From a virus, in the IMG/VR virus record IMGVR_UViG_3300046457_000122, positions 1 through 45,351 of that record: a stretch of 45,351 nucleotides of DNA; one strand, written 5' to 3'. A program made the translations under genes and the position numbers. Positions 1 to 45,351 of the stretch are shown here, in pieces (position 1 is the stretch's first letter; the number at the start of each line of letters is the position of its first letter). A model generated the notes under the pieces. The model was not told where the DNA came from and searched no databases. It worked only from the letters and a program-made list of their open reading frames with translations.

Positions 1-127
1 GTCGGTATCCCTGCGTAATAATGTCGATAACATAATTAAGCTCTTCCGATCCGCTTTCCCTAATCGTGTCAAAGCACCATGAGGTCCATTCAACTCCCAT
101 TTTTGCCCACCTAACGATTCGATTTGT
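1..127. repeat. Terminal direct repeat, exact copy of 45225..45351
   Basis: Base-for-base identity read along all 127 positions. Confidence 0.95.
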
Positions 128-271
128 TCTGTAACCCATGCCTGCCATTCCTCGTTTTTATCTGCAAATACAAGTGGGAAGCGTTCTTGCATCCATCGCT
201 TTACCATCTTCATCCCGGATCTTTTCCCGAGTAGGTAAACCAGATAGAGCAAAAACACTTCCCACTTCCAG

Positions 272-457
272 TTATTTAGGTTCTTTATAATGTAATAAAT
301 TATCTCGTAAAGCGTTTCTATCATCCACACGCTCAGCCACCACCGGGTAAAGGAACTTGTCTCTCTCTGTCGGGCCGAGTAGCCATAGTACCAGATTTAA
401 AAACTCAGACGAAACCGCGCATTCAAGGCTTTCGTCATCCAACTCAATGTAATCCAT
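272..457 (-). CDS. hypothetical acidic protein (61 aa)
   Basis: ORF with a GGGGGAAATGAG Shine-Dalgarno-like stretch before ATG 457. It is the first ORF after the terminator that closes the virion operon. No family recognised. Confidence 0.5.
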   Translation of the reverse strand: MDYIELDDESLECAVSSEFLNLVLWLLGPTERDKFLYPVVAERVDDRNALRDNLLHYKEPK

Positions 458-467
458 CTCATTTCCC

Positions 468-504
468 CCATAAAGAAAAGGACCGCCGATAATCCGGGGT
501 CCTT
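468..504 (-). terminator. rho-independent terminator after the 1387-aa gene
   Basis: AAGGACC...GGTCCTT hairpin with an inner CCG/CGG extension, followed on the minus strand by TTTCTTTAT. Confidence 0.6.
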
Positions 505-556
505 AATAAGGTGTGTAGTTAGTAATCATTACCACTCGTTTCTATATTGGAAACGG

Positions 557-3500
557 TTATTTAGGAAATCCTTGCATAGTTGTTCTAGCAATTTCATTTC
601 TCTCAGACAACAAAGGCTCTATCTGTCTTCGCTTCTCAGCAGAACTCATTGTTTTGTCAGCCTCTATCTCACGAATAGATGCATTGATCTTACTAATTTT
701 TTTCGTTGCTTTCTCCAATACCTTGAGATCACGGTTTCGCGTAAAGGATTCTTCGTTGAGATTGGCTGAAGCTTTTTGGCTAGAAAGCTTTTCTTTTGTA
801 TCGTACATTTTTTCTATTGATTTGGTACTTTGTAACGGATCGACTGTAAATGCTTTTACGAATGGCAATTGTTCCATTCTTTTTTCTGGTGGATTAGGAC
901 GATCTACTAACCCAGTCTTCTTGAGAATAGCATCTGTAGCAGTTGTCGCATAATTACCAAGACCAGCAGTAAGCCCCTGAATCGTGCTATCCATAATACG
1001 TGGGGATGAGAAGTTTTTAAAAGCTCCTTTTCCATCAGTTGCTTTATTTACTACCCCAGCGAGAAACCTAGCTGTTTCAGTAGTTCTTACTGGATCGTAC
1101 TGATCTTTATATTCTAATCCTTGTTCACGTTGTGGAATAATTGGACCTTGTCGAAAGAAAGAGTAATTGGACATGCCCTCTATAAATGGCCACAAACCCG
1201 TGATTTGTGCAGGTATTGCAGCATCACCAAGCATGCGATTAACAAAACCATCAAATGCATCAGGATCATTTTCTTTCGTAAATTCCAATGCGCGCTCTGG
1301 CAGATTAGCGAATAATGGTGCTATATCAAATGGTTTAGGAATCCGGGCTACTGTATCGGTGCCAGGTATAGCAACAAGCCAAAAGGTGTCGCGCATCCAG
1401 TCAGGAGATTCACTTATAGTTTCTTTTTGCTTCTCGTTTGCGAATCGACTATTCAATGCATATATTCCTAAAGTTGGTAGCGTAGTAGACACAATCATAC
1501 GGGTGGTTGTGCCGATAGGATCTTCTTTAATTGCGCGAATCAATTTTGATTTACCCTGAATGTTCGCATTAAGGAAAGCAACAATTCTATTAGCTTGACG
1601 AATACCCGAACCAGCACGCGCGAAGTCCATCAAATCACGTGAACGATATGCCGCTTCTTGAGGACTTACACCTTTCCGCAATGCCGCTCGATACTCACCT
1701 ACTTTTGTTGCAGATTCCGTTACATCTGTAATTGTTCTTAGCATGTTTATGAAGGCTTTACCAGTAAAAATGTTTACAACCTTCTTGCTCGGCTTCTCCT
1801 TTAACACAGATTCCAAGGCTTTGCGGTGAATGTTTCTATCCATAGATAGCACGTTACCGTATGCTCCAAGATTATCAATCCACTCTTGATACAGTTTTCC
1901 CTTTGAAATGGACTGGATTAACCCAACGCCAAAGTCAGTAATCGGATTAAATCCACTTTTGCTCACTACATAAGCTTGCAGAATGTCGCGCATTGGATTC
2001 CGCAAGCTAAATTCAGGGGTGAGCGTGGCACCAGCACGTAATAAAGAAGCTGGCTTAGATAAAATGTTCATCAGCATATTCCCTGATTCTTTATCCAAGT
2101 TCATTAGAGCTCTGTACACTTCTGGTTCTACCTCATACTTAACACTCTCACCGTTCTCTTTTACATTTATCACATTCTTGCGACCAACTTGTTCGTCTGG
2201 ACCTAAACGACGGATAAAGTTTTCATCCACATCTTTTTTGGCAAGCTTTGAAATCTCCATAGCAACTTTGTTCCGTTCGGATGCATTCACAGTTTGAAAG
2301 ATATTACGAACCATATTTTCAAGTGGATCGACTACTTTCTTTTCAGATCCTTTTAATGCCTTGATTGGACTAGCAACGTTGGCAAGAGATTTTGATAACC
2401 CACCAGCAAACGCCTCGGGGGTATCTTCGAAAGCACGGAATAAAGGTATATAATTCTTCCACCGATTATCCAGTACATCAGCTAGCTCTTTACTGATTAC
2501 ACCACTATCAACAAGCTCTTTCATCATATCCTTACCGACTTGTACCAACTCTTTACGTGCTGCTTCCATCTCTTCTGAACCATACTTTTGAATAATTGCT
2601 GCAATCTCTTTATCCGTAAAACCTGATTTGTAGCCAGCGGCGTTAACGTCCTTAGCGTGTACAGCAAGTGCGTACTTTCCGATATCGTCTGCTGTATATC
2701 CCGCCTTTTCTGCTGCTGTTACAACTGGCGCAAGACGTTGTTTAACGATCTGGTTTGCCTTTTCTGGCGCACCTTTAAATAACCTAGCTTTCTTATACAA
2801 ACTATTTTCTGCACTTGCTACGCGTCCCGTTACGCGCTTCTCCAATCCAGCCAAAGACTGAACATCATCCTCAAATTGTGTTCTTATTCTTTCGATCTTT
2901 TGAGAAAATGATGTCCTGCGTTTGTTGACATCCTTACTAATTTTCGCGCTGAATGTGTCAGCGTCACCGATATCCTGACTATTAAACCTTACGGCATCAT
3001 CGCCTTCTTTTGTTGCTAGACGTTCCTGTTTTCTCAGTTCTTCTTTTGAGGCACGGTAAACTTTTTCTGCATGTGGGCGGAAATCTTCTCCTACTTCTTT
3101 GACCATCTCTTCCGCCCAGTCAGCGAATTTAATGGTGCCTTTACCCATCTTAGCAGCACCAACAATTGACCAGTCTTTCCAATCTGGTAGGGGGTTCGAG
3201 TTAAGATTATTTTTACGCTTATTAATACGTTCTCTAGCAGCTTTTTCTGCTTCGTCCAAGTAATTGTATACCCGGTCCCTAACTCGCGGTTGCTGGATAG
3301 TTCTGACGATTTGCTCTGCTTCTACTTCTGGTGTTATTCGTTGCAACTCAGCAGTGCTAGCTTTGGCATTAGCTGCTTCTAATCTTTGTTGCCGCACACG
3401 TAGATACTTAGGTACAGCAGGATCGTTTATATCAAATGTTTGCTGACGATTAATGGACGATTCACTCACCCGTTGAACAGGTTCACGACTTGATCCAGGA

Positions 3501-4720
3501 CGAGCACCCACACGTTGTGCAGGTAATGGAGACTCACCGACAAATGTAGAATTGCGACCAGACGGAAGCCCCAATGGTTCTGGTGCCCAGTCTGTAGGGT
3601 TTACAATAGCATCATCTCCACGCGCCAAGCTTGAGCGCTGTCCCGCTTGCTCCATGCGTTGGTCACCACGACCAAGAGGCAGAGCAAGTGTATCCTCTGT
3701 TGGAGTTGCCCCTCTGGTTCTTCCTCTGCCAATGCCAGCTCCAACACCTCTTATGAGCAAGTCGCCACCTGCTCCAAAAGCCGCCCCTAAACCTGCGTTA
3801 TGCAGCATTTCCTGTCCAGACGTTTGATCCTGATTAATACCCATGGCAGTATTTCCGACAGCACCAGCAGCTGCACCACTGAGAGCACCACGGGTAAAGC
3901 GGTCCGCTGTCCCAGCACTTACTCCCGGTATTCTAGCGGCTTGTCTGCTAATTGTATTTGTAAGAGCGTTCCCGGCACGTGTAGCAAGTACGCCTTCAGC
4001 CGCTTCCAGTGGGGCAGTTATTAGATTCTGTCCTTGAACACCAGGAGCAGCAGGATTGATTGCTAATGCAGCAATGCCACCAATACCACCTGTGATATCC
4101 GCTACTTTATCTGCTGTAGCATTACCTGTTGTAACGTCGTAGTAAGGCTTGTCACCCGTCACGGCGCTGCCTATTTGTCCAAATGTACGTGTAGTAAATT
4201 GCCCTGGCTTATTGTCCAATACAAGACCAGCAATACCCTGGGCTAGTGGTTTCACTGGTGCGATTGCAGGGAATCTTTCTACATCTTTATCTATGCCTTC
4301 CATCCATTGTTCATAAGCACTCAGCGGCTTAATTGTTTTACCAGTTGCCGCTCTATACGTGCCTATTGCATCACGGTTGCCTTGGGTAGCCTGGGCAAAG
4401 GTGCTATTTTCAATAAAGCCCGGACCGATTGTCAGAGATGGAGGTAATTTAAGGCGGTTCTTCTCTCGATTAGCCGCCTGTCGTTGCATTTCTTGCCCCG
4501 CATAATTCAAACCTTTATTTACGAAGTCTTTCGTTACATCCGAAGTCGCAACATTTTTTATCACACTCGGTAGGGAAGCGCGTGTATCTTCTATCATGCC
4601 TAATTCCATTTTACGTCTTTGTATAAAGCTCAGGTTCGAATTGGAGTTTGAATTACTCGTAGGAGAGGAATCAACCATCCCTAATTCTCGCTTTCTTCTC
4701 TGTATAAATGATTCAGCCAT
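557..4720 (-). CDS. giant virion-internal / DNA-ejection-type protein (1387 aa); not a convincing tape measure
   Basis: ATG 4720 after GATAGGAGTG. Gly/Ala zipper-like segments (ITGGIGGIAALAI, GLGAAFGAGGDLLIRGVGAGIG). Duplicated SFIQRRK.ELGM motif at the N-terminus. Clustered with a PG hydrolase and a Q/N-rich protein. No tail tube or chaperone genes in the genome. Confidence 0.5.
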   Translation of the reverse strand: MAESFIQRRKRELGMVDSSPTSNSNSNSNLSFIQRRKMELGMIEDTRASLPSVIKNVATSDVTKDFVNKGLNYAGQEMQRQAANREKNRLKLPPSLTIGPGFIENSTFAQATQGNRDAIGTYRAATGKTIKPLSAYEQWMEGIDKDVERFPAIAPVKPLAQGIAGLVLDNKPGQFTTRTFGQIGSAVTGDKPYYDVTTGNATADKVADITGGIGGIAALAINPAAPGVQGQNLITAPLEAAEGVLATRAGNALTNTISRQAARIPGVSAGTADRFTRGALSGAAAGAVGNTAMGINQDQTSGQEMLHNAGLGAAFGAGGDLLIRGVGAGIGRGRTRGATPTEDTLALPLGRGDQRMEQAGQRSSLARGDDAIVNPTDWAPEPLGLPSGRNSTFVGESPLPAQRVGARPGSSREPVQRVSESSINRQQTFDINDPAVPKYLRVRQQRLEAANAKASTAELQRITPEVEAEQIVRTIQQPRVRDRVYNYLDEAEKAARERINKRKNNLNSNPLPDWKDWSIVGAAKMGKGTIKFADWAEEMVKEVGEDFRPHAEKVYRASKEELRKQERLATKEGDDAVRFNSQDIGDADTFSAKISKDVNKRRTSFSQKIERIRTQFEDDVQSLAGLEKRVTGRVASAENSLYKKARLFKGAPEKANQIVKQRLAPVVTAAEKAGYTADDIGKYALAVHAKDVNAAGYKSGFTDKEIAAIIQKYGSEEMEAARKELVQVGKDMMKELVDSGVISKELADVLDNRWKNYIPLFRAFEDTPEAFAGGLSKSLANVASPIKALKGSEKKVVDPLENMVRNIFQTVNASERNKVAMEISKLAKKDVDENFIRRLGPDEQVGRKNVINVKENGESVKYEVEPEVYRALMNLDKESGNMLMNILSKPASLLRAGATLTPEFSLRNPMRDILQAYVVSKSGFNPITDFGVGLIQSISKGKLYQEWIDNLGAYGNVLSMDRNIHRKALESVLKEKPSKKVVNIFTGKAFINMLRTITDVTESATKVGEYRAALRKGVSPQEAAYRSRDLMDFARAGSGIRQANRIVAFLNANIQGKSKLIRAIKEDPIGTTTRMIVSTTLPTLGIYALNSRFANEKQKETISESPDWMRDTFWLVAIPGTDTVARIPKPFDIAPLFANLPERALEFTKENDPDAFDGFVNRMLGDAAIPAQITGLWPFIEGMSNYSFFRQGPIIPQREQGLEYKDQYDPVRTTETARFLAGVVNKATDGKGAFKNFSSPRIMDSTIQGLTAGLGNYATTATDAILKKTGLVDRPNPPEKRMEQLPFVKAFTVDPLQSTKSIEKMYDTKEKLSSQKASANLNEESFTRNRDLKVLEKATKKISKINASIREIEADKTMSSAEKRRQIEPLLSERNEIARTTMQGFPK

Positions 4721-4731
4721 GCTTCACACTC

Positions 4732-5364
4732 CTATCTCAACATACCCAATGCGTCATTCACTTCTGATTTAAACCGCTTCACAACTCCACTACGTACAGA
4801 TGGGGAAGAACTAGGGAAATACTTCATACCGTTGTTCGCTGCCCTCTCTGTATAAATGCGTCTGATAATTTCAGCGTCTGACATATTAGGAGATATACCA
4901 GCGTTCTTGAACACTTTATTAGCTCCACCTACACCGTGTTGAGTAGCTGTAGACCAAAGTACACTCTGCAAGGCTTCAGATCGTTTGGAAACGTCTAAAC
5001 CCGTAGATTTAACAATTTTAGATACAGCAGGAGCAAAAGTGCCTTGTCTCATATATTCATGTTGTAAAGAATTAAATTGTTGTGGACTTGAAGCAGCTAC
5101 CTTCTTCCATGCGGCATCAAAGGCGGCTGTTCCCGGCTTCTTTCCAGCCAATTGCTGATACATACTTGGAGATACGTTTTTCAAATAATTCACAAACGAA
5201 TTAACACTGCCTGTATTTGTGGCAAGCTGATATGTGCCGTAGGAAGCGCCCCCAATGTCCCCGGGTGTATGTGCTACAGTTCCGGGGTTGCCACTGGATT
5301 CATATTTACTTGAGAGCGTCCCAATTCCTCCTACGGCTGTTGTTTTGGGGGCTGCCCATTCCAA
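4732..5364 (-). CDS. putative virion-associated lysozyme-like peptidoglycan hydrolase
   Basis: 210 aa with SKYESSGNPG...GDIGGASYGTYQL, a Glu-Ser type motif of lysozyme/transglycosylase-like folds (recalled pattern, no search run). The TTG start at 5364 is uncertain. Confidence 0.45.
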   Translation of the reverse strand: MEWAAPKTTAVGGIGTLSSKYESSGNPGTVAHTPGDIGGASYGTYQLATNTGSVNSFVNYLKNVSPSMYQQLAGKKPGTAAFDAAWKKVAASSPQQFNSLQHEYMRQGTFAPAVSKIVKSTGLDVSKRSEALQSVLWSTATQHGVGGANKVFKNAGISPNMSDAEIIRRIYTERAANNGMKYFPSSSPSVRSGVVKRFKSEVNDALGMLR

Positions 5365-6899
5365 GCAAGTCCATACCGTTGATATAATTTAAATTGCTCA
5401 TATTCAGTCAAAGGAGCTGCAAGTATGGACCTTTCCAGATCTGGTTTATTTGAAATGAATTCATTGCCATCAGCATCCTTAGACTTAATTACTTGACTAT
5501 CCAAGTAATCTTTCGCATAGCTTTCAGCCGTCATACCTTTACTTGCAGCAGTCCGATCTTTTTCTACTCCATATTCGAATTGACGCGCATCCAACGTCCT
5601 GATCCCCTGTGGTATGCCTGTTAAAGATGACAACTCGCTTGTTACATAACCGAGCCGATCAGAAGCCGACCATGCATTTTGCAAAGCCTGCTGATCCACT
5701 GTATTACCAAACTGAGCTGTAGAGAAATCATTTTCCCAACTTTGCTGCCCTTCGTTAAATTCTTGTTGTCTAGCAGCAAGACCGTTATTAAAATTCTGCT
5801 GTTGGGCTTGCAACGTAAGCGGCGTATTTGGGTTATTGGCTTGTCGGTTAAGCCCTTGCCAATCATCCTGTGGCGTTACAGCACGTCCAGTCATTTGACT
5901 GACCACATTAGCTGCGTTCATGTTAGATTCTTTTCGTTGCAGGTCCTGTTGTTGACCTTGCAGCGTTCTAAAACCTGTGCTCGCGTTTTGCGATGCGTTG
6001 TTAGCATTCACATTCGCACCATAAGCAGCAGAGTTAATGCCGAGAGATTCCAGTACCTTACGTCTGTTATCAGCTTGTACACTTAAATCTGCACGCTGTT
6101 GAGCAGTAGTACCTTTAGTCTCTGCTTGTTGCTTAAATGTGAGGATATCGTTTATAGCCTGTCTCGCCTCTGCTGGCATGTAGTTACCTGTTAACTGTGC
6201 CTCAGACATTGGCTTAGTAACGTCCTGCTGATACTGCAATCCATACAGGTTAGCAAGCTGCTGCGCTTGTTGCTGTGCCGCGCTTTGATCGTAGTTAGCC
6301 TTGTCGATAAACCGCCCATATGCCTGCTGCATCATCTGTGGCAAAGTTGTATTCGCAATGCTTTCCATGCTGCGATTAGCGAGTTGATTGGCTAAGGTTT
6401 CACTATATGAGGATCGACCTTGCCCGGTTGCCCGAAGTCCAGCGTTGGTGTTGCGTTGTGACGTCCCTAGATTGGCCTGCGCCTCTCTCAAGGCAGCCTG
6501 ATAAGCTGGGTCAGAATCAGGGTCATACTTAAATTCTGGCAGCTTAGAAGCCTGTGTATTGGCTAACCCTGACAAAGAGTTAAGTGTCTGTTCTAGGCGC
6601 GGCGTAGGCGGTGTAAACGTCGATGCAGTTGTGTTGTTTCGCACATTATTAGCAGCCTGCACCATAGGTGATGCCTTAGCTACAGTCGGAACAGAAACAG
6701 GCTTAGTAGGTGTCATGCCCTGCCACGCGTTATTAAAGTTTTGCTGTGTTGACATTGCTGATCCATTTGTAACAGAGCCAGGCTTAAGAAAATTCTTACC
6801 GTTCACCGTTACGTAGCCATTGCTATATCCTATTTGATTGTTTTTAACGCCCTTGTTGTTTAGTGCCTGTCGCACACCGTAATTATTGGTGGTTGCCAT
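5331..6899 (-). CDS. Gln/Asn-rich internal virion (ejection-type) protein, putative
   Basis: 522 aa with RBS ACGGAGGTG before ATG 6899. Low-complexity Q/N-rich sequence. First gene of the three-gene block that ends with the 1387-aa protein. Confidence 0.4.
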   Translation of the reverse strand: MATTNNYGVRQALNNKGVKNNQIGYSNGYVTVNGKNFLKPGSVTNGSAMSTQQNFNNAWQGMTPTKPVSVPTVAKASPMVQAANNVRNNTTASTFTPPTPRLEQTLNSLSGLANTQASKLPEFKYDPDSDPAYQAALREAQANLGTSQRNTNAGLRATGQGRSSYSETLANQLANRSMESIANTTLPQMMQQAYGRFIDKANYDQSAAQQQAQQLANLYGLQYQQDVTKPMSEAQLTGNYMPAEARQAINDILTFKQQAETKGTTAQQRADLSVQADNRRKVLESLGINSAAYGANVNANNASQNASTGFRTLQGQQQDLQRKESNMNAANVVSQMTGRAVTPQDDWQGLNRQANNPNTPLTLQAQQQNFNNGLAARQQEFNEGQQSWENDFSTAQFGNTVDQQALQNAWSASDRLGYVTSELSSLTGIPQGIRTLDARQFEYGVEKDRTAASKGMTAESYAKDYLDSQVIKSKDADGNEFISNKPDLERSILAAPLTEYEQFKLYQRYGLAWNGQPPKQQP

Positions 6900-6923
6900 T
6901 GTGCACCTCCGTTTTCAAGAATC

Positions 6924-6962
6924 AAAAAAAAGGACTACATAGATATATAGTCCTAAATTTTT
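6924..6962. terminator. hairpin terminator (strong on the minus strand)
   Basis: AGGACTA-N10-TAGTCCT stem preceded by A8 (T8 on the minus strand), with TTTTT 3 nt downstream of the stem on the plus strand. Confidence 0.65.
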
Positions 6963-7019
6963 CCTATCCAAAATATTACTTATCTACTAGAATAGTTAAT
7001 TGGATAGGAGGTGAATACT

Positions 7020-7286
7020 ATGGCTGTTTATCTGGTTAGTTATGATTTGAATGGCGCAGACAAGGATTACTCTGGATTAATAGAAGCTTTGGGAACTTTC
7101 GGCACTTGTCTGCACGTACTAGAATCTACTTGGATGATCGAGGCAAATTCTGCTCGTCAAGTTTATGATGTAGCCGAACCGCATATTGACAAAGACGATG
7201 AAATTCTGGTTATAAGAGTTGAATCAGAATACAAGGCTTATTTGCAAGAAAAAGCTTCAGAATGGATTCGAGAAGTATTAGGATAA
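7020..7286 (+). CDS. small alpha/beta protein with a Cas2/VapD-like sequence pattern (moron)
   Basis: 88 aa from ATG 7020, with GGAGGTG 6 nt upstream. It is the only plus-strand gene in the virion block. MAVYLVSYDL...FGTCLHVLESTWMIE...DKDDEILVIRV resembles the Cas2/VapD ferredoxin-like signature at pattern level only. Confidence 0.55.
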   Translation: MAVYLVSYDLNGADKDYSGLIEALGTFGTCLHVLESTWMIEANSARQVYDVAEPHIDKDDEILVIRVESEYKAYLQEKASEWIREVLG

Positions 7287-7408
7287 TACTCTGTTTTTAC
7301 TCCGTTAATACTACTGATTCGAGTGGGTGCCGTTACTGCGGCATCCTTTTTAACAGCACTCAGCATCTCTTCTCTTACAATTTCACGCACTCTGCTTTCA
7401 TCCATCAT
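7238..7408 (-). CDS. hypothetical 56-aa protein (below the ORF-track cutoff)
   Basis: TAGGAGGAATT RBS directly before ATGATG at 7408. MMDESRVREIVREEMLSAVKK... Its 3' end overlaps 7020..7286 convergently by 49 nt. Confidence 0.4.
   Translation of the reverse strand: MMDESRVREIVREEMLSAVKKDAAVTAPTRISSINGVKTEYYPNTSRIHSEAFSCK
7325..7351 (+). terminator. terminator of the plus-strand moron
   Basis: GGGTGCCG-ttactg-CGGCATCC stem (one G.U pair) followed by TTTTT. Confidence 0.6.
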
Positions 7409-7423
7409 AATTCCTCCTAATAG

Positions 7424-7451
7424 AAAAGGACCCTCATATGAGAATCCTTTT
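7424..7451. terminator. bidirectional hairpin terminator
   Basis: AAAAGGA cc CTCATATGAG aa TCCTTTT, symmetric with A/T runs on both sides, 47 nt after the stop of 7498..8079. Confidence 0.6.
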
Positions 7452-7497
7452 GCTCATTATTTTATTGTTAAGGTGTTCCTAAGTTAGTAATACCTTT

Positions 7498-8079
7498 TCA
7501 CTTGTTTTCTAGTTCAGCTTTTTGCTTTTCGAGATTTTCATTCGCTTTCTTATAATTCTCGATATTACCTTCGTACAATTTAAGGTCCGTTTCAGCAGAT
7601 CTCATTAGAACATCAGAATAAGTTCCTTTTTTCATATTTTCCTTCATTTTATCAATGGCATCTTGGTTTTCCTGTATCAGTGAGTTGTTTTCTTTAATAG
7701 CTGCCTCGATTTTTTCGAGTGTAGGCTCATAAGTTTTCACTTTTTCTTTCTCTTTTCCATCCAACGGTGTCGGTGTTGGTGTTGTGGTCTCATTTATTGG
7801 ATTACTAGACTCGTCACTCAATGCAATTCCCTCTTTTCCAAACTGGACATTCATCCTAGCTGCTTCACCAATAGCACGCACTGGGGCATAGCCCTTTCCT
7901 TCTACTACAATAGCTTTTTCGATTTCTCTCCCGTTTACCGTTACTGGAGTTTCAGATTGAACCTTTTTTCCAACCATGGTTGGAATCGCGTCTGCAAATG
8001 CTCCAGCTCCTATAGTAAATAGCACACCAGTTAAAAATCCAGCGACAGTTTTTTTCATTCCAGCAACAAATTTCTTCAT
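7498..8079 (-). CDS. secreted/membrane-anchored protein with a copper-amine-oxidase-N-like domain and coiled coil (moron)
   Basis: ATG 8079 after AAGGAG. Signal-like N-terminus MKKFVAGMKKTVAGFLTGVLFTIGAGAFA. VTVNGREIEKAIVVEGKGYAPVRAIGEA motif, TPTPTP linker and a Lys/Glu-rich coiled coil. Confidence 0.6.
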   Translation of the reverse strand: MKKFVAGMKKTVAGFLTGVLFTIGAGAFADAIPTMVGKKVQSETPVTVNGREIEKAIVVEGKGYAPVRAIGEAARMNVQFGKEGIALSDESSNPINETTTPTPTPLDGKEKEKVKTYEPTLEKIEAAIKENNSLIQENQDAIDKMKENMKKGTYSDVLMRSAETDLKLYEGNIENYKKANENLEKQKAELENK

Positions 8080-8108
8080 GATGTGTCTCCTTCGATCCAT
8101 TTTTCACC

Positions 8109-8137
8109 AATATAACACATCATGAGTAGTATATAAA
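8109..8137 (-). promoter_or_regulatory. candidate extended -10 promoter for 7498..8079
   Basis: Minus strand TTTATA-17-(TGt)TATATT, immediately downstream of the stop of 8145..8810. Confidence 0.35.
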
Positions 8138-8144
8138 TTCTTTT

Positions 8145-8810
8145 TTAAGGACTTTCGAGAGATTCAAGGCGGTCATATATTTCGTTTAGTTCGTCTTGAA
8201 GTGTTTTATTTTCATCAATACTTTTCAGTCTACTCCATCTTTGTATATTCACTGTCTCAGTTGGATTAAGAGTTATGCTTCCTCCAGCAGCTTGGATATT
8301 CATGTTGCCTACAGATACAATATCAAATCCCAAAATAGTATTAACTCTGCCTTGTACTTCTCCATTTCTGACAAAATTAATTGAAGGTGAACCGAAATAA
8401 TTAGGTTCAATAGAAATATAGTTTTTCTCATCAAAATAAGCAGCAAACAAGTTCCCCTCTGACCCCATTTCAATCTTTGGGTATTCTCCATTTGTAGAGC
8501 TAAGCAAGAACTTAGTCAGTGTAACTAACCCACTCTCAAACACCTTAAACGCCGCCTTAGCACGATCCGGGTCACCTGCCCATATACGTAAATCATCTTC
8601 TTCAGTACGTGCACTGGATAATCCTACAGCCCCATCTTTGGACTGTAACTCTGTTTTGCCGACATTATAGCCGCCAATCTCGCGGACATTTTTACTATCA
8701 ATCGCGCCGTTGACGATAAACTCTATATCTTTCATGACTCTTGCAAACAAATCCACTAATTGATCGTGGTCAGTTTGTCTGACAACTTGTGGAGCTTGAA
8801 ACATTGCCAT
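8145..8810 (-). CDS. tail-associated structural protein (putative)
   Basis: 221 aa with TTAGGAGGTATAAACA before the ATG. Last gene of the tail block. No family recognised. Confidence 0.4.
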   Translation of the reverse strand: MAMFQAPQVVRQTDHDQLVDLFARVMKDIEFIVNGAIDSKNVREIGGYNVGKTELQSKDGAVGLSSARTEEDDLRIWAGDPDRAKAAFKVFESGLVTLTKFLLSSTNGEYPKIEMGSEGNLFAAYFDEKNYISIEPNYFGSPSINFVRNGEVQGRVNTILGFDIVSVGNMNIQAAGGSITLNPTETVNIQRWSRLKSIDENKTLQDELNEIYDRLESLESP

Positions 8811-8822
8811 TGTTTATACCTC

Positions 8823-10229
8823 CTAATAAAGCGGCAACTCACGTTGTTGTCGCGTAAGTTCGTGCAGCTTAAAATAGCCTGTACCCTCAAATTTAATCCG
8901 AATATAATTTTCATTCGCCATTTTAGCGGTAGGTATGATTACCCGATGCTTAATAAGGTCGGAAGCTGGTGCAATCTCACCAACCTGCAACCAATCGTTA
9001 CCGTTGATAGATGGTGACAGGTATATCTTAAGGTTGCTAGTAGAGAGCAAATCTACCACAGCCCATAGCTTGTACATCCGTAGTTTTTGAGCGATTGAGC
9101 TATTGTTAAACGGCTTAGTTACAAGTGACCACTTAACGTCCTGTGTGCCATCCTTAGCGGCTCCAAATAGTTGTAGCACTCTACCTTTGCTATCGCCTAC
9201 ATAAAGGTTGCCAGCCATCTCTGCAAAGCATAACGGGTCGATATCGTTGAACATCGTCCAAGCTTGGATGCGTGGATCATAATTTAATATGTCGTTTTGG
9301 TGAGTGGCAAAGAACAAGGTTTTACCATCTGTCCCGGCGCAACTTGTGCTTGAGACACCGTTTATAAAGCCCTTGACGACCTCACTAAACGATTTATCAG
9401 GTAAAATACCACCAGTATATTGATAGACTCCATTAAGGTTAGCGAAGTAGATAACGCCGTCCTGCGTGATTACGCTTTGATTGTTACGCACGCCGATACG
9501 GTCAGCCACCATCTTGGTGGTAAAGTCCGATGGAACACCGCCGTACATCTCGTGGAGGCTGTTTGGCATGCCTATCGTAAGCTTGGTTAAACTACCGGAC
9601 AGCATATTTACGGTTTCCCCTGCCATGGACTCCATTTCCTTGCCGTAGCTATCTTCATCATCACCGTTGTACAATTCCCATTTCTCCGGTTGATCCAGGG
9701 CACAGGACTTTATCTCTTTGCCTACAGCACACCACAACCTATTTTGGTAGGTGGTAATATAGTTGCCTTTGGCTGGTGCTCCGGTTAAATCGGCTACCGT
9801 GGTACCGTCATAGTGTTTAATAGGATCTACTCCATTGGCACCGACTAAATGGATATCTGACCAGTTACCTTGAAAGTTCGTAAATGACCAACGGGCCGAG
9901 GTATCAAGCCCGGAAGCTAGTGTTTGCCAAGTATTATTGTTAAACACTCGCCATGTACCATCGCCAAATACCGCATGCAACTGTTGATTTTTCCAGACGC
10001 CTAACCCGAGCACCGCTGTACTTATCGCACTGCCAAGTACGCTGTAACCACGCCTGGCTGCTATAACCGGGTATTCGTCCAATACAAAGTTGCTAATGCT
10101 GGTAAACAAATTGTCCGCAATGGATAAAGGGTCGAAGCTGCTCAACCCTTTCCATTCACGGACCGTTATTGCCTGTTGTATACCGGGTAGCGGTTGGTAA
10201 TTGGCTTGTGGGTACCGGATCACATTCAC
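8823..10229 (-). CDS. tail structural protein (putative)
   Basis: About 468 aa. The likely start is GTG 10229, which overlaps the upstream TGA (GTGA coupling) after GAGGGCGGTGG. Assigned by position in the tail block. Confidence 0.4.
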   Translation of the reverse strand: MNVIRYPQANYQPLPGIQQAITVREWKGLSSFDPLSIADNLFTSISNFVLDEYPVIAARRGYSVLGSAISTAVLGLGVWKNQQLHAVFGDGTWRVFNNNTWQTLASGLDTSARWSFTNFQGNWSDIHLVGANGVDPIKHYDGTTVADLTGAPAKGNYITTYQNRLWCAVGKEIKSCALDQPEKWELYNGDDEDSYGKEMESMAGETVNMLSGSLTKLTIGMPNSLHEMYGGVPSDFTTKMVADRIGVRNNQSVITQDGVIYFANLNGVYQYTGGILPDKSFSEVVKGFINGVSSTSCAGTDGKTLFFATHQNDILNYDPRIQAWTMFNDIDPLCFAEMAGNLYVGDSKGRVLQLFGAAKDGTQDVKWSLVTKPFNNSSIAQKLRMYKLWAVVDLLSTSNLKIYLSPSINGNDWLQVGEIAPASDLIKHRVIIPTAKMANENYIRIKFEGTGYFKLHELTRQQRELPLY

Positions 10230-10786
10230 GATACCACCGCCCTCTGATAGTTCTGTGCCGCCACATTCCAAGCATTCTTATATTGATTTTCATAATTCGC
10301 AGCCTTAACGGAATCATCCATACTATGAGCGATGTATGCAGCAAGAGCCGGGATATACGTCCAGTGATACTCCGCTGGCGCATCCGGCTCTATGGTTAAG
10401 TTGCTGCTTGTATAGGTTGTGGTGCCAATCCTACTGTACCTCACCAGACCTCCTAAACCTGCTGTATACGGTGGCGGCGATAGGGTTAATACTTTCGTTC
10501 CATCGTCGAACCTAAATGTATTCTGCAAAGGATTAGGCGCGTCTGTTGATAGTTCGTGGTACTTGACCACACCACACATAACAAAATCTATATTTTTAAA
10601 GCGCACATTAGCTGATAAAGTGTACTGGCTTTGGTCCAGGACTGACGTAAACGAATCAAAGACTGGTATCTTCACCACGTTAAAAAAGTCCTGATTGATT
10701 GCATTAAGCCAGATCAACTTATCTGCTGTGTCGACTGCATTGGGAACCAATAAATCTGCTTCTTTTATGATGTCGTTAATGTTCAT
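10226..10786 (-). CDS. adaptor-like structural protein, apparent paralog of 13879..14490
   Basis: 186 aa. Shares a layout with the 203-aa protein (LTLSPPPYTAGLGGLVRY versus IGIFPPPKYAKAYGIKIFY, helical ends). Sits downstream of the two receptor-binding genes, whereas its paralog sits upstream of them. Confidence 0.4.
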   Translation of the reverse strand: MNINDIIKEADLLVPNAVDTADKLIWLNAINQDFFNVVKIPVFDSFTSVLDQSQYTLSANVRFKNIDFVMCGVVKYHELSTDAPNPLQNTFRFDDGTKVLTLSPPPYTAGLGGLVRYSRIGTTTYTSSNLTIEPDAPAEYHWTYIPALAAYIAHSMDDSVKAANYENQYKNAWNVAAQNYQRAVVS

Positions 10787-10794
10787 ATCATCAC

Positions 10795-12567
10795 CTACGA
10801 CTTTGTGACTTCGACTGTGACTTCAAATGCATTATTAGTGTTCACTACATTGATTAAAGTAAGGGATATCTTAGCGCCTTCGCTACTAACACCCCATCGA
10901 CTGATGTTGAGTTTGGCTGCTGGCCCGATGTTAGATGTGCCGATCACATCCGTAATATTCCCCTGCTGAAAGTGTGCATCAGCAAAGTCACGAATCACCA
11001 CTAAAAATACGCGGCTGACGGAAATGATATCCGTGCTTGTGTCTTTCATGGTGATGGTAAAGGTATGAGTTTTCTTACTGTTATCAATCAATGAGTCCGT
11101 CCAGAAATCGAACGTTTTTTCAACGCCGTATGTGAGTGTATCCTTTTGCCGCTTGTACGTTCCCAAGTTATTGACTACCGAAATGTCTGATGCTCCAGTC
11201 AATAACGATCCAAATGAAGCCTTATCCAGGTTACACCCAGTAAAGTTAATATTTTTACTGCCTGAACCAGTTACAAGGTGTGTGGGCTTTGCATTCCCTT
11301 CCCAATAATCCATTGTAAACACGTTGCCGCTGAATACAATATCTTCACAATTTATCATCCGTAAGTGTGTTTGTTGCCAGTCGTTGACATTGGAATAACC
11401 GGACGCCATCATTACATTTCCGACAAAGGCTAAATCCCTTGTGTTATTCATGTAGATGCCTTCATTTTCACCCCGGTCAAATACATTTCCGACAAACGTA
11501 GAACGCTGTGTGCCAGTAAGGGATATATGCATGTCGTTGTACTCTATCTTATTATTAACGATGTTACATGCTGACCCGTTATATACCATTCCAATCTTGC
11601 AAGTGTAAATGAAGTTGTCAAAAACCTTGCTGTCATATAGCAGATTGATACCGACGTTGTTATTGAAAATAGCACTATTACTGATCTGCCACTGCTGCCC
11701 CTGTGTACCGCCGAGGTCAAATCCTATTGCCGTGTTAAAGCCTGCCCATTGGCAATTGTTTACTTGGAACAATCGAACAGAGCCATCTATACCATTGGTA
11801 ATCCGAGATTGACCGACCAAAGTGAGATTGTGTATGCCGATGTGACTGGCGCCGTTAGCTCTAAACATAAACTCATCGCCAATCTTAGCGATGATACGTG
11901 ATGGTCCCAGGTCATATTCATAGTCCCAAGTCTGGTTAACGCCCATCAAAGATATACCGTTGTATAGCGTGAGCTCGCCAGCGTAGTAACGCCCGGCCGG
12001 GAAAAATATATATCCTCCTACCAGTTTCAACGCATCAATAGCTGCCTGTATAGCAGCAGTGTCATCTGTTACTCCGTCACCTTTGGCGCCATAATCTTTA
12101 ACATTAATTGAGTACGTTCCCTTTTTGACGAAGGTGTTTTTATTTGCGACCCAATCGTTCAAATATGCAAGCTGTTCTGGACTCATTAAGCCACTTACAG
12201 TGAGCGTTGCATTTGGTATAGGGTCGGCTCCATCGCTCAAATGAGATGATCCATGCAAGCCAGGGATTGCTTCTCCAGTGGCGGTAAAGATTAATTTATC
12301 TTCTTCGGGGTTAGTTGTAATTGCTATGCCCGTTCGAGCCTCAAGGGTCAATGTATCTTCTTTATCATCAGCCACTACCGGTAGTTTGCCGGGCACCTCG
12401 ATCGTTTTAAATGCATTCTTCGCAAAGTTGTCGTCAGCATATTTCTTCGCGTTTTCTTCGGCTTTATCTGCTTTCTCCTGCGCACCCATTGGGGTTTCGT
12501 ACCTTGGGTTAAGTTGAGAGCCGATATCCTGTGTTGTGTTAGGACGCCATGGTAGCACCAATATCAT
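10795..12567 (-). CDS. tailspike with a right-handed beta-helix / pectate-lyase-like depolymerase domain
   Basis: INVKDYGAKGDGVTDDTAAIQAAIDAL motif typical of Pectate_lyase_3-type beta-helix proteins. N-terminal anchor shared with 12576..13877. The real start may be TTG 12561, which has better RBS spacing. Confidence 0.7.
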   Translation of the reverse strand: MILVLPWRPNTTQDIGSQLNPRYETPMGAQEKADKAEENAKKYADDNFAKNAFKTIEVPGKLPVVADDKEDTLTLEARTGIAITTNPEEDKLIFTATGEAIPGLHGSSHLSDGADPIPNATLTVSGLMSPEQLAYLNDWVANKNTFVKKGTYSINVKDYGAKGDGVTDDTAAIQAAIDALKLVGGYIFFPAGRYYAGELTLYNGISLMGVNQTWDYEYDLGPSRIIAKIGDEFMFRANGASHIGIHNLTLVGQSRITNGIDGSVRLFQVNNCQWAGFNTAIGFDLGGTQGQQWQISNSAIFNNNVGINLLYDSKVFDNFIYTCKIGMVYNGSACNIVNNKIEYNDMHISLTGTQRSTFVGNVFDRGENEGIYMNNTRDLAFVGNVMMASGYSNVNDWQQTHLRMINCEDIVFSGNVFTMDYWEGNAKPTHLVTGSGSKNINFTGCNLDKASFGSLLTGASDISVVNNLGTYKRQKDTLTYGVEKTFDFWTDSLIDNSKKTHTFTITMKDTSTDIISVSRVFLVVIRDFADAHFQQGNITDVIGTSNIGPAAKLNISRWGVSSEGAKISLTLINVVNTNNAFEVTVEVTKS

Positions 12568-12575
12568 TCACCCCT

Positions 12576-13877
12576 TTACGGCCTACGTCCTAGCCGTGTA
12601 AGTCTTATATGCACGTTGTACAAGCTGTATGTGCCTGTACCCGATTGTGAAGCTTTAAACGTAATTACATCGGTTGCAGCCAAATATCTTTGTTCTTCGA
12701 ATCCCAAAAACGTAACCGCACCAGCTCCAAACCCAACAACCTGACGACTCGTCAACATTGTGCCGTTTTGATTTATTGTCAGATCCAAACGGTTGGTCGC
12801 TGGTAAGTCCTGTACGGTAGCAAGTAGGTTAATGCTATACCAGCCATCTAACGGGATTACTACAGTGCTGCCGCTACGCATGCTGTAGCTATCCTCAACC
12901 ACTGAGGTAATCGGCACATCCAGTACAGCCGGGCTTGCAGGCAAGGTTAATAGCCCGCTACGCAGATAAGTAAAAGGAAAATCTGCCCAAGTTAGATAGC
13001 CTTGCTGCTTAACATAGCCCGTAGTGGCTACCTGAGTATTATTGGTTGCTGCCGCGGCTGTAGGAGCCGTTGGCGTGCCTGTGAGCGCTGGACTGGTAAA
13101 CATGGTCGCCTTACTCTCGTTGGTTACGTTACTCAAGCCCACATCAGCTTTGGTTAGCGTCACAACGCCTGTTTTCCCAGCAACACTCTGCACAGGAGAC
13201 ATAGGAGTAAGCAACTCCTGCCAGTTGGCTAATACCGTCGGGTCAGTACCCTTGAGGATATAAGATTTACTCAAGTCTGTTCGTACAGCCACATCACCCG
13301 TTTCGGCTACAAGAGCCAACATATCAGCCTGAGTAGCTACCAAAAACGTATCAGTGACCGCTATAGCTGGCACAACAACAGCATCAAGCTTGCCGTTTTC
13401 GTCGAGCACAGGTACATTCCCGGCTGCTGTGCCAGCGTCCAGATAAGCAGAGTTGCCAGCATCGTATACTTTAGACAAAGGTATAGGGTCAATATCTACT
13501 GGCCCAGTTGCCGTAACGGTGATTGCTCTGTCGTCCGGATCCTGCGTGACCCGTATGCCGATGCCCTGCAATATTTTGAGCTCAGTCATCGGCGCGTTGG
13601 CTGGGATACCGTTAATGACCGTATAGGCGTTCTGGTTTACCTCTGCGCCCCACTCAATGCCATCAAGCTTGTTATGGTCTGTCTGAGTGACATGTACTGT
13701 CTGGTCAGCGGCATGCTCCTTAAAACGGTCATCCAGTGCGTCAGTGTATGCCTTAGATTCCTGTTCCGCTTTGTCTGCCTTTTCTTGTGCTCCAAGTGGC
13801 GTTTCATAACGCGGATCTAATTCCGCTGCTGTATTTTCACTTGTGTTCCCATATTTCCAAGGATAAGGATTAGCCAT
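12576..13877 (-). CDS. tail fibre protein
   Basis: 433 aa with AAAGGAGAGGTGG RBS. N-terminus LDPRYETPLGAQEKADKAE matches the tailspike N-terminus. Ser/Thr/Ala/Gly/Val-rich fibre-like body. Confidence 0.6.
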   Translation of the reverse strand: MANPYPWKYGNTSENTAAELDPRYETPLGAQEKADKAEQESKAYTDALDDRFKEHAADQTVHVTQTDHNKLDGIEWGAEVNQNAYTVINGIPANAPMTELKILQGIGIRVTQDPDDRAITVTATGPVDIDPIPLSKVYDAGNSAYLDAGTAAGNVPVLDENGKLDAVVVPAIAVTDTFLVATQADMLALVAETGDVAVRTDLSKSYILKGTDPTVLANWQELLTPMSPVQSVAGKTGVVTLTKADVGLSNVTNESKATMFTSPALTGTPTAPTAAAATNNTQVATTGYVKQQGYLTWADFPFTYLRSGLLTLPASPAVLDVPITSVVEDSYSMRSGSTVVIPLDGWYSINLLATVQDLPATNRLDLTINQNGTMLTSRQVVGFGAGAVTFLGFEEQRYLAATDVITFKASQSGTGTYSLYNVHIRLTRLGRRP

Positions 13878-13878
13878 C

Positions 13879-14490
13879 TTACCACCTCTCCTTTATTACA
13901 TAGCGTTCATAGCCACTCGTAGCCGTACGATAGTCAGCCAATAGCTGCTGATATCGCACATCAAAGTTGTTGTTCTCCGGCATAATATCGCGCAACACAC
14001 CGTACACCAGCAACATGTCCCAATCAGGATCGAAGCCTGTTGTTGATTGCATATCAGCCACCGTGATTTCCGGGTACACAGGCGTGTAAAAAATCTTGAT
14101 GCCGTAAGCCTTGGCATATTTCGGTGGTGGGAAAATACCAATCTGACCAGCTACAAAGTAGTAATAGGTATGTTTCATACGCTCGTTAAACTGCCTGAGC
14201 GGTATCCTGTGCCAATCCCGGCTGTCATCATGACCTTCGCTATTATCGTATATTGCACGCCGTATATCGACGTCTGTGACGTTTCCCGGTGGGCATGGCA
14301 GGTCATACAATCCCTCGCCCACAACGGTGTCTATGGCTTCTTCGATTACCTCTGATTGCTGCTGTGCTGCGGTTGGTGTACGCAACAACATATCTCTTAC
14401 ATTGGTCAGCTTACGCAAGATAGACACGACTGGGGTTTTGTTCTCCGGCAGCTTCTCGACTATTTCCTCTACTACATCCTGTACGCGCAT
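13879..14490 (-). CDS. adaptor-like structural protein, apparent paralog of 10226..10786
   Basis: 203 aa with AGAGAGGTG RBS. Immediately precedes the tail fibre gene. Confidence 0.4.
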   Translation of the reverse strand: MRVQDVVEEIVEKLPENKTPVVSILRKLTNVRDMLLRTPTAAQQQSEVIEEAIDTVVGEGLYDLPCPPGNVTDVDIRRAIYDNSEGHDDSRDWHRIPLRQFNERMKHTYYYFVAGQIGIFPPPKYAKAYGIKIFYTPVYPEITVADMQSTTGFDPDWDMLLVYGVLRDIMPENNNFDVRYQQLLADYRTATSGYERYVIKERW

Positions 14491-14503
14491 AGTGACACCT
14501 CTC

Positions 14504-14773
14504 TTAGTACAGCGCTAAAATATTGGTTGCTGTCGTCCCAGTCGCTTTTATTCGTTTAGCAGGTAAAAATAACGGTACTCCTGCTGGTACAGCCTTAATC
14601 GTTACCGCATTACCTGACGGGCTTATGACTGCCACATCGCCACCTACACCACAATATACACCGACACATTTACCATCAGGCAAGTCCACTGTATCGCTTG
14701 GTGTGACAGCTGTATAATCACTTAACATTTTTACGGGTAGCGGATCTAATCGGCTTGACATTCTCGTGCTCAT
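14504..14773 (-). CDS. hypothetical virion protein
   Basis: The best start is ATG 14773 after GAGGTGA. Gly/Val/Ala/Thr-rich 89 aa (VGVYCGVGGDVAVISPSGNAVTIKAVPAG). Confidence 0.5.
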   Translation of the reverse strand: MSTRMSSRLDPLPVKMLSDYTAVTPSDTVDLPDGKCVGVYCGVGGDVAVISPSGNAVTIKAVPAGVPLFLPAKRIKATGTTATNILALY

Positions 14774-14879
14774 TATCTTCACCTCTCGTTTGCTTTACTA
14801 TGATTTCAAGCAGCTCATTTGTCCGCTGTTGCTCCTTGATCAGAGCATTTAAAGCATCAATCTCCATCCTGTACGACAT
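14718..14879 (-). CDS. hypothetical 53-aa helical protein (below the ORF-track cutoff)
   Basis: ATAGGAGGTACTTGTG then ATG 14879. MSYRMEIDALNALIKEQQRTNELLE... First ORF after the terminator at 14900..14923. Confidence 0.4.
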   Translation of the reverse strand: MSYRMEIDALNALIKEQQRTNELLEIIVKQTRGEDNEHENVKPIRSATRKNVK

Positions 14880-14899
14880 CACAAGTACCTCCTATACAT

Positions 14900-14923
14900 A
14901 AAAAAAGGGAGCATTTAGCTCCC
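14900..14923 (-). terminator. strong rho-independent terminator inside the virion operon
   Basis: GGGAGC-taaat-GCTCCC followed by T7 on the minus strand. Overlaps the stop of 14915..15103. Confidence 0.7.
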
Positions 14924-15103
14924 CTTCTTGGTTTCCATTCCACCGTTTTTATCAATCCAGTCACGCATGGAATTATATGTTTCAACCATTTGCTTTTGTG
15001 AGTCGTTGAAGTCGTCGGATACCTTCAGGCGAGGCACATACTTGTGCTTGGGTGTTGCACCCTTGCCGCCTCCGCTCACGGTCCATTCAACATCTTTTCT
15101 CAC
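14915..15103 (-). CDS. hypothetical protein (62 aa)
   Basis: The likely start is GTG 15103 in a GTGA overlap with the upstream stop, after AAGGTGGTG. Confidence 0.5.
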   Translation of the reverse strand: MRKDVEWTVSGGGKGATPKHKYVPRLKVSDDFNDSQKQMVETYNSMRDWIDKNGGMETKKGS

Positions 15104-15429
15104 GGTGCCACCACCTTTACTTTCCAACTACCGGATGCCAAGTCAATAGTGGCACCAGTTGGGTTGAACAAGGAAAATTTAATGGCATTAGCAGCAGATA
15201 CATAAGCCTGTACCTGTACGCCTTGCAGATCGTATGGAGGGAATACCTCTACACGTCTGCCGAGGACAGCACCAGTTACAGTAATTGCACTGGACACCGC
15301 TCCTGTCATCGTTGCCAATGATGGTGGGTCAAACGTTACTGTCGCTGCAATAACATTCGAACCTCCTACGGGTTGGCCTCCTACTGTTAATCGTTCAACG
15401 CTTAATGCAGTAAATTTTGTTTCGTCCAA
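15100..15429 (-). CDS. hypothetical head-associated protein (109 aa)
   Basis: TTG 15429 lies 8 nt after AAGGAG. Directly downstream of the capsid gene. Beta-rich Gly/Val/Ala/Thr composition. Confidence 0.55.
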   Translation of the reverse strand: MDETKFTALSVERLTVGGQPVGGSNVIAATVTFDPPSLATMTGAVSSAITVTGAVLGRRVEVFPPYDLQGVQVQAYVSAANAIKFSLFNPTGATIDLASGSWKVKVVAP

Positions 15430-15441
15430 GATAATCGCTCC

Positions 15442-16407
15442 TTATGATGGATTGTGTCCATAGATAAACCATGGGGCTAGGAAGCCACATGACCAACGTC
15501 CAACAACTTTAAATTTAGCAATCTCATCATCGAAACCAGTCATTGATCCGTTTTCTGGCTTACGTCTCCAGAACCACTTGTTAAGTTCTTTCATTTTTGC
15601 GCTGTCCGCTGCAAACCATGCTTTACGGTTTTTCAGATATGGATCAACAATTACAGTGATCAATCCTTCATACACATTAATGTTGTGGTTTGCATTCCCT
15701 GGCTCGTACCCTTCACCCTTACCATCAATACCAGCAATCTGCCAAGCTGTACGAGCGTTATAAGGCGCAACAATGAGCGTGTCAGGAATTGTAGCCATAA
15801 GAACACCGCGATCATCTACCCACTCTTGCATAGCTACAGATGTGTCGTCCCATGCGTCAATACTCAATTCAGCTGTACCTTTGTTAGACTGAACATCCGT
15901 GGAATTAGTTGGGCTATAAGGATGATCCGTCGCGCAGAGTGGCTTACCGTCAGGACCGGCTGAATTGTAAGGAGAAGCTAAATAGTCACTGCCTACTGCA
16001 GTAAAGGCATTAGCCAGGAATTCAACCGCCTGCATTTGTTGAGTCTTATGAACTGCACTAGAAAGACTTTGAATCTTTCTTTTGATTTCAGCAACCTTCA
16101 TATCATCTACAAGGTCACGGGAAATTTCGCGTCCCAACGAATACTTTTGGTTGCGAATACGAACTGGCCATAATTCTCTTACTGCATCATAGTACACTTG
16201 GTTGTTGGACTTTTCCCAAGGTACCATCAAACCTTCACCACCAACGCCGTCAAACGATTCTGAGTCTTTGTCACTGTTAAGCACATCATACAGAATAGGG
16301 ATAAAGTCTTTGCCTTTCGGCTGACTCATATCATATACACCTCTAAAAATTGTCTCTAGCGTTCTTTCGTCCCATTGAAGTTTAATTTGAGTTGTTCCGC
16401 CACCCAT
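15442..16407 (-). CDS. major capsid protein
   Basis: 321 aa with a strong AAAGGAGGA RBS. Sits after the scaffold and decoration-like genes and before the internal terminator. The call is positional, with no search possible. Confidence 0.65.
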   Translation of the reverse strand: MGGGTTQIKLQWDERTLETIFRGVYDMSQPKGKDFIPILYDVLNSDKDSESFDGVGGEGLMVPWEKSNNQVYYDAVRELWPVRIRNQKYSLGREISRDLVDDMKVAEIKRKIQSLSSAVHKTQQMQAVEFLANAFTAVGSDYLASPYNSAGPDGKPLCATDHPYSPTNSTDVQSNKGTAELSIDAWDDTSVAMQEWVDDRGVLMATIPDTLIVAPYNARTAWQIAGIDGKGEGYEPGNANHNINVYEGLITVIVDPYLKNRKAWFAADSAKMKELNKWFWRRKPENGSMTGFDDEIAKFKVVGRWSCGFLAPWFIYGHNPS

Positions 16408-16425
16408 GATTGTTATCCTCCTTTA

Positions 16426-16845
16426 TTATGAAAACTGACGCGACTTGAATTTAACAAATGCTGTCGCCGTGTTTGTATTGATATTCAGTACTGCGATTGC
16501 TCCACCTGTAACAGTTGCGGCGTTTAGAGATAGACCATCTGCCGAAATAGTTACACCCACAACGCCTTCCTTAAAACCAGCATCAGGAGTTCCTGTGTAG
16601 GGAGCAGAAAACCAATCCCCCGGGGTGATTAGAGTTACATCAGCCTCTTGATCTGTACCCGCTTTTACATTGTTGTTAAGAATTCCACCTGGTGCGTCCG
16701 TACCGCTTGCCTTCGTCCATCGACCATTAACCAATTTAACTGCTTCTCCAGCTACACCAGCTTCAGAGTTGGTAAACAGTTTGTCTGTAATACGAGTCCC
16801 GGCCGATTTAAAATCATTTAGTGCAAATGAAAATCCTTGAGCCAT
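16426..16845 (-). CDS. head decoration-like protein (putative)
   Basis: 139 aa, Gly/Ala/Thr-rich, between the scaffold and capsid genes. Confidence 0.35.
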   Translation of the reverse strand: MAQGFSFALNDFKSAGTRITDKLFTNSEAGVAGEAVKLVNGRWTKASGTDAPGGILNNNVKAGTDQEADVTLITPGDWFSAPYTGTPDAGFKEGVVGVTISADGLSLNAATVTGGAIAVLNINTNTATAFVKFKSRQFS

Positions 16846-16858
16846 TTATGAGCCCTCC

Positions 16859-17818
16859 TTATTTTGTTTTTGTCGCGTATTTTCTTATTAACTTCTTTGG
16901 TACACCGAACAAAGCCGCGCCAGATAATATGCCTGAATCAATCTCAGGTTCCGTATCTGCCACAGCCTCTTTTTCCACCTGAGCCCTTTTGTTCAGGCGC
17001 TGTCGCTTGATTACATTCTGTTCAGTGCGCTTTCGCTCTTCGGCAATGATCTTGTCCCGGTTGGTAAGTTCGAACGCATGTACAGGCTTGTAACCCTGCT
17101 CAATCAGTGCGTCCATTTCCGCAGTCAGCCAATCTGGCTTTTCTCCTTCGGCTGGTGCATTCTCAACTAGCTCAGGATGCTGGTTAAATAGCTCTTCCCA
17201 GCCTTTTAGTAGCTGTTGTTGCTGCTCTTGTTGTTTGAGCGTCTCCTGTGACTTGGATTCGCGTTCAACGACTTCGCGGGCTTGCTGTAGCAAAGGGTGA
17301 GCGTCTAAATACCGATCAAGGTAATCAGGGTCAATTCCAGCGCTTTCGGCATCCTCACGCAGCTGCTGTTTAAGTAGATCAAAATCATCTTGCTTTTTTT
17401 GTATTGCCTGTTGCTCGATCTTGTCCAAGTTAGCAAGGTAGTCATCAACCGCTTCAAACCCGGCGAGTTTGGCTGCTCGCTGTAAGTATTGTTCAGCTTC
17501 AGTTCTACGTTTGCGCTCCTTGTCCAGACCGAAACCCTTCTGTACTAGCTCAGGAATTTGGTCATCATCGACCTCAATCTCTTCTTTGTTAACTTTGACT
17601 CTGAGCTTCTCGGGTTCGTCCGCTATGGCTGGCGGCTCGTCCTCTGGCTCAAGTTCTTCCTCTTCTTGCTGGTCCTCCGGTTCTGCTTGCTCCTGCTCTC
17701 TCGTTATTCCAAACATTGCGAGAGCTTCGTCAACTGCATTCCCCGTTGTATCTGGTGTTTCATTAGGTTGAACGTCCTCACTATGGCTGGTGGGTTGTTC
17801 GAATACTTCGTCTTCCAT
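16859..17818 (-). CDS. scaffolding protein
   Basis: 319 aa, very acidic with a coiled-coil character (EQEQAEPEDQQEEEELEPEDE, QQEQQQQLLKGWEE). Sits between the portal and capsid genes. Confidence 0.6.
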   Translation of the reverse strand: MEDEVFEQPTSHSEDVQPNETPDTTGNAVDEALAMFGITREQEQAEPEDQQEEEELEPEDEPPAIADEPEKLRVKVNKEEIEVDDDQIPELVQKGFGLDKERKRRTEAEQYLQRAAKLAGFEAVDDYLANLDKIEQQAIQKKQDDFDLLKQQLREDAESAGIDPDYLDRYLDAHPLLQQAREVVERESKSQETLKQQEQQQQLLKGWEELFNQHPELVENAPAEGEKPDWLTAEMDALIEQGYKPVHAFELTNRDKIIAEERKRTEQNVIKRQRLNKRAQVEKEAVADTEPEIDSGILSGAALFGVPKKLIRKYATKTK

Positions 17819-17891
17819 TGGTACTTCCTCCTATCGGATAAGCTGCTATGGCTGGCAGCAGAGATAAGCAATATAAAAGGCGCTAGGATTC

Positions 17892-20012
17892 TCACCTAAC
17901 GCCCGCGGTATTCATTTGATTCATCAATCCTCCAGCTACTTTACTAGCTTCAATGTCCAGCTTCTGTTGCTGTACCTGCTGGTTGAACTCCCTGTCTTGC
18001 TGCTCCTGCATCTGCTTCTGGCTAGTCAACTCACCAAGCTGTTGTTGCATTTGCTGGTTCTGCTGCTGTAACTGACCAAACTGTTCTTGCATCTGCTGGA
18101 TTTGTTGTTGTAAGCCTGATTCCTCCTGCACACGACGCTTGATAACGTCCATAGGCTCCATACGTCCATTTTGGATGGTATAGCGGACAGCTTCGCCATC
18201 TATCATTGGCATCTGTGTTACTGGGTCCTGCATTTGAAGCATGTTGAAAGCCATCTGTATCCAGTATTCGCGGTCATGCGGCTTATCTGAGCTTATGTTG
18301 ACCAAGATATCAAATGATGGTACATACTCTTCGGTGACCTGCCTAACGTCTGGAATTGGCTCGCCTGTTTCAGGATCAACTGTCATTTCGCCAGTATCAT
18401 ACTCAGTCGCTACGCCGGATATGATCGAATCACGGCTTACGCTTATTGAACGCCCTGTGACACGCGCAATCCGTTCCTCTGTATAGAACTGAGCCATTAG
18501 CTCAATGTACTGCTCGTACATGTCCTGTAAAGCTTCTTCGATGGTATCCGTTACAGTATTCAGTCTCGTTGATGCAGCAGCCATAAGGGACTTGGCTTGC
18601 TCGCCTGACTTCACATCACTGCTAGCCTGACCATTCGCACTATCAAACTGCCCCGGTATCTTTTGGAGCATTTGCAGATAGTATTGCTGCATGTTAAGTA
18701 CAGTCGCTGGCACATCAACGCCTTGCAATTCTCTGATCTTATTACCTGAGATTGCACCATGAGCTGTAGGGAGCATAGCCCCCTCGATTGATCGTTGTTC
18801 TTTCCAGGTGTTTGGTTTGGTAATGGCGCCCTCTTCATACATAATTCCGCTGCCACCCTGCTTAGCCATCGTAGAAACGGCAAGCTCAGCAAACTTATTA
18901 AGCATGATTTGCGGCTTGATCATGTCCCTTACAAACCCTTTGCCCGATATATTACGTTCATCAGGAAACAACGTACGGGCTGTGAACGGATATTTGCCAT
19001 GATCGTATACATAGGCTTTGTGCTCTAGAAAAACGCCATCTGCACTTATGTAAATGCAGTGTATTCCATCCATATTGCCTTCTGATTTTGCGTAGGACTC
19101 TGATGGATCTTTGCCCTCTTCTAACTTTTTCTCAGCCTGTTCCCGGAAAATCTCTCTATCATCGGCGCTCACCATCTTAGGTAAGCCGCGATACCAATAC
19201 TCCAACAGACCAGCTGTTTGCGACTTCTCCAGCCCGGTGCCGTAACTGGCTCCATAATCTCGATTAAATCCCTCACTGCTCACGCCTGTATGGTTGAATA
19301 CTTCAATGTCATCTGTATCTTCATCAGATTTGACCTTTTTGCCTTGCGATGGAAAACGATCTTTGAAATACTCCAGCGTCTTGCGAGATTTAACGATAAC
19401 AGCGCCCATGTCCTGAAGGTTAATAAAGTCCTTCACCCTCGGATCAGGAAAGAATGTACCCAAATCCACCGGGATGATGTCGTTTTGACCTGTAAAGCGG
19501 TTCTGACCTCTTCCACCTTCAACCGTAGGGTCATAGATGGTTTTGAATATCAACGGACCGTGAATAACCATGCGCCGAATCGCCCGGATATACTTCTGTT
19601 TGAACTTAATTTGCCTGAGTTCATAAGGCATATAATCGTTCAAGTCAGATGCTTTCTGCTCGTCACCTTCCTCCTGTGCTTGAAAATCAGGATAAGGTGC
19701 CCAACCAGTAAGCTTGCCGACAATAGACTCCACTTGACTGTAGATGATGTTGTCTACGCTATTTGGACGCTTACGGGATACTGCTTCTGTTCGTAGCCCG
19801 TGCCAATGATCACCCATGTAGAAGCGCTGTTCTTCCTGCCAATGTGCTTCTATTGACTGCCTGCTGGACTTAAATTCGTTGAAATCCCTCTGCACCATAG
19901 CCACAATCTGCTGTTGCTGTGGTGTATTGATAGGCTCTACAGACGGCTTATCTTCTTCGGTTCCAAATATTCCAGCGAATTTATTCTTTGCCTTTTCTAG
20001 TACAGTTGACAT
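17892..20012 (-). CDS. portal protein
   Basis: 706 aa following the terminase genes. C-terminal Gln-rich coiled coil (QQIQQMQEQFGQLQQQNQQMQQQLGE). Confidence 0.7.
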   Translation of the reverse strand: MSTVLEKAKNKFAGIFGTEEDKPSVEPINTPQQQQIVAMVQRDFNEFKSSRQSIEAHWQEEQRFYMGDHWHGLRTEAVSRKRPNSVDNIIYSQVESIVGKLTGWAPYPDFQAQEEGDEQKASDLNDYMPYELRQIKFKQKYIRAIRRMVIHGPLIFKTIYDPTVEGGRGQNRFTGQNDIIPVDLGTFFPDPRVKDFINLQDMGAVIVKSRKTLEYFKDRFPSQGKKVKSDEDTDDIEVFNHTGVSSEGFNRDYGASYGTGLEKSQTAGLLEYWYRGLPKMVSADDREIFREQAEKKLEEGKDPSESYAKSEGNMDGIHCIYISADGVFLEHKAYVYDHGKYPFTARTLFPDERNISGKGFVRDMIKPQIMLNKFAELAVSTMAKQGGSGIMYEEGAITKPNTWKEQRSIEGAMLPTAHGAISGNKIRELQGVDVPATVLNMQQYYLQMLQKIPGQFDSANGQASSDVKSGEQAKSLMAAASTRLNTVTDTIEEALQDMYEQYIELMAQFYTEERIARVTGRSISVSRDSIISGVATEYDTGEMTVDPETGEPIPDVRQVTEEYVPSFDILVNISSDKPHDREYWIQMAFNMLQMQDPVTQMPMIDGEAVRYTIQNGRMEPMDVIKRRVQEESGLQQQIQQMQEQFGQLQQQNQQMQQQLGELTSQKQMQEQQDREFNQQVQQQKLDIEASKVAGGLMNQMNTAGVR

Positions 20013-20045
20013 CTAATCACCCCTTTCACGCAAAATAAAAAGCCG

Positions 20046-20297
20046 CTAGTGGCGACTTGTGTCTTTAATATCTTCAATGTCAGGATCGTCATGGTAGCTG
20101 AGTGCTTCACGCTTTGGCTTGTCATCTACTACTACAGGCTGCTGATATGCCTTATATTCCCCGTAGTCCTTAGCCATCAACTTATTGGTCAAGTCTCTTA
20201 TCGTGTCTTGTTGCACCCTTGTAATGCGGTATATAAGCACACCAGCAGCACATAGACCAACTGTAAATACACCAGCTATAAACTGTATGTCTGTCAT
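20046..20297 (-). CDS. membrane-anchored hypothetical protein
   Basis: 83 aa with an N-terminal TM helix IQFIAGVFTVGLCAAGVLIY. Between terL and the portal gene. Confidence 0.5.
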   Translation of the reverse strand: MTDIQFIAGVFTVGLCAAGVLIYRITRVQQDTIRDLTNKLMAKDYGEYKAYQQPVVVDDKPKREALSYHDDPDIEDIKDTSRH

Positions 20298-20306
20298 CGT
20301 CTCACC

Positions 20307-21899
20307 TCACCAAAATGTTTCTGAGCTTGATCCGTCTCTATCATCGTCGTCAGCATCAAAATCCCTATTCCCTTTGCCCTCCGGTATAGCAGCCCATGGC
20401 GTATCGTCATAAACCATCGTATGAACCAGTTCCCCAGCAATAGAGATGGTGTCCACCTGATCGTCATGTTTACCACGCGGGAAGCTCAATAGCTCATCCT
20501 CAAAGTCAGTTAACCATGGCGAATCCTCGCGGTGATAAACCTTGCCTACCTCATAACGTGCAGCTATCGGCAAGCTACGAGTAACCTTGTCCTTATCCAC
20601 TTTGATCGGCATCACACTCATGCCCTCGCGGGTCATCTCCTGTATCAAGTTGGTGCCAAAGGTCTTATCCTCAATTGCCTGAAATGCTGGCTTATATCGG
20701 TAGTTCTGTTCCTTCATCAATGGCTTCTGGTCAGGACCTGTGATGTGCGTCCGGTACACGTCATAAATCAATATGTCATTGTCTGGAGTAACATAAAAAG
20801 TCGTGACGACAAAGTAATCATTGATGGTCTTTTCACTGTTTGCAGTGTCAACCGTCTGGAATACTTTGCATCGCGACTTTTCGTATCGTTTCTCACCAAC
20901 GATGAAATATTTGGTTATGACGTGCTCTGTTTCCTCTTTAAAGTAACGGAAGTGCTTCCGCTTGAAGATTGTACCGCCTGCTGCGCTTGGTCTTTGCTGG
21001 TACAAGGCATTGAATACATATGAGCCAACGTCCGATTTAATCTGATCGAGACGCGGAACATCAAAGCCAAATTCAGGCCAAAGCGCCTCTCCAGGTTCTC
21101 GGCCTAAGTAATCATTGTCCTCAGCCAGTGCCGGGAAGTTGATTACCGTCCAACGCTCGCCCTTATGTGTTCCTTCACGTATCTCGTCAGCTTCTTTCTT
21201 GAGTAACCTACCTACCAAATCATCCTCATGCCATCGTGTCATAACGACTATAATGCGCCCGTCAGGCGTTAAACGTGTGTACAGTGTTGATGTGTACCAA
21301 CTCCATAGTCCCTCACGTATAACCTCACTGTTGGCTTCCTCAGCGTTTTTTAACGGGTCATCAATAATCGCTATGCGTGCTCCCTTACCAGTGATAGGAC
21401 CACCAACACCAGCAGCATTCACACCACCACGATATCCATCTATGCCCCATGATTCAGCAGATTGCCGGGCAGATGATATCTTAACGCCAAATACAGATTC
21501 ACGGTCAACAAAGGTATCTCGTGCAATCCGGTTATTGTCTCGGCTCAGTGACAGCGCGTAGGATGCTAGGATTATTTCATCATTTGGGTTCCTTCCAATG
21601 TGCCATGCAGGGAACTTCTTGCTCACTCGTTCGCTCTTACCATGCCGCGGTGGCATCGTGACAATCAATCGTTTGATCTTGCCGACAGACACATCCATAA
21701 GCGCCTTATCAAGCACATCCAAATGCTTGCCCTCTGCGTCCCTACCCTCACTATCGTAGTCAATGAAGAAGCTAAAATCATGCTTGGCTAATATCTCCCA
21801 TTGCCTACTGAGTGGTACTGGCTTGCCGTTTCCATAGCTGTTTAAGAAGTTCTGCACTGTCTGCGTCTGTTGTGATGATTTGTTCGACAGTGTACTCAT
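20307..21899 (-). CDS. terL: terminase large subunit
   Basis: Walker-A-like VTMPPRHGKSE and Walker-B-like ARIAIIDDP, with an acidic nuclease-type C-terminal half. ATG 21899 after GAGGTGA. Overlaps terS by 95 nt. Confidence 0.85.
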   Translation of the reverse strand: MSTLSNKSSQQTQTVQNFLNSYGNGKPVPLSRQWEILAKHDFSFFIDYDSEGRDAEGKHLDVLDKALMDVSVGKIKRLIVTMPPRHGKSERVSKKFPAWHIGRNPNDEIILASYALSLSRDNNRIARDTFVDRESVFGVKISSARQSAESWGIDGYRGGVNAAGVGGPITGKGARIAIIDDPLKNAEEANSEVIREGLWSWYTSTLYTRLTPDGRIIVVMTRWHEDDLVGRLLKKEADEIREGTHKGERWTVINFPALAEDNDYLGREPGEALWPEFGFDVPRLDQIKSDVGSYVFNALYQQRPSAAGGTIFKRKHFRYFKEETEHVITKYFIVGEKRYEKSRCKVFQTVDTANSEKTINDYFVVTTFYVTPDNDILIYDVYRTHITGPDQKPLMKEQNYRYKPAFQAIEDKTFGTNLIQEMTREGMSVMPIKVDKDKVTRSLPIAARYEVGKVYHREDSPWLTDFEDELLSFPRGKHDDQVDTISIAGELVHTMVYDDTPWAAIPEGKGNRDFDADDDDRDGSSSETFW

Positions 21900-22269
21900 G
21901 ATTGTGATTCACCTCGCCCTGCACATCTGCAACCATTTTGTCGACTGGTTTGTACCCAGCTCTATCAAGCAAATCCCTTGCCGCAACCAATCTATCCTTT
22001 GGCTGTACAGCAGGATCATTCATGATATCTTTCATCACTTCATACGCCTTAACAGCATCTTCTGCGAACATCATGCGCAAGTCCTTGTTAATACTTTGTT
22101 GAGTATTGTTAAGATACTGTTGAACTTCAACACTTTTCAGCAGTCTACTTGCTTGGCTATATGCCGACTTTTCAGAGTACCCAGCTGCTATTGCGGCGGC
22201 TGTACCATTGCCACCATTCTTGATGTACTCCGTCACAAATAGCATAATTTGCGGTCTCAGCTCTGCCAT
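21805..22269 (-). CDS. terS: terminase small subunit
   Basis: LFVTEYIKNGGNGTAAAIAAGYSEKSAYSQASRLLK matches the Terminase_2-type N-terminal HTH. RBS GAGAGGAGGTAG. Confidence 0.7.
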   Translation of the reverse strand: MAELRPQIMLFVTEYIKNGGNGTAAAIAAGYSEKSAYSQASRLLKSVEVQQYLNNTQQSINKDLRMMFAEDAVKAYEVMKDIMNDPAVQPKDRLVAARDLLDRAGYKPVDKMVADVQGEVNHNHEYTVEQIITTDADSAELLKQLWKRQASTTQ

Positions 22270-22273
22270 GTGT

Positions 22274-22444
22274 CTACCTCCTCTCTCCGAAACAACTGTA
22301 ACACTGTAGCGCCATCATCAACGCTATACATCCCGGTAACCAACCTATCCTAATGGCTATACGCATGTACCATGGGAACTCCCTTAGATCAAACATATAG
22401 CTTCCTACGAAGTGCCAGATGCCTATACATAGTAATAGAATCAT
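22274..22444 (-). CDS. small two-TM membrane protein (56 aa, below the ORF-track cutoff)
   Basis: GGGAGAAAG RBS, ATG 22444. MILLLCIGIWHFVGSYMFDLREFPWYMRIAIRIGWLPGCIALMMALQCYSCFGERR. Its stop lies within the terS RBS. Confidence 0.45.
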   Translation of the reverse strand: MILLLCIGIWHFVGSYMFDLREFPWYMRIAIRIGWLPGCIALMMALQCYSCFGERR

Positions 22445-22517
22445 GTTGCCTACTTTCTCCCGTGTACCTTACTTTACCGTCACCACTCGGTGTTTCGGGT
22501 TTAGATTACGGGATGAG

Positions 22518-22910
22518 TTACTGTTTAATTTCTAAAACAATTGCTGGTCCCTTGATTATGCAACCAACTTCACCTTCAATAATTTTAACTTCTCCTTCTT
22601 CAGAAACTTTATATTTATGCACGCCAGTTCTCGCTTCCAATTCTTTTAGTAACTGTTTTGCACTGTATTCCATCAAAATCACTTCTTTTTCTTCTCTTGT
22701 GAGATCACGAAAATTAAATGATTTATCTTCAAACACACCTTTTGATGGTTCTGAACTTCTACATAGATTACTCACTTGTTGCACTTCTCCATAGCTATAA
22801 GGAAACTTAGCTAGTTTGTACATCTTTGGGTACTTCTCCTCAAACAATCGTTCATATTCCAATAATTCCTCTGGTGTTCCTTCTAACGTTCCATCTTTGT
22901 GAAGTTTCAT
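22518..22910 (-). CDS. hypothetical protein (130 aa)
   Basis: ORF with AAGGAGGGA RBS. No family recognised. Confidence 0.6.
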   Translation of the reverse strand: MKLHKDGTLEGTPEELLEYERLFEEKYPKMYKLAKFPYSYGEVQQVSNLCRSSEPSKGVFEDKSFNFRDLTREEKEVILMEYSAKQLLKELEARTGVHKYKVSEEGEVKIIEGEVGCIIKGPAIVLEIKQ

Positions 22911-23004
22911 TGTTATATCCCTCCTTATAGGAAAACCCTCTATACGGCTGCCGCTTCGCTAGGTGATTCGGTCGCCTCGATGACCTTCGGTAAAACACAA
23001 CACC

Positions 23005-23208
23005 CTACAGTAGATGTTTTAATTTCTCGTATGCCGTTGTACCTTCTTGAACTGTAATATCAAGGTGTTCCAAAATTAATTTAATATCCTCAATTGTCTG
23101 CACCTTTTCCATATTAATTTTATGGAACACATTCAGAGTAAATAAATTCCTATTATCATTGTTCAATAGAAATGGATGTTGCGCATTCTTTGGCTCCTCT
23201 TTGTCCAT
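23005..23208 (-). CDS. hypothetical protein (67 aa)
   Basis: The best start is ATG 23208 after GGAAAGGAGAAC. Confidence 0.5.
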   Translation of the reverse strand: MDKEEPKNAQHPFLLNNDNRNLFTLNVFHKINMEKVQTIEDIKLILEHLDITVQEGTTAYEKLKHLL

Positions 23209-23249
23209 TTTGTTCTCCTTTCCTATAAACAAAAAGAGCAGCACATTCG

Positions 23250-23402
23250 CTACTCTTCCGGTTTATATTCGATTAGCCATACGCCATGAACATATTTAGC
23301 CTTTAACCTTCCGTCTTCACACATGCGCTGAACTGTCCTGACATTAATACCTGTTTGCATCGCATAACCTTTAACAGTTGTTACACAGTCCAGCGGCGTT
23401 AC
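23250..23402 (-). CDS. excisionase/MerR-like winged-HTH module without its own plausible start codon
   Basis: Reading frame VTPLDCVTTVKGYAMQTGINVRTVQRMCEDGRLKAKYVHGVWLIEYKPEE. The only ATG (23360) would delete helix 1. The frame is reached by a -1 shift from 23399..23617. Confidence 0.45.
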   Translation of the reverse strand, partial: VTPLDCVTTVKGYAMQTGINVRTVQRMCEDGRLKAKYVHGVWLIEYKPEE

Positions 23403-23617
23403 TTTTTTTCAACGTAAATCGTGTTGCCCATTCCGTCTTCCCAACCGTTTACATCTTCTCCGGCATCTAGATCCTCGATAATCTGAGCTTGATTGTCCAG
23501 ATCGGGGGGCGTGATGCTGAAAAGTGTTTCTCCATCCTGTACTACTTCAAACTGATGCAAGTCATGATCAAAAGCAACCTCTACAACAGTGTATCCTTCG
23601 CGTTCCCATGTTCTCAT
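23399..23617 (-). CDS. hypothetical acidic protein (72 aa) ending in the slippery site A_AAA_AAG
   Basis: RBS GAGGTGAAAGGGG. First ORF after the promoter at 23689..23717. Last codons are GTT GAA AAA AAG TAA. Confidence 0.6.
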   Translation of the reverse strand: MRTWEREGYTVVEVAFDHDLHQFEVVQDGETLFSITPPDLDNQAQIIEDLDAGEDVNGWEDGMGNTIYVEKK

Positions 23618-23688
23618 TTAAATCTTCCCCTTTCACCTCATCCAGTTTATCTGGCTTGTTGGTGTCGTATGTACGACTTGTTGATATA

Positions 23689-23717
23689 AATATAACTCTT
23701 TGTCGCACATACGTCAA
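23689..23717 (-). promoter_or_regulatory. near-consensus sigma-A-type promoter facing the packaging genes
   Basis: Minus strand TTGACG-17 nt-TATATT. Confidence 0.5.
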
Positions 23718-23742
23718 TAGGGTTTAGAAATAAAATTTTGGT

Positions 23743-23778
23743 GTGAAAACAAAAAGAGCAACGGCTACCCGTTACCCT
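23743..23778 (-). terminator. rho-independent terminator downstream of arpU
   Basis: 10-bp stem AGGGTAACGG-gtag-CCGTTGCTCT (two G.U pairs) followed by TTTTGTTTT on the minus strand. Confidence 0.55.
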
Positions 23779-24031
23779 CTCTGTACAGATATCATTTTTG
23801 ATGTGGACAAGGGACTTTCACCCTTGCATGCAAACTTTGGGTTTTGGCTTACGCCTGCTCACTTTGTTCGCGTAATGCGATTAGCTGCGTCTATCTTCCG
23901 CCACCACATCAGTATTGTGAAGAAACAGCGTGGACAGCGACTGCGCATTTAGCTACCGTTGCCCATCGCATATTTCCTATACTACTATCTTAGCATTTTG
24001 CTTGATGCATTTGTGTGCAAAAATGCGGCAT

Positions 24032-24463
24032 TTATGCTGGTTCTACGTGACTCCAATTCGGATCAAACATGTGATCAATGTTGTTAATTTCCTCTTCATC
24101 CTCCGTCAATGGATCTAACGCAATGGACAACCGTCTGATTGCTTGAGTGTGCCATCTGCCTACTGTTGTTCGATCCTTGTGTATGACATTTGAAATCTCT
24201 CCTATTGTCATAGGATTGCGGTCTAGATACTTACGCATAATTACGGAACGCTGATCATCGTTCAAAACGTAGTTTACAGCTCCATCAATCATGTTGACAA
24301 TGCGGTTGTATCTTGCCCTATCCCATGAATCAGGATTCTTTTTTCGCTCTGATATAACCAACGGCAGCCTAATTGCATCGTCATCTTTCCCACAGTTTTG
24401 TACTGCATACCGATATGAACGGTAGTTCTTCAATAACCTTGTCACTTGGTTGTGTTCCATCAC
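24032..24463 (-). CDS. arpU: ArpU-family late transcription regulator
   Basis: LLKNYRSYRYA N-terminus and a sigma-70 region-4-like C-terminus (DDQRSVIMRKYLDRNPMTIGEISNVIHKDRTTVGRWHTQAIRRL). Last gene before the packaging module. Confidence 0.6.
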   Translation of the reverse strand: MMEHNQVTRLLKNYRSYRYAVQNCGKDDDAIRLPLVISERKKNPDSWDRARYNRIVNMIDGAVNYVLNDDQRSVIMRKYLDRNPMTIGEISNVIHKDRTTVGRWHTQAIRRLSIALDPLTEDEEEINNIDHMFDPNWSHVEPA

Positions 24464-24720
24464 ATTCCCTCCTTCAACTCTACTAATGGCACAAAAGCAA
24501 CTTCTCTGTACCCTTCATATACCTTATATTCTTCTATCAGATGAAATGATGGCTTGGTCCATCGGTTTATACTCCATCCATGCCGTTCAAAGTCGAAGTA
24601 CACCAGCAGCGTGCCTGTTGCCTCTTCGTCCTTCAAATCAATCATCACAGCGTATGGATGCTCTATCCCAGGATGATTAAGCTGATAATGCTGCATCACG
24701 CTTTTATCACGTTTAAGCAT
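24460..24720 (-). CDS. hypothetical protein (86 aa)
   Basis: ORF whose stop overlaps the arpU start (ATGA coupling). Confidence 0.6.
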   Translation of the reverse strand: MLKRDKSVMQHYQLNHPGIEHPYAVMIDLKDEEATGTLLVYFDFERHGWSINRWTKPSFHLIEEYKVYEGYREVAFVPLVELKEGM

Positions 24721-24750
24721 GTTTACCCTTCTTTTAGGAAAAGGCAGCCG

Positions 24751-25644
24751 TTAGGCTACCTCCTCTGGTCTCTTCACCATTTTTTCCACAATAACTACGC
24801 GTCTTTTGAGTTCTTCAAACTCTTCCCGCGTAACTGTCTGTCCTGCCACCGACTCACTAACGTTCCCTTTAGCCACTCCGTCGGCTGTGTCTTCTTCGGT
24901 TTGAAACTGTGACGGCAATTCTACTACTGTTCCTGCCGTGTCCACACTCTCCCCAGGTTGTGCCAGATCCTCATTAGCACGTTTTGATTCCTCGGCTGCT
25001 CTTCGAAACTGCTCGGCCTCTTGGGCCGTTACCTCCCGATACTTACCTTTTTCCAGCCATGTGAATGTGATTGGTTCATCCGTTTCAGCCAGTTTAGCGG
25101 TAAACTGCGAACCCTTGTTATCCGTTTGATGTACATCATAGATAGCTGGACGCGACTGCTTGAATTTCTCCATCTCTTCAGCGAGGTTTGTTGCCAAGTT
25201 TGTGTCAATGACACGAGTCGCGGCTTTAGCGCCAATAGCAATTTCAGTACGCAGATCCTGTAAATGATCATTCAGACGTTCAATCTCAGTTTTAGCAGTA
25301 GCCAACTCGGAAGCAGCTGCATCCCGTTTCGTCGTAATGTCCTCAATCTCCAGCTTGGCATTGCTCAATTCCGTTTTAGCTTGAGCCAGTTTGTCCGACA
25401 TTTCGTTATTCTCAGCAATAAGCTTTGCAATTTGCTCCTCATATTCCTTTTGAAGCTCATTAATTCGTTCTTTATACCCAATAGTCATAGTTTCCGTTTT
25501 AGCCTCAATTGCTAAGCGAATAGCTTTATATGCCCCTTCGTCGGTAAAAAAGCTTTCTACGTTTACTCCCGCCGTATTGACGCTATCCAGCAGATATTTA
25601 GTAGGTTGTTGCTCTTCTTGTGTTTCAATAATTTGGTCTGTCAT
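24751..25644 (-). CDS. coiled-coil protein, function unknown
   Basis: The best start is ATG 25644 after GAGGTG. Long heptad-like region (ELQKEYEEQIAKLIAENNEMSDKLAQAKTELSNAKLEIEDI). Confidence 0.6.
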   Translation of the reverse strand: MTDQIIETQEEQQPTKYLLDSVNTAGVNVESFFTDEGAYKAIRLAIEAKTETMTIGYKERINELQKEYEEQIAKLIAENNEMSDKLAQAKTELSNAKLEIEDITTKRDAAASELATAKTEIERLNDHLQDLRTEIAIGAKAATRVIDTNLATNLAEEMEKFKQSRPAIYDVHQTDNKGSQFTAKLAETDEPITFTWLEKGKYREVTAQEAEQFRRAAEESKRANEDLAQPGESVDTAGTVVELPSQFQTEEDTADGVAKGNVSESVAGQTVTREEFEELKRRVVIVEKMVKRPEEVA

Positions 25645-25764
25645 GCTACTACACACCTCAATCCGATTATTTTCATCTCTATACTATGATTATACCATAT
25701 ATAGTGCCGTTATAGTACATTTTTCGCACTATTACACAACATTTCGTATGCATGTAAGACTTGA

Positions 25765-25833
25765 CTACCTCAAATATTTACGTATGGCGACCATCACAAT
25801 TGCGTAAATCAATAACGCTGCTATTAAATCCAT
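25765..25833 (-). CDS. possible 22-aa hydrophobic peptide
   Basis: MDLIAALLIYAIVMVAIRKYLR. ATG lies 1 nt after the upstream stop, with AGGAGC 5 nt upstream. Confidence 0.3.
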   Translation of the reverse strand: MDLIAALLIYAIVMVAIRKYLR

Positions 25834-25834
25834 G

Positions 25835-26032
25835 TTAAGCTCCTATTTGTTTATCTGGTGGTTTGCCTATGAATCTATGACCATCCATTTTAAACCACGT
25901 AGCAGGCTCGTAGAGACCTTTTAACTTTTTCCCTAGTATTCGGTCATCCATCACCAGTAACACGCCTATACGAGTCCCAGAATCGTCCATAAGGGTATAT
26001 CCGTCTTTGTGGTTGATCCAACATGCTATCAT
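25835..26032 (-). CDS. hypothetical protein (65 aa)
   Basis: ATG 26032 in an ATGA overlap with the rusA stop, after GGGAGGTAG. Confidence 0.5.
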   Translation of the reverse strand: MIACWINHKDGYTLMDDSGTRIGVLLVMDDRILGKKLKGLYEPATWFKMDGHRFIGKPPDKQIGA

Positions 26033-26436
26033 GCTGCTTCTACCTCCCATACTTTGATAACGGTTCGTGGTCGTTCGGAATAATACTTACGCGTGATAAG
26101 GACAACAACTCGGTTATCATCTTTCCAAGCTATTTTATTTAGAGCATCAAAAATTCCTTTGACACAATTATCAATATCAGGCTTGACTATAGGGAATATT
26201 TTACCTTTCAGCGCCTCATCTCTTTTCTTCTTGCTCCAGCTTTTCGGTACTGGATAATAGAATCCGATCTCTGTTCCTACAGGTCCTGATAATGGCTTAT
26301 CAAACTTCTTTCTCGCCAAGTAACCAATCTTAGTTTTGTAGGTGAGGTAATTTTGTGCTGACGGGTTTTTCCACTTGCTCCGTCGCGTCATACGAACTGC
26401 ACCCATTGGCGTAATGTCTACCTCAAACGTTATCAT
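26029..26436 (-). CDS. rusA: RusA-family Holliday junction resolvase
   Basis: VKPDIDNCVKGIFDALNKIAWKDDNRVV catalytic-Asp motif, 135 aa. Confidence 0.8.
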   Translation of the reverse strand: MITFEVDITPMGAVRMTRRSKWKNPSAQNYLTYKTKIGYLARKKFDKPLSGPVGTEIGFYYPVPKSWSKKKRDEALKGKIFPIVKPDIDNCVKGIFDALNKIAWKDDNRVVVLITRKYYSERPRTVIKVWEVEAA

Positions 26437-26696
26437 GCTACGCCTCCTTGGTTGTCTTTATTGAGCTTGTCCAATTCATGTACTACTCTCGCTTTTGATA
26501 TACCGACCTTTTTGGCGATCTCTGAGCGTCGTACACCTGCCTTTGCTTGCTGGCTAATATATTTGCTTATCTCAGGTGTGAGTGGTTCATACAGGCTTGC
26601 TATGAGCTTATCTGCGGTCTGTGGTAGCTTCTGGGTTTTAACTGGCTGTGCCTGCTCCCGTATAGATCCACCTGTACGATAATGCTTTTTCATCAT
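26433..26696 (-). CDS. small HTH DNA-binding protein
   Basis: RRSEIAKKVGISKARVVHELDKL helix-turn-helix. Translationally coupled on both sides. Confidence 0.5.
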   Translation of the reverse strand: MMKKHYRTGGSIREQAQPVKTQKLPQTADKLIASLYEPLTPEISKYISQQAKAGVRRSEIAKKVGISKARVVHELDKLNKDNQGGVA

Positions 26697-26803
26697 GCTG
26701 CCTCATCCTCCTGTGCTTTCTCCCACTCTAACTCTGCCATTCCTCTACGTATGAATTCGTCCCAGTCTTTGTCCATTAGGTCATAGTCGTCTATTGGATT
26801 CAT
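26696..26803 (-). CDS. hypothetical acidic 35-aa protein (below the ORF-track cutoff)
   Basis: GGAGGA RBS. ATGA overlaps with both the yopX stop and the next gene start. Confidence 0.4.
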
Positions 26804-27228
26804 GGGGGATCCTCCAGTGGGGTTTCATAGATGTTTCCCACAACTAAATATTCATCTATCATACTTTCTTCAAATGCTTCTCCGCTCCACCTGCCATCCA
26901 TATCTCTCAACTCATAGGAGGCTGTTTCCGGGTCCCATTTCACATATCCATGCCACGGTCCGTGCGAGCATCCATATTCAGAATCACACCCGCAATCCAT
27001 TTGGATTACATCTCCCTCATATATCTCTTTACCGTTACGGTCTTTTAGTCCGGTATATTGCATCAACTCATAGGCCTTGTCTTTATCGAGATTGTAATAC
27101 CATGCCTCGTTGTAATAATATGCTTCATTGTTATCATCGAAAATTATTGAGTCGCGCATATCCTCACCGCACACATGCATCCTTTTTAAATCCTTATCCC
27201 ACTTTCTAAATTTTATTGGTCTACTCAT
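26800..27228 (-). CDS. YopX-family protein
   Basis: IKFRKWDK...LMQYTGLKDRNGKEIYEGDVI...VVGNIYE pattern of the YopX family. Confidence 0.8.
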   Translation of the reverse strand: MSRPIKFRKWDKDLKRMHVCGEDMRDSIIFDDNNEAYYYNEAWYYNLDKDKAYELMQYTGLKDRNGKEIYEGDVIQMDCGCDSEYGCSHGPWHGYVKWDPETASYELRDMDGRWSGEAFEESMIDEYLVVGNIYETPLEDPP

Positions 27229-27490
27229 TTGTATCCTCTCCTTTCAAAGCTGCACGGGCACGGCGACCGTTATCTAATTCCACCTCTGTCACCCTGAATG
27301 GTCCTACCCTCCAGTTCTCGCGGTCTGCATAAAACCCCAGTTCCTTATCCTTAATCTCTATCTGTTGTAGGAGGTACTCTATGTCCTGAAAAGTGGAATT
27401 CTCCCACTCAACATTTGGAATCTCGTATTTGGAGAACATTGTTTTCACTTGCTCGTTTTTATTTCGTATCGCTTGTATCTTCTTATCCAT
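27221..27490 (-). CDS. hypothetical protein (89 aa)
   Basis: ORF in the coupled early operon. Confidence 0.6.
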   Translation of the reverse strand: MDKKIQAIRNKNEQVKTMFSKYEIPNVEWENSTFQDIEYLLQQIEIKDKELGFYADRENWRVGPFRVTEVELDNGRRARAALKGEDTNE

Positions 27491-27493
27491 GGT

Positions 27494-27805
27494 TTAGACC
27501 TCCGATTCCCCTTCTCTTTTCAATGCTAAGTCAGTTCCATGTGTGCGATTGACAGTCTTTATATAGACTTCAAATTCATCAAACGCTGCTTCTAAATCTT
27601 CTTTAGTCCCGATATAATCAAATGTAACTTTGGTTCCCTTAGTATTCGGTTTGTTCCATTTTTTCGGTTTCATTTTGTCGTTAATCATGCTCAACCAAAT
27701 ATGAGCTTTGCCGATGTCATATATTCTTTGTTCGACCTTACTAGTTAATCTGCGATAATTCATCTGACCGCCAACAACTTTTACATTCGATTCAGTTAAT
27801 GCCAT
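27494..27805 (-). CDS. hypothetical protein (103 aa)
   Basis: ORF with AAGGAGAGGAATAAGGG upstream. Confidence 0.6.
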   Translation of the reverse strand: MALTESNVKVVGGQMNYRRLTSKVEQRIYDIGKAHIWLSMINDKMKPKKWNKPNTKGTKVTFDYIGTKEDLEAAFDEFEVYIKTVNRTHGTDLALKREGESEV

Positions 27806-27841
27806 ATCCCTTATTCCTCTCCTTGCCCTTTAGGGGCTGTA

Positions 27842-28000
27842 TTATTGAATCCAGACTGTTTCACCAAACATATTTTTGTGTGATGTTACTTTCGGTTCGG
27901 ACGTGTACTCAGGCTCATTGCGGTTACCAAGCGTTAAAACCGAAATCTCTGCTTCGGGGTTCATCGTCTGTAGCTTCTCGAGCAACTCTTTTACTTTCAT
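27842..28000 (-). CDS. hypothetical protein (52 aa)
   Basis: ATG 28000 in an ATGA overlap with the upstream stop. The longer ORF-track start is unlikely. Confidence 0.45.
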   Translation of the reverse strand: MKVKELLEKLQTMNPEAEISVLTLGNRNEPEYTSEPKVTSHKNMFGETVWIQ

Positions 28001-28401
28001 TCCTCTATCCCCTCTCCTTGGGTTAATAGAGCCAACAATGCCGCTAAGCATATAGCCTCTTGGACCGTTTCCATGCCCATCACACCGCATTCTTTGAATT
28101 TAACAATCCATCCGTCTTCAATGTCCTCTTCACCTTGCATGTAGGTACAAATATGAAACTCAGATTTCATAAGTTCTACGATAGTCCAGGAGTCCTCAAG
28201 ACGGGTCGAATACCATGGAATGTAATTGTATCTGCCACCTCCTAAATCCAATACAGGCCGATCATACTGAGGTTTAAATGCCCCTCCAGTAACTTCGTTC
28301 AACATCCGTACTGTATAACCAGGCAGGCTATCAGCTACCCAAGCATCTCGTTCACGCGGGCTCATACTATTCCATTTAGCTATTACTTCATCACGATTCA
28401 T
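27997..28401 (-). CDS. phage ABA-sandwich-domain-like protein
   Basis: Start ATG 28401. WNSMSPRERDAWVAD...IPWYSTRLEDSWTIVELM resembles the Phage_ABA_S pattern (recalled). Confidence 0.4.
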   Translation of the reverse strand: MNRDEVIAKWNSMSPRERDAWVADSLPGYTVRMLNEVTGGAFKPQYDRPVLDLGGGRYNYIPWYSTRLEDSWTIVELMKSEFHICTYMQGEEDIEDGWIVKFKECGVMGMETVQEAICLAALLALLTQGEGIEE

Positions 28402-28645
28402 CTTCGTCGTCTCCCATTTCTGTGTCGTATTCCGCTTGACTAATTGGAATGATGTGTTCTGAATCAATATTCATCTGACGTGCCAATCGATAGACTAAAC
28501 TCCGGTGCTTTGCTTTGTAATCGTCTGGTTCTCGCTCGACCTCACAAAACTTAAACTCAGCAAAGGTATCGACCGATTCACCTGTTTCCATGTCGTGAGC
28601 CATACCCGCTTTAGCAGAAACTCGATAGCAAAATCTAATATCCAT
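28391..28645 (-). CDS. hypothetical acidic protein (84 aa)
   Basis: ORF with an acidic C-terminus EMGDDEDES. Confidence 0.55.
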   Translation of the reverse strand: MDIRFCYRVSAKAGMAHDMETGESVDTFAEFKFCEVEREPDDYKAKHRSLVYRLARQMNIDSEHIIPISQAEYDTEMGDDEDES

Positions 28646-28671
28646 TTATCTTCTTCCCTTCTTATTGGAGT

Positions 28672-29613
28672 CTAAGCAGACTCTATTTTTATTTGCGGTC
28701 TACGATCTGGACCAATCATTTCAATCAACTCAGCTTGTCCGGTTATCCGACTGGCTATCTTTGGCCCGTTAAGAGGCAACCTATGCCGGATACGACCTGT
28801 TGCGTAGTTGCTGGTCATAATGGTTACCTTGCTATGTTTCTGGCGTTCGTCCAATATGCTAAATAGCTTTCCCTCTGCCCAGTCTTTGTAAGGCGCAGTG
28901 AATATGTCATCTATCATCAGGATCGGCACACGGTAATACCGTTGGAGTACCTCTTCCTCTGATTCATCACTAGAACGGTTGTAAGTTGATTTGATATCAC
29001 TGAACAACTTTTCTTCAGTTACATACAGACCCGGTATCTTGCGATAGGCCAGCGCATTAGCTATACATTGCATCATGTAGGTTTTCCCGGTTCCGAAAGC
29101 AGACACTTCATAGCCAGCTTTCTTCTGAACCTCTGATGCCCGTTCATCGTCACCAAAAATGTATAGCCATGTGCCCGTTTGCATGTGGGCTTCTATATTC
29201 CTGACAAACTCGATAGCTTTAGAAAACTGTGTCCGGTTATAATCATCCATTGTCGCGGTCATAAAGAGGTATGTGCGCTCTTTAGGTGAAAATCCATCCG
29301 TTGGGTTATAGTTGTTAAATTGACGCTCATAGAAGCAACTGCAAAGCTCTACGGTGGCAATCTCTCTGGGTATGGGCTTTCCATGCTTATCTGTATAACT
29401 TTCATCCTCCACCCAGCGAAATGTATTAATGGTCCCGGTGTAATCGCACTTAGGGCAGCCATCCTTATTCGAAGTTTCTGAGCATTCTGTCGAACTCTTC
29501 TGGGTTTTCAACTGTGTTGTGTCCAAATTTTCCGATGAAGAGTTCTTCATTTTTGTTCGCATCTTTTCTATTCGCTTCTGCATTTCTTGCATCATATCGC
29601 CCACTCTTTCCAC
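28672..29613 (-). CDS. DnaC/IstB-like AAA+ helicase loader
   Basis: Walker A AFGTGKTYMM and Walker B PILMIDDI. CPKC...CSC zinc-like N-terminal motif. The best start is GTG 29613, 8 nt after AAAGGAGG. Confidence 0.75.
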   Translation of the reverse strand: MERVGDMMQEMQKRIEKMRTKMKNSSSENLDTTQLKTQKSSTECSETSNKDGCPKCDYTGTINTFRWVEDESYTDKHGKPIPREIATVELCSCFYERQFNNYNPTDGFSPKERTYLFMTATMDDYNRTQFSKAIEFVRNIEAHMQTGTWLYIFGDDERASEVQKKAGYEVSAFGTGKTYMMQCIANALAYRKIPGLYVTEEKLFSDIKSTYNRSSDESEEEVLQRYYRVPILMIDDIFTAPYKDWAEGKLFSILDERQKHSKVTIMTSNYATGRIRHRLPLNGPKIASRITGQAELIEMIGPDRRPQIKIESA

Positions 29614-30373
29614 CGTTACCACCTCCTTTTTGCTTCCTAAATGTTTCAAATGGTTTATTCTCAGTTAGAAACTGATCTATGTTTTTGGGATTCATAAACT
29701 TGTCCAAAGTGAATTTGTACGTATACCAATAAAGTTCGCTTGTAATAATAGTGTTGTAGTTACCAATAGCCTCTCTCATTTCATCAACGGTCATATTCTC
29801 CAGTCGGGCGTTTATGCTAGATTTCATTTTCTGAGTCAGTTCCCGATGTTTGATAATTTCGAGAGAATTCCAAAAATCATATATATCTTTTATATCTTTG
29901 TTTACATTGTTATCTTTGTTATTACTTTGTTCTTTTGTGGTTAGCAGATGGTTAGCAGATGGTTGGCAGGTGGTTAGCAGGTGGTTAGTCTGCTGGTTAT
30001 CATCACCTTGAATCCCTTGCCCTGTATGGGTTTCCTGCTGGTTATTCTGATGGTTAAATTTTTCGTAATTTATAACTTTATAGATCGAGAAGTATCTATG
30101 TTTTGAAACTAACTCGATCATTTCTTCTTTAATTAGCTTTTTTATAAGAGTTCTAATCCTCTGTTCTCCCACGTTTAACCGACCGCTCCACTTAATCCGA
30201 CCAAACATAAATTCCCCGTAGTTCAGCGTGTATACTTCACCATCCTGAAAATCTGTCTTTGGCTCTCTCGCATACCTGGCGCAACACAGCATTTCAAACC
30301 AAACTTTGAAGTATTCCGGATCTTTATAAATCCAATGATTTCTTATGTCCCGGTCAATACCGATGAAGGCCAT
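29465..30373 (-). CDS. replisome organizer / DnaD-like replication initiator
   Basis: N-terminal WIYKDPEYFKVWFEMLCCA winged-helix-like region. C-terminal IYDFWNS...YWYTYKFTLDKF resembles the conserved phage C-terminus of such proteins. Contains the iteron array. Confidence 0.6.
   Translation of the reverse strand: MAFIGIDRDIRNHWIYKDPEYFKVWFEMLCCARYAREPKTDFQDGEVYTLNYGEFMFGRIKWSGRLNVGEQRIRTLIKKLIKEEMIELVSKHRYFSIYKVINYEKFNHQNNQQETHTGQGIQGDDNQQTNHLLTTCQPSANHLLTTKEQSNNKDNNVNKDIKDIYDFWNSLEIIKHRELTQKMKSSINARLENMTVDEMREAIGNYNTIITSELYWYTYKFTLDKFMNPKNIDQFLTENKPFETFRKQKGGGNGGKSGRYDARNAEANRKDANKNEELFIGKFGHNTVENPEEFDRMLRNFE
29938..30000. repeat. five to six tandem 11-bp iterons (putative origin of replication)
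   Basis: TGGTTAGCAGA TGGTTAGCAGA TGGTTGGCAGG TGGTTAGCAGG TGGTTAGTCTGC TGGTTAT, flanked on the low-coordinate side by an AT-rich stretch (about 29850..29937). Confidence 0.6.
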
Positions 30374-30384
30374 AAAATCACCAC

Positions 30385-30579
30385 CTAAACCGCTTGACTT
30401 TGATCGCTGTTCATTTTGTACCAGTGGTTTCTTACAGACGCCTTTGTTCTCTCAAGTTCAGCAGCAGCTTGGACAAATAGCTCGTCCACTTTCATTCGTT
30501 GCTGCCTGCCAGTAGTCATGATATCGGTAAGAATTCTTTCTTCCTCGTTTGTCCATTCGTGATAGTAATAGCGAACCAT
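30385..30579 (-). CDS. Myb/SANT-like (RsfA-like) DNA-binding protein
   Basis: WTNEEERILTDIM...AAELERTKASVRNHWYKM shows the spaced Trp/aromatic pattern of Myb-like repeats. Confidence 0.45.
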   Translation of the reverse strand: MVRYYYHEWTNEEERILTDIMTTGRQQRMKVDELFVQAAAELERTKASVRNHWYKMNSDQSQAV

Positions 30580-30728
30580 TTCATCATCCCTCTCAATTGT
30601 TCTTATTGATTCTAGTATACTCTATTCTACTCATTATGGGTAGTATATTACCCATTTTGGTCTATACTGTTTACTTATCACATGAACTGCATATGATAGA
30701 ATTAAATAATAAGTGTGTAGGTGATCAC

Positions 30729-30941
30729 GTGATCCGTAATAAATTGTCCATTTTAATGGGTGAACATAAGGTGAAGAACTTTGTTTTGTTAGAGAAAGAA
30801 ACTGGCATCACACGTAAAACTTTGGCAAAGCTTTATAACGATGAAGGTAAGGGCATCGACTATGCTACGCTTGACGCCCTATGTACCTTCTTTGGATGCC
30901 AGCCTGGTGATATACTGGAACATGTACCAGACGAGGACTAA
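30729..30941 (+). CDS. XRE/HTH_26-type transcriptional regulator, counter-oriented in the early operon
   Basis: GTG 30729 after GTAGGTGA. IRNKLSILMGEHKVKNFVLLEKETGITRKTLAKLYNDEGKGIDYATLDALCTFFGCQPGDILEHVP is the classic about 70-aa HTH_26 layout. Confidence 0.75.
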   Translation: MIRNKLSILMGEHKVKNFVLLEKETGITRKTLAKLYNDEGKGIDYATLDALCTFFGCQPGDILEHVPDED

Positions 30942-31105
30942 GCCCCTCTCCGCTCCATCCGATCCATCTTTTGCTTGATGCGGTCTATCTGCCATTCGTA
31001 GTGCATGACATCCGCGTAGTTGCCGTATCTGTCGGCCTCGTCTCGCTTCTCTACAGCATAGGCGAGGTCAATCTTCAGTAGTGTGTAATCGTTGTTTGCT
31101 GCCAT
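30938..31105 (-). CDS. hypothetical 55-aa protein (below the ORF-track cutoff)
   Basis: GGAGGAAAG RBS, ATG 31105. MAANNDYTLLKIDLAYAVEKRDEADRYGNYADVMHYEWQIDRIKQKMDRMERRGA. Its stop overlaps the stop of 30729..30941. Confidence 0.45.
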   Translation of the reverse strand: MAANNDYTLLKIDLAYAVEKRDEADRYGNYADVMHYEWQIDRIKQKMDRMERRGA

Positions 31106-31106
31106 T

Positions 31107-31328
31107 TTAACTTTCCTCCGAGTCTTTTATGAGACGATCAAGGTAATATCTCGCCTTCTTCAAATCTTCCAATCCATTCTTATGCTCATAGCGAGAAATA
31201 TATTTAATTACGTTGCCTGCTAGAAAGCCTCTGTAAGCCACAGGAGACATTTTCGCATGCATGAAGTCAATTGGTTCAATGCCACCGAAAGAGTAGTGAG
31301 GCGGGCGTATAGCGTCACTCATGGGCAA
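31107..31328 (-). CDS. DUF3310-family protein
   Basis: PPHYSFGGIEPIDFM...GNVIKYISRYEHKNGLEDLKKARYYLDRL matches the DUF3310 pattern. Confidence 0.6.
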   Translation of the reverse strand: MPMSDAIRPPHYSFGGIEPIDFMHAKMSPVAYRGFLAGNVIKYISRYEHKNGLEDLKKARYYLDRLIKDSEES

Positions 31329-31446
31329 CTCTCCCTATGCTCAAAGTATTCGGTTCAATCGACGTGATGATCATATACCTATCTATACTGACTACACCCA
31401 CATATAACAGTAATGCGCATAATATAGAGGTATAGGCTCTTATCAT
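31315..31446 (-). CDS. small membrane protein (43 aa)
   Basis: ATG 31446 in an ATGA overlap, after GGGAGA. TM helix SILCALLLYVGVV. Confidence 0.4.
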   Translation of the reverse strand: MIRAYTSILCALLLYVGVVSIDRYMIITSIEPNTLSIGRVAHE

Positions 31447-31646
31447 GGGGTGTTCTCCCATTCGGTAATATCGTCCCCGTCTTGCCCAGTGCCACATTCT
31501 GGACAAATATACTCCAAGCCCGTTTCCCTTGACTCAATGGGGATTATGTCGTGTCCGAAATTATTCTCTGTCTCCTCATTCCACTCGGCAGCAGTGCTAT
31601 ATTTAAAACATTCATGACACTGAAAATAACGTTGTTTATCTGTCAT
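31443..31646 (-). CDS. zinc-ribbon protein
   Basis: CHEC...CPEC pair of CxxC motifs in 67 aa. Confidence 0.6.
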   Translation of the reverse strand: MTDKQRYFQCHECFKYSTAAEWNEETENNFGHDIIPIESRETGLEYICPECGTGQDGDDITEWENTP

Positions 31647-31929
31647 TGTTGTTCCTCCCCATACGTAATCCAGACAGCATGCCTAGTAAGTAAGCCATAG
31701 TCACTCGTTCACTCCCGCTAGCGCACTCTATCTCCTGGTACTCTCCATAACCCATATCAGCGTACAGATTGTAGATAGTCTCTTGCTTCTTCCACAAACC
31801 TTTCTTTACTGTTTCACATTCGATTATTAATTTTCGCTCGATCTGTTCGTTGACCTCGTGTAAATATCCATACAGTTCACTGTTTGGGCATATATTGTTT
31901 TCTAAATATCCATAAGTGAAAACTGGCAT
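31636..31929 (-). CDS. hypothetical protein (97 aa)
   Basis: ORF with AAGGAGGGATATATAG RBS. Confidence 0.6.
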   Translation of the reverse strand: MPVFTYGYLENNICPNSELYGYLHEVNEQIERKLIIECETVKKGLWKKQETIYNLYADMGYGEYQEIECASGSERVTMAYLLGMLSGLRMGRNNNDR

Positions 31930-31946
31930 CTATATATCCCTCCTTT

Positions 31947-32129
31947 CTACTTGAGCTTCACAAGGCGGCCTGTACTGTCTGTAACAATGTCTGGATCACC
32001 GTAGCCCCATTCATTAGCCCGCTGAGCTCTTTCTTTCAACTGCTCCATGTTCATTGGTTCATACCATTCGGACATCAAAACACATTTCTCACCTTCATAA
32101 AATCTATGGACTATTACTGTCTTAGCCAT
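31947..32129 (-). CDS. hypothetical protein (60 aa)
   Basis: ORF abutting the upstream stop. Confidence 0.5.
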   Translation of the reverse strand: MAKTVIVHRFYEGEKCVLMSEWYEPMNMEQLKERAQRANEWGYGDPDIVTDSTGRLVKLK

Positions 32130-32375
32130 TTATAAATCCTCCATGTGGGTAGGAATAAGTTCAAAATCCTCATCTATTTCAAGCTTCTTTTCCTGATTTA
32201 TCCTGCCTATATAAACCTCTCTACCCTTACTGTCTTCCGCGAAGTATTCTCCCGTTGGTTCATAAAGCTCTGCAAGCAACTCATCGCCTACGCCAACTTC
32301 GCATAGTAAGACTGTTTTATCGTGGTTGAATACCTGGAATTCTGCTACGGACTTCACTTTAATTTTGGAATCCAT
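32130..32375 (-). CDS. hypothetical acidic protein (81 aa)
   Basis: ORF with AAGGGAGGATATAA RBS. Confidence 0.6.
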   Translation of the reverse strand: MDSKIKVKSVAEFQVFNHDKTVLLCEVGVGDELLAELYEPTGEYFAEDSKGREVYIGRINQEKKLEIDEDFELIPTHMEDL

Positions 32376-32490
32376 TTATATCCTCCCTTAGTGGGTGCAG
32401 GACCTACACCCTGTATAGAACCCGGTTGCAAAATTCGCATTATTTTAGTGAGATAGTTGCAATAAGCTTTTGTCAATCCCCTGTATAGGC

Positions 32491-32859
32491 TTAATCCCTA
32501 TTGGATAATGTCATATAAGCAGCCTCTGCCCTCTGGCGAGGCGATGCTTGCAGAAACACTGCCACACCCGCATAAGAGAACAGGTCATATTCGCTATGAC
32601 TCAAGGGATCACCATCACTCCATTTGAGGCGTTTCGCAAGATTGATGCCATACAACACAGCGTCTACCTCTATAGCCTTTGCCTGTACCTCCAGAGAGGC
32701 GGCAGGATCGGATGAAGGTTGCCAATCCGTAACCTTGCGTCGGAACTCTTTTGTGTCTCCATCAACCCATATAAGTCTTACACCATCCCACCAATTTACC
32801 CAGCCCAGCAAACCAGCAAGGGCAAAATCTAATTTCTCGTCTATCATATCCACTGGCAT
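32491..32859 (-). CDS. phage ABA-sandwich-domain-like protein (second copy)
   Basis: Start ATG 32859, 9 nt after GGAAGG. LDFALAGLLGW...DWQPSSDPAASLEVQAKAIE pattern. The ORF-track N-terminal extension overlaps a plus-strand promoter. Confidence 0.4.
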   Translation of the reverse strand: MPVDMIDEKLDFALAGLLGWVNWWDGVRLIWVDGDTKEFRRKVTDWQPSSDPAASLEVQAKAIEVDAVLYGINLAKRLKWSDGDPLSHSEYDLFSYAGVAVFLQASPRQRAEAAYMTLSNRD

Positions 32860-32908
32860 ATCTATCATCCTTCCAACGCTCAGAGCGTATTGTATTGGGT
32901 TTAAACTA

Positions 32909-32937
32909 TTGACTAACCATCTCCCTCGCTTTAGAAT
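32909..32937 (+). promoter_or_regulatory. near-consensus sigma-A-type promoter of the plus-strand moron
   Basis: TTGACT-17 nt-TAGAAT, 18 nt upstream of the GAGGTGAG RBS. Confidence 0.6.
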
Positions 32938-32954
32938 TGCTGCGAGGTGAGAAA

Positions 32955-33137
32955 ATGAAAGTCTACGGAATCGAAAATAAAGATGGATTTTTTTATAATT
33001 TTGCAACAAAGGGCTGGACTGTCTGGTCAGTTGAGTGCCAACTGCCGAGCGAGGACTTGGCGGACAACCTCTTATGCCTGTATGATGACAATCCAGATTT
33101 TCAAAATGCAGTAGTTTCGCCAGTTAAGTTTGATTGA
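32955..33137 (+). CDS. hypothetical 60-aa protein (autonomous counter-oriented moron)
   Basis: ATG 32955 after GAGGTGAG. MKVYGIENKDGFFYNFATKGWTVWSVECQLPSEDLADNLLCLYDDNPDFQNAVVSPVKFD. Confidence 0.6.
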   Translation: MKVYGIENKDGFFYNFATKGWTVWSVECQLPSEDLADNLLCLYDDNPDFQNAVVSPVKFD

Positions 33138-33148
33138 ATACTCCACCT

Positions 33149-33181
33149 TATGGCTCTCTGGCAATGTGCTGGAGAGCCATA
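33149..33181. terminator. 10-bp perfect hairpin between convergent genes
   Basis: TATGGCTCTC-N13-GAGAGCCATA. There is no clear T-run on either side, so it may act as a stabiliser or factor-dependent terminator. Confidence 0.45.
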
Positions 33182-33194
33182 CTTGTATTGGTGG

Positions 33195-33530
33195 TTACTC
33201 CCCTAACTCGTTAGTAAGCCAAGTTATTTTGCGGTCCCTCTCTGCAAGCTGCTTCTTGAGATCATCCCGTTGCGCAACAACCCTATCAAAACCAGCAACA
33301 GTCTTGTCCATCCCATCGTCAATGAATTTAAGTCTTTCAGATACATGTGACATTTCACGGTCTTTCTGGATTAACTGATGCTGGAGTGAGTCTACCAGGG
33401 CATACACCCCATAGATTGCATCAACAAGGCCCGGGTGATGTGGACCACCTTTGGTCAACAGCTTCAGTGTTTCGTTTAAAGTTGGTGTATTACTCACCTT
33501 TACCGCCTCCTTGGGAAGCAGACTGTACAA
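33195..33530 (-). CDS. hypothetical coiled-coil protein
   Basis: 111-aa ORF. The start is uncertain because of a 41-nt overlap with the upstream ORF. Confidence 0.5.
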   Translation of the reverse strand: MYSLLPKEAVKVSNTPTLNETLKLLTKGGPHHPGLVDAIYGVYALVDSLQHQLIQKDREMSHVSERLKFIDDGMDKTVAGFDRVVAQRDDLKKQLAERDRKITWLTNELGE

Positions 33531-33795
33531 ATGCTTGATCGTAATGACCTTTCATACCCTCAAGATGCAGATATCCGTAAATCATGCCCATAGCATCTTT
33601 AATTTCGACCTTAACTCTATTGACCCAGTCCTTGTACATCTCGGGTTCAAGCAGCCCGTCACGCACCATGCCGGATACAACCTCAATCTTTGCTAAATGG
33701 TCCCTAATCTCTATAGCAGCCATTTTTGATTGATTACGGGCATACTGAGTGATATTCAATTCGCCGTCGATTGCTTCGATATTCGGCTTACTCAT
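33490..33795 (-). CDS. hypothetical protein (101 aa)
   Basis: ORF in an ATGA overlap with the upstream gene. Confidence 0.6.
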   Translation of the reverse strand: MSKPNIEAIDGELNITQYARNQSKMAAIEIRDHLAKIEVVSGMVRDGLLEPEMYKDWVNRVKVEIKDAMGMIYGYLHLEGMKGHYDQAFVQSASQGGGKGE

Positions 33796-34019
33796 GACTG
33801 CGTTTCCTCCCCTACCAGCTTTTTAATAGCTTCTTCGATTTCAGCCGTATTGGTAGGGTATGAATCAATATACTGCGATGCATCTTCCCATATAGCTTCG
33901 TCTATTATCCGGTCAATTTGTTCCCTGTTCTTACCTTCTATATCTTCATCATCTATTTCAACTGCTCCCTCTCTACATGCGCCTGGATAGCCGATAGACA
34001 ATTTCCATTCAACTTTCAT
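33792..34019 (-). CDS. hypothetical acidic protein (75 aa)
   Basis: ORF with AAGGAGGGAGCAAGG RBS. Confidence 0.6.
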   Translation of the reverse strand: MKVEWKLSIGYPGACREGAVEIDDEDIEGKNREQIDRIIDEAIWEDASQYIDSYPTNTAEIEEAIKKLVGEETQS

Positions 34020-34377
34020 CCTTGCTCCCTCCTTGGTATACTGCTTTCGGTAGCCTAACCCATATAACTGCCCCTTGTGGATGTTTATAAGGTACAGGCT
34101 CCGGGTAAATGATTGGATTTCCCATTACCCATGCATAGGGTGTTTTGTAATCTATATCTGCATATGAAACATGATGCTTATCCTTGTTTATCTCCCAGTT
34201 GTACATAGTCAGTGGAACGCAACTCATAAGCTCCACTGTGCCATATACAAGTCCGCTGCCACTCTTGATAATACCGATGGTGCCGCGCTTATGAGTCTTG
34301 CTGCCACGAATCTCCCACGTTTTGACTCCCGATAGGATCATATCTGCCCATTTAGGCTTAATAACGAGTCCGTCCAA
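34009..34377 (-). CDS. ASCH-domain (PUA-like) protein
   Basis: TTG 34377, 10 nt after AAGGAG. KTWEIRGSKTHKRGTIGII...YAWVMGNPIIYPEP pattern. Confidence 0.55.
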   Translation of the reverse strand: MDGLVIKPKWADMILSGVKTWEIRGSKTHKRGTIGIIKSGSGLVYGTVELMSCVPLTMYNWEINKDKHHVSYADIDYKTPYAWVMGNPIIYPEPVPYKHPQGAVIWVRLPKAVYQGGSKDES

Positions 34378-34391
34378 ATTGGTTCATCTCC

Positions 34392-34428
34392 TTATAGGTG
34401 GTATATAGGGGTATATAGGGGTATAGGG
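34392..34428. repeat. tandem about 10-bp GGGGTATATA repeats
   Basis: TTATAGGTG GTATATAGGG GTATATAGGG GTATAGGG, immediately upstream (minus sense) of the ASCH gene RBS. Confidence 0.8.
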
Positions 34429-34453
34429 TAAGAGGCTGTTATGCCTCAACCCT

Positions 34454-34912
34454 CTATTCTTTCATGAACACTATCCAGTGCGTTTTACTTCGCTTATTGC
34501 CAAATAGCGGCGGCTGCGGGAATAGTTTTTTTAATTGGCTCAAGCTGACTTGATCTTCATTCCATTTAAATATGAGCGTTCCATTCGGCTTGAGTACACG
34601 CATGCACTCTGCGAATCCGCGCTGTAAATCTTCCTTCCATGTATCTTGGTTTAATCTGCCGTATTTTTTGGCCAACCATGATTCATCGCCTGCCTTGAGT
34701 AAGTGTGGTGGATCGAATACCACCATGTAGAATGCTTCATCCTCAAAAGGCATGCTACGGAAATCCGCAATCACGTCTGGTGAAACATTAAGTGTGCGAC
34801 CATCGCATAACGTGTCATTTAATTCCCGGTTATCGGCATAAACGACATCAGGGTTGTCTTTATCAAACCAAAACATCCGACTGCCGCAGCACGCGTCCAG
34901 TATCCGTTGCAT
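34454..34912 (-). CDS. SAM-dependent DNA amino-methyltransferase (N6A/N4C type)
   Basis: ILDACCGS (motif I-like) and VVFDPPH (motif IV D-P-P-H/Y). Confidence 0.7.
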   Translation of the reverse strand: MQRILDACCGSRMFWFDKDNPDVVYADNRELNDTLCDGRTLNVSPDVIADFRSMPFEDEAFYMVVFDPPHLLKAGDESWLAKKYGRLNQDTWKEDLQRGFAECMRVLKPNGTLIFKWNEDQVSLSQLKKLFPQPPLFGNKRSKTHWIVFMKE

Positions 34913-34957
34913 GTAATACTCTCTCCTTTGGTATAGGTAGTAGGGGGTGTATCCCCC

Positions 34958-35122
34958 TTAAAATAGTGTTAATTGCTCACATTCTTTAAGTTTGGAAAGC
35001 ACATCTTCCAAGGCTTGAAGATAGCCAGAACTATATCGACCTTCCCGACTCCCGTGTGATTCAAGAAACGCCCAAAGTCGGTATTTTTTAATTTCAGCTT
35101 TTAAATGCTCTTCAAGGTTAAT
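34958..35122 (-). CDS. possible 54-aa ORF with no canonical start (ATT after AAGGGGGAG)
   Basis: Open frame (I)NLEEHLKAEIKKYRLWAFLESHGSREGRYSSGYLQALEDVLSKLKECEQLTLF fills an otherwise 270-nt gap. There is no ATG/GTG/TTG near its 5' end. Confidence 0.2.
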   Translation of the reverse strand: MNLEEHLKAEIKKYRLWAFLESHGSREGRYSSGYLQALEDVLSKLKECEQLTLF

Positions 35123-35183
35123 GTGTCTCTCCCCCTTATGGAGGGATAAGCCTCCTTCTTATCCCCTATGGGGCTAGAAATTT

Positions 35184-35381
35184 TTATTTGAATCCTTCCC
35201 ATGACTCTGCTGCAACGATCTTTACACTTCCATCCGTGGTGCTTAAAGTGTATTTCCGCTCTTGACTATCAAGTCCCATTTCGTACCAGGGGTCTATATG
35301 AAATGAAAATGCCTTCTGCCTATTTAGATAAGCAGCTACCACATTCCATGCTTTCTGTACGTCCTTTGGTACATTTCCCAT
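35184..35381 (-). CDS. hypothetical protein (65 aa)
   Basis: ORF with AGAGAGGACATAACA RBS. Confidence 0.55.
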   Translation of the reverse strand: MGNVPKDVQKAWNVVAAYLNRQKAFSFHIDPWYEMGLDSQERKYTLSTTDGSVKIVAAESWEGFK

Positions 35382-35407
35382 TGTTATGTCCTCTCTGCCC
35401 TTGGGGG

Positions 35408-35818
35408 CTATAGATTCCTTGCTTGATATATTGGTGTCATATCAGGTGCATATTTCATCGCTTTGATATGGTCTAGTAATATGGGTTGCCATACTCGCTT
35501 ATTGCTGTGGATTCGTTCATGACAGGCATGGCATACCAGCACACAGTTATCTACCACATACTGACCTCCACCACCGCCCATGCCGCCGTATATAACTCGA
35601 TGAAGGTGTAACCCAGGTCCCGGCTTGCCGCACAACAGACAGCAATTATGCTCGCCTACAGATGCGTCACGTTCAGACACAGCAGCACGTACCTTATCTT
35701 TGCTAATGGCTTCTGGATCGATATAACGTTTCTTCTTTGGTCGTTCTTTACGATTATGGTGAGCTAGGATATTTTTACGATGTTCAGGAATAGGTTTCTT
35801 GCGTTTAGCGAGTGCCAT
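35408..35818 (-). CDS. HNH endonuclease
   Basis: CLLCG...HLHRV...NCVLVCHACHERIHSN (HNH with Cys4 zinc motif). RBS TAGGAGGTAGCT. Confidence 0.8.
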   Translation of the reverse strand: MALAKRKKPIPEHRKNILAHHNRKERPKKKRYIDPEAISKDKVRAAVSERDASVGEHNCCLLCGKPGPGLHLHRVIYGGMGGGGGQYVVDNCVLVCHACHERIHSNKRVWQPILLDHIKAMKYAPDMTPIYQARNL

Positions 35819-35827
35819 AGCTACCTC

Positions 35828-35917
35828 CTAAAATGGTCCGTCAATTGGCTCGGGTAAGGGGCCGCCGTCGTCATAAAATGGGTCTTTGTCACGGTCATAT
35901 TTAGAACGGAAGGTCAT
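35828..35917 (-). CDS. 29-codon ORF encoding an SSB-tail-like peptide, overlapping the ssb 3' end
   Basis: GGAGTGA lies 6 nt before ATG 35917 (the ATG is inside ssb codons GAC GAT GAC). [29 protein letters not shown]. Confidence 0.3.
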
Positions 35918-36284
35918 CGTCGCTCACTCCTCGCGAATAGTCCGGGTCTTGTCGTTCAAGCTGTTGCCCACCGTTCTCAGGTCGTTCTAGGAAGCGCACG
36001 TTGTTAGCGATAATTTCCGTTACATATACCTTGCGTCCGTCCTTTTCATAGTTACGAGTAGCAATCCGACCTTCAATTGCGCACAATCGTCCTTTGCGCA
36101 GATAGTTAGCACAAGCCTCAGCTTGCTGGCGCCATACTACAATGGGAATAAAGTCAGCTTCTTTGTCTTTAGAAAAAGGATTGTCAACGGCAAGAGTAAA
36201 CGTAGTGTTTGCAATTCCACTTGGTGTATATTTCAATTCAGGATCGCGTGTTAGACGTCCAATCAGTACGGATAAGTTCAACAT
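35901..36284 (-). CDS. ssb: single-stranded DNA-binding protein
   Basis: OB-fold N-terminus [23 protein letters not shown] and the canonical acidic tip DDDLPF. Confidence 0.95.
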
Positions 36285-36926
36285 TTAAGCTGTCTCCTTT
36301 TCGGCTTTCATAGCCTGCAATTTAGTAATGAAATCGTCTGCTAGATCTTCTGTAAGCTGTGTTAGCTGCTTTTTGTAGAGTTTTAATGTCTGTTGATTAA
36401 TGGCATCTGCACTAAATCCAAGTTCAAGCCACATCTTTTTTGCCTCGCCGACTTGTTTGGAGGTAATCATATTGACCAATCCATGAGTTTGCTGGAATGA
36501 ATCTGGATCGTCTTTATCTGTAGCGATGTTGAAAAATTTGAGCATGAAATATTTCTCCGCATATGTTAGGGCTTTACCGACACCCTTCTCACCTGCTATA
36601 TCCACTCCCTGACCGTACCAAGGGACTGATATTTGTTCTTTAGGTTCATCTGCATTGATCCATGTCATTGTCATTTCAAGTTCTGTAAAGTACGTTGTAG
36701 TACGTTTGGTTACATTACCTTTGTCATCTTTATATTCAATAGGCGATTCATGAAGTGTTGGTTTAGTGATTGATGGCACCAGCAGCAAACCCAACTCGTC
36801 CATTTTTTTCTTGAGTGAAGCTAGCACACGGCTTGAACCTGTATATTGATACTGCGATCCCTTATCCGCCTTCTGTATATAAGGAACCTCTTTCCGCACC
36901 TCAATCAATTTTTGATAGATGTTCAT
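36285..36926 (-). CDS. ERF-family single-strand annealing recombinase
   Basis: Start ATG 36926 after GGAGGA. IYQKLIEVRKEV...KGVGKALTYAEKYFMLKFFNIATDKDDPD pattern of the ERF superfamily. Confidence 0.7.
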   Translation of the reverse strand: MNIYQKLIEVRKEVPYIQKADKGSQYQYTGSSRVLASLKKKMDELGLLLVPSITKPTLHESPIEYKDDKGNVTKRTTTYFTELEMTMTWINADEPKEQISVPWYGQGVDIAGEKGVGKALTYAEKYFMLKFFNIATDKDDPDSFQQTHGLVNMITSKQVGEAKKMWLELGFSADAINQQTLKLYKKQLTQLTEDLADDFITKLQAMKAEKETA

Positions 36927-37152
36927 CTTCTTTATCCTCCAGTTCATAAATAATACTTACTGGCATAACTTCATATTCCCAAGGCTTTTCAGGTCGGAAT
37001 TGATTAATATATAGGAAGTGATTTGCTTCATCTTCGTCGTAATAGAGATAGGCTTTGGTTAGTTCGTATACAATTCCGCGTGCAAGATGGTGATAGTGAC
37101 CTTTCGACTTATGCCGAATTACATACCGAATCTTTTTCTCGCATATTTTCAT
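36901..37152 (-). CDS. hypothetical protein (83 aa)
   Basis: ORF in the early operon. Confidence 0.55.
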   Translation of the reverse strand: MKICEKKIRYVIRHKSKGHYHHLARGIVYELTKAYLYYDEDEANHFLYINQFRPEKPWEYEVMPVSIIYELEDKEDEHLSKID

Positions 37153-37360
37153 ACCATTCGACCTTTCGTTGTGGTATAATCACGATACTTACTTTTGATG
37201 TGTGCTTGATCTGTGCTGCCGTTGCTTCGGCAGCTTTTTCTTTTTTATAAGCTATCGCCATGTTTTTCAGGTAAACTCTCAGCAACGTTCTTGTTAATGT
37301 CCCGCGTTGTTTTGCGATCTTTGCGAGTTCCAGAAACACCCTGCGATCCGTCAGATTCAT
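37109..37360 (-). CDS. hypothetical basic protein (83 aa)
   Basis: ATG 37360 after GAGGTGAAGAAGG. Confidence 0.5.
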   Translation of the reverse strand: MNLTDRRVFLELAKIAKQRGTLTRTLLRVYLKNMAIAYKKEKAAEATAAQIKHTSKVSIVIIPQRKVEWYENMREKDSVCNSA

Positions 37361-37439
37361 CCTTCTTCACCTCCGAGTATTTCACCTCACCTTCCCAACC
37401 GTAATGCTTTAAAATATCGTCTACACTCCCAAAACTCAT
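37245..37439 (-). CDS. hypothetical protein (64 aa; 3' part overlaps the next gene out of frame)
   Basis: ORF in an ATGA overlap with the upstream gene. The last 116 nt overlap 37109..37360, so its true extent is unclear. Confidence 0.35.
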   Translation of the reverse strand: MSFGSVDDILKHYGWEGEVKYSEVKKDESDGSQGVSGTRKDRKTTRDINKNVAESLPEKHGDSL

Positions 37440-37660
37440 GCTGTACGTTTGCCCTCCCGATCTTCTGGATGAAACATCTTGTCCAATTCAAATGCGCGCT
37501 TCTCGTAAATCACGTCAGGTCGTTTCAAGTCAAAATCTATTGCCCATTGACTATCTGACTTTCCCAACTCCATTTCATCAGCCAACTGGTTGAGCCAGAA
37601 AGATTGGTCTCGCAGATAAGCGATGTACTCAGCTCTGGTCATGTTAGCAAGCCCCGCCAT
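37436..37660 (-). CDS. hypothetical protein (74 aa)
   Basis: ORF in the early operon. Confidence 0.55.
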   Translation of the reverse strand: MAGLANMTRAEYIAYLRDQSFWLNQLADEMELGKSDSQWAIDFDLKRPDVIYEKRAFELDKMFHPEDREGKRTA

Positions 37661-37889
37661 ATACTCGTCTCCCTCCTGCCTCTTTAATGAAGTGATTCGT
37701 TACACATCCATCGTCAAGGAATAAATCACCGTCAATGATTACATAGCTGTCCATACTCGTGTTAATTTCACAGCCACAACCGCATTTGCAAATCACCGCG
37801 TTGCTTGATTCTTGAGTTGGTTCAGGACGTTTAAACGGGATAATTGGTGTTAGTAAGCGATTTTCTATTTCCTTTGGATGTTTAGCCAC
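37644..37889 (-). CDS. Cys-rich (zinc-finger-like) protein
   Basis: ICKCGCGCE...DDGC motif. GTG start overlaps the upstream stop. Confidence 0.55.
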   Translation of the reverse strand: MAKHPKEIENRLLTPIIPFKRPEPTQESSNAVICKCGCGCEINTSMDSYVIIDGDLFLDDGCVTNHFIKEAGGRRVYGGAC

Positions 37890-38022
37890 TTTTCTTCTCC
37901 CCCTTCAATTTGTTCTTTTTAACATCTAAAGCTATTTGTTTCATAAGTGCAGATGATAGCTTGTTTAGTGATAATTTTGGCTTTTCCTTATCCGGCAGAT
38001 TGTGCAGAAACATGGTGCTCAT
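37882..38022 (-). CDS. hypothetical basic 46-aa protein (below the ORF-track cutoff)
   Basis: ACGGAGGAAAGAGT then ATG 38022. MSTMFLHNLPDKEKPKLSLNKLSSALMKQIALDVKKNKLKGEKKSG. Confidence 0.45.
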   Translation of the reverse strand: MSTMFLHNLPDKEKPKLSLNKLSSALMKQIALDVKKNKLKGEKKSG

Positions 38023-38123
38023 ACTCTTTCCTCCGTTCTTTTAAATATTGTGGGGAAAATTAACTTTCATGGTTACAAAACAAGATGTACAATGGGTTGT
38101 GTTGTGAATATACAAGTGTCATG

Positions 38124-38876
38124 TCAGGCTGTATGCTCTCTGAACTTATTAAGGAAGTACATTTGACCTCTGGTTGTAACCACTGTTGTCTTGGTTGTCC
38201 GTGGTTCTTCATCAGGCTTATTAATTACGCCCGTTTTTACTTCAAACAATCGAAGATCCATAGACCGTTGTGTTGGCATGTTATAGTGCTCACCCTTCTT
38301 GCCAAGGTATCCATTCTCGCGCAACCAGCTATACAAGCGGCGTTCACCTGTATCAATTCCGTTTTGCTTAAGCATTTTCGCAAGGTTAGCAACTAAGATG
38401 CAGTCTTTAGAAGCTTGTAGAGAGTTAGCGAACAACACTTTAGGTTCATCAGCTACAACCTTTTCTTCAAGTACCTTGCGTGCATCCTGTTCTTTCTTTA
38501 AGGCGGTGATAACTCCAATAATGTAATCTGGATCTTTTAAGGTCTGTTCCATCGTTTCTGGCGTAATGTACGCGCCATGTTTTCTAATGGAAGGAATGAC
38601 TTCATGTGTGATCCAACGTTTGAACTGTTTGGCTTCTGGCTTGCGGCTACCAAGGATTAATGTGTATAGGCCAGGTTCGTTGACAAAGTTTGCTTCTCCT
38701 TGACGACCTATGTTGAACATAGCCCGTTCATCTTCATCCAATCTTGATAATGCTTGTGTTGGATTTGCTATTTCGAGTACTCCACAAACATCTTTTGCAA
38801 CAAACCATGGTTCATTTTGAATCGATACAGTTCTTACTTCATTTGGTCCATACATAAATGGTTTAAGGTTGTTCAT
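38124..38876 (-). CDS. antirepressor (Bro-N plus KilAC/ANT domains)
   Basis: N-terminal NEVRTVSIQNEPWFVAKDVCGVLEI (Bro-N). C-terminal LAKMLKQNGIDTGERRLYSWLRENGYL...NMPTQRSMDLRLFEVK (KilAC). Confidence 0.85.
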   Translation of the reverse strand: MNNLKPFMYGPNEVRTVSIQNEPWFVAKDVCGVLEIANPTQALSRLDEDERAMFNIGRQGEANFVNEPGLYTLILGSRKPEAKQFKRWITHEVIPSIRKHGAYITPETMEQTLKDPDYIIGVITALKKEQDARKVLEEKVVADEPKVLFANSLQASKDCILVANLAKMLKQNGIDTGERRLYSWLRENGYLGKKGEHYNMPTQRSMDLRLFEVKTGVINKPDEEPRTTKTTVVTTRGQMYFLNKFREHTA

Positions 38877-38888
38877 TTGTATCTCTCC

Positions 38889-39137
38889 TTAAGCTGATTT
38901 TTGTTTTTGCTTCATTTTGTGGCAATTATCTTCAAAAAAAAGGTCTGGAAATATTTTTTCAGCTGGAATCTTGAAGTGTCTTTCCATTTTGACCATTAGC
39001 TTAGCTGTCGGGTTTCTTAAGCCAAGTTCCATCATGCTCAGATATTGTCTAGAGATATCTAAGTTTTTTGCCACATCTTCCTGTGAACCTTCGGACTTAC
39101 GTAGTTCGGCAAGCAATGTCCTTTTCATAGTGACCAT
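38889..39137 (-). CDS. Cro-like XRE-family repressor
   Basis: Probable start ATG 39137 after AAAGGCGGTG. HTH SQEDVAKNLDISRQYLSMMELGLRNP. Divergent from the CI-like gene. Confidence 0.75.
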   Translation of the reverse strand: MVTMKRTLLAELRKSEGSQEDVAKNLDISRQYLSMMELGLRNPTAKLMVKMERHFKIPAEKIFPDLFFEDNCHKMKQKQKSA

Positions 39138-39188
39138 CTTACACCGCCTTTCATGTTTTAGCCACGTTTTGTGGCATTTCATGTTTAT

Positions 39189-39217
39189 ACTATAACTCTC
39201 CATTTTGTGGTTGTCAA
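39189..39217 (-). promoter_or_regulatory. early lytic promoter (PR-like)
   Basis: Minus strand TTGACA-17 nt-TATAGT with a motif copy in the spacer. Confidence 0.6.
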
Positions 39218-39264
39218 TATGTTTTTGCAACATATTGTGGCTTTATTTAGCTAAAAAAACTTTA

Positions 39265-39293
39265 TTGCAACTTTTCGTGGCTTTAATTTTATT
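39265..39293 (+). promoter_or_regulatory. candidate repressor promoter (PRM-like)
   Basis: TTGCAA-17 nt-TTTATT with a motif copy in the spacer. The -10 element is weak. Confidence 0.4.
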
Positions 39294-39334
39294 TGACACA
39301 TTATGTGGAGTAAAATACAGGAGGGATTCAATAA

Positions 39335-39769
39335 ATGAATATAATTAAAGGAGAGATAATTAAATTGCTGCCGGATCGCCTTATTAGCTTGAGGAAAGAG
39401 AAGAAATTGACTCAAGAGAAAATCGCGGAAAAATTGGGCATTACAAGATCCGCCTACTCACAATACGAACTCGGAACTAGGAACCCTGATCACGAAACAT
39501 TAAATAAAATGGCTGACTTTCATAACTCCTCAATTGATTACTTAATGGGCAGAACTGATATTCGAACGCAGATATTAACAGAACCTTCAAGAGAACTAAT
39601 TGATTCACTTGATTTAGCTGATGAAGACATAATTAAGAAATTTAATTTTCAAGTAGATGGAGTGGAATTAAAGGAAGACGAAGTTCACAGATTTATTGCG
39701 TTTGTCAGGGCAGAGAGAGCTATGAAGAACAAAAATCATGATTCTCAGAACGATGAAGATGATCTTTAA
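39335..39769 (+). CDS. CI-like XRE-family repressor (no S24 peptidase domain)
   Basis: HTH LTQEKIAEKLGITRSAYSQYELGTRNP. RBS CAGGAGGG. 144 aa with a helical acidic C-terminus. Confidence 0.8.
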   Translation: MNIIKGEIIKLLPDRLISLRKEKKLTQEKIAEKLGITRSAYSQYELGTRNPDHETLNKMADFHNSSIDYLMGRTDIRTQILTEPSRELIDSLDLADEDIIKKFNFQVDGVELKEDEVHRFIAFVRAERAMKNKNHDSQNDEDDL

Positions 39770-39881
39770 CACATTCTGGTTTAACATTGGCGTTCCTAAT
39801 GTTGTTAAGTACAAACTCAGGATTTAAACCAATTTCCTCCAATATTTCTTTTGTGATGTTAAAAACGATCCTTTTCTCCAT
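39720..39881 (-). CDS. possible small protein (53 aa), convergent with the repressor gene
   Basis: ATG 39881, 9 nt after GGGAG. MEKRIVFNITKEILEEIGLNPEFVL... Its 3' end overlaps the repressor gene by 50 nt. Confidence 0.3.
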   Translation of the reverse strand: MEKRIVFNITKEILEEIGLNPEFVLNNIRNANVKPECVKDHLHRSENHDFCSS

Positions 39882-39977
39882 GCGTATCAGCTCCCGTTGC
39901 ATAATTGCTATCAGTATACTTTATTTTAAGGGAACGCGTGTTCTTATTCAAGAATAAAATAACAGTGAGGCATGATC

Positions 39978-40199
39978 ATGGTATATAAGCCTGGTCGCTG
40001 CCTGCTAACTATACGTTTAAAAGAGATACGTAAGACTCAACAATGGTTATGTGAACAAATCGGAATGAGTAAATCACAAATATCCGATTACGCAACAAAC
40101 CGAACAATGATGTCTTACGGAACAGCCATGACCATTGCCGGGGCTATTGGCTGCCACATGGAAGATCTGTACGAACGCATAGATAGCAGTAGCAGATGA
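39978..40199 (+). CDS. second XRE-family HTH protein
   Basis: KTQQWLCEQIGMSKSQISDYATNRTMMS HTH. ATG 39978 has better spacing from GTGAGG than ATG 39972. Confidence 0.7.
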   Translation: MVYKPGRCLLTIRLKEIRKTQQWLCEQIGMSKSQISDYATNRTMMSYGTAMTIAGAIGCHMEDLYERIDSSSR

Positions 40200-40318
40200 G
40201 TGACGAAAGTCGCTCTGACCGGGGTAACAGTACACTCAATCACGTACTGTGAAGCGCTAATATTGCGCTTCAGGTTAAACATATCATATATTGGTGAATT
40301 CTGGCGAGAAAAAAGCTA

Positions 40319-40347
40319 TTGGAAATATCGGGAAATACCTTTACAAT
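40319..40347 (+). promoter_or_regulatory. promoter of the membrane-protein operon
   Basis: TTGGAA-17 nt-TACAAT, downstream of the GAAGCGC-N7-GCGCTTC hairpin. Confidence 0.55.
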
Positions 40348-40379
40348 ATATCAAGTGCTTATTAAAGGAAGTGAACTGC

Positions 40380-40730
40380 TTGATAGTTATGTGGATAGTA
40401 TGGAGTATATTACTTCTATTTGCATTTGTTCTAATTATAGGGGGGTTAGTTGGATACAAAGAAACAAAAAAAGAAAGATTCCCTAATTACTTCACACCAA
40501 CTTTACTACTTGTTCTTGGCATAGGTCTCATAATTCTCTGTTTCAATTATATTCCACACGACTCAGTTAGTTTGACAGATACTTCAGAAGAAGATACAGA
40601 GATTGATAATGTGTATTATTCAAATTGTACAGATGCAAGAGAAGCTGGAGCCGCTCCTATTTATAAAGGCGAACCAGGCTACAGAGTTGGATTAGATAGG
40701 GATAGAGACGGAATTGCATGCGAGAGATAA
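40380..40730 (+). CDS. membrane protein with a C-terminal Excalibur calcium-binding domain
   Basis: TTG 40380, 6 nt after AAAGGAAGTG (or ATG 40389). Two TM helices. YYSNCTDAREAGAAPIYKGEPGYRVGLDRDRDGIACE is the Excalibur DxDxDGxxCE motif. Confidence 0.7.
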   Translation: MIVMWIVWSILLLFAFVLIIGGLVGYKETKKERFPNYFTPTLLLVLGIGLIILCFNYIPHDSVSLTDTSEEDTEIDNVYYSNCTDAREAGAAPIYKGEPGYRVGLDRDRDGIACER

Positions 40731-40748
40731 AAGGAAGGTAAACAAAAT

Positions 40749-41138
40749 ATGAAATTATTAAGTGTTTTTCAGTGGCTTTTTAGCATAATTGGCAGTCTTG
40801 CCTTTATAGGAATCCTTTTTTGGTTAGGTTCTGATGTAATGCAAGCCCCACCAACAAACATTGTTTTGCTTGCTGATCATACAAACAAAACATATATATC
40901 ACCTGAATGCTTAAATACAAATGTTGATTATACAACAAGTGAATTTGAAGTTGTTACTTTAGAGAAAGCATCAAAGGAATTGAATTATGAATATGATTCA
41001 GTTTGTACCCATGATAGTATATGGCCTTCTAGAAATTCAGCTTGGAATTTCATTGGTACAAAGTTAGGTTTTTTAAAGCCACTTAACTGGAAATGGAACG
41101 AAGACGGTAGTTGGAAAGAGGAAGTATTTAAAAGATAA
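40749..41138 (+). CDS. N-terminally anchored extracytoplasmic protein
   Basis: TM helix FQWLFSIIGSLAFIGILFWLG followed by a Cys-containing soluble domain. RBS AAAGGAAGG. Confidence 0.65.
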   Translation: MKLLSVFQWLFSIIGSLAFIGILFWLGSDVMQAPPTNIVLLADHTNKTYISPECLNTNVDYTTSEFEVVTLEKASKELNYEYDSVCTHDSIWPSRNSAWNFIGTKLGFLKPLNWKWNEDGSWKEEVFKR

Positions 41139-41159
41139 ACATAAAAAAGGGGTAAAACA

Positions 41160-41597
41160 ATGTTTGAAAAAATGCCTAATTGGCTGCGGTGGGTTCTCTT
41201 TATACCGATTGTTCCAGCTGCAGCTGTAGTATATATATTTTTTGTAAATATATCATTTATACACTTATTAAACAGGCTAGAACTACCAATGTTAACATAT
41301 ATAATTGAGAGAATATTCTATAATTTATTTGGTATATGCTTTTGCTTAACAGTTAGTATTAATATGATACCAAAAGGAAAGGTAGTATTATCTTCTGTAT
41401 ATCTTGGAATAACACTTCTAGCTATAGGTATGTCAATTGCCTTTTCTTTACTTATACCAAGTGAAGAATATGCGGTATGGCAAGTTATTTACGAGAGTAT
41501 ATTATCAGTACTAGCAGCCTTAATATCATTAATTATGGCTTTATCTGAAAGAAAAATAACTGTTGAGTCAATTAATGAAGGTAATGTTCATCAGTAA
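41160..41597 (+). CDS. polytopic membrane protein (about 4 TM)
   Basis: 145 aa, four hydrophobic segments. RBS AAAAGGGG. Confidence 0.65.
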   Translation: MFEKMPNWLRWVLFIPIVPAAAVVYIFFVNISFIHLLNRLELPMLTYIIERIFYNLFGICFCLTVSINMIPKGKVVLSSVYLGITLLAIGMSIAFSLLIPSEEYAVWQVIYESILSVLAALISLIMALSERKITVESINEGNVHQ

Positions 41598-41615
41598 TTC
41601 AATCACCATGAATAA

Positions 41616-41657
41616 AAGCTCTGCTAACCTTAATGGGTCGGCAGAGCTTCGTTTTTT
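41616..41657. terminator. bidirectional terminator
   Basis: AAGCTCTGC-N16-GCAGAGCTT followed by CGTTTTTT (plus strand) and preceded by AATAAA (T-rich on the minus strand). Confidence 0.7.
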
Positions 41658-41961
41658 ACTTAATGATATTCCTAACAGTGCTCAAAATTTCGTCCGTATT
41701 TTTACGGAACTCATCATAATGTTTGTCGTCAAGTAAAGTATGTATGTGTTCAGTAGATTCTTCAAACTCATTTATGACTTTGGTTAATTTTAATTTGTAT
41801 GCTGATAAGTAAATATCGCTCAAGTGGTCATCAATATTGTAGTCGCCAATATCTGTTTTTGGTACACCATGTTTATTCAATAATTCTGCAATGTCTTGTT
41901 CGCTTAATCCAATTCCACTTAAATTATATGTAAGCTTAACCACTTTTGCTGGTGTATCCAT
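41656..41961 (-). CDS. hypothetical protein (101 aa) with its own promoter
   Basis: TTTAGGAGGATACATAT then ATG 41961. Helical and acidic. No family recognised. Confidence 0.65.
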   Translation of the reverse strand: MDTPAKVVKLTYNLSGIGLSEQDIAELLNKHGVPKTDIGDYNIDDHLSDIYLSAYKLKLTKVINEFEESTEHIHTLLDDKHYDEFRKNTDEILSTVRNIIK

Positions 41962-41994
41962 ATATGTATCCTCCTAAATATGATATCTGTTGAT

Positions 41995-42024
41995 ATTGTA
42001 TTCCAAATGGAAATTGAATTGCAA
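41995..42024 (-). promoter_or_regulatory. promoter of 41656..41961 with an embedded palindrome
   Basis: Minus strand TTGCAA-18 nt-TACAAT. The spacer contains TTCCA-tt-TGGAA. Confidence 0.55.
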
Positions 42025-42061
42025 TGAATAAAAAATTTGTGTTACCATAAGAATAGATAAA

Positions 42062-42083
42062 GGGACCGGGTGCAACCGATCCC
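42062..42083 (-). terminator. candidate terminator of the toxin mRNA
   Basis: Minus strand GGGATCGG-ttgcac-CCGGTCCC followed by TTTATCTATTCTTAT. Confidence 0.5.
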
Positions 42084-42134
42084 CCTGTACAACTTACCGC
42101 TATAAGAGCGGTCGGCACGTTAAGGTTTGATCAA

Positions 42135-42171
42135 GAAATAGACCGAATCCTTAGCCAGGGCGGTCTATTTC
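42135..42171. terminator. 11-bp perfect hairpin overlapping the toxin stop codon
   Basis: GAAATAGACCG-N15-CGGTCTATTTC, followed on the plus strand by CTTTTAT. Confidence 0.5.
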
Positions 42172-42248
42172 CTTTTATGGAAAGAAAGTATCAGAATCAC
42201 CAATGTTGCAAATTGAATCATCAACATCAGCGTGTCTTTAACTTCCAT
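42165..42248 (-). CDS. Hol-Tox-like (putative holin-like) type I toxin peptide, 27 aa
   Basis: MEVKDTLMLMIQFATLVILILSFHKRK. SD AAAGGGGGTG 5 nt before the ATG. Extended -10 TGGTATAAT at 42314..42322. One TM helix plus a basic tail, as in Firmicute holin-like toxins. Confidence 0.6.
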   Translation of the reverse strand: MEVKDTLMLMIQFATLVILILSFHKRK

Positions 42249-42355
42249 GGCTTCACCCCCTTTACAGGAGATTAGCCGACCGCCCTTGATAGCCGTTATG
42301 TCGTACAACCCAGATTATACCACATTAGTCCTCTATTAAGAGGGCTTTTTATTTT
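42249..42355 (+). ncRNA. predicted antisense antitoxin sRNA covering the toxin 5' UTR and SD
   Basis: A plus-strand-only terminator at 42328..42355 has no plus-strand gene to serve. Weak candidate promoter TTGAAT-18-TTTAAC (42213..42242). The transcript would be fully complementary to AAAGGGGGTG and the toxin leader. Confidence 0.3.
42328..42355 (+). terminator. plus-strand rho-independent terminator
   Basis: GTCCTCT-atta-AGAGGGC followed by TTTTTATTTT. Confidence 0.6.
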
Positions 42356-42405
42356 GTTAATAGTCACCTACAATACAAACAAACACTAAACAGGTGGTGC
42401 ACAAG

Positions 42406-43842
42406 ATGGAATCTACACTAAAAATGATACGAGCTGCTGGGTATGGACGGGTGAGTACCGAAGAGCAGGCTAACGAAGGTCACTCTCTCGATGCTCAGAG
42501 AGAATTCAACCTAAAATATATAGAAAATGAAAAGTGGATATTGTCTGGATATTTTGAGGACCCCGGATACTCAGGCAAAAACCTGAACAGACCAGACGTG
42601 AAACGATTGATACAAGAGATTAAAAGCAAAAACTTAGACGCATTGGTGGTTCATAAATTGGACCGCTTGACCCGTGATATAAAAGACTTATATGAGATGC
42701 TCCAAATGTTTGATGAATATAACATTAAGTTTGTTTCTATATCCGAAAAGATAGATACAGATACCGCCATGGGACGAATGTTTGTTTTTATGTTGGGTAT
42801 ATTTGCTCAATGGTACCGGGAGAATTTATCTGAGGAAGTTACAAAAGGGATGCGCGCTCGAGCTAAAAAAGGGATACCTAATGTATTTGTAAATATGTTT
42901 GGATACACTCGCACTCCTGAGGGTGAACTTATTATCAACGAGGAAGAGGCTAAATGGGTAAGATGGATATTTGAACAATACTTAGATGGCAAAGGAACTG
43001 CTACTATCGCTAAGGAACTAAACAATATGAACATTCGCCGATCTCGCGGCGGTAGATGGAGCCAAACAAAGGTTATGGATGTTTTAGAAAACCAACACTA
43101 CGTCGGAAATATAACCTGGAAGAGCAAAAAAGATGATGAGGAAGACCGCATAATAAGAAAAGGCGCTCATATAGGAATCATTGATGAAGAAACGTTTGAC
43201 CGGGTACAACGTTGGATACAGCGACGTAGAGACGGGCTTAGATCACGTAATTCCTACAACTATGCATTCGGTGGTGTCTTGCGTTGTGGTAAATGTGGCG
43301 GTCGATACAAAGGTAAATATGCAATTAGTGGTGGAACGCTAACATACAATTATGTTTGCTCGAATAAAGAACGGTATCATACATGCGACCAATCATCTAT
43401 ATCGGAGACCAAACTTGTGAAAATGTTATTTAAGTCACTTGATATGGATAATGAGAATTTATTTTGGAAAGATGATGTAAAGGAATCCAATAACTCTGAA
43501 GAAGAGCAAATTAGAAGAGCAATCAAAGCAAGCGAAGAAAGACGGGAACGTTGGCAAATGGCATATGGGGACGGTTTTATGCCCTATCAGGACTTTAGCA
43601 ATCGTATGAAAGAAGAGATGCAACGTGTTGTTGAACTTGAGGAAAAACTAAGTGGGCTGCCGGGTGCTGTAGTATCGACGCTTGACCCCGCAGAAGTAAT
43701 AAGCATAATGCAAGATATTAAAGAGAATTGGTGGTACATGGAACGATCAACGCAAAAGCAATTAATACAAGAGTTGTTCCAAGATATTTCAATTTTAAAA
43801 GATGGGAAAGAATGGGGAATTAAAGGGATAGCATTCGCATAG
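42406..43842 (+). CDS. int: large serine recombinase (integrase)
   Basis: YGRVSTEEQ catalytic-Ser motif and resolvase fold, a recombinase domain, a Cys-rich zinc ribbon (CGKCGG...C..C..HTC) and a C-terminal coiled coil. ATG 42406 after AGGTGGTG. Confidence 0.9.
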   Translation: MESTLKMIRAAGYGRVSTEEQANEGHSLDAQREFNLKYIENEKWILSGYFEDPGYSGKNLNRPDVKRLIQEIKSKNLDALVVHKLDRLTRDIKDLYEMLQMFDEYNIKFVSISEKIDTDTAMGRMFVFMLGIFAQWYRENLSEEVTKGMRARAKKGIPNVFVNMFGYTRTPEGELIINEEEAKWVRWIFEQYLDGKGTATIAKELNNMNIRRSRGGRWSQTKVMDVLENQHYVGNITWKSKKDDEEDRIIRKGAHIGIIDEETFDRVQRWIQRRRDGLRSRNSYNYAFGGVLRCGKCGGRYKGKYAISGGTLTYNYVCSNKERYHTCDQSSISETKLVKMLFKSLDMDNENLFWKDDVKESNNSEEEQIRRAIKASEERRERWQMAYGDGFMPYQDFSNRMKEEMQRVVELEEKLSGLPGAVVSTLDPAEVISIMQDIKENWWYMERSTQKQLIQELFQDISILKDGKEWGIKGIAFA

Positions 43843-43891
43843 TTTGTACCTGTGTACCCTCTGGTAAGCCAACGGGTGCATAGGTACAAAC
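43842..43891. other. candidate attP core for the serine integrase
   Basis: 50-bp imperfect palindrome, 19 of 25 positions symmetric, with perfect outer 10-bp arms GTTTGTACCT/AGGTACAAAC. The centre is AA at 43866..43867. It begins at the last base of the int stop codon. Confidence 0.45.
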
Positions 43892-43898
43892 TTTTAAC

Positions 43899-43922
43899 AT
43901 AAAAAAGAGCCCCGAAGGGCTC
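43899..43922 (-). terminator. terminator of the lysis cassette
   Basis: GAGCCC-ttcg-GGGCTC followed by T6 on the minus strand. Overlaps the holin stop. Confidence 0.75.
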
Positions 43923-44286
43923 AAGCAGATTTCTTTGCATTTGCATTGTAATCTTGAACTGCTTTTTCTATTACAGCCCGTATCTCCTGTTCAGTTACAT
44001 TTAATCCCATAACCCGCAGTCTACCAATCACATAGTCAATTGCTTCCTGTAGTTTCTTGTCTCCTTCGAAGTCCTTGAACACCGATTCCGCATAGGCAAC
44101 CGCTTCGACGCCCACCTTATGCAAGAACTCTCTATCCTTGACCGACGTGTTGGATACATAGTATTCTGTAGCCTTCTGCTGAGCCTTTTTAAGAGCACTT
44201 GTAGCAATCGTAGCCAATAAGCCAATTAGTGCAGTTACAATGGTTAATACGTAGGGTTGAGCTGCTTCTATTAATTGTTCCTTCAT
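43921..44286 (-). CDS. holin (LL-H-like layout)
   Basis: Single N-terminal TM helix YVLTIVTALIGLLATIATSAL followed by a charged helical domain. AAGAGGAGTGA RBS. Immediately follows the endolysin. Confidence 0.55.
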   Translation of the reverse strand: MKEQLIEAAQPYVLTIVTALIGLLATIATSALKKAQQKATEYYVSNTSVKDREFLHKVGVEAVAYAESVFKDFEGDKKLQEAIDYVIGRLRVMGLNVTEQEIRAVIEKAVQDYNANAKKSA

Positions 44287-44306
44287 TATATGTCACTCCT
44301 CTTAAT

Positions 44307-45194
44307 TTATAGTTTAGGGAAAATATCTACCCGTTTCGGATTAGTCTTGTCCCAAAAGATCCGCGCTCCAAGTGCTGTGGTTAATGCTCGAGCTGGCACA
44401 TGACCGATACCGCCGATATTCACCGTTTCTACCGCTTGACCATTAATAGTTACCTTGCCGTTCGTGTATCCGATTTTACCGCCAAGCATCTCACCAATCG
44501 GACGAGAAGGGACAAAGGTAACATTCTTAATACTGTAACCCACAAAGTCCTGACCACTTACAATGACCTCCATTGTCGGGTATGGTGCTGGATCTGTTGG
44601 TTTAGGAGTTACTGGCGTAGGCGCTGGTGTAGGCTTTGTATCGGGTCCCGTAAATGGCACGCCTACGTGAGCGCATAGACCTTTAGCGATGGCCAGAGCA
44701 ACATTGTTTTGAAAGTCGTTGTCAAAGAGGGTTGCCTCTTCCACTGCGTTGCTGATAAAGCCAACTTCAACCAGGACAGCATCCATTGTCGTGCTACGGA
44801 TAACCTGAAAGTTACCATAAGCAACGCCGCGGTCTCTAAGCCCTGTAGCTGCTGCCATATGTTTGTGTATGGTGTTAGCAAGGTTCTTGCTGGTGGGACG
44901 CATATAGTACGTTTCTGTGCCTGTAGCCTCGGGGTTACTGCTGCTATTCGCATGGATGGATACAAAGGCATCTGCGCCAGATTTATTCGCGATAGATACA
45001 CGCTCTTTAAGCTCTAGAAATACGTCTGTGCGGCGTGTGAGGATTACCTTTAGTTCAGGGTTATCTTTTAAAAAAGCTTCTACCTTAATAGCTATAGCAA
45101 GGTTAAAATCTTTTTCCTTTTTCCCTGTTGGACCAACTGCTCCCGGGTCCTTAGCTCCATGTCCTGCATCAATTACGATTGTCTTTTTCGCCAT
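44307..45194 (-). CDS. N-acetylmuramoyl-L-alanine amidase endolysin (Amidase_3) with a copper-amine-oxidase-N-like wall-binding domain
   Basis: ATG 45194 after AAGGAGGG. IVIDAGHG, SIHANS and VEVGFISN motifs. PTPAPTPVTPKPT linker. C-terminal KVTINGQAVETVNIGGIGHVPARALTTALGARIFWD. Confidence 0.9.
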   Translation of the reverse strand: MAKKTIVIDAGHGAKDPGAVGPTGKKEKDFNLAIAIKVEAFLKDNPELKVILTRRTDVFLELKERVSIANKSGADAFVSIHANSSSNPEATGTETYYMRPTSKNLANTIHKHMAAATGLRDRGVAYGNFQVIRSTTMDAVLVEVGFISNAVEEATLFDNDFQNNVALAIAKGLCAHVGVPFTGPDTKPTPAPTPVTPKPTDPAPYPTMEVIVSGQDFVGYSIKNVTFVPSRPIGEMLGGKIGYTNGKVTINGQAVETVNIGGIGHVPARALTTALGARIFWDKTNPKRVDIFPKL

Positions 45195-45224
45195 GATTTG
45201 TTCCCTCCTTGATGATTGTTCCTG

Positions 45225-45351
45225 GTCGGTATCCCTGCGTAATAATGTCGATAACATAATTAAGCTCTTCCGATCCGCTTTCCCTAATCGTGTCAAAGCA
45301 CCATGAGGTCCATTCAACTCCCATTTTTGCCCACCTAACGATTCGATTTGT
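45225..45351. repeat. Terminal direct repeat, exact copy of 1..127
   Basis: Base-for-base identity read along all 127 positions. Confidence 0.95.

Follow-up and report, generated by a model that had tools for sequence, protein, structure and literature searches.

A solo Cas2-superfamily gene of the PHROG 1090 family in an antisense moron of a temperate Paenibacillus prophage

The Cas2-like gene described here belongs to a moron of about 496 nt that separates two late genes in the tail region of a Paenibacillus prophage, which is temperate and complete. Its 88-aa product belongs to PHROG 1090, a very large family of solo proteins of about 90 aa that is distinct from CRISPR Cas2, VapD and BPSL1038. 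According to the ORF map of the window (the whole stretch of 45,351 nt that was analysed), the + strand carries the cI-like HTH gene, the serine recombinase (integrase) and the Cas2-like gene, while the - strand carries the cro-like gene, the antirepressor and the structural genes. The Cas2-like gene is oriented in the lysogeny direction, opposite to the late operon, and both genes flanking it are on the opposite strand. No DNA match to positions 6000-9000 was found among the GenBank phages.

The insert was delimited by BLASTN of window positions 5301-8900 against L120 and L121, by alignments, and by the ORF map of L122. The cassette (6936..7423) measured about 496 nt from one copy of AAAAGGAC to the other. 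This 8-nt repeat, present at 6928-6935 and 7424-7431, is where the junction fell when the locus was aligned with phage L121, whose site is empty. The slot was also empty in the related phage L122. The cassette contains the Cas2-like gene and a convergent 56-aa ORF, enclosed by two terminator hairpins. The left boundary hairpin (6924..6961, terminator and repeat scans) resembles a - strand terminator (stem 6954-6931 followed by T8); the empty site has a single terminator, of which this hairpin is a diverged copy. The right one (7424..7451, arms AAAAGGACCCTCAT/ATGAGAATCCTTTT, repeat scan and alignments) is the terminator after the 200-aa late gene and matches the single hairpin of the empty site. 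Like the phage morons of lambda or HK97-type phages, the insert is an optional cassette lying between backbone genes; it brings a terminator and an RBS of its own, is edged by terminator hairpins and is missing from sister phages. Its promoter is represented by a -10-like element only. It differs from these morons in being antisense to the operon and in its exchangeable cargo between conserved slot ends, as positions 7016-7409 are swapped in L120 for another cargo that brings its own, dissimilar small convergent ORF. The states of the Paenibacillus slot (empty, Cas2-like cargo and Zn-ribbon cargo) provide natural controls.

The 88-aa ORF of the original prediction was recovered at 7020..7286 (+), and its translation was the predicted protein MAVYLVSYDL...REVLG. 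Reading of the sequence placed the Shine-Dalgarno AGGAGGTG at 7006..7013 (+), with the core GGAGGTG at 7007-7013. The terminator scan gave an intrinsic + strand terminator at 7325..7351, consisting of a 9-bp stem (7325-7346) with a 4-nt loop, followed by T5. Two substitutions near this terminator in L001 and L002 were both outside the stem. A -10-like hexamer TAGAAT (6988..6993, +), accompanied by a weak -35, is a candidate promoter element, and its counterpart in the L120 alignment is TAAAAT. The promoter scan called no sigma-70-type promoter upstream of the gene, so it is only from the orientation and by analogy with other morons that we infer expression in the lysogen.

With 115 homologues, AlphaFold2 produced a model with a pLDDT of 92 and a pTM of 0.80 (elements E2-9, H18-24, E30-34, E37-42, H45-55, E61-67 and H77-87); with 3 sequences only, the pLDDT was 47. 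Most of the top 21 Foldseek matches in the PDB were Cas2 structures with a probability of 1.0, and the best TM-score, 0.76, was that of the solo Cas2/VapD-like nuclease BPSL1038 (7vxr). Pfam Cas2 (PF09827) matched the window protein over nearly its full length (residues 3-71 against positions 2-70 of 74 in the model), with 14.8 bits and E = 0.032, which is below the cut-off of 23.8. No NCBIfam model matched the protein, and a single-sequence phmmer search of the PDB gave no Cas2 match. At the family level, PF09827 matched 52 of 115 members at E <= 1 (best E = 1.6e-8), TIGR01573 matched 28 and the PADLOC Cas2 models up to 47. The Cas2/VapD-type ferredoxin fold that had been proposed was thus borne out by the AlphaFold2 model, the Foldseek matches to Cas2 and the family-level Cas2 HMM matches.

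In the family profile, Y8-D9 was aligned with the YD of the Cas2 chains 7mi4_E and 4es1_A and of the B. halodurans Cas2, and the D60-S motif was aligned with DSLRIY. Conservation among 113 relatives was 100% for Y8, 90% for D9, 89% for S36, 95% for W38 and 98% for D60. Strand 1 ends in D9, the conserved Asp that occupies the Cas2 catalytic-type position. The nuclease activity of Cas2 is dispensable for CRISPR adaptation (PMC6452270), and a conserved Asp is therefore no proof of catalysis. The window protein departs from the family consensus at the conserved positions W30C, G73A, W74Y and W80S, and it keeps the core residues Y8, D9, L10, Y17, H32, S36, T37, W38, D57, D60 and W82. These replaced aromatic and glycine residues, together with the weak promoter, would be expected of a decaying passenger that has lost its function. 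We consider this most improbable, since the ORF is intact, the RBS is strong, the terminator is present, the AlphaFold2 model is confident and the core motif residues (Y8, D9, S36, T37, W38, D60 and others) are kept. Moreover, the Cas2-like CDS showed 10 nucleotide changes and 4 amino-acid changes between the window and L001, which suggests purifying selection and argues against decay.

The protein was then compared with the named Cas2-fold systems. BPSL1038 of Burkholderia pseudomallei (PDB 7vxr) is a solo Cas2/VapD-like dsDNA endonuclease with the active-site motif D11(X20)SST (PMC10491678). It is also an 88-aa solo protein from a context without CRISPR, and it matched the window model with TMq 0.76 and TMt 0.77 over 90 columns (7vxr_B), the window helix H77-87 being present. 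The Asp that closes strand 1 and the Ser-Thr turn linking strands 2 and 3 in the PHROG 1090 family may correspond to the BPSL1038 motif. Compared by sequence position, D9 of the family is followed by [DE]35-S36-T37, with a spacing of 26 instead of 20 and one Ser instead of two. The family profile did not retrieve 7vxr from the PDB sequences at E <= 10, and the identity in the fold alignment was 11%. Furthermore, BPSL1038 orthologues are limited to a few genera, while the PHROG 1090 family is phage-borne and occurs across phyla.

CRISPR Cas2 (PF09827, TIGR01573) shares with the family the ferredoxin-like fold, with Cas2 structures dominating the fold matches, the strand 1 motif Y-D-[ILV] with its catalytic-type Asp, and the strand 4 motif D-S-[LIV]; about half of the family members were matched by Cas2 HMMs. 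On the other hand, the window protein has no cas1, cas genes or array nearby and scores below the curated cut-off. PHROG 1090 also has its own Trp-rich C-terminal helix and a WWHxL[DE]STW motif, and its genes are lone on prophages or distal in conflict-system operons. Likeness to VapD had been predicted together with likeness to Cas2, but the protein proved closer to Cas2 and BPSL1038 than to VapD. VapD (VapD/VapX) belongs to the same superfamily and fold, and is likewise small and found on mobile elements, but its structural match was weaker (6zi1, rank 34 in Foldseek, TM 0.55), and no VapD model was matched in the NCBIfam or Pfam results for the 115 family members. A co-directional VapX-like antitoxin gene is absent at the window locus, where the only small neighbour is convergent and family-less.

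A word-indexed protein search gave only 2 relatives of the window protein, and an exhaustive HMMER search was needed to reveal the size of the family, which amounts to at least 3,227 clusters at 50% identity (representatives at E <= 1e-3). The phrog_1090 HMM matched residues 1-85 of the window protein with E = 2.1e-19, and an HMM of 113 relatives built without the window protein scored it at 101 bits (E = 2e-33). The pattern of the family is a protein of about 90 aa with 'YDL...STW...GWL...W.W'. Members were found across phyla, in cellular operons and in phages, including temperate phages of Enterococcus, Staphylococcus, Bacillus, Clostridium, Klebsiella and Mannheimia, and a few of them are already labelled "Cas2". 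The finding is modest in this respect, since the gene joins a family that is already catalogued and sometimes annotated 'Cas2', and the two-gene antisense system is not conserved.

The arrangement had been thought to be undescribed, which did not hold, as homologues occupy the same antisense position in published temperate phages and some are annotated cas2. These are Enterococcus phiFL1A gp05, Staphylococcus StB20-like gp49 ('cas2'), Bacillus phi4B1, Clostridium CP51, Mannheimia 587AP2 gp77 and Klebsiella ST437-OXA245phi4.1 gp32 ('SinR'). They belong to the same family as the window protein, with 30-40% identity, and each is a lone gene that runs in the lysogeny direction against a lytic operon. 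In three of them (phiFL1A, StB20-like and 587AP2), the homologue shares 4-23 nt at its 3' end with a small convergent gene, although these neighbours encode unrelated proteins. The position in the genome also differs. The published genes are mostly in the early or immunity region, and in phiFL1A, StB20-like, phi4B1 and 587AP2 the homologue is embedded in the early lytic operon in antisense orientation, next to the cI/cro switch, while the window gene lies between late tail-region genes.

These positions bear on the possibility that the protein is an accessory regulator of the lysis-lysogeny decision, which would bind or cleave phage transcripts and thereby stabilise lysogeny or time induction. 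GhoS, which cleaves a specific mRNA, was among the Foldseek fold matches, ImmA/IrrE-XRE pairs were frequent neighbours of the homologues, and the homologues of Firmicutes phages lie in or beside the region of the cI/cro switch and run opposite to the early operon. Even so, we regard such a role as decidedly unlikely, because a large distance separates the gene from the switch, and late or structural genes surround it, both in the window and in a Klebsiella P2-like phage, where the homologue adjoins the portal gene. Moreover, the cargo is optional and missing from sister phages, and many cellular homologues are in contexts unrelated to prophage switches.

Related loci were searched with a 10-sequence alignment as the query. 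A convergent overlapping neighbour was present at 13 of 23 distinct viral homologue loci compared with 37 of 311 other genes (p = 1.6e-6), and 14 of the 23 viral homologues were lone opposite-strand genes compared with 45 of the 311, figures obtained with a crude ORF caller on loci partly related by descent. The convergent-overlap geometry of the original prediction is real and recurs in phage homologues, but the overlapping neighbours come from unrelated families. There was no orientation bias among the cellular homologues. These were found as the distal gene after an AbiEii-like nucleotidyltransferase, RiboL-PSP-HEPN, HicA-HicB or ImmA/IrrE, and in another context distal to an AAA_14/DUF4143 ATPase inside a type I restriction-modification operon; the identities come from scans of selected cellular neighbours, the aggregate ORF calls having been spoiled by spurious high-GC ORFs.

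Cas1 was absent among the recurrent neighbours identified at the related loci. Neighbours of about 300-360 aa were judged by eye on their N-terminal sequence; none was Cas1-like, and some were transposase-like or housekeeping-like. The predicted lack of cas1, CRISPR array and other cas genes was confirmed for the 45-kb window by PADLOC (0 cas genes in 74 ORFs) and Tandem Repeats Finder (0 arrays). A Cas2 homologue on a phage without cas1 or an array in the window could be an anti-CRISPR decoy of adaptation, a mimic that binds host Cas1 or replaces Cas2, blocks spacer acquisition and so prevents self-targeting of the prophage. The lysogeny orientation suits anti-CRISPR proteins expressed from prophages, and viral cas homologues can be anti-CRISPRs (bioRxiv 10.1101/2023.06.24.545427, in which Cas2 is not covered). 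We nevertheless find a decoy very unlikely. The family extends across phyla and also into cellular operons, where TA, HEPN, AbiEii and restriction-modification genes accompany it, and what it conserves best is the Asp of catalytic type and a C-terminal helix that is rich in Trp, peculiar to the family and unlike the Cas2-type C-terminal tail.

The second ORF of the cassette, of 56 aa on the - strand (7238..7408), exists as predicted and shares 49 nt with the 3' end of the Cas2-like CDS. The + strand terminator of the Cas2-like gene (stem 7325-7346, then T5) also falls inside it, as had been claimed. Its last 16 residues (41-56) are the antisense reading of the Cas2-like C-terminus. The relatives of this ORF are 55 aa long and start at the ATG at 7405. 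The Shine-Dalgarno AGGAGG (7414..7419, -), recognised by reading, is common to the L120 cassette, whose ORF behind it has the same start position but is a different one, of 45 aa. According to the ORF list and the family searches, the 56-aa ORF is cassette-specific: one near-identical relative was found among 5.8 billion proteins, and no Pfam or PHROG family was matched. The small convergent genes beside the homologues of other phages belong to the unrelated PHROGs 13078, 12362, 14969 and 4621. By this co-occurrence check, the 56-aa ORF is not a conserved partner. A homology of the 56-aa ORF with the small convergent ORFs of Clostridia-type phages (C-terminal F-I-P-E-D-S, compared with Y-Y-P-N-T-S in the window) was also rejected, since the window motif is inside the overlap, as the antisense of the Cas2-like C-terminus (REVLG*), while the motif of the other phages lies 45-60 nt past the stop codon and has its own synonymous variation.

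Type I toxin-antitoxin systems such as txpA/RatA use an antisense RNA with 3' overlap. By comparison, the cassette could be a toxin-antitoxin-like module in which the 56-aa protein, or the convergent transcript serving as an antisense RNA with 3' overlap, neutralises an RNase or DNase toxin. The enrichment of convergent overlapping neighbours beside phage homologues, the HicAB, AbiEii and HEPN genes adjoining cellular homologues, and the two independent cassettes (window and L120), each with a small convergent ORF behind the same RBS, are in favour of such a module. We judge it unlikely, because the small ORFs are mutually unrelated, the 56-aa ORF is family-less, and its unique part differs between the window and L001 by three substitutions, two of them radical (V to G and T to P). 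Furthermore, the VapD/VapX and type II pairs are co-directional, and type I toxins are small hydrophobic peptides, whereas AlphaFold2 gave the 88-aa protein a soluble alpha/beta fold. VapD models were not matched, Rfam gave no antitoxin RNA (no family match in window positions 6500-8000 at E <= 1), and many homologues stand alone. With the type I systems that use a 3'-overlapping antisense RNA, the window locus has only the convergent geometry in common. Most simply, the 56-aa ORF would be a small ORF particular to this cassette that is translated on the late mRNA by way of the conserved RBS, and it may shorten the untranslated gap made by an antisense insert in the late operon.

The best explanation, to which we give about an even chance, is that the Cas2-like gene is a lysogeny-oriented accessory gene for a solo Cas2-fold, nuclease-like conflict effector. 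The lysogen would express the 88-aa protein from a weak promoter belonging to the gene, on a transcript ending at the gene's own terminator, and the protein would act without a partner, probably dimerising with itself as Cas2 and BPSL1038 do. Nucleic acid would be cleaved or bound at a site composed of D9 and the Ser-Thr turn (S36-T37). The prophage may benefit in conflicts with other elements, for example through superinfection defence, abortive infection or addiction. Upon induction, convergent late transcription over the cassette would switch the Cas2-like gene off.

Cas2 is universal in CRISPR systems, and its nuclease site is not known to have a role there. Cas2 presumably descends from a toxin on a mobile element, and a pre-CRISPR, toxin-like Cas2 ancestor was reportedly proposed by Makarova and Koonin. 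A bolder proposal, which has a low probability in our estimation, is that PHROG 1090 consists of widespread, phage-borne solo Cas2 homologues with a dedicated lysogen-specific role, either as a Cas1-Cas2 decoy or as a superinfection-excluding nuclease, turned on and off by convergent lytic transcription. If true, this role would make the family a living example of that ancestor. The family is large, phage-enriched and solo, with the Asp kept and the genes antisense in lytic operons, and it offers a tractable test of what a free-standing Cas2 fold does.

The remaining feature of the locus is an inverted repeat upstream of the Cas2-like gene. The repeat scan placed its left arm TCCTATCCAA at 6962..6971 (+) and its right arm TTGGATAGGA at 7000..7009 (+). 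The repeat is real and perfect as predicted, but it is 10 nt long instead of 9. It had been described as bracketing both promoter and RBS; the Shine-Dalgarno does overlap the right arm, while no sigma-70 promoter was called between the arms, only the -10-like TAGAAT being present. The window contains 6 distinct perfect 10-nt inverted repeats with a loop of <=40 nt, compared with 2.1 +/- 1.9 in dinucleotide shuffles, and the 10-nt repeat alone was not significantly above chance. An operator common to the cI/cro switch was considered and rejected, as the window has no further copy of the half-site, and the repeat is not kept in the related L120 cassette when the two are aligned. Folded as RNA, the repeat had z = -1.8, and a 12-bp hairpin (-15.5 kcal/mol) would mask AGGAGG only if the transcript starts upstream of 6960.

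The 88-aa product of the Cas2-like gene is encoded by the + strand ORF 7020..7286, as originally quoted, and belongs to the Cas2 superfamily. On its own, this protein matched Pfam Cas2 weakly over nearly its full length (E = 0.032, 14.8 bits, below the cut-off of 23.8), and matched PHROG 1090, a catalogue family without functional annotation, with E = 2e-19. An exhaustive HMMER search recovered 3,227 representatives of clusters made at 50% identity (E <= 1e-3), of which 728 reached E <= 1e-10, and nearly all of the best 150 matches listed were 86-100 aa long. Pfam Cas2 was matched by 52 of 115 members (best E = 1.6e-8), TIGR01573 by 28 and the PADLOC Cas2 models by up to 47. The top two PDB sequence matches of the family profile were Cas2 chains, with the family YD aligned opposite the Cas2 YD and D60-S opposite DSLRIY. 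AlphaFold2 with the 115-sequence alignment predicted a beta1-alpha1-beta2-beta3-alpha2-beta4-alpha3 topology (pLDDT 92, pTM 0.80), while a run with 3 sequences was uninformative (pLDDT 47). Cas2 structures made up most of the top 21 Foldseek matches in the PDB (probability 1.0), with GhoS ranked 19th and VapD 34th. The HMM matches, profile alignment, model and Foldseek matches together tie the family to Cas2, and the fold proposed from sequence patterns in the original prediction was right.

The highest Foldseek TM-score (0.76/0.77) was that of BPSL1038, a solo 88-aa Cas2/VapD-like protein reported to be a divalent-ion-independent dsDNA endonuclease with the site D11(X20)SST (PMC10491678). The two proteins share an extra C-terminal helix, and the family has D9 and, in the strand 2/3 turn, [DE]-S-T at 35-37. 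The family, with the consensus M.vY.ISYDL..pG..Y..L...IK....WwH.LdSTWLI.t......v...L...iD.nD.llV.....Y.GWL...AW.W, is large, solo and distinct from Cas2 proper, VapD and BPSL1038. It is already catalogued but uncharacterised, and its sporadic labels are "Cas2" or, wrongly, "SinR family". The window protein scored 101 bits against a family HMM made without it and retained Y8, D9, L10, Y17, H32, S36, T37, W38, D57, D60 and W82, while departing from the consensus at W30C, G73A, W74Y and W80S. We consider it highly improbable that the gene is a decaying passenger.

A complete temperate prophage makes up the window, and near-identical prophages were found in Paenibacillus peoriae (L001) and a Logan assembly (L002), whose annotation includes SU10-type adaptors, capsid, pectate-lyase-type tail spike, amidase and holin. 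The + strand carries the cI-like HTH gene (39335..39769) and the serine recombinase (42394..43842), and the - strand the cro-like HTH gene and the Bro-N/KilAC antirepressor, as well as every gene for replication, packaging, head and tail. The Cas2-like gene is therefore aligned with the lysogeny genes and opposes the late operon. PADLOC detected no cas protein among the 74 window ORFs and an array scan found no CRISPR-like array in the window, in line with the earlier statement that cas1, other cas genes and arrays are missing. A decoy acting against CRISPR adaptation is in our judgment very unlikely.

The Cas2-like gene is preceded by a Shine-Dalgarno sequence, GGAGGTG (7007-7013, +), and followed by an intrinsic terminator (stem 7325-7346, then T5, +). 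The perfect inverted repeat described upstream was present, although its arms, TCCTATCCAA (6962-6971) and TTGGATAGGA (7000-7009), are 10 rather than 9 nt long, and the right arm spans half of the Shine-Dalgarno. The repeat is weak evidence alone, because 6 distinct repeats of such quality occur in the window compared with 2.1 ± 1.9 in shuffles, its predicted RNA fold (a 12-bp hairpin, -15.5 kcal/mol) has z = -1.8, and the half-site has no second copy in the window, the cI/cro switch included. The promoter said to lie between the arms was not recovered, since a promoter scan called no sigma-70 promoter there and TAGAAT at 6988-6993 was the sole promoter-like element.

Homologues of the flanking 522-aa gene were found in three IMG/VR phages (L120, L121 and L122). 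L121 has window position 7424 fused straight to 6935 via the 8-nt repeat AAAAGGAC, and a single bidirectional terminator hairpin separates its homologues of the 200-aa and 522-aa genes; the slot is also empty in L122, with an intergenic spacer of just 65 nt. The window carries this hairpin in duplicate, at the left (6924-6961) and right (7424-7451) boundaries. L120 keeps both cassette ends, one with the promoter and RBS, reaching window 7015, and the other with the second RBS and the terminator, beginning at 7410 (96.7% identity), while 7016-7409 is swapped for an 84-aa Com-like Zn-ribbon protein and a 45-aa convergent ORF; by alignment, the inverted repeat is not conserved in this cassette. 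The empty slots and the alternative cargo between conserved ends thus define a moron of ~496 nt with exchangeable cargo, and the Cas2-like gene rides this optional, lysogeny-oriented element. In the L120 cargo (L120:3502-3892), the Zn-ribbon protein resembles Mu Com (Pfam PF10122, E = 7.5e-4) and matched phrog_6417, "translational regulator", with E = 8e-4.

The 56-aa ORF (7238..7408, -) shares 49 nt with the 3' end of the Cas2-like CDS and contains the terminator of the Cas2-like gene, as described before. Its RBS, AGGAGG (7414-7419, -), lies 4-7 nt before the start, and the 45-aa ORF of L120, which differs from it, begins behind the same RBS. That two unrelated cassettes have an ORF behind this strong RBS suggests that the 56-aa ORF is translated from the late mRNA. 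It has one relative, near-identical, among 5.8 billion proteins and no Pfam or PHROG family. Its final 16 residues correspond to the conserved Cas2-like C-terminus read antisense, in a frame (…IHSHA..G.QP) that is open in many family members, and the terminator stem encodes part of the middle of the ORF (DAAVTAP). Between the window and L001/L002, its unique part carries three substitutions, of which two, outside the stem, are radical (V to G, T to P), and the first ATG is also lost, whereas 10 nucleotide changes in the Cas2-like CDS alter only 4 amino acids. The 56-aa ORF is not a conserved partner of the Cas2-like gene; it may act independently of its sequence, for example by making the untranslated antisense gap within the late operon shorter, or it may encode a cargo-specific small protein.

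Published phage relatives were found by tblastn. Family members occur in Enterococcus phiFL1A to phiFL3B (gp05), Staphylococcus StB20-like (gp49, labelled "cas2"), vB_G30_01 and SpT99F3 (labelled Cas-associated), Bacillus phi4B1 (without annotation), Clostridium CP51, Mannheimia 587AP2 (gp77) and Klebsiella P2-like phages (labelled "SinR" or "CRISPR-associated endoribonuclease"), and a Sinorhizobium prophage paper mentions the same similarity in passing (PMC12429752). Names such as "SinR family protein", "sinR-like" and "SinR" (NCBI, UniRef, GenBank; P0157, P0202, L123:3501-3779 and L126:3501-3770) look like a propagated misnomer, and no SinR-type HTH family was among the family's Pfam matches. 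In phiFL1A, StB20-like, phi4B1 and 587AP2, the homologue shares the orientation of cI and int and is embedded antisense in the early lytic operon, next to the cI/cro switch. In a Klebsiella phage, the homologue adjoins the portal gene beside three hypothetical genes. A lysis-lysogeny RNA regulator seems quite unlikely to us.

A small convergent gene overlaps the homologue 3' end by 4-23 nt in phiFL1A, StB20-like and 587AP2. Among distinct IMG/VR loci, lone opposite-strand genes accounted for 14/23 homologues and 45/311 other genes (p = 1.6e-6), and a convergent overlapping neighbour for 13/23 and 37/311 (p = 1.6e-6), with a crude ORF caller and loci related to one another. The convergent geometry recurs, whereas the partner gene does not: the neighbours fall in different PHROGs, and the antisense-coupled two-gene arrangement is unsupported as a conserved system. 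A toxin with an antitoxin or antisense RNA is placed among the unlikely explanations. Clostridia-type IMG/VR phages (L008, L010, L016, L017, L018, L027) carry small convergent genes with a shared C-terminal F-I-P-E-D-S motif, ~45-60 nt downstream of the Cas2-like stop on the - strand, with synonymous third-position variation; these are truly coding and not related to the window ORF.

No orientation bias was seen at cellular loci. There, the homologue is often distal in short operons, after an AbiEii-like nucleotidyltransferase, a RiboL-PSP-HEPN protein, HicA-HicB, ImmA/IrrE or small membrane proteins, or after an AAA_14/DUF4143 ATPase within a type I restriction-modification operon. Such surroundings are those of conflict systems or mobile elements. 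We infer that lysogens would express the Cas2-like gene, that convergent transcription in the lytic phase would switch it off, and that its product may be a homodimer with a nuclease-like or nucleic-acid-binding site built on D9 and S36-T37, acting in inter-element conflict; we regard the chances of this combined reading as evenly balanced. Upstream AbiEii-like, HEPN, HicA-HicB or XRE plus ImmA/IrrE (M78) genes (L055; L085/L088; L066/L074/L079/L086/L090; L045/L093/L095) lie just upstream of ~5001 or equivalent, with gaps of -8 to +10 nt, or 92-150 nt after ImmA/IrrE. In a Deltaproteobacteria MAG (L003:966-2538, also L004-L007), a 35% identical member follows the ATPase, its start overlapping the ATPase stop by 1 nt, and the pair sits between hsdM and hsdS and might serve the restriction-modification system as an accessory module that is as yet uncharacterised.

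Elsewhere in the prophage, the cI/cro intergenic region (39200-39334) holds repeated ..GTGGCTTTA.. and TTGCAAC motifs, which are probably operators and are unrelated to the inverted repeat of the Cas2-like gene. An iteron-like 11-nt tandem repeat, TGGTTAGCAG[A/C], lies at 29938-29999 (~5.5 copies, 88-92% matches), a 9-nt repeat at 29884-29922, and the 10-nt tandem repeat TATAGGGGTA (3.2 copies) in an early-region intergenic stretch at 34393-34425. The aggregate PADLOC scan of the prophage ORFs gave a strong match to a type II/orphan DNA methyltransferase (E = 8.5e-76) and RmrA-like, HTH and capH matches. Further perfect inverted repeats (10 nt or longer, with short loops) occur at 8076-8125, 42135-42171 and 43841-43892, the last being directly past the integrase stop and probably the integrase terminator.

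Follow-up and report, generated by a model that had tools for sequence, protein, structure and literature searches.

The 430-bp gap 5' of the integrase gene of a Paenibacillus phage holds what is, judged by its sequence, an ordinary member of the bsrG/SR4 family, an RNA-controlled toxin gene whose product is most likely restrained by an antisense RNA that covers the 3' end of the mRNA and not its 5' end. We consider it quite probable that the locus is a self-contained bsrG/SR4-family cassette of ~355 bp, carried by a temperate Paenibacillus phage with a circular 45.2-kb genome as part of its lysogeny module. The window, that is the whole stretch of viral DNA that we analyzed (45,351 nucleotides), carries this cassette at 42006..42361 with the toxin on the minus strand; these limits are those of a block that is common to homologues in unrelated genomic contexts (blastn). 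The locus is real and lies well past what is expected by chance. Every feature that an earlier note on this DNA had listed was found in the sequence at its coordinates, and the families of the neighboring genes (Pfam, PHROG) place the locus in a phage lysogeny module. The content of the gap is settled by this analysis, and the mechanism is corrected to one in which the antitoxin would act from the 3' side, as in bsrG/SR4.

Both a protein profile and an RNA profile place the locus in this family, and they bear out the earlier description of a type I toxin–antitoxin locus of the bsrG class with a Hol_Tox peptide. The window peptide, searched against the Hol-Tox family as the note had proposed, scores 38 bits on Pfam Hol_Tox (PF16935; cutoff 23.3, E = 1.5e-9), and B. 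subtilis BsrG scores 34.5 bits on the same model. BLASTP of the 27-aa peptide against BsrG gave no pairwise alignment, so the link between the two peptides lies at the profile level alone. The Rfam BsrG model (RF01412) matches 42062..42307 on the minus strand with 64.5 bits (gathering score 55), end to end over model positions 1-259. The local scan gave E = 2.3e-14; a scan of the entire window gave E = 7.3e-13 and no other match above the gathering score. This model was passed by 13 of the 19 homologue loci scanned and gave 210 bits for the SPbeta control. Other low-scoring Rfam matches in the region (Trp_leader, MicC and others) were set aside as noise. The statement that the locus is unannotated has to be qualified, as an identical 27-aa protein carries the NCBI name "putative holin-like toxin" in 41 Paenibacillus contigs. 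Genome pipelines call the peptide but miss the antitoxin RNA, its promoter and the two antisense terminators; the cassette coordinates could seed the annotation of these elements.

The toxin ORF (42165..42248, minus strand) encodes the 27-aa peptide MEVKDTLMLMIQFATLVILILSFHKRK, a member of the Hol_Tox/BsrG family with a single transmembrane helix and a KRK tail, and is served by the ribosome-binding site AAAGGGGGTG (the reverse complement of 42254..42263). Besides the Pfam match and the identical NCBI protein, the ORF is supported by purifying selection: pN/pS is 0.18 in 37 distinct homologous 27-codon ORFs, in which the variable columns number 17, 7 and 25 by codon position. The query of the homologue search was a 47-aa version of the ORF that is extended to a TTG codon. 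This extension is probably not real, since it occurs in one annotated homologue alone and its N-terminal part is unconserved. No conserved overlapping leader ORF of the mok type was found among the annotated homologues.

The toxin promoter (42314..42322, minus strand) consists of an extended -10, TGGTATAAT, which is the reverse complement of 42314..42322, without a good -35; the -35 position is filled by the hairpin of a distal terminator that is described below. Across the homologue alignment the -10 is kept as TGTGGTATAAT or TGnTATAAT. The predicted product is a bsrG-like mRNA of ~250 nt (42055..42307, minus strand) that starts near 42307, based on the Rfam match and the fold. Its fold energy is -110.4 kcal/mol, compared with -68.4 +/- 4.4 for shuffled sequences (z = -9.6), and none of the 200 shuffles is as good.

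In this fold the 5' end of the mRNA is paired with its 3' UTR. The helix P1 is formed by mRNA nt 1-33 (42275..42307, minus strand), which include AGGGCGGUCGGC, and by a 3' arm at 42086..42116 that includes GCCGACCGCUCU, and it is found by minimum-free-energy folding, covariation and RNAalifold. It had been noticed earlier that the leader segment AGGGCGGUCGGC (42275..42286) is complementary to GCCGACCGCUCU (42105..42116), and this fold-back is real: in the minimum-free-energy fold the two segments pair with each other within a 5'-3' helix of 31-33 nt, and this helix is conserved with covariation in homologous loci. At the base of P1, 91% of the positions are paired in 50 homologues and four of the five pairs show compensatory changes. 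The 3' arm falls within the region that is complementary to the predicted antitoxin. A second element, SL1 (42255..42272, minus strand), is a 7-bp hairpin that hides the ribosome-binding site (AUCUCCU/AGGGGGU); it is seen in the fold and is 96.5% paired in homologues, where one column pair is CG in 27 sequences and UA in 19. The third element, SL3 (42133..42173), contains the stop codon and has 11 perfect pairs, or 13 if the flanking A-U and G.U pairs are counted. The complement of SL3 on the plus strand is the predicted proximal terminator of the antitoxin. In the 50 homologues its core pairs are almost purely Watson-Crick, with G.U pairs very rare, whereas P1 and SL1 are rich in G.U; such a near-absence of G.U would fit a hairpin that is needed on both strands. 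The mRNA ends in an intrinsic terminator (42059..42086, minus strand; terminator scan, fold of -16.7 kcal/mol), the position of which is conserved among homologues while the stem sequences differ. The hairpin at the stop codon and this minus-strand terminator (42086..42059), both of which the note had pointed out, are thus present and look like functional parts of the module.

The layout of P1, SL1, SL3 and terminator recurs when the homologues and SPbeta bsrG are folded one by one, and the predicted architecture of the window mRNA matches the probed structure of bsrG, in which P1 is formed by nt 1-35 paired with 232-262 (PMC3834814). Covariation was analyzed by MAFFT alignment, RNAalifold and pair counts, and it bears out the 5'-3' pairing in homologous loci, where the note had suggested looking: the fold is kept in 50 homologues with compensatory changes. 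In the 50-sequence alignment, 80% of the cells are paired, compared with 41-52% when the partners are slid, and the covariation score is 0.182 compared with 0.07-0.095 for the slid controls, a comparison that favors the tested structure because it was derived from the window sequence itself. The pairs changed on both sides number 34, a value reached by 1 of 500 shuffles; as the shuffles preserve the composition of each column and ignore how the sequences are related, these counts of 0-1 in 500 should not be read as probabilities. RNAalifold predicts P1, SL1 and SL3 independently. A different pairing, between the leader segment GGGCGGUC and the 3' side of SL3 (GACCGCCC), appears in the consensus of the Rfam model. 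It was rejected as the main fold because both the energy minimum and the probed bsrG structure favor the 3' UTR as the partner of the leader, and because SL3 is conserved as a hairpin among the homologues.

The antitoxin promoter is predicted just beyond the toxin terminator, at 42019..42048 on the plus strand, with a -35 of TTGCAA (42019..42024), an 18-nt spacer and an extended -10 of TGtTACCAT (42040..42048). Of 51 homologous loci, 44 have an antisense TG-extended -10 with a TTGxxx -35 at 108-140 nt beyond the stop codon, and sequence conservation ends just past the -35. The promoter scores of the antisense and the sense strand show a modest contrast (10.6 vs 9.0), so the argument for this promoter rests on its positional conservation. 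The earlier note had placed a separate antisense RNA over the leader and the ribosome-binding site. This part of its model does not hold, as no promoter-like site was found on the plus strand within the ORF or the 5' UTR, either in the window or in most homologues. Since the sole conserved antisense promoter lies beyond the toxin terminator, the antitoxin would overlap the 3' end of the mRNA, and such a 3' overlap was shown by experiment for bsrG/SR4 (PMC3834814, PMC2965217).

From this promoter, the proximal terminator and homology, an SR4-like antitoxin with a short form of ~125 nt is predicted (42055..42180, plus strand). Over its whole length it would be the complement of toxin mRNA sequence, from the last five codons through SL3 and the 3' arm of P1 to the toxin terminator; as-bsrG/SR4 and bsrG overlap by ~123-129 nt at their 3' ends. 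The proximal terminator consists of the SL3 complement followed by UUUCCUUUUAU and reaches to ~42180, with -18 kcal/mol on the plus strand. Its U-tract is supplied by the C-terminal lysine codons of the peptide and is interrupted, and a simple terminator scan did not call it. In bsrG/SR4 it is the loop of the SR4 terminator that touches the SL3 loop first, and SL3 is probably the key element of the window locus, both as the antitoxin terminator and as the site of first contact.

A second, distal terminator (42327..42355) is a plus-strand-only one and abuts the toxin -10, as seen by terminator scan, fold and homologues. Its stem (42327..42346) is followed by TTTTATTTTG and has a fold energy of -10.9 kcal/mol (z = -4.1). 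It falls inside the shared cassette block. Within 110 nt upstream of the toxin start, an antisense-strand terminator is present in 25 of 53 loci and a sense-strand one in 7 of 53; the stem sequences vary between lineages, and SPbeta also has such a terminator. Outside the cassette follows the gene of a large serine integrase (42394..43842, plus strand; Pfam Resolvase, Recombinase and Zn_ribbon_recom, PHROG 95), which is co-directional with the predicted antitoxin. The distal terminator probably stops antitoxin read-through, bounds a long form of ~300 nt and insulates the integrase gene. The earlier claim about this plus-strand terminator therefore stands in part: it exists, it is part of the cassette and an RNA that reads through to it would cover the leader, but the start of that RNA would be the promoter on the 3' side.

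Taken together, the family, the conserved fold, the conserved positions of promoters and terminators and the purifying selection on the ORF are shown by the sequences. On this basis a mechanism of the bsrG/SR4 type can be proposed, for which we infer the transcripts, the toxicity of the peptide, the dependence on RNase III and the biological role. The weak promoter, with an extended -10 only, would produce a minus-strand mRNA of ~250 nt that is almost fully structured and encodes the 27-aa single-helix membrane peptide. Its first 33 nt would be held by the 3' UTR in P1, the ribosome-binding site in the 7-bp SL1 and the stop codon in the 13-bp SL3. The convergent promoter just beyond the toxin terminator would produce a plus-strand antisense RNA that is the complement of the mRNA from SL3 through the 3' arm of P1 to the toxin terminator, with its own 3' end at the SL3 complement. 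By homology with SR4, this RNA would touch the SL3 loop first, zip along the 3' UTR, giving a duplex as a substrate of RNase III, and displace the 3' arm of P1, which would free the GGCU of the leader. The freed GGCU may then lengthen the hairpin of the ribosome-binding site as far as the start codon, so that translation is blocked, and the second plus-strand terminator, by the toxin promoter, would halt antisense read-through before the integrase gene. Folding with the 3' side blocked agrees with this step: once the 3' arm of P1 is occupied, SL1 is predicted to be extended by GGCU/AGCC and grows in silico from 7 to 11 bp in the window mRNA. The SPbeta control, likewise in silico, goes from 5 to 9 bp and reproduces the direction of the published change. 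In bsrG/SR4 this helix was found by experiment to lengthen from 4 to 8 bp.

A less likely option is that the antitoxin has two forms. The proximal terminator would be leaky, and a substantial, functional pool of read-through RNA of ~300 nt (42055 to ~42353) would pair with the entire toxin mRNA, the ribosome-binding site included; the distal terminator would form the 3' end of a precursor that is trimmed by 3' exonucleases back to SL3. The interrupted proximal U-tract is consistent with such leakage, the distal terminator belongs to the cassette in several lineages and in SPbeta, and PnpA of B. subtilis trims SR4 precursors with extended 3' ends. Yet, about half of the homologues lack a distal terminator by the pattern used, and an insulator role accounts equally well for its presence. 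A further step, which appears unlikely to us, is that read-through from a leaky proximal terminator masks the ribosome-binding site while the distal terminator sets how much of it leaks into the integrase gene. If this were true, the state of the toxin–antitoxin pair would be linked to integrase expression, and the siting of such cassettes beside unrelated integrases would be functional and not incidental.

Another question is whether the peptide is an addiction toxin at all. It might be a phage-encoded membrane effector, for example one that, like ComI, inhibits competence or the uptake of DNA, or an accessory factor of lysis timing, the level of which is tuned by the antisense RNA. The family is named "holin-like", and BsrG makes no pores, and its effect on envelope synthesis is slow; these points could suit such a role. 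The peptide also matches NCBIfam ComI (NF052249), although with 23.4 bits it stays well under the equivalog cutoff of 55, as does BsrG with 20 bits. A canonical phage holin was ruled out by size, as holins typically have 60-150 aa and one to three transmembrane helices compared with the 27 aa of the peptide; this identity also fails because the phage has its own holin (43921..44286, Phage_holin_6_1), which adjoins an Amidase_3 endolysin, and because BsrG forms no pores. The phage's own lysis genes speak against a membrane effector as well, as do the RNA architecture, which is that of a tightly silenced toxin, and the finding that the cassette mostly occurs in chromosomes, in multiple copies and without a link to phages. 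We regard this reading as improbable and prefer that of a toxin under antisense control.

The mode of control raises the comparison with hok/Sok, on which the earlier note had leaned. In such a scheme a short antisense RNA over the leader would end at the distal terminator stem (42327..42346), and the fold-back would keep the mRNA inert until its 3' end is processed. The 5'-3' helix is indeed real, the plus-strand-only terminator exists as a cassette part at a conserved position, and an antisense transcript that reaches it would cover the ribosome-binding site. However, neither the window nor most homologues have a promoter-like site on the plus strand within 42165-42327, the single antisense promoter that is conserved lies on the 3' side, a detectable distal terminator is missing in 28 of 53 homologues, and the homologous system that was dissected by experiment uses 3' overlap. 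The scheme is thus highly improbable for this locus. The analogy with hok keeps its value as a functional likeness, but a bsrG-type fold-back is remodelled by an antitoxin that binds on the 3' side and is not relieved by 3' processing.

The cassette is found well beyond this phage. Its loci number more than 50 and come from Paenibacillus, Saccharibacillus, Cohnella, Cerasibacillus and Desulfosporosinus; 10 viral contigs carry it as well. By blastn over 53 loci, the homology in foreign contexts begins at 42006-42025 and ends at 42322-42361, as defined by L003-L006, L001, L044-L050 and the Desulfosporosinus loci. Four cassettes are adjacent to an integrase (L019, L045, L047 and L055); the adjacent integrases are unrelated, being a serine integrase at 30% identity or tyrosine integrases. 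The same block occurs in ~45 loci without a nearby integrase. A blastn search of 41950..42400 against 50,697 GenBank phage records gave no match, and tblastn of the peptide gave weak matches (55% identity, E = 0.2-0.3) in two Listeria phages and Brevibacillus phage Emery. Just past the stop codon of the window integrase there is a 24-nt inverted repeat (43841..43892), which is a better candidate for attP than the gap. That the gap is attP or a regulatory region of the integrase, with an incidental small ORF, is suggested by its place directly 5' of the integrase and by the four integrase-adjacent cassettes, but is effectively refuted by the copies without an integrase, the unrelated types of the adjacent integrases, the codon-position bias and pN/pS of 0.18 in the ORF, the matches to protein and RNA family profiles and the better candidate at 43841..43892.

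According to a review from 2019, txpA/bsrG-like systems occur in a small number of Bacillus species and in a single Paenibacillus. The present analysis extends the reach of the family to more than 50 loci in which the RNA architecture is conserved and the cassette has defined boundaries. For the biology of the phage it adds one further prophage-borne type I module with a putative role, and by analogy the cassette may serve prophage retention or stress-linked growth arrest.

Among the known type I systems, the window locus is most readily compared with bsrG/SR4. Both belong to the same protein family and the same RNA family by profiles, and both reside in a prophage. In both mRNAs P1 is present with a terminator right behind it, SL1 carries the ribosome-binding site and the stop codon falls in the 5' part of SL3. 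On the antisense side, the elements predicted for the window correspond to those of bsrG/SR4: a convergent promoter past the toxin terminator, an antitoxin terminator that is the SL3 complement and a further antisense-strand terminator upstream of the toxin promoter. For the window, too, the helix around the ribosome-binding site is predicted to grow longer once the 3' part is occupied. There are also differences. The window peptide has 27 aa and is 11 residues shorter than BsrG (38 aa), and the mRNA is predicted at ~250 nt compared with 294-297 nt for bsrG. The predicted antitoxin of ~125 nt starts at the toxin terminator, while SR4 has ~180 nt and starts ~60 nt beyond it; therefore the 5' stem-loops of the predicted antitoxin cannot match those of SR4. 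In the free mRNA SL1 is predicted to have 7 bp compared with 4 bp in bsrG, and the distal terminator abuts the toxin -10, whereas that of SPbeta lies ~60 nt upstream. The host here is Paenibacillus, and the window system is known from its sequence alone.

The other systems are more distant. Like hok/Sok of plasmid R1, the window locus has a small putative membrane toxin, an extensively folded mRNA in which the 5' and 3' ends pair, and predicted antisense control. Sok, however, targets the 5' leader of hok at the mok/hok ribosome-binding region, and 3' trimming opens the fold-back and activates hok, whereas the window has its antisense promoter on the 3' side and lacks a mok-like leader ORF; neither sequence nor profiles relate it to hok. 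The txpA/RatA pair of the B. subtilis skin element is likewise prophage-borne, with a convergent antisense RNA, 3' overlap and RNase III-dependent decay. It differs in the size of TxpA (59 aa) and in that RatA leaves the ribosome-binding-site helix unchanged, and neither Rfam nor Pfam connects it with the window locus. The bsrE/SR5 and bsrH/as-bsrH pairs of the B. subtilis P6 and skin elements are type I systems with 3' overlap and similar RNA structures, although the window has no Rfam match other than BsrG. According to a review, toxins of the BsrG type and the BsrE/H type are exchanged within conserved loci, which parallels a toxin swap that we observed among the homologues, at L055.

The locus upstream of the integrase is a new member of a known toxin–antitoxin family, and it is recognised by both Pfam and Rfam. 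Its 27-codon toxin ORF (42165..42248, minus strand), encoding MEVKDTLMLMIQFATLVILILSFHKRK, the ribosome-binding site AAAGGGGGTG (complement of 42254..42263) and the extended -10 element TGGTATAAT (complement of 42314..42322) were all found where the earlier note had placed them. That note also compared the peptide to holin-like toxins, and indeed it matches the Pfam Hol_Tox model PF16935 (E = 1.5e-9; 38 bits, with a cutoff of 23.3). The B. subtilis toxin BsrG, from the bsrG/SR4 system of SPbeta, matches this model too (34.5 bits), and thus Hol_Tox is the BsrG protein family. Rfam model RF01412 (BsrG; gathering score 55) is matched over its whole length at 42062..42307 (minus strand; 64.5 bits, E = 2.3e-14), the sole Rfam match above the gathering score across the 45-kb window; as a control, the SPbeta locus reaches 210 bits and 13 of 19 scanned homologue loci also exceed the gathering score. 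By these three profile results the locus belongs to one family, of the bsrG type. A ComI-like role for the peptide finds only matches far under the NCBIfam cutoff of 55 (23.4 bits for the window peptide, 20 bits for BsrG), which hint that ComI, the competence inhibitor of plasmid pBS32, may be in the same broad peptide family as BsrG and the window peptide. A role as a holin is countered by the phage encoding its own.

NCBI already has an identical protein on 41 contigs, under the name 'MULTISPECIES: putative holin-like toxin [Paenibacillus]', so standard pipelines call the ORF while the RNA parts go uncalled. Across 37 distinct 27-codon ORFs the variation is mostly in third codon positions (pN/pS = 0.18), and from this comparison the peptide is seen to be under purifying selection. 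One P. polymyxa genome carries an annotated 47-aa version of the toxin with an N-terminal extension (homologue protein P0001; 42165..42308, minus strand), which is probably a mis-called start, the extension being in the 5' UTR and not conserved.

An exact 127-bp terminal direct repeat (1..127 and 45225..45351) indicates that the contig is circularly closed and that the temperate phage genome, at 45,224 bp, is complete. The cassette is located at the lysogeny and lysis end of this Paenibacillus polymyxa-group temperate phage, next to a large serine integrase (42394..43842, plus strand) and near genes for a holin, an Amidase_3 endolysin, three helix-turn-helix regulators and small membrane proteins. 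The suggestion that the cassette DNA is attP, the recombination site, fails: the block is coding, it is present in ~45 loci without an integrase, and a better candidate is an imperfect inverted repeat right after the integrase stop codon (43841..43892), with 24-nt arms that are 83% complementary and 4 nt apart. The repeat is a plausible attP for this integrase. Beyond it, at ~43905..43922, there is a bidirectional terminator, and the related viral contig L055 ends exactly at its integrase stop codon.

Peptide searches gave 42 genomic loci, 10 viral-contig loci and one further locus, in Paenibacillus, Saccharibacillus, Cohnella, Cerasibacillus and Desulfosporosinus; over 450 nt their DNA is 48% to 88% identical to that of the window. 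The block shared between unrelated contexts extends from ~42006-42025 to ~42322-42361, which defines a cassette of ~355 bp. It often appears in several copies per genome, some in tandem, with up to three dispersed copies; tandem or nearby duplicates are seen in Saccharibacillus and Paenibacillus (three in locus L033, 2449..3408; two each in L035 and L017). In L043 a ~23-nt internal duplication (~2501..2594) breaks the toxin reading frame, and this copy is probably a pseudogene; in L011 divergence sets in just before the stop codon. A Paenibacillus-like cassette is also present on a 515-nt contig (L022) whose label is that of the alphaproteobacterium Puniceibacterium and which is probably contamination.

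The copies that are not beside an integrase mostly have ordinary chromosomal genes around them, for example for DEAD-box helicases or radical SAM enzymes. Besides the window and L055, the cassette lies divergently beside integrases of unrelated types in L019, L045, L047 and L007: those of L019 and L045 are serine recombinases ~30% identical to that of the window, and that of L047 is a tyrosine integrase. A second tyrosine integrase, found by Pfam among the upstream neighbours, is most likely that of L007, 50% identical to that of L047. A 101-aa protein with no Pfam or PHROG match is encoded shortly after the toxin and in the same direction (41656..41961, minus strand), and it accompanies the cassette in L047 and L002 with 86-89% amino-acid identity. 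L055 (IMGVR_UViG_2548876793_000002, 1080..1500) is from a sister phage whose integrase is 92% identical to that of the window. It retains the promoters of toxin and antitoxin as well as the toxin and distal terminators, and its toxin ORF, MHISFGEVLTFGIFLIALLTYIDKRK (Hol_Tox, 25.8 bits; no Rfam match), is a different one with its own 5'-3' helix; the comparison identifies it as a toxin swap within a conserved regulatory frame.

The 253-nt minus-strand toxin RNA folds to -110.4 kcal/mol, compared with -68.4 +/- 4.4 in dinucleotide shuffles (z = -9.6), and each of the three terminator-type hairpins folds better than its own shuffles; the features described here are beyond chance. In the predicted fold, nt 1-33 of the mRNA pair with 3' UTR 42086..42116 in a long helix, P1. 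The leader contains a 7-bp hairpin, SL1, bearing the ribosome-binding site, and inside the ORF there is a further hairpin, after which comes the 13-bp SL3 (42133..42173), which bears the stop codon. The toxin terminator (42086..42059) comes directly after P1. The previously noticed complementarity of leader 42275..42286 to 3' UTR 42105..42116 is inside P1, and the hairpin over the stop codon and the downstream minus-strand terminator proposed with it were likewise recovered. Single-sequence folds of each homologue and of SPbeta bsrG show the same layout.

The covariation check of the 5'-3' pairing was done by projecting the window structure, itself from one of the 50 sequences, onto their sequence-based MAFFT alignment. 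Standard pairs are formed in 80.2% of cells, against 41-52% with partners slid, and the covariation score is 0.182 against 0.07-0.095. Both sides are changed in 34 pairs, a number reached by 1/500 shuffles in a control that takes no account of relatedness among the sequences. The P1 base is 91% paired with compensatory changes in 4 of 5 pairs, and SL1 is 96.5% paired, one pair being CG in 27 sequences and UA in 19. P1 is thus kept with compensatory changes, and RNAalifold without a supplied structure agrees, finding P1 (base and upper part) as well as SL1 and SL3.

In the bsrG/SR4 system, toxin and antitoxin are convergent, and their RNAs share an overlap of ~123-129 nt at the toxin 3' end (PMC3834814, PMC2965217). 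A plus-strand promoter is predicted just outside the toxin terminator, with -35 TTGCAA (42019..42024) and, after an 18-nt spacer, extended -10 TGtTACCAT (42040..42048). At the equivalent place in 44 of 51 loci, the best antisense promoter has a TG-extended -10 and a TTGxxx -35 with a spacing of 17-18 nt. The distance from the stop codon is 108-140 nt in these homologues and 163 nt in SPbeta; in the P. polymyxa group, sequence conservation ends immediately past the -35. As neither the ORF nor the leader has a promoter-like site on the plus strand, in the window and in most homologues, while the 3'-side promoter is conserved, the predicted antitoxin is placed at 42055 to ~42180 (plus strand), and the separate leader-covering antisense RNA of the earlier note is rejected. 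The transcript would start near 42055 and be complementary, in turn, to the toxin terminator, the P1 3' arm and SL3. TTGCAA is its own reverse complement, usable as -35 on both strands, and a minus-strand promoter TTGCAA-18-TACAAT (42024..41995) could drive the 101-aa gene.

The plus-strand SL3 complement (-18 kcal/mol), followed by UUUCCUUUUAU, is the predicted proximal antitoxin terminator. Its U-tract is the reverse complement of the lysine/arginine codons at the ORF end (AAA AGG AAA TAG, minus strand; 42165..42180), so the peptide's basic tail and the antitoxin terminator would constrain each other; the same overlap is found in homologues and SPbeta. Among the 50 sequences the SL3 core is almost purely Watson-Crick and many G.U pairs occur in P1 and SL1, as expected if SL3 folds on both strands and P1 and SL1 on the sense strand only. 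In B. subtilis, the loops of the SR4 terminator and bsrG SL3 touch first.

The plus-strand-only terminator upstream of the toxin, reported before, was found with its stem at 42327..42346, followed by TTTTATTTTG. In 25 of 53 loci the 110 nt before the toxin transcription start contain a terminator on the antisense strand, which usually abuts the toxin -10, compared with 7 of 53 for the sense strand. This recurrence, stems that vary by lineage (P. polymyxa group, Desulfosporosinus, L036, L041, SPbeta) and its place inside the block common to unrelated contexts argue that this distal terminator is no accident of the window. In our reading it halts antitoxin read-through; B. subtilis SR4 has precursors with extended 3' ends that are trimmed back by PnpA (PMC6562991). 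With antitoxin and integrase co-directional and only ~45 nt from the terminator to the integrase start codon, it would also keep transcription from a constitutive promoter out of the integrase gene.

Based on homology and folding, a dual action as in SR4 is likely, in which RNase III-dependent decay of the duplex would be combined with induced occlusion of the ribosome-binding site. Bound antitoxin was mimicked by folding the mRNA with its 3' part unavailable: the leader, left without P1, pairs its GGCU with AGCC just before the start codon, and SL1 lengthens from 7 to 11 bp, with similar lengthening in six homologues. These GGC/GCC pairs are also in the RNAalifold consensus and are better conserved than the P1 top. 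The SPbeta control lengthens from 5 to 9 bp, the same direction as the experimental change in bsrG from 4 to 8 bp.

A 2019 review already has txpA/bsrG-like systems in 'a Paenibacillus species', and what we add is incremental: where the cassette begins and ends, how widely it is distributed, the conservation of the distal terminator, the lysine codons used twice and the toxin swap in a sister phage. The predicted layout of P1, SL1, SL3 and terminator equals that of the probed bsrG mRNA, in which P1 joins nt 1-35 with nt 232-262, the ribosome-binding site belongs to SL1, SL3 carries the stop codon in its 5' part and the terminator comes one nucleotide past P1 (PMC3834814). BsrG forms no pores and is slow in its action on envelope synthesis, and the window peptide differs from it in being shorter, at 27 aa.
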